From positions 6,073 to 70,072 of the forward strand of contig CAKPEV010000002.1 in assembly GCA_934149405.1 (NCBI GenBank): a DNA stretch of 64,000 bases. Direction: 5' to 3'. The DNA comes from an uncultured Clostridia bacterium. Lineage in GTDB: Bacteria; Bacillota; Clostridia; TANB77; UBA1234. Shown in pieces: positions 1-64,000 of the stretch. The notes beneath the pieces were generated by a model, which was not told the origin of the DNA, did no database searches, and worked only from the letters and a program-made list of their open reading frames with translations. Made by a program: the position numbers and the translations under genes. The first letter of the stretch is position 1. Every line of letters begins with the position of its first letter.

Positions 1-3000
1 TTTTATGACAGCATTACTATAAACAGCTTCATATGTCAATTCAAACAAGTTAGGTGATTCTAGCGCTCCTACAGGTATTTCTTTTATCTTTGACTCCTCC
101 GGATTAATCTTTACAAACTTAAATAATCTAGATTGATCATCTGTCATTTTTTCATTTATATCAGGAGTATATTCGCTTCCAAGTTGAGCTTTTACTATAA
201 CGTCTTTTACTATTTGTTTACCTTGCAAGTTCACAAATCTCAATACCGTATCTACTTTTAATGGTATATATATTACTTCTATAATGTTTAAAGATTCGTC
301 TTCTTTTACTTCGAGACTATTTGTGCTCTTTGCTTTATATTCCCAAACTCTTCCCTGGTAATCTTCTATGATATTTTCTACTTCCGGACTATATGAACTA
401 CCAATTTGAACAAGCTTTCTCTTTGGCGAACGTAGTCTGTTTCCGTATTCGTCATGATATTTATATGTTACCAAAGCTTTTTCTTCTTCATATGCTAGTA
501 CAATTACATTTTCTTTTTCATCGTGACCAACTTTTATACTTGGCTTACTGTTTGGATTATAAACCCATTTCACATTTTGATTATCTACTATTGTATCTAT
601 GATTTCAGCCTCGTATATACTTCCTATTTGTGCTTCCACAACTTTATCTTGTTTTACTGGTCTGCCTAATGGTTCTTGATATTTTATTACAACCTCTATT
701 AGTGATGGTCTATATTTCAAATCTATATAATTTTTCTTTTCGTCTCTTTCAACATATACAGACTCATTTTTTGATTTAAAGTTTCCAAATATTTTAGTTT
801 CTTCTGCTAGTCCGTACAACCATTCTTTGTCTTCTTTGTCTATAATTGTGTTTTCTATCTTAGGTTTGAATGTTGTTCCGACTTGTTCTTTATATATAGT
901 TTCATCTATGATATCATTGCCATTTTCTTCTTTATATCTGACTGCAACATTTACTTTTAATGGTTCATATTTTATATTAATAACATTTTGGTTTTCTTCT
1001 CTTTTTATTTTTAATTTTTCATCATATGAATCTGGCAATTTCCAACCAAGTTTTGTTTTTTCGTCTATTATTTCTTTCACCGGATTTGGTCTATAAACAC
1101 TTCCTATTTGTGCTTTTTCAATTGTATCTTTCTTTATTCCTTCATTTAATATACTGAAATATTTTAATGTTACGCCAACCATTTCTTTGCTATACCAGAT
1201 CTTAACTATATTTTGTTCTTGGTTCTCATTCGTTATTATCTTTTCCTTATCTACACGATTTAAGACCCATGCTTTTTCTTCTTCATCAATATAATTGTTT
1301 TCATACGGTATAACAAATATCTCCCCAACTTGTTTTGAAAATACATTTTCTTTTGCTATTAAACTTCCTTCTTCATCAACTAAATGTACTTTTATATCAC
1401 TCATCAATTTTGTGAATGTGATTTTTATTTCATTTTCTTTTTCATTTTCTTTAACAATTATCTTTTCAGCGGATACTTTATTGTATACCCATATTTTATT
1501 TTCTTTATCTGTTAGTCTCTCTATTTTTTCTGGCACAAACGTTTTACCAGCTTGTAGCTTTATCACTTTTTCTTCTACAATATCTTCATCGTTTTCATTC
1601 ACAAATCTCATGTGTATATTAGAGATCAATGGTTCATATGTTGCTACTGCATTATTTTCTTTTTCTTCAACATATTTATTATCTATTTTTATCGAGCGAT
1701 ATTTCCAAACAAGTCCAATATCATCTGCAAATTTAAGGATTGGATCTATTCTTATTTCTTTTCCTATTTGCACATCTTTTACAGAGTCTTCTCTTATTTT
1801 TTGATTATCTTGATTTTGATATTTTAACCTAACTTTTGATGTATCTTGTTCGTAATTCAACACTATTATATTTTCTTGCTCATTTTCTTTTGTTACTATT
1901 GATATGTTTTCATCACCTATATATTTCCAACGCCATTTATTTGAATCTAACACTTTGTTTTGTATGTTAGGAATGTATATTCCTCCAAGACGCACCGTTG
2001 TTATAATATTATCTATTATAGGTTTACCTGATTTTATATCTATGTGTTTTACCAACACTTTTGCTTTAACTTCACCATATATCAATTTTATATAGTTGTT
2101 ATTCTCTTTTACGATTAGGTTTTTAGGCTCACTAGATTCTATCATCCAACGTTGACCCTTGTCATCGGTTATTCTTTCAAATATTTTAGTTTCTAACTTG
2201 GCACCTATTTGCCAATCTACATCTTGATCTGCCTTTAATTTGTTATTATAAGCATCATAAAAAGCTAAAGTGACTTTCGCATTTTCCTTGTCATAATATA
2301 TTGAGAATACATTTTCTTCTTCATATCTCTTGGCAACAAATTCTTCTATCTTGTCTAAATCTATTCTCCATCGCTTGCCATCATTTGATGTGAATTTTTC
2401 TATTGGTCTATCTTTATACGTTGAACCAACTTGCATTGTTTTCTTCTTCGGCTCCATTAATTCATTTGATTCTGAATCCATATATTTTATTGTGATTGTT
2501 GTCATTAATGGTTCATATTTTAAAATTATAACATTTTCAACTTCTAGACTTTTTACAACGATTTTTCCTCCATTGTCAACGCATTTCCACATCTTTTGAT
2601 AATTATCTGTAATTTCATCTAAACTTTCTGAGTTAAACATCTCACCAACTTGTGCACTTTCTATTTTGTCACTTTTAATTGGTCTATTTTCCAAGTTCAT
2701 AAATTTAATTGTGATATTTGCCAAAATAGGTTTATATATTGCTTCTAAAATATTATTTTCTTTTTCTGGCTTTACTACTATTTCTTTATTTTTTTGTTCA
2801 GTCTTAATCTTCCATTCTCTACATTGATAATCTGTAAGTTCATCATCAAAACTGTACGAAAAACTTTTCCCTATTTGCACTAATTCTATTTTATCATCAG
2901 CTAGCTTTATGCCAGATTCATTTTTCATTGTTATTGTTACTGGCACTTTTGCTTCTGTATAGTACAAATCCACTTCATTTAGCACATTTGGTTTTGCTAA

Positions 3001-5178
3001 AATATTTATATCTGTCCCTTCTACATAGTTCCAGCCTAAGCCTTCCTTACTAAGCAAATATTTTGGAACATCTATTAAATACTTTTTGTTAGCAGCCACT
3101 GTACTTCTTTTGCTTTCAGCAAGTTCTTCGTTTGTATTTTTATTTAAATATCTAATTAATATATCTGTTCTTTCAATATCATACACCAATATAACTTTGT
3201 TTTTATCTTCACTATCTTTGGCTATAAGTTTTGAAGGTCTTGAAAATTTCAAGTGCCATTCGTCTTTGTCATTTGCTATTATTGTTTTTTTGCTTTCAAA
3301 ATCATATGTTTCTCCAACCTGAATTATTTCCTGTTTATCATCAGCAATTTTTTTGCCTTCTCTGTTTATAAATGAAAAATGTACTCTCGTAAATCTTTCA
3401 ACATATTTAAGAGTTATTATATTTAAATTTGGATCATTATTAACTATTAAAGGATCCACCCTTACTTGTTCGGCTCTCCACTCTTTTCCGTTAACATCGT
3501 TTATTATCGGAATTATTTCCGGTGTAAAATTTGAATTAGGAAATAGGTTTCCTATCTTGTTTTCTTTTAATATTTCGTTTTTTGAATTAACGTATCGCAC
3601 TGTCACATATGTAGAACCCGGAAGCGATGTTCCACCTTCAATGTATCCGCTATCTTTTTTAGATTCGAACCCATAAGATGTTTCTTTCATAGATTCTAAT
3701 GTAAAATTCAAGCTAGTTCCGTTATACATGCATACTGATGTGCTTGGTTCTTTCGGTATATATACATACACTTCAACACTAGGGATTGGCAACTTGTCTG
3801 TTTCTGCTTCGTCCGTATCATGATATAGATATGCAAGTAGATTTGGAACTCGTCCAGCATCTATAAAGGTTTCTTTTCTTATTATTGCTGTTGGAGCATT
3901 AACATTAAAATCTGCAATAGATTGACGCTTTACACTTTCTCCTTTTTCGTCTGTGTATTCTAGCTTCGTTCCAATTCTAGTCAAATCTTCTATTATGTTT
4001 TCTGATATTTTATATTTATAATCTCTACCTAAATTGTCTTCCAATGATATATATAATTTTTCTTCAAATTCTTTTGGATCAGATAAGAATTTATATCTAT
4101 AAGCTATCGGAATTATTACATCATCTTGTTCTAATCCTTCTCTTATTACACTTGTTGTTGGATTAACCAATTCAATATTTAAAGATTTTATTACCTCGTT
4201 TATGTATCCACTATAATCTTCTGCAACATGTTCTGTTCTTCTTAATGATTTTGCCACATCATCAATTATCATTTTTACTTCTACAGAATTCTTTTTCATT
4301 TCTGAATAAGATGTGTACTCATATTGTTTATTGGCTGTAAATATAGATATTTCTTCTTGCCTTTTTCCATTATCTAATAACCAATAATACGATATTCCAT
4401 TTAACGAAAAATCTGTTTTTATTGGTATTTCATCAAGTCGTATATATGGGTCATTACTACAAATTCCTGCTATTACACCGCTACCTAATCTCCTTAGGTT
4501 TGGCTCTCTTTCGTATATCTCTATTCTATTAGTTCTATTATTTATAAATCTCAATGAATATGTTGTTATATTTTCAGCATACTTATCCGGGTCATCATAC
4601 ATTTTCAATCTTGGATTTATATTTTTTACAATCATTTCATCTATTACAAAATCTGAAATTAACATCGTTAAAATTTCTTCTGTTTTTTGTGTTTGTAATC
4701 TTCTGTTTCTATCGAATGCATCTTTATATTCTAGAGTTACACCATCTCTTTCTTTTTTGTAGACATCTTCATATGTTCTACCATCATTTATCGCCTGTGT
4801 TCTTTGATTTGGCGAATATATATATATTTTAACTCTGAAATCATTAGACACAGTTATAACAGCGCTTCTCTTCGAAAGAGAATAATCAGCAACTGCAAAT
4901 TTTGTTCTAAAAGCAGTTTCAGCAGACGCAGTGTGTATATCTCCCTCTAGTACATCGCTGTAAATGTAGCTATTATTTATATTCAAAAAAGCTCTAATGA
5001 TTTCAACACATGGTTCTTCGTACTGATAAACATCAATATACTTTGAATAATCATCTACATCATTCAATTTGTTTTCTATCAATGATATATCCATTTTAGA
5101 AATTGCAGTATTTCTAACACTTTCGTTATAACCCAATGTTTCCAATTTTTCATTTAGAGCTTTTACTAGCGTATTCAT
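1..5178 (-). CDS. Very large repetitive protein, partial (about 1725 aa in the window; continues beyond position 1). Unique N-terminal region of about 700 aa, then at least 10 tandem modules of about 85-90 aa sharing a Q-x-G-x-x-Y ... W ... N-I-I-x-x-x-Y-E-P-L pattern (MucBP/Ig-like?). No signal peptide.
   Basis: No minus-strand ORF is listed for 1-5356, and every plus-strand ORF there is a low-complexity antisense artefact. My hand translation of the minus strand from ATG 5178 (RBS AGAGGTGA 5 nt upstream) stays open to the window edge, and the repeat periodicity is visible in that translation. Confidence 0.55.
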   Translation of the reverse strand, partial: MNTLVKALNEKLETLGYNESVRNTAISKMDISLIENKLNDVDDYSKYIDVYQYEEPCVEIIRAFLNINNSYIYSDVLEGDIHTASAETAFRTKFAVADYSLSKRSAVITVSNDFRVKIYIYSPNQRTQAINDGRTYEDVYKKERDGVTLEYKDAFDRNRRLQTQKTEEILTMLISDFVIDEMIVKNINPRLKMYDDPDKYAENITTYSLRFINNRTNRIEIYEREPNLRRLGSGVIAGICSNDPYIRLDEIPIKTDFSLNGISYYWLLDNGKRQEEISIFTANKQYEYTSYSEMKKNSVEVKMIIDDVAKSLRRTEHVAEDYSGYINEVIKSLNIELVNPTTSVIREGLEQDDVIIPIAYRYKFLSDPKEFEEKLYISLEDNLGRDYKYKISENIIEDLTRIGTKLEYTDEKGESVKRQSIADFNVNAPTAIIRKETFIDAGRVPNLLAYLYHDTDEAETDKLPIPSVEVYVYIPKEPSTSVCMYNGTSLNFTLESMKETSYGFESKKDSGYIEGGTSLPGSTYVTVRYVNSKNEILKENKIGNLFPNSNFTPEIIPIINDVNGKEWRAEQVRVDPLIVNNDPNLNIITLKYVERFTRVHFSFINREGKKIADDKQEIIQVGETYDFESKKTIIANDKDEWHLKFSRPSKLIAKDSEDKNKVILVYDIERTDILIRYLNKNTNEELAESKRSTVAANKKYLIDVPKYLLSKEGLGWNYVEGTDINILAKPNVLNEVDLYYTEAKVPVTITMKNESGIKLADDKIELVQIGKSFSYSFDDELTDYQCREWKIKTEQKNKEIVVKPEKENNILEAIYKPILANITIKFMNLENRPIKSDKIESAQVGEMFNSESLDEITDNYQKMWKCVDNGGKIVVKSLEVENVIILKYEPLMTTITIKYMDSESNELMEPKKKTMQVGSTYKDRPIEKFTSNDGKRWRIDLDKIEEFVAKRYEEENVFSIYYDKENAKVTLAFYDAYNNKLKADQDVDWQIGAKLETKIFERITDDKGQRWMIESSEPKNLIVKENNNYIKLIYGEVKAKVLVKHIDIKSGKPIIDNIITTVRLGGIYIPNIQNKVLDSNKWRWKYIGDENISIVTKENEQENIIVLNYEQDTSKVRLKYQNQDNQKIREDSVKDVQIGKEIRIDPILKFADDIGLVWKYRSIKIDNKYVEEKENNAVATYEPLISNIHMRFVNENDEDIVEEKVIKLQAGKTFVPEKIERLTDKENKIWVYNKVSAEKIIVKENEKENEIKITFTKLMSDIKVHLVDEEGSLIAKENVFSKQVGEIFVIPYENNYIDEEEKAWVLNRVDKEKIITNENQEQNIVKIWYSKEMVGVTLKYFSILNEGIKKDTIEKAQIGSVYRPNPVKEIIDEKTKLGWKLPDSYDEKLKIKREENQNVINIKYEPLKVNVAVRYKEENGNDIIDETIYKEQVGTTFKPKIENTIIDKEDKEWLYGLAEETKIFGNFKSKNESVYVERDEKKNYIDLKYRPSLIEVVIKYQEPLGRPVKQDKVVEAQIGSIYEAEIIDTIVDNQNVKWVYNPNSKPSIKVGHDEKENVIVLAYEEEKALVTYKYHDEYGNRLRSPKRKLVQIGSSYSPEVENIIEDYQGRVWEYKAKSTNSLEVKEDESLNIIEVIYIPLKVDTVLRFVNLQGKQIVKDVIVKAQLGSEYTPDINEKMTDDQSRLFKFVKINPEESKIKEIPVGALESPNLFELTYEAVYSNAVIK

Positions 5179-5356
5179 ATTTTCACCTCTTAAATTTTTA
5201 TCTTACGTACCTACTAAACATATATAATTTATTATATAATAATCAAAAAATTTTTCAATAGTTTTCGTTCAAAACAAGCGCCTCTTTTCGACTTTAACTT
5301 TTGCCTAAATATAAAAAACATCGTTCATGTATTTATACATTGAACGATGTTTTTTC

Positions 5357-6907
5357 TTATTCCATTTCTCCTATTTCATTTGCTTCTTTAGTGTTTCTAG
5401 AAGCTTCTGGTCTAATCATTTCTGCCTTTTCTCTTATTTTATCTGTTGCATTTATAATGCCATCAGCAAGACCATTTCTCATCTCGTTAACTTTGTTTTG
5501 AACATGTTCTGTACCCATTCTGTAAGCTGCATTTGCTTTATCCGCCAAACTTATAGCTCCATACGCAACACCACCAGCAACTCCAACTGCTACATCTCTT
5601 GCGCCATATGCCACTTCAACAGCTTTATCTTTTACTACTGTTGCTCCGTGTACTACTGCATATCTTGTGCCTGTCGCTATGTCTACAGCTTTGTCTTTCA
5701 CTACTGTTGCTCCATGTACTACTGCATCTTTTGTACCTGTCGCTATGTCTACAGCTTTGTCTTTCACTACTGTTGCTCCATGTACTACTGCATCTTTTGT
5801 ACCTGTCGCTATGTCTACAGCTTTGTCTTTCACTACTGTTGCTCCATGTACTACTGCATCTCTTGTGCCTGTCGCTATGTCTACGGCTTTGTCTTTCACT
5901 ACTGTTGCTCCATATTCTATAGCTTCTTTTGCTCCAAGTAGAGTTTCAACAGTTACATCTTTTGCAATCCACAAGGCATCTCTGCTTTTTCCAGTAATTT
6001 CTTTTACTTTATCTTCAAACTTCTCCCTCGCATTCTTCATTTTTTCAGGAACTTGGTTTGCATATGATGTTATTGCATTCATTGCAGGAGTTAAAAATTG
6101 TTCTTGAAACTTCTTTTGTCCATTTATTGATTTCAATAATCTTTTTGAAAAGAATCCTCTTACTTTATCTAAAAGATTATTGCCTTTTACTAGTGCTAGC
6201 TCTTGTTTTTTAACCTTTGCTGCATCTTTACATTCTTTTTCAAAATTCTTTTCCATTTTTTCTGATAGTTCTTCTAATTTTTCTACTTTCTCATCAGCTT
6301 TATTATATTCTTCTTGTAATTTTTCCAATGTTTCATCGAACGGAACCAACTTTTGGCTATAGTCCTCTTCCATTTCTTTAATTTCTTTTTCCAAAGATCT
6401 GCATTTTTCCGTATATTCGGCCGCTTTTTCAAAATCATTCTTTTTCGCAGCATTTATCAACTCTTTTTTTGCCTTTTTTAGTTCGTTCTCCTTTGCCTCT
6501 CTTTGTTCTTCTGGTTCCTTTACATTTTCCCTATTCTCATAAACTTCAGATATTTTTTCACTCCATTTATCTCTTTCTGCCTCAGCCTCTGTTCTTTCTT
6601 GTTCATTTGCGACAATTCTCGTTTCATATTCTTTACGTAGCTTTTCTAATGAACTTCTATATTTTTCTTCTATCTGCCTTACTCCGTTCCTTGCATTGTC
6701 ATATTTTTGAGACGCATCTTCCAAGTTAACTCCAAATTCTCTTGCTGTCTCAATACAAGTTTCTTTTAATGTTTTTGCACCATCAATAATATTTTCTTTA
6801 GCTCTTGTACATTCATATGCTACCTTTACTTTCGTATATAGCGTTACCATTTCTTTTAATTCTTTTAATAGACTAGCAATACTTTTTTGATTTCCGTTAT
6901 CTTGCAT
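5357..6907 (-). CDS. Coiled-coil protein (516 aa) with five tandem 22-aa (2x11-mer, amphipathic, LEA/apolipoprotein-like) repeats of sequence GATVVKDKAVDIATGTKDAVVH.
   Basis: ORF track; N-terminal K/E-rich heptad-like sequence; perfect tandem repeats at both protein and DNA level. Confidence 0.6.
   Translation of the reverse strand: MQDNGNQKSIASLLKELKEMVTLYTKVKVAYECTRAKENIIDGAKTLKETCIETAREFGVNLEDASQKYDNARNGVRQIEEKYRSSLEKLRKEYETRIVANEQERTEAEAERDKWSEKISEVYENRENVKEPEEQREAKENELKKAKKELINAAKKNDFEKAAEYTEKCRSLEKEIKEMEEDYSQKLVPFDETLEKLQEEYNKADEKVEKLEELSEKMEKNFEKECKDAAKVKKQELALVKGNNLLDKVRGFFSKRLLKSINGQKKFQEQFLTPAMNAITSYANQVPEKMKNAREKFEDKVKEITGKSRDALWIAKDVTVETLLGAKEAIEYGATVVKDKAVDIATGTRDAVVHGATVVKDKAVDIATGTKDAVVHGATVVKDKAVDIATGTKDAVVHGATVVKDKAVDIATGTRYAVVHGATVVKDKAVEVAYGARDVAVGVAGGVAYGAISLADKANAAYRMGTEHVQNKVNEMRNGLADGIINATDKIREKAEMIRPEASRNTKEANEIGEME
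5623..5925. repeat. Tandem direct repeat, 66-bp unit, about 4.6 copies. Copies 2-4 are identical and the end copies are degenerate.
   Basis: Unit ctttgtctttcactactgttgctccatgtactactgcatcttttgtacctgtcgctatgtctacag repeats at 5689, 5755 and 5821; it lies inside CDS 5357..6907. Confidence 0.85.
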
Positions 6908-7097
6908 CCGTATTCACCTCTTCTTTATCATTTGTTTTATATATGCCGTTCAATATTTCAATTTCTTTCTTTTTCATATTCTTAGCACTACCTATCCTCA
7001 TCATCAGTTCTTTTAATTCGTCAGCATTCATTTCATCTAGATTATACATTCTTCCTTCAAACATCACTATTCCGAATTTTTTATCCATTGTGTTCAC
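6897..7097 (-). CDS. Hypothetical small protein (66 aa); overlaps the downstream coiled-coil gene by 11 nt.
   Basis: ORF track only. Confidence 0.3.
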   Translation of the reverse strand: MNTMDKKFGIVMFEGRMYNLDEMNADELKELMMRIGSAKNMKKKEIEILNGIYKTNDKEEVNTDAR

Positions 7098-7159
7098 CCC
7101 TTTTACTTTATTTTACAATAACGTTTTTTTATTTACAACACTTTTATATTATTATTTTT

Positions 7160-7189
7160 TTGACAGGCTCATTTATGTGTTTTTAGAAT
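7160..7189 (+). promoter_or_regulatory. Candidate sigma-A promoter (TTGACA, 18-nt spacer, TAGAAT) upstream of ORF 7254.
   Basis: Hexamers read directly from the sequence. Confidence 0.3.
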
Positions 7190-7253
7190 AAAATATTTTG
7201 AATAAATATTTCTGTTTTGTTCATACTGTAATTGAATACTTTTGTTATGAGGT

Positions 7254-7847
7254 GTGGCTTTGCAACCAAAAAAAATTATTATTAAAACTTTGTATAAAAA
7301 ATTGAATACTGACTTTTGTAATACTTTAAAAGAATATCCTAGAATTAAATTCTTTAACAAAAAAATAAATGGACAATATGTAACAACGATTAAATGTTCA
7401 AATTACTATAATGATGGTTTGCAAGGAAATAATGTTTATGGTAGCTATGTGTATCTATACACTTCTATATCTTTAATTCTTAGTGAACTAATAATTAAAT
7501 TTTTCGAATCACACTTTATTTCTTTTTTGATTAATGATTATTATTTTTATTTTTCAAATACCGAGAAAAACAGGATTAAAAATATTTCATCTATTATGCT
7601 AGATTTAAACTTTCCATCTGATAGTTCTAGGAAATTATATCTTTACAAAAAAGATTTAATTTTAAGTAGATTGCTTAATAATTTTAGGCACCACAATCAC
7701 CTATCAATTGAAGGTTTTGCCAACTTTAATTTAGACAATTATTTTTCTTTTCTCGATGATGTTATAGAAAAATCTGCACATGTATATTTTTCAAACTCTG
7801 ATCCGGGTCTTTTGATAAATTTTATATTGAATAATTTTTTTAAATGA
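7254..7847 (+). CDS. Hypothetical protein (197 aa, TTG start, RBS GAGGTG).
   Basis: ORF track; no recognisable family. Confidence 0.35.
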   Translation: MALQPKKIIIKTLYKKLNTDFCNTLKEYPRIKFFNKKINGQYVTTIKCSNYYNDGLQGNNVYGSYVYLYTSISLILSELIIKFFESHFISFLINDYYFYFSNTEKNRIKNISSIMLDLNFPSDSSRKLYLYKKDLILSRLLNNFRHHNHLSIEGFANFNLDNYFSFLDDVIEKSAHVYFSNSDPGLLINFILNNFFK

Positions 7848-7897
7848 TATATATTATATTTGAATGTTTTTTATGTTTTACAAAGGAGGAAATTAAA

Positions 7898-10465
7898 GTG
7901 TACTTATTTGGAAAAATAACTGTTAAACCACAGTTGCCAGAAAGAATTTCAGAACTATCTAATTTGGCCACAAATCTATGGTGGTCATGGAATACATATT
8001 CACTTAGACTTTACGATTATATTGATTCTAATTTGTTTGAGAAGGTAAATAAAAATCCTATTAAATTTCTTTCGCTTATCAACCAAGAGCGTTTAGATGA
8101 GGTTGCACACGATGAAGAGTTTTTGAAGGATTACGATATGGTTATAGATAATTTTAAAAATTATCTACATACTGACAATACATATTTCAACAATCATTTT
8201 CCACAAAACAAAAATGATATAATAGCATATTTTTCTGCAGAATTTGGTCTTGATGAAATCTTGCCTATTTACGCCGGAGGTCTTGGTATTTTATCTGGTG
8301 ATCATTGCAAATCTGCAAGTGATTTGGGATTACCATTCGTTCCAGTTGGTCTATTATATAAGCAGGGTTATTTTAATCAATTTATAAACAAAGATGGTAG
8401 CGAACTTTTCGACTACTCACCTAACATCATCGAGGATTTGCCTATCCTTCCTGTTCGTGACGAAAATGGTAATGAACTTATTATTCCAGTTGAATTTCCG
8501 GGAAGAATAATTTATTCAAAGGTATGGTGCATAAACGTTGGACGTGTAAAACTTTATCTTTTAGATACTGATATAGATTTAAACTCTGCTATGGATAGAC
8601 AGCTTACATTAAAGCTTTATGGCGGAAATCAAGAGATGAGAATTTCTCAAGAAATCATTTTAGGTATTGGTGGAATGCATTTGTTAAAGGCATTAAACAT
8701 TCAGCCAACTGTTTATCATATGAATGAAGGACATTCTTCTTTCGTTACATTAGAAGTTATAAAAAATTTCATGAGGGAAAAACATGTATCTTTTGCCGTT
8801 GCTAAAAAAATGGCATCTGCTTGCACAATTTTTACAACACATACACCAGTTCCAGCTGGTAATGATATATTCCCTATTGATTTAATAGATAAATATTTTA
8901 CTAGCTATTGTGCAGATTTAGGAATTAGTCGTCAAGACTTCTTAAATCTTGGTGCCAAAAAAGAAAATTCTTTTAATGATGGCTTCAACATGGCTGTACT
9001 TGCTTTAAAAATTGCAGGTGCTAAAAATGGTGTTAGTAAATTACATGGTGGAGTTTCTAGACAATTATTTGCTGAGCTTTGGCCAAACACTGCAGTTGAA
9101 GAAATCCCTATCACTTACGTTACAAACGGCGTTCATACATGTACATGGCTTGCACCTACTCTTAAAGAATTATACAATGCCTATATGCGTCCTTTCTGGC
9201 AAGAAAAGACTTACGATTTAGAAGTATGGAACGATATTGATAACATTCCCGACAAAGCATTATGGGATGCACATATGGTTCAAAAGAAAAAACTTGTTAA
9301 TCTTGTAAGAAAAAATTTAAGAGCACAAAAAGTTAGAAATGGTGCTCCAATCGATGAAATTAATGATATTGATAAAATGCTTGATCCAAACGCATTAACA
9401 ATTGGTTTTGCTAGAAGATTTGCCACATATAAACGTGCTGATTTAATTTTTAGAGATTTAGAAAGAATAACAAAAATATTAAACGACCCTCAAAGACCAG
9501 TTCAAATTATTTTTGCGGGCAAACCACATCCTGCCGATGTTCAAGGTCAAGAGTTAGTAAAGAAAATTTATGAAATTTCTCAAATGCCTCAATTTAAAGG
9601 CAAAGTATTTATTCTTGAAAATTACAACATGTACGTTGCTAGATATTTAGTAAGTGGTGTTGATGTATGGTTAAATAATCCTCGTCGTCCACTTGAAGCT
9701 AGCGGTACAAGTGGTGAAAAGGCCGGCTTAAATGGTGCCATAAACTTTAGTATTCTTGATGGTTGGTGGTACGAAGGTTATGCTGGAAACAACGGTTGGC
9801 CAATTGGTGATGACACTGAATATACTAATTATGAACTTCAAGACACAGCTGATTCACAAAGCATTTATAACGTACTAGAAAACGAAATTATCCCTCTTTA
9901 TTACGAGAAAGATACTGATGGAGATGGGCTAAATAATAAGTGGATTAAGAGAATGAAAAATTCTATAAAATCTGTTGGTGGCGTTTATAATACAGGTAGA
10001 ATGATTGTAGATTACTTAGATAGATTGTATGTTCCACAAATGAATAGAATCGATGCTATAAAAGATCATCCAGAAAAAGTTGAAGAATACTTGGCATGGG
10101 AAAATGATATACGTAGCAAATGGAGTAATATTAAAATCACTCCTATTGGAAATTTAGATGAGTTGCTTGTTAAAGCTGGTAATCAAATCGATATGTCATG
10201 CAAAGTTTACCTTGGCAACATATCTCCTGACAGTGTTACTGTTGAGGTATACTCTGGAAAGATTGATTCAACCGGAAAAATGAGTGATACTAATTTTAAA
10301 GAGATGAGCTTAGTAAATACTCTTGAAAACGGTGAATATGAATATAAGACTGAAATGGTTATTAATAACGGCGGAAGTTATGGATATACTTTCAGAGTTC
10401 TTCCAAAGCATGATTTATTAATCAATAAGCACGATTTATCTTTATGTTGCTGGTTAATGGGTTAA
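7898..10465 (+). CDS. glgP: Alpha-glucan (glycogen/maltodextrin) phosphorylase, GlgP family with the DUF3417 N-terminus.
   Basis: GTG start with RBS AAGGAGGA; motifs NLWWSWN and the PLP-site region; the ORF 7844..10465 carries a spurious N-terminal extension. Confidence 0.85.
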   Translation: MYLFGKITVKPQLPERISELSNLATNLWWSWNTYSLRLYDYIDSNLFEKVNKNPIKFLSLINQERLDEVAHDEEFLKDYDMVIDNFKNYLHTDNTYFNNHFPQNKNDIIAYFSAEFGLDEILPIYAGGLGILSGDHCKSASDLGLPFVPVGLLYKQGYFNQFINKDGSELFDYSPNIIEDLPILPVRDENGNELIIPVEFPGRIIYSKVWCINVGRVKLYLLDTDIDLNSAMDRQLTLKLYGGNQEMRISQEIILGIGGMHLLKALNIQPTVYHMNEGHSSFVTLEVIKNFMREKHVSFAVAKKMASACTIFTTHTPVPAGNDIFPIDLIDKYFTSYCADLGISRQDFLNLGAKKENSFNDGFNMAVLALKIAGAKNGVSKLHGGVSRQLFAELWPNTAVEEIPITYVTNGVHTCTWLAPTLKELYNAYMRPFWQEKTYDLEVWNDIDNIPDKALWDAHMVQKKKLVNLVRKNLRAQKVRNGAPIDEINDIDKMLDPNALTIGFARRFATYKRADLIFRDLERITKILNDPQRPVQIIFAGKPHPADVQGQELVKKIYEISQMPQFKGKVFILENYNMYVARYLVSGVDVWLNNPRRPLEASGTSGEKAGLNGAINFSILDGWWYEGYAGNNGWPIGDDTEYTNYELQDTADSQSIYNVLENEIIPLYYEKDTDGDGLNNKWIKRMKNSIKSVGGVYNTGRMIVDYLDRLYVPQMNRIDAIKDHPEKVEEYLAWENDIRSKWSNIKITPIGNLDELLVKAGNQIDMSCKVYLGNISPDSVTVEVYSGKIDSTGKMSDTNFKEMSLVNTLENGEYEYKTEMVINNGGSYGYTFRVLPKHDLLINKHDLSLCCWLMG

Positions 10466-10472
10466 TTTTATA

Positions 10473-10508
10473 CGTGAGGCATAAAGGTTTTAATGCCTCA
10501 CGCTTTTA
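10473..10508 (+). terminator. Rho-independent terminator (10-bp stem cgtgaggcat/atgcctcacg followed by a T-tract).
   Basis: Hairpin read from the sequence. Confidence 0.6.
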
Positions 10509-10542
10509 ATGTTTATTATATTTTGAAAGGAATTGGTTTATT

Positions 10543-11982
10543 ATGAAAAAAACAAAGATTGTTTGTACTCTTGGTCCTGCGGTTGACGATTGCAAAACAT
10601 TATCAAGACTTTGTGTTTCGGGCATGGATGTTGCCAGATTTAATTTTTCGCATGGAGATTATTCTGAACAACAAAAAAGAATTGATATGTTTAAAGCTAT
10701 TCGTGAGGAATTAGGTCTTCCTATCCCTATGATGCTTGATACAAAAGGTCCGGAGATAAGAATTGGTACATTTACAGATGGAGTTGCAATATTAAACGAT
10801 GGCTCTTTGTTTACATTAATGCATGATGTTTGCGAAGGAAATTCTTCTATGGTATATGTCAATTATGAACATTTATACGAAGAAGTTTTACCAGGAAGCA
10901 TTATCCTTATAAACGATGGAACAATACAACTTGAAGTAATTGAAATTCAAGATAAAAATATTAAATGTAGAATTTTACATGGTGGAAAATTAACTAATAG
11001 AAAGAGTGTAAACGTTCCAGGTTTAAAATTAAACCTTCCACTTTTAACAGAAAAAGATAAGAATGATATCGTATATGGCGTCAAGAATGGCTTTGATATA
11101 ATTGCTGCATCTTTCGTAAGAAAGCCTGAAGATATTCTTGCAATTAGAGAAGTTCTAAAGGAAAACAATGCCGAAAACATCAAGATAATTTCTAAAATAG
11201 AAAACCAAGAAGGTGTTGATAATTTCGATGAAATATTAAATGTTTCAGATGGAATCATGGTTGCACGTGGTGATTTAGGCGTTGAAATAGCTATGGAAAA
11301 AGTACCGACACTTCAAAAAATCTTTATTGATAAATGTAATAAGCAAGGCAAAATCGTTATCGTTGCCACTCAAATGTTAGAGTCTATGACAAACAACCCA
11401 AGACCAACTAGAGCTGAGGTTAATGATGTTGCCAATGCCGTTTATGACGGTGCAACAGCGATTATGCTTTCAGGTGAAGTTGCTGCTGGAAACTTTCCTA
11501 TTGAATCAGTCAAAACAATGGCTCAAATCGCCAAAACAGTTGAAAACGAGATTAATTATTGGGATAAATTCTCTGGCACCTCTCAAGAGTCTCTAATAGG
11601 CAAACGTAGCAATCTTATAATTGGACACACTCTTTGTGAAGTTGCTATGCAATCAAACGCAGATGCCATCTTCTCGCTTTCTGCTGGAGGACATACGCCA
11701 ATGGCAATCTCTAGTTTCAAACCACAATGCCCAATATATGCTATAACACCTAACGTATCAACGGCTAGACAATTAAACGTATCTTGGGGCATTACACCTA
11801 TTTTAGTAAAAGAAAGCCCTAACCAAATTGACATGATAAATGAAGGTTTGAAAATTGCCAAAGAAAATAACTACATTTTTGAAGGTCAAACTATAGTTAT
11901 TGGTGAAAGTGATACTTACACAACGGCAAACAATTTAAATGTTTCTATAAGCAAAAATATCGGTGGAATTTACGTAGTATAA
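10543..11982 (+). CDS. pyk: Pyruvate kinase.
   Basis: N-terminus MKKTKIVCTLGPA, the MDVARFNFSHG motif, and typical length. Confidence 0.9.
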   Translation: MKKTKIVCTLGPAVDDCKTLSRLCVSGMDVARFNFSHGDYSEQQKRIDMFKAIREELGLPIPMMLDTKGPEIRIGTFTDGVAILNDGSLFTLMHDVCEGNSSMVYVNYEHLYEEVLPGSIILINDGTIQLEVIEIQDKNIKCRILHGGKLTNRKSVNVPGLKLNLPLLTEKDKNDIVYGVKNGFDIIAASFVRKPEDILAIREVLKENNAENIKIISKIENQEGVDNFDEILNVSDGIMVARGDLGVEIAMEKVPTLQKIFIDKCNKQGKIVIVATQMLESMTNNPRPTRAEVNDVANAVYDGATAIMLSGEVAAGNFPIESVKTMAQIAKTVENEINYWDKFSGTSQESLIGKRSNLIIGHTLCEVAMQSNADAIFSLSAGGHTPMAISSFKPQCPIYAITPNVSTARQLNVSWGITPILVKESPNQIDMINEGLKIAKENNYIFEGQTIVIGESDTYTTANNLNVSISKNIGGIYVV

Positions 11983-11990
11983 ATTTAAGG

Positions 11991-12022
11991 CCACTTCTCT
12001 TCACAGAGGAGTGGTATTTTTT
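11991..12022 (+). terminator. Rho-independent terminator (9-bp stem plus T-tract).
   Basis: ccacttctc / gaggagtgg followed by tattttt. Confidence 0.55.
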
Positions 12023-12098
12023 AACATAATATTGACTATTTCACATTATGGTGCTAGAATATACAAGTATTATGAACTTACCTTTTAGGAGGATAATT

Positions 12099-12368
12099 AT
12101 GAAAGCGCAATCCGTTAGCATCACGCAACTCTACTTACTCAAGGAGTTGGAGGTCAAAAAGATTGGAGATGATTCTTTTGTTGCTATATTTCCTCCAATG
12201 GACGCTGCAATGCTTAAACAGATTCTTCCAATCATAGACTCTATCGGCGGTCGTCTAAACGAAGAGCAAACAGGTTTTGCTTTTAGAGAAAACCCTGTAC
12301 CCAAAATCGAGGAGTTGTTAAAAGAACGCATCTACACTATTGACGACACAAAGTTTAATGGGTACTGA
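12099..12368 (+). CDS. Hypothetical protein (89 aa, start MKAQSVS..., RBS AGGAGG).
   Basis: ORF track; the internal ATG carries a strong SD. Confidence 0.4.
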   Translation: MKAQSVSITQLYLLKELEVKKIGDDSFVAIFPPMDAAMLKQILPIIDSIGGRLNEEQTGFAFRENPVPKIEELLKERIYTIDDTKFNGY

Positions 12369-12387
12369 CGTTATAAAATTTATGTAA

Positions 12388-12428
12388 AAAGAACTACTGC
12401 TTAACTCAAAAGCAGTAGTTCTTTTTAT
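12388..12428. terminator. Bidirectional terminator (12-bp perfect stem agaactactgct/agcagtagttct).
   Basis: Hairpin flanked by A-tract and T-tract. Confidence 0.6.
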
Positions 12429-13142
12429 TATTTATTTTTATTACATTCACATGAATTTGTTGTCGGTGTCTCAACAACTTTTTGGCAATTACATGTATTT
12501 TGCGATGCTACATTTTGATTCATTTTGCATGGACATGACTTCTGTGTATTTACCCCCATATTTGCATTTATATAAAACTTCTTTTCTGCCAATTTTTCTT
12601 GTACTGTTCTTAGTGCCTCTCCAAATCTTTGGAAATGAACTACTTCACGTTCTCTTAAAAAACGAAGTACATCTATTACATCTGGATCATCTGCTAAATC
12701 AATCAAGTATTCATATGTTGAACGTGCTTTTTGCTCAGCAGCCATATCTTCCGTCAAATCTGTTATTGGATCGCCTTTTACCGCCAACACCGATGCACTA
12801 AAAGGCACTCCTGCCGCACTTTGTGGATACACTGATATTCCATGGTCAGTATAATATGCTCCCAATCCTTCGCGTTTTAATATTTCAGGTGAAACTCCTT
12901 TTGTTAGTTGATGTACCAACGTTCCTACCATTTCAAGATGTCCGAGTTCTTCAGTTCCGAATGTCATTAAGGGTCGCTTTAGTTATTTCCGTTGGCATAC
13001 TAAATCTTTGACTTAGATATCTAAGCGATGCGCTAAGTTCGCCATCTGGACCACCATACTGACTGATTATGAACTTAGCCATTTGCGGATTTGGATTTTT
13101 TATATTTACAGGATATTGTAATTTTTTATCATAACCCCACAT
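12428..13142 (-). pseudogene. cotJC: Spore coat protein CotJC (manganese-catalase family). It is split into two ORFs under standard decoding by a +1 shift at the in-frame CGG codon 12957-12959. Skipping the C restores the conserved ...LNDI-G-TEELGHLEM...
   Basis: ORFs 12951..13142 (N-terminus) and 12428..12967 (C-terminus) are both CotJC homologues; the junction was read base by base. Confidence 0.8.
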
Positions 13143-13148
13143 TTATTT

Positions 13149-13403
13149 CTACCCCCTATCCCAAGGCCATGGATTACTTATCCATAACCATTCACAATCT
13201 GTTGCAGCATCGACTGCAGTTAATGGGCCGTACTTACTTTCATACTCTTCTCTTTTTTCCATCGCTTCATCCGCAGTATCTTGATACAAGCACAACATAT
13301 CTTTATCAAATGGATGTGTGTCTAAATATAGTTGTAAATCATACAATTTAAAGTCTAATGCTTGCAATTCTCTTAATATACATTCTCTATCGTCCACAAT
13401 CAT
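13149..13403 (-). CDS. cotJB: Spore coat protein CotJB.
   Basis: Motifs LQALDFKLYDLQLYLDTHP...CEW..ISNPWPW. Confidence 0.8.
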   Translation of the reverse strand: MIVDDRECILRELQALDFKLYDLQLYLDTHPFDKDMLCLYQDTADEAMEKREEYESKYGPLTAVDAATDCEWLWISNPWPWDRG

Positions 13404-13674
13404 CCACCTCCTTACAAGTCTCCGTTTGTGATAAATACTCTATTATACATTGAGATTGATTTTGTACATATGGCGACACAAGCTCTGGAAATGTTGTTCC
13501 ATTATTAAGTGACTCTTTAGGGCAAAACGTATCAGTCGCATATTGATATGGCACATAACTATTGGCCAATTGTGGATTTTCTGGGCATACAGGTGGCATC
13601 TGGCATTTCCTACATTCCATTTCGTCTTTGCCGCATCCACATCTACGCCTACTATATCGATTTCTCATATACAT
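13387..13674 (-). CDS. cotJA: Spore coat-associated protein CotJA.
   Basis: LANSYVPYQ...TTFPEL..PY pattern; operon position. Confidence 0.6.
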   Translation of the reverse strand: MYMRNRYSRRRCGCGKDEMECRKCQMPPVCPENPQLANSYVPYQYATDTFCPKESLNNGTTFPELVSPYVQNQSQCIIEYLSQTETCKEVDDCGR

Positions 13675-13792
13675 AATTTATAATACCTCCTATTTTCTTG
13701 GTATATTATACTTTATGCATAAAACAGATTTTGGTGTCGAGTAAGTTTGTTTTTTACACTTTTATAATGAAATTTAAAATTTAATATTATAC

Positions 13793-13819
13793 AAAAAACC
13801 GCCAGTTTCCTAGCGGTTT
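13793..13819 (-). terminator. Terminator for the hlyIII-like gene (stem aaaccgc/gcggttt plus T-run on the minus strand).
   Basis: Hairpin read from the sequence. Confidence 0.45.
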
Positions 13820-13837
13820 CAGATTTGTATTTAATTT

Positions 13838-14512
13838 TTACATTACGTAGAATAGTATGCAGAAGAAGTGCAACAAACTTCCTATTACGCAAAGTATATG
13901 AAATATCGAGTGCATCCATTTTTTCTTTTTTCCAAGTCCATACAAGACAGCACCTATTGTATAAGCTATTCCACCAACTACTAGTAAAATAAAACCATTA
14001 GTTGTTAATAACTCAGGCAATACACCGCCTTTTAGTATTATGCACCATCCCATTGCTAAATAGCATATCATAGAAAATGTTTTATATTTTTTTAAATCAA
14101 TTGCATTCAACGTTATTCCTAAAATTGCTGCTCCCCATATGATTCCAAATATACTCCATCCCAATGCATTACTATATTCTCTAAGTGTGCATAAACAAAA
14201 CGGCGTGTATGAACCAGCAATTAGCAAAAATATTGAGCAGTGGTCAATTACTTGAAATACTTTCTTAGACATCCTCTCCGGTTTCAAGCCATGATATATA
14301 CTTGACATCGTGTATAATATTATAAGTGTGGCTCCAAATATTGCTCCCGAAACTACTCCATAAACGTTTTTATGTATTGCCGCAAATATAACGCAAAGAA
14401 CAGTTGCAACAATTCCAAGGGCACCCCCAACTATGTGCGACACCATATTCATAATTTCTTCTCCCTTTGAATATGTTGGTATTACTCTGTCAGCTAGTTT
14501 TGTCCTTTTCAT
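13838..14512 (-). CDS. Hemolysin III / PAQR-family channel protein.
   Basis: Seven TM helices; conserved HxxxH motifs. Confidence 0.8.
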   Translation of the reverse strand: MKRTKLADRVIPTYSKGEEIMNMVSHIVGGALGIVATVLCVIFAAIHKNVYGVVSGAIFGATLIILYTMSSIYHGLKPERMSKKVFQVIDHCSIFLLIAGSYTPFCLCTLREYSNALGWSIFGIIWGAAILGITLNAIDLKKYKTFSMICYLAMGWCIILKGGVLPELLTTNGFILLVVGGIAYTIGAVLYGLGKKKKWMHSIFHILCVIGSLLHFFCILFYVM

Positions 14513-14531
14513 TTTTCTTACCTCCCTTATT

Positions 14532-16241
14532 TTACATTTTAGACAAAATTTTATCTAACTCTTCTTTTCTTTTTATTTTTTTCGTAGTTGTTTTTATTAG
14601 TTCTTCATCTGTTAAAATCATATGTTTGATGTATTTATACATTGGGAAAGTTTGATTTATCTTCTTTATTTCTCCCCAAATTTTCTCTCTAAACTCTTCA
14701 TCAGTTAATCCGGCATACTTCTTTTTTCTTATATCATCATCATACACTATTTTTATTGCCACTTGAATATCACTTGGGTCATTTTTATCTGGCAACCCAA
14801 AGACCATAGATTCCTTAACTATTTCCATACGATTTACTACTGTTTCAATTTCATCTGGAAATATTTTTTTACCATTTTTCAAAACAATCATATCTTTCTT
14901 TCTTCCAGTAATAAACAAGTTTCCTTTTGCATCTATGTATCCTAAATCACCTGTATAAAAGTGACCATCTTTTAATACTTCGTTAGTTTTTTCTTCATCC
15001 TTGTAGTATCCTAACATTACATTCGGACCACTTACAATTATCTCACCTATTTGATTTTCATCTTTATTTACTATTTCTATATTCACATTAGGCATTGCTA
15101 CACCAACAGAACCAGGAATTTTAGCTGTGCTTGTTTGTGCAGCTATAACCGGTGATGTCTCAGTCAAGCCATAGCCTGCTGCAACTTCTATACCTAAATC
15201 TCTAAAACCTTGCTCAATTTTTTTATCTATAGGTGCACCACCAGATATAACAAATCTAAGCTTACCGCCAAGTCCATCTATTATATTTTTAAATAATTTC
15301 CTTCTTATATCTATTTTTACTTTTAATAAAATATTACTTACTTTTATTAAACGTCTTACTAATTTTTCTTTTCCTTGTTTTCTAATTTGTTGCCATACGT
15401 TATTATATATTGCCTCGATAAGTATAGGTACACCAACAAATACAGACACACCATATTCTTTGAAGTTTTGGCTTATATATCTAAGACCATCTGTAAACAC
15501 AGTCTTTACTCCAGTTATTATCATTAACAACATACCTGTTTGACCAAATATGTGGTGAAATGGCAAGAATGCTATATTTACATCTGTGTCATAAAAGTCT
15601 TCGCTTAGTTGCAATGCGTATATGTTTGAAGCAATGTTTTTGTGTGAAAGCATTACTGCTTTAGATTTTGAAGTTGTTCCGGATGTAAAAAGCAAAATGC
15701 TCATTTTATTTTTATCTATTTTACAATTTAGATAATCTTTATATCCACTTTTTAAATATTTTTGACCATCTTTAATTAACATATCCACACTACGATATTC
15801 TGCCATTTCTGACATACAAATGTATTCTTTTATTTTTGTGTTGCCTCTCTGCTTTAATTCCTCAATAAGCTCAACATATTTTTCATCGAATACAATTGCC
15901 TCCACTTCACTCCTAATAAGTGAATTTTCCAACTCGTCTATTTTTAATTCTTTATCAAGCGGAACAGATACCATTCCGCCTAGTAATACGCCTAAATGTG
16001 CAATAATCCACTCGTATCTATTTCTTCCTATTACTGCAATCCTTTTATCTTTTAAGCCAAGTTTATATAGCCCTGTTCCAAATGCTTGAATATCTTTTAA
16101 AAGTTTATCATATGTGATATTCTCATATCTTGTTTCTTTTTCTTCTTTATATTTTTTTATAAAAATTGTTTGGTTTCTTCTCTTACTTGAAACATCAATT
16201 ACCATTTCTTTAACATTCTCATATTCTTTAACGTTTTTCAT
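14532..16241 (-). CDS. Long-chain fatty-acid--CoA ligase (AMP-binding, FadD-like).
   Basis: TSGTTSKSK AMP-binding motif; start MKNVKEY with RBS AAGGAGAG. The track ORF extends spuriously upstream to 16292. Confidence 0.8.
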   Translation of the reverse strand: MKNVKEYENVKEMVIDVSSKRRNQTIFIKKYKEEKETRYENITYDKLLKDIQAFGTGLYKLGLKDKRIAVIGRNRYEWIIAHLGVLLGGMVSVPLDKELKIDELENSLIRSEVEAIVFDEKYVELIEELKQRGNTKIKEYICMSEMAEYRSVDMLIKDGQKYLKSGYKDYLNCKIDKNKMSILLFTSGTTSKSKAVMLSHKNIASNIYALQLSEDFYDTDVNIAFLPFHHIFGQTGMLLMIITGVKTVFTDGLRYISQNFKEYGVSVFVGVPILIEAIYNNVWQQIRKQGKEKLVRRLIKVSNILLKVKIDIRRKLFKNIIDGLGGKLRFVISGGAPIDKKIEQGFRDLGIEVAAGYGLTETSPVIAAQTSTAKIPGSVGVAMPNVNIEIVNKDENQIGEIIVSGPNVMLGYYKDEEKTNEVLKDGHFYTGDLGYIDAKGNLFITGRKKDMIVLKNGKKIFPDEIETVVNRMEIVKESMVFGLPDKNDPSDIQVAIKIVYDDDIRKKKYAGLTDEEFREKIWGEIKKINQTFPMYKYIKHMILTDEELIKTTTKKIKRKEELDKILSKM

Positions 16242-16521
16242 ACGCACTCTCCTTATGATTAATATTTTAACTTGAAAGTAAAAAAAAATCACTAGTCTAA
16301 GTGGTCAGTTTTAGAAAATAGTAAAAATATTGAAATTTAAATTGACAAACGCGGTAATATACACTTATATTTATTTGTTAGTTTTTACTTAACAAACGTT
16401 ATGATATTCTTTTCTCATGCTAAAATTTATAAACAAAAAGCCCAAAAGTTTTATAACCTCGACTTAAAAAGACTTTCTCTTTTCATCATAAGCTCAACAC
16501 TTTTCGGCTTCATATCAGCAT

Positions 16522-17088
16522 TTATTTCTTTATCCCATTTAATATTGTATCAAAAAAATCATCACATGTTTCATCAACCATAATCTCTTTTTCAGCTTTT
16601 AATTTGTATGTAAGGCTAGAGCATATCACTCCAAAGATGCTTGTAGCAATAGTTTCAGCATTTCCTTCTCTTAGTTCACCTGTTTGTATACCTTCATTTA
16701 CATATTCTTTTATAATATTAATGTAATCAAATATACATTGTTGACATTTTAAATTACGCTCTCGCTTACCCCACATCTGGCTTAGTATCAACGTAACAAG
16801 TTGTTCATACTTTATTGTTGTTTTTATTTGAATCAAAACAATTGCTCGAAGTTTACCGATAACAGTACTCTCCCTATGTGTTTTTATTTCGATACTATTT
16901 CTTAAAAGTTTCATTCCTTCATCTATAAGAAAATACAAGATATCTTCCTTCTTAGCAAAATGATAATATAAAGTTCCCTTAGCAATACCAGTTACCGCAG
17001 TTATCTCCTCGACACTTGTCTCACTATAACCATTCTCTGCAAAAAGCTTCATTGCAGTATCAAATATATTTCTTTTTGTTTTATTCAT
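16522..17088 (-). CDS. TetR/AcrR-family transcriptional regulator.
   Basis: N-terminal HTH: FAENGYSETSVEEITAVTGIAKGTLYYHF. Confidence 0.8.
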   Translation of the reverse strand: MNKTKRNIFDTAMKLFAENGYSETSVEEITAVTGIAKGTLYYHFAKKEDILYFLIDEGMKLLRNSIEIKTHRESTVIGKLRAIVLIQIKTTIKYEQLVTLILSQMWGKRERNLKCQQCIFDYINIIKEYVNEGIQTGELREGNAETIATSIFGVICSSLTYKLKAEKEIMVDETCDDFFDTILNGIKK

Positions 17089-17122
17089 TTACACCTCACA
17101 AAATAAATCTAAATAATTCTAG

Positions 17123-17198
17123 TGGCTGGGGTAGTAGGATTCGAACCTACGAAATATCCGGTTCAGAGCCGGAGGCCTTACCGCTTGGCTATACCCCA
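17123..17198 (-). tRNA. tRNA-Gln, anticodon CUG, CCA encoded.
   Basis: The reverse complement folds as a cloverleaf (acceptor TGGGGTA/TACCCCA, anticodon stem TCCGG/CCGGA with loop CTCTGAA, T-loop TTCGAAT). It is close to Bacillus tRNA-Gln. Confidence 0.85.
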
Positions 17199-17233
17199 AT
17201 ATATAATGAGTGAATAAATTCACTCATTTTGTT

Positions 17234-17425
17234 TTATTCTTCTATTTTGTTTAATTCTTCAACAACACTATCTACGTCTATTCCATGTACTGCACAAGCT
17301 TCTTCTAAAGATTCACCTGCAGATGCTGGACAACCTAAGCAGTGCATACCTGCATTTAGTAATACTTCTATATATTTGTCCCCTTTTTCAACAATTTGTC
17401 CAATTAACATTTCTTTAGTTACCAT
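17234..17425 (-). CDS. DUF1858-type small redox/disulfide protein (about 63 aa, start MVTKEML, RBS AGGAGG).
   Basis: MHCLGCP motif; the internal start has a strong SD; the track ORF is over-extended. Confidence 0.55.
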   Translation of the reverse strand: MVTKEMLIGQIVEKGDKYIEVLLNAGMHCLGCPASAGESLEEACAVHGIDVDSVVEELNKIEE

Positions 17426-17652
17426 AATATCAATTCCTCCTTCTAAATTTATTAAATATTGTCTAACTTTCGTATTGTGTAAAAAATGTATGTTACCACT
17501 TAAGAAAAAATTTTTCAAGTCCGTAACTTTTTTGTTTCAAAAATTTTTCGACATTTTATTTTATAAAGTGCTTATATTTAAGCAATTGCCACGCAAAATA
17601 CGCCGCGAAATTTGTCGAATAATCTGACAAATATTTTTGTTTTCAAAAGTAC

Positions 17653-17680
17653 TAGACAAAAGAAATTTTTTTGTTATAAT
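17653..17680 (+). promoter_or_regulatory. Candidate sigma-A promoter: TAGACA, 16-nt spacer, extended -10 TGTTATAAT.
   Basis: Read from the sequence; lies upstream of the T4SS-like gene block. Confidence 0.45.
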
Positions 17681-17705
17681 TTGCTTAAAGGTGGTGATAA
17701 AAATT

Positions 17706-17935
17706 TGAAAGCTACACGTTTTCACCTTTGTTTAATTTTAGTTCTATTATTTTTTTCAATAATATTTAATTTCGTATTAGACATCTCAACTGTAATGAAC
17801 TTATTCCTATATATATCATTATTCCAAATATTATTTTCAATATGTATAGTATATTCATTATTTGAAGTAACTTTTTTGCACGAAAAACAAGGATCTAAAT
17901 TAAATCTAAGCAAAGGAAAATTATCTTCAAAATAG
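17706..17935 (+). CDS. Possible small membrane protein (about 76 aa, TTG start, RBS GGTGGTGA); its stop is 4 nt before the next gene.
   Basis: Two hydrophobic helices; position downstream of the promoter. Confidence 0.3.
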
Positions 17936-17938
17936 GAG

Positions 17939-19627
17939 TTGATTCGTATTCTTAACACAAAAGCATTATATAACAAAATTCGTTTTGTTTCAATAACTGT
18001 ATCAATAATCTTTATTTTTAATTTTATACTTTTTATTAAAGTTTACCTTTCTAGTAATTATTCTTTCTTTTTATTTAACGAAACACGTCATATTAATTCA
18101 AAATATTGGTTTTGCTTAAAGGTCTTACATTTAATATCTACTCTTTTCTTTTGGCTATTTATATCCAATAGTCTGTATTCGAAATTCTTCTATAATTCCC
18201 CCAAAATAACCAGTAAGCAATCTACAGACTATGGAAATATAAATCTACTTCTCGGCCATAACATTGAGAGCAATCAGCCAGTTATAATCCCAGAAAAAGG
18301 ACTATATCAAAATATTTTGATAACAGGTACTATTGGAACAGGAAAAACTTCCAGTGCAATGTACCCATTCGTCAATCAGTTAATGAAGAAAAACCTTGGA
18401 ATGTTAGTTCTTGATGTAAAAGGAAACTTTCATAATAAAATTAAAGAGTTTGCAAAATTATATAATAAAAAAGTAACCGTTATTGAATTAAACGGAAAAG
18501 AAACGTATAACCCCTTAGACAAGCCAAATTTAAAACCATCTATATTAGCAAATCGCTTAAGAACAATACTGACTCTATTTTCAAATCAAAACACATCAGA
18601 CACTTATTGGTTAGACAAAGTAGAATCTTTTTTAACAGAAGCTATCAAATTATGTCGTATATACAATGAAGGATACGTCACCTTTATTGAGTTACACAAA
18701 CTTATTTATGACAAAGATTATTTAAATCAAAAAATTAGTCTAGCAAAAAATTTGTTTCTTTCTAATTCCCTTTCCAAAGAGCAGATATATGAGTTTTCAA
18801 CATGTTTAGACTTCTTTTTCTCAGAATTTAAAATGCTTGACAGCAAAGTTCTTTCAATCATTCAATCTGAAATTTCTAGAATTACTCAAATTTTCGTTAA
18901 TGATTTAGAGGTTAAAAATACATTCTGTCCGCCAAAAGAAAAAATAACATTTAAAGGTTTTCAGGATTTAGAAAATTCCATTGTTGTTTTAAATATGAAT
19001 ATAGCTGAATACAGAAATCTTTCTAAAATAATTGCTACTTATTTAAAGTTAGATTTTCAGTCAGAAGTTCTTATGCGACTTGCTAAGCCAACAACAATTT
19101 CTCCAGTTGCTTTCATTTGCGATGAGTACCAAGAATATGTTACAGCTAATGATGCAGATTTCTTTTCAGAAAGCAGGGAAGCAAAATGCATAAACATAGT
19201 TTCTACACAAAGTTACACATCCATTTTAAATGCTGTAAAAGACCAATCTTCTGCAAAAGTAATCATACAGAGTTTAGTAAACAAAATATGGTTTCGTACA
19301 GATGATATCTTCACTATTGAAGAAGCTCAAAAGCAACTTGGAAAAGAAGATAAAATAAAATATTCTCGAAGCATATCAGAAAATGCGAAAGAAACAAAAT
19401 ATAATTACTTACTACATTCTTTCAAATCTGATGCTTCTAATTTATCAGAAAGTATTAGCACTCAAGTACATCATGACTTTATATATGATACAAATGCTTT
19501 TTCTGTTGATTTAAAAACATTTCATGCAATTTGCTTTATTTCAACTGGTTCTGCGGTAATACCTGCACAACACGTCAGATTAACCCCGATTCATGAAATT
19601 TTCTTAAGCAACACAAAATTTATTTAA
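17939..19627 (+). CDS. Membrane-anchored P-loop ATPase resembling type IV secretion coupling proteins (VirD4/TraG/TcpA-like).
   Basis: Two N-terminal TM helices; Walker A GTIGTGKTSS; Walker B FICDEYQEY; 562 aa. Confidence 0.5.
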   Translation: MIRILNTKALYNKIRFVSITVSIIFIFNFILFIKVYLSSNYSFFLFNETRHINSKYWFCLKVLHLISTLFFWLFISNSLYSKFFYNSPKITSKQSTDYGNINLLLGHNIESNQPVIIPEKGLYQNILITGTIGTGKTSSAMYPFVNQLMKKNLGMLVLDVKGNFHNKIKEFAKLYNKKVTVIELNGKETYNPLDKPNLKPSILANRLRTILTLFSNQNTSDTYWLDKVESFLTEAIKLCRIYNEGYVTFIELHKLIYDKDYLNQKISLAKNLFLSNSLSKEQIYEFSTCLDFFFSEFKMLDSKVLSIIQSEISRITQIFVNDLEVKNTFCPPKEKITFKGFQDLENSIVVLNMNIAEYRNLSKIIATYLKLDFQSEVLMRLAKPTTISPVAFICDEYQEYVTANDADFFSESREAKCINIVSTQSYTSILNAVKDQSSAKVIIQSLVNKIWFRTDDIFTIEEAQKQLGKEDKIKYSRSISENAKETKYNYLLHSFKSDASNLSESISTQVHHDFIYDTNAFSVDLKTFHAICFISTGSAVIPAQHVRLTPIHEIFLSNTKFI

Positions 19628-19681
19628 CATAGAAAGGAGGAAGTATGATGCATTAGGTTTCTCAATGTATCATACACAAAA

Positions 19682-20035
19682 ATGAATTTTCCTAAAAAAA
19701 TATTAAAAAACAAGCATGCTTACGTTGCTTTCAAAATTTTTCTCACATCATTTTTATTTGTAATATCATTTACAAATCCCACTTTTGCAGCGACAGCAAA
19801 AATAATTTCAAAATTAGAATCAGCACTTAATACAATTAGCAAATGGATTGTCAGAATAGCCACACCAGCAGCTGCTGTAGCAATTGGCTCAGGTTTACTA
19901 ATTAAAAAATTTAGTTTTGGTGACGAAGAAAGAATGGCAACCGGAAAAAAGATTATACGAAATTCTTTATTTTCATACGCTTTCGTTTTAGTAATAGATT
20001 TGGTACTTGATGCTATCAAAAGCATCGTAACCTAA
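19682..20035 (+). CDS. TrbC/VirB2-like pilin-type protein (signal peptide ending TFA-A, then two hydrophobic helices).
   Basis: Protein architecture only. Confidence 0.45.
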   Translation: MNFPKKILKNKHAYVAFKIFLTSFLFVISFTNPTFAATAKIISKLESALNTISKWIVRIATPAAAVAIGSGLLIKKFSFGDEERMATGKKIIRNSLFSYAFVLVIDLVLDAIKSIVT

Positions 20036-20055
20036 TAAAAGGAGTTGATACATAC

Positions 20056-40350: not shown

Positions 40351-40609
40351 AAAAACTCCTTTTTCATATAATACAATAAAGGATGTGATATAATGAAACA
40401 CCATCACCCAAATTTAAATTTCAATTGCTTAAATAATATATATCGTTCTTTATATGATGTTGAACACTTCTTAAATTGTTGTGCACAGGCTAGAAAAGTA
40501 AAACGAACATATACATTATTTAAACAATGGAAACGTCATTAGTTAAGAAGAAAAACGAGGCAGGAAATATTATTTCTAACTTTTCCGTGCCTCAAATTTT
40601 ATATGTTCC

Positions 40610-40780
40610 TTATGCTTGTTCTGGTGCTCCAACAGGACATGTTCCTGCACATGCTCCACATTCAATGCATTCATCTGCATTTATACAATATTTTGTATCT
40701 TCTTCATGTATTGCTGAAACTGGGCAAGCTTCTGCACATGCTCCACATTTAATACAAGCATCTGATATTTGATATGCCAT
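40610..40780 (-). CDS. 2x[4Fe-4S] ferredoxin (56 aa), absent from the ORF track because it is shorter than 60 aa.
   Basis: MAYQISDACIKCGACAEACPV...CIECGACAGTCPVGAP; RBS GGAGGTG 8 nt upstream. Confidence 0.7.
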   Translation of the reverse strand: MAYQISDACIKCGACAEACPVSAIHEEDTKYCINADECIECGACAGTCPVGAPEQA

Positions 40781-40802
40781 CCTAATTCACCTCCTTCGTA
40801 AT

Positions 40803-41699
40803 TTATATATCCTCTCTTTTAAATCCTTCTTCTAATGCTTTTAATTCCTTCATGTTTACTTCTTCATCTTGCTTTTCTCTACGGCGTCCAACTTTTAGCA
40901 CTTCTATTTCAGAGTTCTTAAAACTCTTCTTCACGAAAGTGCCATCTTTTTCTATCTTTACTTTTATTATTTCTCTAAGCACTTCAACATCTTCTACTGT
41001 TCCTTTTCCTTCAGGCGTGCTAACAAGAGAACCAACAGAAGGTAATCTCGATAACTTTTCTTCATAAACTTCTTGTTCATGTTTTAAACAACACATAAGT
41101 CTTCCACACACACCAGAAATCTTTGTTGGATTCAATGATAATCCTTGTTCTTTTGCCATTTTTATAGAAACAGGATTCAAGTCGCCCAAGTGGTTGCAAC
41201 AACATAACTCTCTTCCGCACATTCCATAACCACCTAGCATTTTAACTTCATCTCTAACACCGATTTGTCTAAGCTCAATTCTTGTTCTATAAATTGCCGC
41301 TAAATCTTTAACCAATTCTCTAAAATCTACTCTTCCATCTGAAGTAAAATAAAACAAAAGCTTCGAATTATCAAATGTATACTCTACATCAACAAGTTTC
41401 ATGTCTAATCCATGCTCCGCAATCTTCTTTTCACAAACCTCATATGCTTCTTTTGCTTTTCTCTCATTCTCTTCAAATATTCTTTTATCTTCTTCTGTGG
41501 CTACCCTAATTACATCTTTCAAAGGTGCAACAATTTTCGAATCATCTATCGCTCTATTCGATATAGCAACTTCTCCAAGTTCCATTCCTCTAGCTGTTTC
41601 AACAATTGCTGATTGTCCTTTTTCAAATTTTATATCATTTGGATTAAAAAAATAAATCTTTCCAAGTTTTTTAAATCTTATGCCTACGATTTCTTTCAT
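40803..41699 (-). CDS. ricT: PSP1-domain protein YaaT/RicT.
   Basis: PSP1 C-terminal Cys cluster; conserved holB-yaaT synteny. Confidence 0.85.
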   Translation of the reverse strand: MKEIVGIRFKKLGKIYFFNPNDIKFEKGQSAIVETARGMELGEVAISNRAIDDSKIVAPLKDVIRVATEEDKRIFEENERKAKEAYEVCEKKIAEHGLDMKLVDVEYTFDNSKLLFYFTSDGRVDFRELVKDLAAIYRTRIELRQIGVRDEVKMLGGYGMCGRELCCCNHLGDLNPVSIKMAKEQGLSLNPTKISGVCGRLMCCLKHEQEVYEEKLSRLPSVGSLVSTPEGKGTVEDVEVLREIIKVKIEKDGTFVKKSFKNSEIEVLKVGRRREKQDEEVNMKELKALEEGFKREDI

Positions 41700-41715
41700 C
41701 TTGACCTCCCTGACC

Positions 41716-42585
41716 TTAAAAACACAATCTAACCACCATATTATCTAGCGCCAAATCAAAGTTAGCATTTCGTATTATATCTCTGTTTGTCTCGTCAACA
41801 ATATTAATAATCTGCATGTTTCTTATCGTATCGTTTCTCAATTCTTTATAGCAAATCAGTATCACTGCTCCAAGCACACTGCTTATATTGCTCTTTAAAT
41901 CTTTATCACTTTTTATATCATTTATCTTTCGATTGATAGTTAAAAAATCTTTTGTTTTAAATGATTTTACTAATGAACTTGCAACATCAATATAATTTTC
42001 ATCTAGCATTTGAAGTGCATCTCTAACGCTGCCTCTAGAAAACTTTATTATATCGTCATTTGCTTTATCACCAAGTACTTCTCTCATTTCACCATCAGTT
42101 AAACCATTAAAATTCAAAGTCACAACTCTAGACTTTATAGTATTTAAAAGCTTTTCTTTTTTGGTAGCGAGAAGTATAATTGTCGCATATTCAGGTGGCT
42201 CTTCCAATATCTTTAACAATGCATTTTGTGCACTCTCATTCATTAAATCTGCATCATTTATTATAAAACATTTTCTGTTTGATATTGTTGGCTTTAAATA
42301 AACTTCTTTTTCAAAATCTCTTATCACATCAACTTTTATGATATTTTTTTCGGGTTCTATTATGAAAAAATCAGCATTATTTTCAAAAGTCTTACATGCT
42401 TCACAATTTCCACAAGCTTGTCCATTCTCGTTTTTTAAACACAATATGCTCTTAGCAAACTCAACGGCAACTAGTTTCTTGCCTATTCCAGCTTTTCCAA
42501 CAAACAAATAAGCATGTCCTATTTTACCACTTTTAATAATGTTATTTAATCTTTCTCGGTTTTCTTTATGACCTACAATATGCAT
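41716..42585 (-). CDS. holB: DNA polymerase III delta-prime subunit.
   Basis: Motifs HAYLFVG and GIGK; zinc module CGNCEAC. Confidence 0.8.
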   Translation of the reverse strand: MHIVGHKENRERLNNIIKSGKIGHAYLFVGKAGIGKKLVAVEFAKSILCLKNENGQACGNCEACKTFENNADFFIIEPEKNIIKVDVIRDFEKEVYLKPTISNRKCFIINDADLMNESAQNALLKILEEPPEYATIILLATKKEKLLNTIKSRVVTLNFNGLTDGEMREVLGDKANDDIIKFSRGSVRDALQMLDENYIDVASSLVKSFKTKDFLTINRKINDIKSDKDLKSNISSVLGAVILICYKELRNDTIRNMQIINIVDETNRDIIRNANFDLALDNMVVRLCF

Positions 42586-42594
42586 ATTTTCACC

Positions 42595-43269
42595 TTATTT
42601 ATCAATTTTTCCAAAAGCAGATAAAGGCCATATTCTATATGTTACTCGACCTTCAACTTTGCTCAAAGGTATACATCCAAACTCTCTACTATCGCTTGAG
42701 CCTCCCCTGTTATCGCCCATTACAAATATATATCCTTCTGGCACTTCCACATCACAGTATGCACCTCTTCTAGGAGTTTCTATACCATTTAGGTATACTT
42801 CTTCTAATTCCATGTCATTAACATAAACTTTTCCTTTATTTATAACAACATGATCTCCGGCCACACCTATAACTCTTTTTATAAAACTTACTTTGCCTAT
42901 TTCTAATACATCATGACAAAGTTTGTATTTAACACTATCGTTTTCATTATATACACCTAACCCATTTTCTGTTCCCACAGGCTTTTCAAATGTTATTATA
43001 TCCCCTCTATATATTGGCAACTTAAAAGTTCTAACAACTCTATTTATCAAAACTCTTTCGCCATCTAAAATAGTTGGTGTCATTGAAGTTTGTTGTACTA
43101 GTGTCGGTGTAAATAAGAAATACTTTATAACAACAGCCAAAACAAAAGCAACTACTATACATAAAAACCATTCTACAACCTCTCTTGCAGGAGATTTCTT
43201 TACTTCTTTAATTTTCTTTTCTACGTTTAGATCCATTTCTTTCATTCGTACATTCACCTCGCTCTTCAT
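42595..43269 (-). CDS. lepB: Signal peptidase I.
   Basis: SMTPTI and GDNRGGSSDSR boxes. Confidence 0.85.
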   Translation of the reverse strand: MKSEVNVRMKEMDLNVEKKIKEVKKSPAREVVEWFLCIVVAFVLAVVIKYFLFTPTLVQQTSMTPTILDGERVLINRVVRTFKLPIYRGDIITFEKPVGTENGLGVYNENDSVKYKLCHDVLEIGKVSFIKRVIGVAGDHVVINKGKVYVNDMELEEVYLNGIETPRRGAYCDVEVPEGYIFVMGDNRGGSSDSREFGCIPLSKVEGRVTYRIWPLSAFGKIDK

Positions 43270-43432
43270 TATATATCAAAATTATGGCTTATGCAACGCA
43301 TTTTGTGCATATTTTATATCACATTTAAAACTATTGTTCTTATTAATAATTATCCCTCAATATAACTTGGGTTATTTTTAAATCAAACAAATAAGTCAGC
43401 TTTTATTAAAATCGGCTGACCTATAATTTTCA

Positions 43433-45280
43433 TTATTTTTCTTTCGAGTTTTTTTCCTTAAATGTTGGGACCTTTATAATAACTTCAGTTCCTTTTCCAA
43501 CCTCACTCTTTATATCTATACTTCCACCATTTTCTTCAATAATTTCTTTTGCAATAGGCAATCCCAAACCAGTACCGCCCATTTCTCTAGAACGAGCTTT
43601 ATCCACTCTGTAAAAACGTTCAAAGACACGTGGCAAATCTTCTTTAGGTATACCTATTCCATTATCTATTATTTTTATATATGCATCATCATGTACCGCG
43701 CCAACGTATACTTTAATATTTCCATTCTCAGGAGTATACTTTATACTGTTTGTCAAAATATTTGTTATTACTTGCTCTATTCCATCTCTATCGCCGAAAA
43801 CATCCGGAACATTAGATGTAACATAGCATTCAACCAATTGTCCTTTTTTCTCCGCCTGTATCTTATGTTTATCACAAACTTGCTTTGTTAATTCTTTTAT
43901 ATCAAATCTTATTCTATTCCATGCGACTTTTTTATAATCAAATTTTGTAAGTTGCAATAAATCACTTACTAATCTTGTCATTCTGTTTGCTTCTGTTAGT
44001 ATAACATTAAGGAATTTACGTTTACTCTCTTCATCCAACTCTTCTTGGTCTAGGAGTGTTTCAGAATATGTTTTTATCGATGTTATAGGTGTCTTTAATT
44101 CGTGCGATACGTTTGCCACGAACTCTTTTCTCATATCGTCTAGTTTTGCTTGTTTTGTCATATCTTGTATAACAACAACAACGCCGTTTGCTCTATCCTT
44201 CTCATCCCTAAATGGTGCAAAGAAGAAGTTGTAATACTTGTCATTTACATTTATCATTTCCTCGCTAGATGTCCAATCTTCTAGGTAAATAATTTTTTCC
44301 ATATTTATATCTATTTTTAATTTTTTGAAAATCTCTTCAAAAGAACGTTCATCTTTTATATCTAACATCTTTTTCGCAGTCAAATTGGCATGTACCATTC
44401 TTCCATTTAAGTTGAACGCAAGTACTCCATCAGTCAAATGCATAAGTATTGTTTCTAATTTACTTTTTTCAGTTGATATCTCGTTCATTGTATTTTGAAT
44501 TTGCGATGTCATCAGATTAAACGTATCTATTAACTTTGAAATTTCATATCCTGCTCCTCTTTTTTCAGGCAAACTGATATATGAAATATTTCCTTCTGCA
44601 ATCATTTCGGCTTTATTCGTAAGCAATTCTATTGGCTTCGTTATATCCCTCGCAATTATGCCTATTATTATTAATGTAGTGGCAGCCATAACGAATAGCA
44701 CTCCCACATAAATATATCTTATTTCGTTTATTTGCCTATTTATATACTCTTTACTTTGTGAAACTAATATATAATTTTCATCATGCTCTAGTATATCCTC
44801 TCTAATAACACACATAAACCAATAGCAATCATTTTCTTTATCATTGCATGAAGCATATATTTTTCCAGCTTTTTTAGCCTGCTCTATACATTCTTGAATT
44901 GCACTGGAAAGTTTATATTTTTCACCAGTCATCACATCATTATAATTAGAATCTATAATTACCCCTGAGCGACTCTTGCTGTTGATGGAAAAATATATAT
45001 TAAAATTATCATATACTTTTTCTAATATTTGCTTGTAATCTTTTTCTTTTTTCGGACCTTGAATGTCTGAAAAATTAAGATTGTTTTTATCGTTCTCTAA
45101 TTTTATATTTTTTAAATTTAATCCAAATCCTGCGACCGTATTCATCATTTCTTCTACAAATCCTTTGTAGTATATATCTTCTATTTTAATAATAGACATA
45201 ATTCCAATTCCAAGAATTATTACCGAAAGTAAAATAAAAAATATAAATATTAGGCGTGATTGCAAACTTTTCGTAAACAT
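43433..45280 (-). CDS. Sensor histidine kinase (TM, HAMP, PAS, HisKA, HATPase).
   Basis: H-box SHELKTP; G-boxes GGTGLGL. Confidence 0.85.
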   Translation of the reverse strand: MFTKSLQSRLIFIFFILLSVIILGIGIMSIIKIEDIYYKGFVEEMMNTVAGFGLNLKNIKLENDKNNLNFSDIQGPKKEKDYKQILEKVYDNFNIYFSINSKSRSGVIIDSNYNDVMTGEKYKLSSAIQECIEQAKKAGKIYASCNDKENDCYWFMCVIREDILEHDENYILVSQSKEYINRQINEIRYIYVGVLFVMAATTLIIIGIIARDITKPIELLTNKAEMIAEGNISYISLPEKRGAGYEISKLIDTFNLMTSQIQNTMNEISTEKSKLETILMHLTDGVLAFNLNGRMVHANLTAKKMLDIKDERSFEEIFKKLKIDINMEKIIYLEDWTSSEEMINVNDKYYNFFFAPFRDEKDRANGVVVVIQDMTKQAKLDDMRKEFVANVSHELKTPITSIKTYSETLLDQEELDEESKRKFLNVILTEANRMTRLVSDLLQLTKFDYKKVAWNRIRFDIKELTKQVCDKHKIQAEKKGQLVECYVTSNVPDVFGDRDGIEQVITNILTNSIKYTPENGNIKVYVGAVHDDAYIKIIDNGIGIPKEDLPRVFERFYRVDKARSREMGGTGLGLPIAKEIIEENGGSIDIKSEVGKGTEVIIKVPTFKEKNSKEK

Positions 45281-45414
45281 TTTTAACCCCCATATCGCAT
45301 AAAAATTTTATCACTATTAGTATGATTTATCGTATTAAAAAAGGATGAACGAAATCTATACTTTCATTCACCCACTATTTTTATTAATGAAATTTAGAAA
45401 TTCTACTACAACTG

Positions 45415-46137
45415 TTATACAGCATTGAAATAATATCCAATTCCTCTTTTTGTTGCAAGTAACTCTGGCATACTAGGATTTTGTTCAATTTTTTCTCTTA
45501 TTCTTCTTATTGTTACATCTACTGTTCTTACATCACCAAAATACTCATAACCCCAGACTTTTTCCAAAAGTTCTTCTCTTGAAAAAACTTGTCCCTTTTG
45601 TGTAGCTAAAAATTTTAAAAGTTCAAATTCTCTAAGAGTAAGCTCTACATTCTTGCCACTAATTTTAGCTTCATATTTATAAGTATCAAGAACCAACGGT
45701 CCAAATACCAATGTTGAATTTTTAGTTTCTTCATTATCAGCTGTTGCCATGCCCTTAATTGACATCTCTATTCCGTCCCATTTTCTAAGGTTAGCCTTTA
45801 CTCTTGCTATAACTTCTCTTACACTGAAAGGTTTAGTTATATAATCATCTGCACCGAGTTCGAGTCCAATTACTTTATCTACAACATCTTCTTTCGCTGT
45901 AACCATTATTATAGGTATATTAGCTAATTGCCTTATGCTTTTGCATACAGAAAAACCATCCATCTTTGGAAGCATCACATCTAGTAAAACCAAATCTGGT
46001 TTTTCTCTTTTATATACCTCAATTGCCTCTTCTCCATCATAAGCAACAACAGTATCGTATCCTTCTCTCTTTAGATTATGATTTAATATATCCACAATAG
46101 CCTTTTCATCATCAACAATTAAAACTTTCCTACTCAT
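45415..46137 (-). CDS. OmpR-family response regulator.
   Basis: REC domain plus winged helix. Confidence 0.85.
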   Translation of the reverse strand: MSRKVLIVDDEKAIVDILNHNLKREGYDTVVAYDGEEAIEVYKREKPDLVLLDVMLPKMDGFSVCKSIRQLANIPIIMVTAKEDVVDKVIGLELGADDYITKPFSVREVIARVKANLRKWDGIEMSIKGMATADNEETKNSTLVFGPLVLDTYKYEAKISGKNVELTLREFELLKFLATQKGQVFSREELLEKVWGYEYFGDVRTVDVTIRRIREKIEQNPSMPELLATKRGIGYYFNAV

Positions 46138-46292
46138 TTATTTCACACCCTCCTACGGATACAACAATTTTACTACTTTTATTATCTATTATTACACCCC
46201 AAATGTCAATGTTAATTTTTTCTTTTTGACATTTGCCGTCAATCACAATACTACTCTTTCCAAAAGAATTTAATTATACTCATTTTTTGCAT

Positions 46293-46327
46293 AAAAAAAC
46301 TAGTAAGTTTCGAAACTTACTAGTTTT
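46293..46327 (-). terminator. Terminator for the M23 peptidase gene (13-bp stem aactagtaagttt/aaacttactagtt).
   Basis: Hairpin with A-run and T-run. Confidence 0.6.
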
Positions 46328-46331
46328 ATAT

Positions 46332-47363
46332 TTATTTACCATATACGAAAACTTCTGGATCCAAAGTTTTTCCTTCATATCTAACTTCAAGATGTACGTG
46401 AGGTCCTGTTGATCTTCCTGTACTTCCTACATATGCTATTAACTCACCTTTGTTCACTTCATCGCCAACCTCTGCAACAAGTTTGCTACAATGTGCATAG
46501 TATGTTTCATAGCCTCCCGTGTGTTGTATTTTTACTAGATATCCATAATTTCCAGACCAAGCCGAATATGTAACTACGCCAGATTCACTTGCATGTATAG
46601 GAGTTCCTAATGCAACACCTATATCTAATCCATAGTGATATCCCATTGACCTCCAACCATATTTTGAAGTGATTATTCCTCCTTCAACCGGTTTTCCAAA
46701 ACTTAGTTCTTGCAAATTATCTTTTAAAGTTTGCAATAATTCTTTTGAAACAGTTCTAGCTGAAGCTAGTTGTGTACGAATTCTTATCATTTCATCATTT
46801 TGTTTCTTTAAAGGTTCTATAACATCTGCAACTGCTACTTCTATATCCGAAGTTACATCATAATCAAGTAGATTTTTCTCAACTATTGCAACTTCTACTT
46901 TTTTAGAAAACTTTGCTTGTTTCTCATCTATTTCATTTTTTATTTTTTCTGCATCTTCCATCGTTTCAACGATGTATTTTTCCTCGTCCGAAATATTTAC
47001 AGCGTATACCTTATGATATACATCGCACAAGTTCTTTATGCTTGCGAATATTTTTTCTTCCTCTAAAGCAACATCTTTTTTAACCAACATCATTTCATAG
47101 TCAACTGTAGCATTCATGATTACATATGCTGTGTTCTCAGAATCACCATTTAATATGAAATTATTTATGGCTTTTTCCATTGCTCTTTTACTAGCAACAT
47201 AACCTGAATCAATATTGTTTATAGCTACTTTATATACTGGTTTGTATGTAAAAAAGATTACCGAAAAAATAGCTGAAACACCAAGTAACATAGCTAATAT
47301 TATTTTTGTTATTACATTCAGTAATAATTTTTTTCTTCCCGAGACTCTCAAGAAAGACTTCAA
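46332..47363 (-). CDS. M23-family metallopeptidase with N-terminal TM and coiled coil.
   Basis: HxxxD...HxH M23 motifs (HYGLDIG, HVHLEV). Confidence 0.8.
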   Translation of the reverse strand: MKSFLRVSGRKKLLLNVITKIILAMLLGVSAIFSVIFFTYKPVYKVAINNIDSGYVASKRAMEKAINNFILNGDSENTAYVIMNATVDYEMMLVKKDVALEEEKIFASIKNLCDVYHKVYAVNISDEEKYIVETMEDAEKIKNEIDEKQAKFSKKVEVAIVEKNLLDYDVTSDIEVAVADVIEPLKKQNDEMIRIRTQLASARTVSKELLQTLKDNLQELSFGKPVEGGIITSKYGWRSMGYHYGLDIGVALGTPIHASESGVVTYSAWSGNYGYLVKIQHTGGYETYYAHCSKLVAEVGDEVNKGELIAYVGSTGRSTGPHVHLEVRYEGKTLDPEVFVYGK

Positions 47364-47614
47364 CTCCTTTTTATTTTTAATTTTCTTCTTTCGTGTAGCT
47401 CATCAAAAGCAAATATATTTTACTATATTACAGATTATCAAGCAAATTTTTTTTACTTTTGCTCGGCACATATGGAAGTATTTGAAAACGTTTTAACCAC
47501 ATTTCTTTAATTTTCTCATTCTTTTGCTCATTATCTCGTTTTTTCAGTCACATTAACTAGATAAGAAGAGATTTTAAAAGGAAACAGTTTATTTATCGTC
47601 AAAATTTTATTTAA

Positions 47615-48124
47615 TTATCTACCTGCAAATATGTCATTGTATTTCTTCAAAATTTCAGTATCAGTATAATACGTACTTGTTCCTACTTTAACTCCGTTGA
47701 CCATAAAAATTTCTATATTTTCTGTGTTTTTTACATTCACAATATAGTTGTTTTCTATATTTCTTATCTCTAAAACATCCTCTATAACTTTGCCATTATC
47801 CTTGAAATTCAAGAAATAATACTCATGTTCTCCGCTATTGTAATAACCTGAAAGTTGCGGATATAGTGTGAAGTCCTCAACTGGTGTTCCTATACTACTC
47901 ATTTTAAACAATTCTAAAGTTTCTGCACCTTGGACAGCTCTTTTAACTTCAAGAATTTCATTGTAGGCTTTAGTAAGTTTAGTTTCAACCAACGTATCTT
48001 TCGAATTGTATATTGAAAAGCCTGCAATAAGTATCATCATTACAATCGTTATAACCGTTTGAATCATAGTTATACCATTTTTTCCTTTCAAAATACCACC
48101 CCCATTTTTAAATATCTCCATCAT
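47615..48124 (-). CDS. Type-IV-pilin-like protein (169 aa; N-terminus KNG-ITMIQTVITIVMMILIAGFSIY).
   Basis: Prepilin-type N-terminus. Confidence 0.5.
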   Translation of the reverse strand: MMEIFKNGGGILKGKNGITMIQTVITIVMMILIAGFSIYNSKDTLVETKLTKAYNEILEVKRAVQGAETLELFKMSSIGTPVEDFTLYPQLSGYYNSGEHEYYFLNFKDNGKVIEDVLEIRNIENNYIVNVKNTENIEIFMVNGVKVGTSTYYTDTEILKKYNDIFAGR

Positions 48125-48623
48125 CTACTAACGCTCTGACTTGTTCAAATGTCCTTACGTTTCTGTTAGCTAACTTTATTGTTTTTAAAAGTTCAACTTC
48201 GCCTTTTTCAAAATTCACAATGTAACTATGCTTTATTGAATCAATCCCATAATATTCTCTAACTTTGCTTTGCTCATATTTTTCCATGTCGTCCATTCCT
48301 ATTATTATATAAGCATCATCAAAATCTGCTTCATCTACTTCTACTCCAAATGCATTTTTAAATTCTTCTGCATCCGCAGCTAGCTCAGAAACTTTAAAAT
48401 CATATTGGTCTCCAGACTTTAATTCAAAATCTTCATCCAAATCTTTCTTTATTATTACACTATTTACCGCATTTTTCATTGATGTCATTTCAACATAAAC
48501 TTCTGTAACAGTAGCTTGGTCTGTTGCTTCTTTTCCGGTGTAAACAGAGAAGGTTGTTATTATAAGTATTATTATGATAACAATTACAAGCTCAACCATT
48601 GTAACTCCATTTTGCTTTTTCAT
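48108..48623 (-). CDS. Type-IV-pilin-like protein (171 aa; N-terminus KQNG-VTMVELVIVIII with Glu at +5). It lies 22 nt downstream of pcrA.
   Basis: Canonical pilin N-terminal helix with E5. Confidence 0.55.
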   Translation of the reverse strand: MKKQNGVTMVELVIVIIIILIITTFSVYTGKEATDQATVTEVYVEMTSMKNAVNSVIIKKDLDEDFELKSGDQYDFKVSELAADAEEFKNAFGVEVDEADFDDAYIIIGMDDMEKYEQSKVREYYGIDSIKHSYIVNFEKGEVELLKTIKLANRNVRTFEQVRALVDDGDI

Positions 48624-48645
48624 GATTCACCTCCAAAACAATATT

Positions 48646-50880
48646 TTATAATATTTCAAGGTTTGCAAATCTTGCCATAAGTCTTTTGTTTCCTGCTTTT
48701 TCAAATGATATGTCTAATTTCAAATCATCATCTTCTGGTTCGGCATTTGTTATAACGCCTTTTCCGAATTTTTTGTGCATTACTTCTGTTCCAACTTTAT
48801 AGCCATCTAGACTCATTGTTGCATTAGCAGTCGCTTTTTGTAAGAAGCTCTCTGCCGTTCTAAAATTAAATGCTTGCTTAGGTGATGCAAATGCTGGAAT
48901 ATTTATCTCTTCAGAATCATCATAGTCATCTCCGAAGCTAAATGATTTTTTCGGTTTTATTCCTCCGTTTATCATATCTTTTGGAATCTCTTCTAAAAAT
49001 CTTGATGGCTTGCTGTAAGTTGTACTACCAAATATCGTTCTACATTTTGCACATGTTAAGAATAAATGCTCTTTAGCTCTTGTTATACCAACATAGCAAA
49101 GTCTTCTTTCTTCTTCTAAACCATCTACCTCATCTATTGAACGATAACTTGGAAATAAACCATCTTCCATTCCAACTAAGAATACTACTGGAAACTCTAG
49201 CCCTTTTGCTGTATGAAGTGTCATAAGTAGCATTTGGTCTTGTTCCTCATCAACATTATCTAAATCTGTAACTAATGCAAGATTTTCTAAAAATTCTGGC
49301 AATCCATTTTCAGCATATTGCTCCTCGAATTCGATTGCAACATTTATGAACTGTCCTAAGTTTTCTATTCTGCCTTCTGCTTCTTCTGTTTTTTCATCTT
49401 CTAATGCCTTTATATATCCACTACCTTCTAGTATGGTGCTCGTTAATTTTTCAACACTTGATGTGTTTTCTCTCATTTTTAATATAAAGTTTGCGAATTC
49501 TTTAAATGCAGCGTTTGCTCTTGTTGTTACATATTTATCTGCATCTTTTATTATATCAAACATTGATTTTCCAGTTTGTCTAGCAGCTTGTTCTACTGCA
49601 TCTAAACTTGTTTTACCTATTCCTCTTTTAGGTTCATTTATTATTCTTTTTAAGCTAACATCATCGTTTGTATTTTGTACTAATCTTAAGTATGCGATAA
49701 TATCTTTTATTTCTTTTCTTTCATAGAATTTTTGACCACCAACAACTTTATATGGTATTCCCTCTCTCATAAGCACATCTTCAAATGCTCTTGATTGGGC
49801 GTTTGTTCGATATAAAATTGCAAAGTCAGAATATTTATAATATTCATTTATTTTTAATGTATTTATTTGTGAAACAACATAGTTTGCCTCATCATATTCA
49901 TCATTACCTTGATAAACAGTCGGCTTTGTTCCTTCATCATTTTCTGTCCACAATTTTTTCTTTACATTGCCTGTATTATTTTTTATAACTTCGTTTGCTA
50001 TTCCTAATATATTTTTTGTAGAACGATAATTTTGCTCTAACTTTATAACTTTTGTGTTTGGATATACCTTTTCAAAGTTTAATATGTTTCGTATATCTGC
50101 GCCTCTAAATTTATATATACTTTGTTGGTCATCTCCTACTACAAATACATTTTGATATTTGCTTGCAAGAAGTGATATAAGCATATCTTGAGCCTTGTTT
50201 GTATCTTGATACTCATCTACTAATATGTATTTAAATTTTTCCCTATAATAATCTAAAACATCTGGATTTTTGTTGAATACTTCAATCGTGTTATTGATTA
50301 TATCATCAAAGTCTACTGCGTTATTTTTCTTGAGTTTCTTTTGATATAAATCATATACACTTGCTACCTTGCTAAGTCTATAATCTGATGCATACAAGTT
50401 TGCATATCTTTCAGGATCCATCATATCGTTTTTAGCCTTACTTATCTCTGATAGCAAATATTTATCATTATATAATTTTTCATCGAGATTTAATTCTTTT
50501 ATACACTCTTTTACTACAACCTTTGTGTCAGCTGTATCAAAGATTATAAAGTCTTTTCCATATCCTATTTTTTCAATTTCTCTTCTTAATATTCTAACAC
50601 ACATAGAGTGGAATGTTCCAACCCACATGTCTTTTGCCATATCTCCAACTATTTTTTCTATTCTTTCTTTCATTTCTTTCGCTGCTTTGTTTGTGAATGT
50701 AATGGCTATTATATTCCATGGTTTCACATTACATTCTGCAATCAAATACGCAATTCTATGTGTAAGCACTCTTGTTTTTCCACTGCCCGCACCTGCTATA
50801 ACCAAAAGAGGTCCATCAACATGCGTAACAGCTTCAAATTGCTCTTTATTTAATCCTTTTAAAATTTCGTCTGTGTTCAT
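48646..50880 (-). CDS. pcrA: ATP-dependent DNA helicase PcrA/UvrD.
   Basis: Walker A GAGSGKTRV and UvrD motifs; start MNTDEIL with RBS AAAGGTGA. The track ORF is extended to 50913. Confidence 0.85.
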   Translation of the reverse strand: MNTDEILKGLNKEQFEAVTHVDGPLLVIAGAGSGKTRVLTHRIAYLIAECNVKPWNIIAITFTNKAAKEMKERIEKIVGDMAKDMWVGTFHSMCVRILRREIEKIGYGKDFIIFDTADTKVVVKECIKELNLDEKLYNDKYLLSEISKAKNDMMDPERYANLYASDYRLSKVASVYDLYQKKLKKNNAVDFDDIINNTIEVFNKNPDVLDYYREKFKYILVDEYQDTNKAQDMLISLLASKYQNVFVVGDDQQSIYKFRGADIRNILNFEKVYPNTKVIKLEQNYRSTKNILGIANEVIKNNTGNVKKKLWTENDEGTKPTVYQGNDEYDEANYVVSQINTLKINEYYKYSDFAILYRTNAQSRAFEDVLMREGIPYKVVGGQKFYERKEIKDIIAYLRLVQNTNDDVSLKRIINEPKRGIGKTSLDAVEQAARQTGKSMFDIIKDADKYVTTRANAAFKEFANFILKMRENTSSVEKLTSTILEGSGYIKALEDEKTEEAEGRIENLGQFINVAIEFEEQYAENGLPEFLENLALVTDLDNVDEEQDQMLLMTLHTAKGLEFPVVFLVGMEDGLFPSYRSIDEVDGLEEERRLCYVGITRAKEHLFLTCAKCRTIFGSTTYSKPSRFLEEIPKDMINGGIKPKKSFSFGDDYDDSEEINIPAFASPKQAFNFRTAESFLQKATANATMSLDGYKVGTEVMHKKFGKGVITNAEPEDDDLKLDISFEKAGNKRLMARFANLEIL

Positions 50881-51048
50881 AATTTCACCTTTCATATAAA
50901 AATCTAAAATCATTCTATCATAATAATGTAGTAATAGCTAGAAAAATGTAGTAACAATTTTTTCTTTTTGTTCTTACAAATATATATTTTTTTGGTAACA
51001 TGTGTTAAAATAGTTTGTGTTATATATTTACATATTGGAGGGTTTATT

Positions 51049-64000: not shown

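What the first reader, a model, noticed from the sequence alone, without database searches (positions are those of the whole stretch)
1..5178. Protein of more than 1700 aa with tandem modules, no signal peptide, running off the window edge
The minus strand from ATG 5178 is open for the whole 5.2 kb. The plus-strand ORFs in the track are antisense artefacts rich in S/F/I. After a unique region of about 700 aa, the protein is built from at least 10 modules of about 85-90 aa with conserved Q-x-G, a Trp, and N-I-I-x-x-Y-E-P-L (MucBP/Ig-like). Lacking a signal peptide, and lying near cotJ and a sporulation-type glgP, it could be a mother-cell-made spore surface or appendage protein; that part is speculation.
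Basis: partly seen in the sequence, partly recalled or inferred. Interest (0 to 1): 0.55.

Follow-up and report, generated by a model that had tools for sequence, protein, structure and literature searches.

The report
Leaderless giant MucBP-rod protein in glycogen locus
This is a real, strongly conserved gene for a ~2,270-residue protein with no export signal, made of two previously unseen end domains joined by exactly 19 MucBP modules; it sits inside the glycogen gene cluster of uncultured gut and rumen Clostridia and looks more like a fixed-length intracellular scaffold than the surface adhesin or spore protein its repeats suggest.

Summary
The minus strand from ATG 5178 is open for 1,726 codons. 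A 96%-identical orthologue gives a full length of 2,270 aa.

Architecture:
- an orphan N-terminal domain of about 520 aa (not 700)
- 19 MucBP β-grasp modules with a 74-aa period (16 in the window; not ≥10 of 85-90 aa)
- an E/K-rich linker
- an orphan helical C-terminal domain of about 270 aa
- no signal peptide, TM segment or LPXTG in 17 orthologues

The family is rare (38 clusters among 1.84 billion representatives) and confined to uncultured gut/rumen Clostridia. Length is fixed at 2,226-2,326 aa. Modules are one-to-one orthologous across species (317/323). dN/dS is 0.037, similar to the neighbouring pyk and glgP.

A near-consensus σA promoter precedes the gene in 19 of 20 orthologues, and no σE/σK motif was found. 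The gene lies between the α-glucan phosphorylase/YtxC-like operon and GH57 branching enzyme-DUF4912-GT4 synthase in about 17 of 19 species.

Best reading (confidence ~0.35): a cytoplasmic rod-like scaffold or tether linked to α-glucan storage. The spore-surface idea is weakly supported. Function is inferred only from context, and a repeat-less distant relative lies near oriC/parAB instead.

The parts
1..5178 (-). 5' 76% of the giant gene: codons 1-1726 of about 2,270. The 3' end runs off the window.
   Evidence: The frame is open with no stops. The 96%-identical orthologue L001:10001-16813 is 2,270 aa. dN/dS is 0.037.
3607..5178 (-). Orphan N-terminal domain, aa 1-524. It is a mixed alpha/beta multi-subdomain head. 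Residues ~405-441 resemble half a module, and residues 488-524 form a low-confidence linker.
   Evidence: Only 9 hits in 5.8 billion proteins and 38 clusters in 1.84 billion. No Pfam or NCBIfam match and no PDB sequence match. AF2 pLDDT 79.5, pTM 0.76. No Foldseek relative in PDB or BFVD.
22..3615 (-). 16 tandem MucBP-type beta-grasp modules (aa 522-1719), period 74 aa. They are modules 1-16 of 19.
   Evidence: Iterated HMM, alignment A4 and Pfam MucBP. The fold matches YwfG 7yl6, 2kyw and 2kvz.
1..21 (-). First residues of module 17, cut by the window edge.
   Evidence: module 17 starts at residue 1727 in L001.
5184..5191 (-). Ribosome-binding site AAGAGGTG, 5 nt upstream of the ATG.
   Evidence: Read from the sequence. 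GAGGTG is conserved in nearly all the orthologues shown.
5231..5258 (-). Sigma-A type promoter, TTGAAA-16-TATAAT.
   Evidence: 11 of 12 consensus matches. The same pattern is conserved in 19 of 20 orthologues against 1.2% background.
5357..6907 (-). Lineage-specific 516-aa ORF (coiled-coil-like, with five 22-aa repeats) inserted between the giant gene and the ytxC-like gene. It is not part of the conserved block.
   Evidence: Present only in the window and L001. No significant Pfam match. Sequence. dN/dS 0.128.
7254..7847 (+). YtxC-like gene, transcribed divergently from the giant gene. Its end overlaps the phosphorylase start by 4 nt.
   Evidence: Pfam YtxC 62 bits. TIGR02834 scores 54.6 bits, below its cut-off. 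Present in 12 of 19 loci.
7844..10465 (+). Alpha-glucan phosphorylase (DUF3417 plus phosphorylase domains), a conserved neighbour.
   Evidence: Pfam. TIGR02094 846 bits. Adjacent in 18 of 19 loci.
10543..11982 (+). Pyruvate kinase, the last gene of the conserved block on this side.
   Evidence: Pfam PK 429 bits. Present in 18 of 19 loci.

Best explanation
The gene encodes a cytoplasmic, fixed-length, rod-like scaffold or tether.

Its parts are a globular N-terminal head of a fold with no relative found in the libraries searched, a stiff rod of exactly 19 individually specialised MucBP beta-grasp modules, a flexible E/K-rich linker and a helical C-terminal domain. My estimate of the rod length is roughly 70-80 nm. 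That figure was not computed.

The gene is transcribed from its own sigma-A promoter. I infer that the protein works with the intracellular alpha-glucan (glycogen/granulose) machinery encoded on both sides of it. It may organise, space or tether polyglucan granules or the enzymes acting on them, with the two end domains providing the specific contacts and the rod setting a distance.

Shown: the architecture, the absence of export or anchor signals, the frozen repeat array, strong purifying selection, the conserved promoter and the conserved synteny.

Inferred: cytoplasmic location, the link to alpha-glucan, and the spacer/tether mechanism.
For: 1. No signal peptide, TM segment or LPXTG in 17 full-length orthologues. 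No N-terminal extension is possible.
2. Length is fixed at 2,226-2,326 aa across orthologues that share 34-95% N-domain identity, and at 2,262-2,270 aa among the listed complete members of a 106-member 90% cluster.
3. Every orthologue has 19 modules at the same positions. The best cross-species match is the same-index module in 317 of 323 cases, with 42.5% orthologous against 25% paralogous identity.
4. dN/dS is 0.037 (0.030 for the modules), against 0.019 for glgP and 0.022 for pyk.
5. A sigma-A promoter is conserved in 19 of 20 orthologues.
6. The block pyk-phosphorylase-(ytxC-like) <> giant - GH57 branching enzyme - DUF4912 - GT4 glycogen-synthase-like is kept in about 17 of 19 species. The outer flanks are scrambled and DUF4912-GH57 has inverted in place. 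Nine further metagenome loci show the giant gene next to GH57.
7. Precedent: R. bromii Amy11 is a leaderless CBM48-GH13-MucBPx3 pullulanase (PMC5814915). The only PDB sequence hit of the module profile is R. bromii Amy10 (E 0.003).
8. A repeat-less relative has the N-domain followed directly by a helical C region. This suggests that the end domains are the functional unit and the array is a spacer.
Against: 1. The link to alpha-glucan rests on gene order alone. In lineages without the giant gene, DUF4912-GH57 and ytxC-like are already adjacent. The giant gene could therefore be a clade-specific insertion that hitch-hikes in a cluster held together for other reasons.
2. Two fairly close relatives have GT4-DUF4912-GH57 with no giant gene beside it (L036, L040).
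3. The repeat-less relatives P0036 and its 705-aa paralogue lie between mnmG and rsmG/parAB near oriC, not among glycogen genes.
4. MucBP modules are overwhelmingly extracellular in characterised proteins. Cys content is intermediate (0.47% against 1.03% for all ORFs), so composition does not prove a cytoplasmic location.
5. No carbohydrate-binding activity of these modules, or of the Amy10/11/12 MucBP modules, is documented in the passages read from these papers.
Confidence: 0.35

Rival explanations
1. It is a cell-surface or extracellular adhesin, like other MucBP head-rod-tail proteins. It would be exported by a non-classical route or released by lysis, with the N-domain as the binding head and the C-terminal helical domain as a non-covalent anchor or oligomerisation unit.
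For: The MucBP fold and Pfam match. A head-plus-rod layout resembling YwfG and Mub (general knowledge). Cys content (0.47%) is lower than in neighbouring enzymes at 0.9-1.8%. The hosts live in gut and rumen.
Against: No signal peptide, TM segment, LPXTG, SLH or dockerin in any of 17 orthologues. No secretion or holin gene in the conserved block. No repeat-number variation between or within species. Modules are not homogenised. dN/dS is 0.03, unlike typical surface adhesins.
Confidence: 0.2
2. It is a cytoplasmic structural or tethering protein with a role unrelated to glycogen, for example in cell organisation or chromosome/segregation-linked functions. Its position in the glycogen cluster would be historical hitch-hiking after a single insertion.
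For: In outgroups DUF4912-GH57-ytxC-like is contiguous without the giant gene. The distant repeat-less paralogues sit between mnmG and rsmG-parA-parB near oriC. Both end domains are orphans with no carbohydrate-related signature.
Against: Adjacency to GH57/DUF4912 survives local inversions, insertions and loss of the upstream block (L001/L002 against the rest, L009, L016, L019). Only a single oriC-region context is known for the mini relatives.
Confidence: 0.2
3. It is a spore-associated protein made without a leader in the mother cell and deposited on the coat, exosporium or appendages.
For: The protein is leaderless. The organism carries cotJABC about 7 kb away. A YtxC-like gene is adjacent, and YtxC is needed for sporulation/germination in C. 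perfringens (PMC9332280). Polyglucan storage precedes sporulation in clostridia (general knowledge).
Against: A sigma-A type promoter is conserved in 19 of 20 orthologues and no sigma-E, sigma-K or sigma-G-like motif was found. cotJ is not part of the conserved block. There is no similarity to known coat or exosporium families in Pfam or NCBIfam.
Confidence: 0.12
4. It is not a functional gene but a decaying or chance ORF in AT-rich DNA.
For: None, apart from one split copy in L013, a MAG whose glgP is also split.
Against: The frame is open over 6.8 kb in 17 species. dN/dS is 0.037 with dS 0.47. Conservation is uniform along the whole length. The RBS and promoter are conserved.
Confidence: 0.01

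Closest known systems
MucBP-repeat cell-surface proteins of Gram-positive bacteria (Lactobacillus Mub, Lactococcus YwfG, Pediococcus PEPE adhesin 2kyw, Listeria lmo0835 2kvz)
   Same: The same beta-grasp MucBP module (Pfam PF06458, 73 bits; Foldseek probability 0.85-1.0 to 7yl6, 2kyw and 2kvz). Tandem modules follow a distinct N-terminal head.
   Different: No signal peptide and no LPXTG or other anchor. The N- and C-terminal domains are orphans. The module number is frozen at 19 with one-to-one orthology. Purifying selection is very strong. The genomic setting is glycogen genes.
Ruminococcus bromii MucBP-bearing pullulanases: Amy10/Amy12 (secreted, amylosome) and Amy11 (no signal peptide)
   Same: MucBP modules attached to alpha-glucan metabolism in Clostridia. 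Amy11 is leaderless (PMC5814915). Amy10 (9qf8) is the only PDB sequence matched by the module profile (E 0.003).
   Different: Those proteins are GH13/CBM48 enzymes with 1-3 MucBP modules, and some carry dockerins. This protein has no catalytic or CBM domain, has 19 modules and is not detectably related outside the modules.
Rod-forming tandem-domain proteins such as SHIRT-repeat SGO_0707, and granule-organising scaffolds such as plant starch-granule initiation proteins or the PHB-granule tether PhaM (functional analogies from general knowledge only)
   Same: Single-domain repeats with short linkers that would form an extended rod. SHIRT domains appear as weak fold matches. The idea of a protein that positions or sizes a storage granule.
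   Different: There is no sequence or fold relationship to the granule scaffolds. SHIRT repeats are near-identical and extracellular, whereas these modules share only 25% identity and the protein is leaderless.

Membership tests
MucBP domain (Pfam PF06458) | Sequence match to the family HMM above the gathering threshold | tested here: met
   73.1 bits against a cut-off of 23 for the window protein, and 93 bits for the full-length L001 orthologue.
MucBP domain (Pfam PF06458) | Beta-grasp MucBP fold | tested here: met
   The AF2 model of the last module(s) in orthologue fragment P0045 matches YwfG 7yl6 (probability 1.0, rmsd 4.1 over 78 columns), 2kyw and 2kvz.
Gram-positive MucBP surface adhesins (Mub/YwfG/internalin type) | N-terminal Sec/YSIRK signal peptide | tested here: not met
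   The N-terminus is hydrophilic in all but one of 17 orthologues (max 15-residue hydropathy <=1.03; L002 1.72). An in-frame stop lies 9 codons upstream of the ATG.
Gram-positive MucBP surface adhesins (Mub/YwfG/internalin type) | C-terminal LPXTG sortase motif with a hydrophobic/charged tail, or another wall anchor | tested here: not met
   The C-terminus is a conserved soluble helical domain ending in K/E-rich residues. There is no LPXTG and no TM segment.
Gram-positive MucBP surface adhesins (Mub/YwfG/internalin type) | Variable repeat number and homogenised repeats (typical, not strictly defining) | tested here: not met
   19 modules in all 17 orthologues, and 317 of 323 best matches at the same index. 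Lengths of 2,262-2,270 aa within a 106-member cluster.
Spore coat / exosporium proteins | Mother-cell (sigma-E/sigma-K) promoter | tested here: not met
   The motif scan found none in 20 upstream regions, and a sigma-A promoter is conserved in 19 of 20. This is a consensus scan only and does not measure expression.
Spore coat / exosporium proteins | Presence in purified spore fractions | not testable with these tools
   The organisms are uncultured and no proteome was available.
Amylosome-type MucBP pullulanases (R. bromii Amy10/11/12) | GH13 catalytic domain with CBM48 (plus or minus CBM26 and dockerin) | tested here: not met
   MucBP is the only Pfam family found in the window protein and in the full-length orthologue.
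Glycogen/alpha-glucan gene cluster component (operational, by synteny) | Conserved adjacency to alpha-glucan enzymes across species | tested here: met
   The giant gene is adjacent to GH57 (and DUF4912 in 16) in 17 loci, and the phosphorylase is in 18 of 19 loci. Nine further metagenome loci agree.
Glycogen/alpha-glucan gene cluster component (operational, by synteny) | Physical binding to alpha-glucan or to the cluster's enzymes | not testable with these tools
   This needs binding assays or complex prediction, which could not be run here.

The most novel reading that the evidence does not exclude
The protein is a dedicated structural component of bacterial polyglucan storage: a fixed-length molecular ruler or tether that nucleates, sizes or positions glycogen/granulose granules. 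In this reading its orphan end domains dock onto the glucan or onto GH57/DUF4912/GT4/phosphorylase, possibly linking granules to another cellular structure. That would be the first protein scaffold described for bacterial glycogen granules, which a 2024 review describes as lacking any protein content to cluster their beta-particles (PMC11046441).
Probability: 0.25. Interest if true: 0.8.

Novelty: new variant of a known kind. Interest (0 to 1): 0.55.

Why it matters
MucBP repeats are used almost automatically to label proteins as mucus or surface adhesins. This family shows the module used in a leaderless protein of invariant length, under housekeeping-level constraint, with two end domains that have no sequence or structural relatives in the libraries searched. 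It is embedded in the GH57-type glycogen locus of uncultured gut and rumen Clostridia.

If the contextual inference is right, it points to a protein-organised form of bacterial polyglucan storage and gives a concrete candidate to test. If it is wrong, the family is still an uncharacterised, highly constrained giant intracellular protein. It also links YtxC-like, DUF4912 and GH57 genes, an association found in none of the papers searched here.

Tried and rejected
- The profile of the 74-aa module was too short for the word-indexed protein search.
- Pfam, NCBIfam and PDB-sequence profile searches of the N- and C-domains gave only noise.
- No relative of the N-domain exists in IMG/VR viral contigs, so a phage origin was dropped.
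- The metagenome scan for the repeat-less subfamily found nothing.
- Cys content as a localisation test was inconclusive.
- Literature searches for DUF4912, for MucBP with glycogen, and for granulose granule proteins found no description of this protein or of a bacterial glycogen scaffold.
- A large-clostridial-toxin-like reading (leaderless, with holin-dependent release) was considered and dropped. There is no toxin domain in Pfam and no holin in the conserved block.
- A promoter scan of the divergent ytxC-like/glgP operon was uninformative because its start sites are uncertain.
- Rfam found no structured RNA near the gene.

Full report
**Observation.** The minus strand from ATG 5178 to base 1 translates into 1,726 codons without a stop. 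The start is unambiguous. AAGAGGTG lies 5 nt upstream of the ATG, an in-frame TAA lies 9 codons upstream, and the hairpin with a T-run of the preceding gene lies further upstream. Pfam reports MucBP (PF06458, 73 bits against a cut-off of 23) and nothing else.

An HMM iterated on the protein itself resolves the repeats into 16 complete modules at residues 525-1716. Each has a 68-aa core and a 6-aa linker, giving a 74-aa period, and a 17th module begins at the window edge. N65 is invariant, and W46 and Y71 are conserved in at least 90% of modules. The Q and G columns of the Q-x-G motif are marked as conserved in at least 70% of modules. 'YEPL' ends only 3 of the 16 modules.

**Full length and family.** The N-terminal 524 aa found only 9 proteins among 5.8 billion. 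A profile of them found 38 clusters among 1.84 billion representatives. Every complete member is 2,227-2,324 aa. A scan of one genome per species returned 19 loci, all from uncultured gut or rumen Clostridia MAGs.

L001 is 96% identical at the protein level over the window's part of the gene (dS 0.47). It gives the complete gene, which is 2,270 aa. All 17 complete orthologues are 2,226-2,326 aa, although their N-domains are as little as 34% identical to the window's. Each has exactly 19 modules at near-identical positions. Within the 90% cluster of the L001 protein (106 members), the listed complete sequences are 2,262-2,270 aa. The only names any public source gives are 'MucBP domain-containing protein'.

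**Architecture.**
- *N-terminal domain.* AF2 models it with confidence (pLDDT 79.5, pTM 0.76) as a mixed alpha/beta multi-subdomain head. It has no Foldseek relative in PDB or BFVD (best E 0.17 and 0.02). It also has no PDB-sequence, Pfam or NCBIfam match. Residues ~405-441 match the first half of the module HMM, so the last subdomain may be a degenerate module.
- *C-terminal region.* After module 19 comes a variable E/K-rich linker, then a conserved, all-helical domain of about 270 aa (pLDDT above 90). It also lacks relatives.
- *Modules.* The module included in that model matches solved MucBP structures: YwfG 7yl6 (probability 1.0), 2kyw and 2kvz.
- *Signals.* No orthologue has a signal peptide, a conserved TM-like segment or an LPXTG motif. 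The pI is about 5.1.

**How the array evolves.** Same-index modules from different species are 42.5% identical, and different-index modules are 25% identical whether within or between species. In 317 of 323 cases a module's best cross-species match is the module at the same index. Conservation is even along the whole protein.

Against L001, dN/dS is 0.037 overall: 0.058 for the N-domain and 0.030 for the modules. The neighbouring phosphorylase is at 0.019 and pyruvate kinase at 0.022. The array is therefore ancient and frozen, and each module is individually constrained. That is the opposite of the expanding, homogenised repeats of typical surface adhesins.

**Expression signals.** TTGAAA-N16-18-TATAAT lies 26-98 nt upstream of the start codon in 19 of 20 orthologues. 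The spacer often ends in TG, a possible extended -10. The same pattern occurs in 1.2% of background 200-nt windows. No sigma-E or sigma-K type motif is present. Rfam finds no structured RNA here.

**Genomic context.**
- In about 17 of 19 species the order is pyruvate kinase, alpha-glucan phosphorylase (TIGR02094, 846 bits) and a YtxC-like gene, transcribed divergently from the giant gene. Beyond the giant gene come GH57 branching enzyme, DUF4912 and a GT4 glycogen-synthase-like gene. The best NCBIfam match for the GT4 gene is TIGR02149, below its cut-off.
- Genes outside this block differ between species. DUF4912-GH57 is inverted in place in L001/L002, extra genes are inserted in L009 and L016, and L019 has lost the upstream half but keeps GH57-DUF4912.
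- A metagenome scan anchored on DUF4912 added nine more loci with the giant gene next to GH57. It also found two fairly close relatives (L036, L040) with GT4-DUF4912-GH57 and no giant gene beside it.
- In distant lineages DUF4912-GH57 lies directly beside a full-length YtxC-like gene, with no giant gene.
- The giant gene is therefore a clade-specific insertion into a pre-existing GH57/DUF4912/YtxC-like cluster.
- The 516-aa ORF between it and ytxC-like in this window is found only in the window and L001.

**A repeat-less relative.** P0036 (817 aa) matches the N-domain profile (E 2.9e-11; 22% identity over residues 18-442) and has no MucBP module. Its helical C-terminal part matches the giant's C-domain HMM only weakly, though colinearly (conditional E about 0.004 for each of two pieces). 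A 705-aa full-length paralogue lies next to it.

Both sit between mnmG and rsmG-parA-parB near oriC, not among glycogen genes. No further members were found. This suggests that the two end domains are an older functional unit and that the 19-module array is an inserted spacer. It also warns that the end domains need not be glucan-specific.

**Interpretation.** A leaderless protein with a fixed rod, individually conserved modules, housekeeping-level constraint and a sigma-A promoter is best read as an intracellular structural protein. The only functional pointer is its persistent position among alpha-glucan genes.

Two literature points bear on this. R. bromii Amy11 is a leaderless pullulanase carrying three MucBP modules (PMC5814915). 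Amy10 is the only PDB sequence hit of the module profile (E 0.003). The passages read from these papers do not document glucan binding by those modules. A 2024 review states that bacterial glycogen has no protein content to cluster its beta-particles (PMC11046441), so a scaffold would be new.

I therefore put about 0.35 on a glucan-linked cytoplasmic scaffold or tether. I put about 0.2 on an unrelated cytoplasmic role with hitch-hiking synteny and about 0.2 on a non-classically exported adhesin. It retains some support from cotJ at 12.4-13.7 kb and from the YtxC-like neighbour, given that YtxC is a sporulation/germination gene in C. perfringens (PMC9332280). The promoter and the synteny count against it.

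**Novelty.** The module is known. The architecture, the two orphan domains, the frozen array, the lack of any export signal and the genomic setting appear in none of the papers searched. I rate it a new variant of a known kind, of moderate to good interest, with a minority chance of being something new in bacterial storage-granule biology.

Noticed in passing
L052, L056, L057, L060, L062, L067, L069-L071 (around 10,000 in each); window 7254-10465: A YtxC-like gene is repeatedly adjacent to DUF4912-GH57 branching enzyme in lineages that lack the giant gene. In this window a short YtxC-like ORF overlaps the start of the alpha-glucan phosphorylase by 4 nt. The papers found for YtxC and DUF4912 do not describe a link between YtxC-like proteins and GH57-type glycogen genes.
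   Followed up: partly
window 5357-6907 (-): A lineage-specific 516-aa ORF (window and L001 only) with a long charged, coiled-coil-like N-terminal half and five tandem 22-aa repeats (ATVVKDKAVDIATGTxDAVVHG). It has no Pfam family, dN/dS is 0.128, and it is inserted between the giant gene and ytxC-like.
   Followed up: partly
L020 7839-12454: Two tandem repeat-less paralogues (705 and 817 aa) of the giant protein's N-domain, each with a helical C region, lie between mnmG and rsmG-parA-parB near oriC in an unidentified organism. They are extremely rare: two contigs carry P0036, and a metagenome scan found no further members.
   Followed up: partly
window 12428-13142 (-): The CotJC-like (Mn-catalase family) gene appears split into two overlapping ORFs (12951-13142 and 12428-12967). 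This could be a frameshift, a pseudogene or a sequencing error. CotJB- and CotJA-like ORFs lie at 13149-13403 and 13387-13674.
   Followed up: no
window 26637-28171 (-): A ComM/Mg-chelatase-like gene is split into two ORFs, 27440-28171 (ChlI N-terminal part) and 26637-27329 (AAA plus C-terminal part). This may be a frameshift or an interrupted gene.
   Followed up: no
window 17126-21000: A tRNA gene (17126-17198, -) is followed by conjugation-type genes: a TraG/TrwB-like coupling protein at 17939-19627 and a TrbL/VirB6-like gene at 20567-20962. Further TraG-like and Tad/T2SSE ATPase genes lie at 33.7-38 kb. This may be an integrated mobile element or its remnant.
   Followed up: no
L034, L036, L039, L040, L044, L048: Rumen lineages carry a second, shorter phosphorylase-like gene (546-570 aa) next to the GT4 synthase, in addition to the ~850-aa phosphorylase on the other side of the giant gene.
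   Followed up: no
L013 9845-16802: In this MAG the giant gene is split (366 + 1,949 aa) and its phosphorylase is split too (737 + 134 aa). Assembly frameshifts are more likely than true pseudogenes.
   Followed up: no
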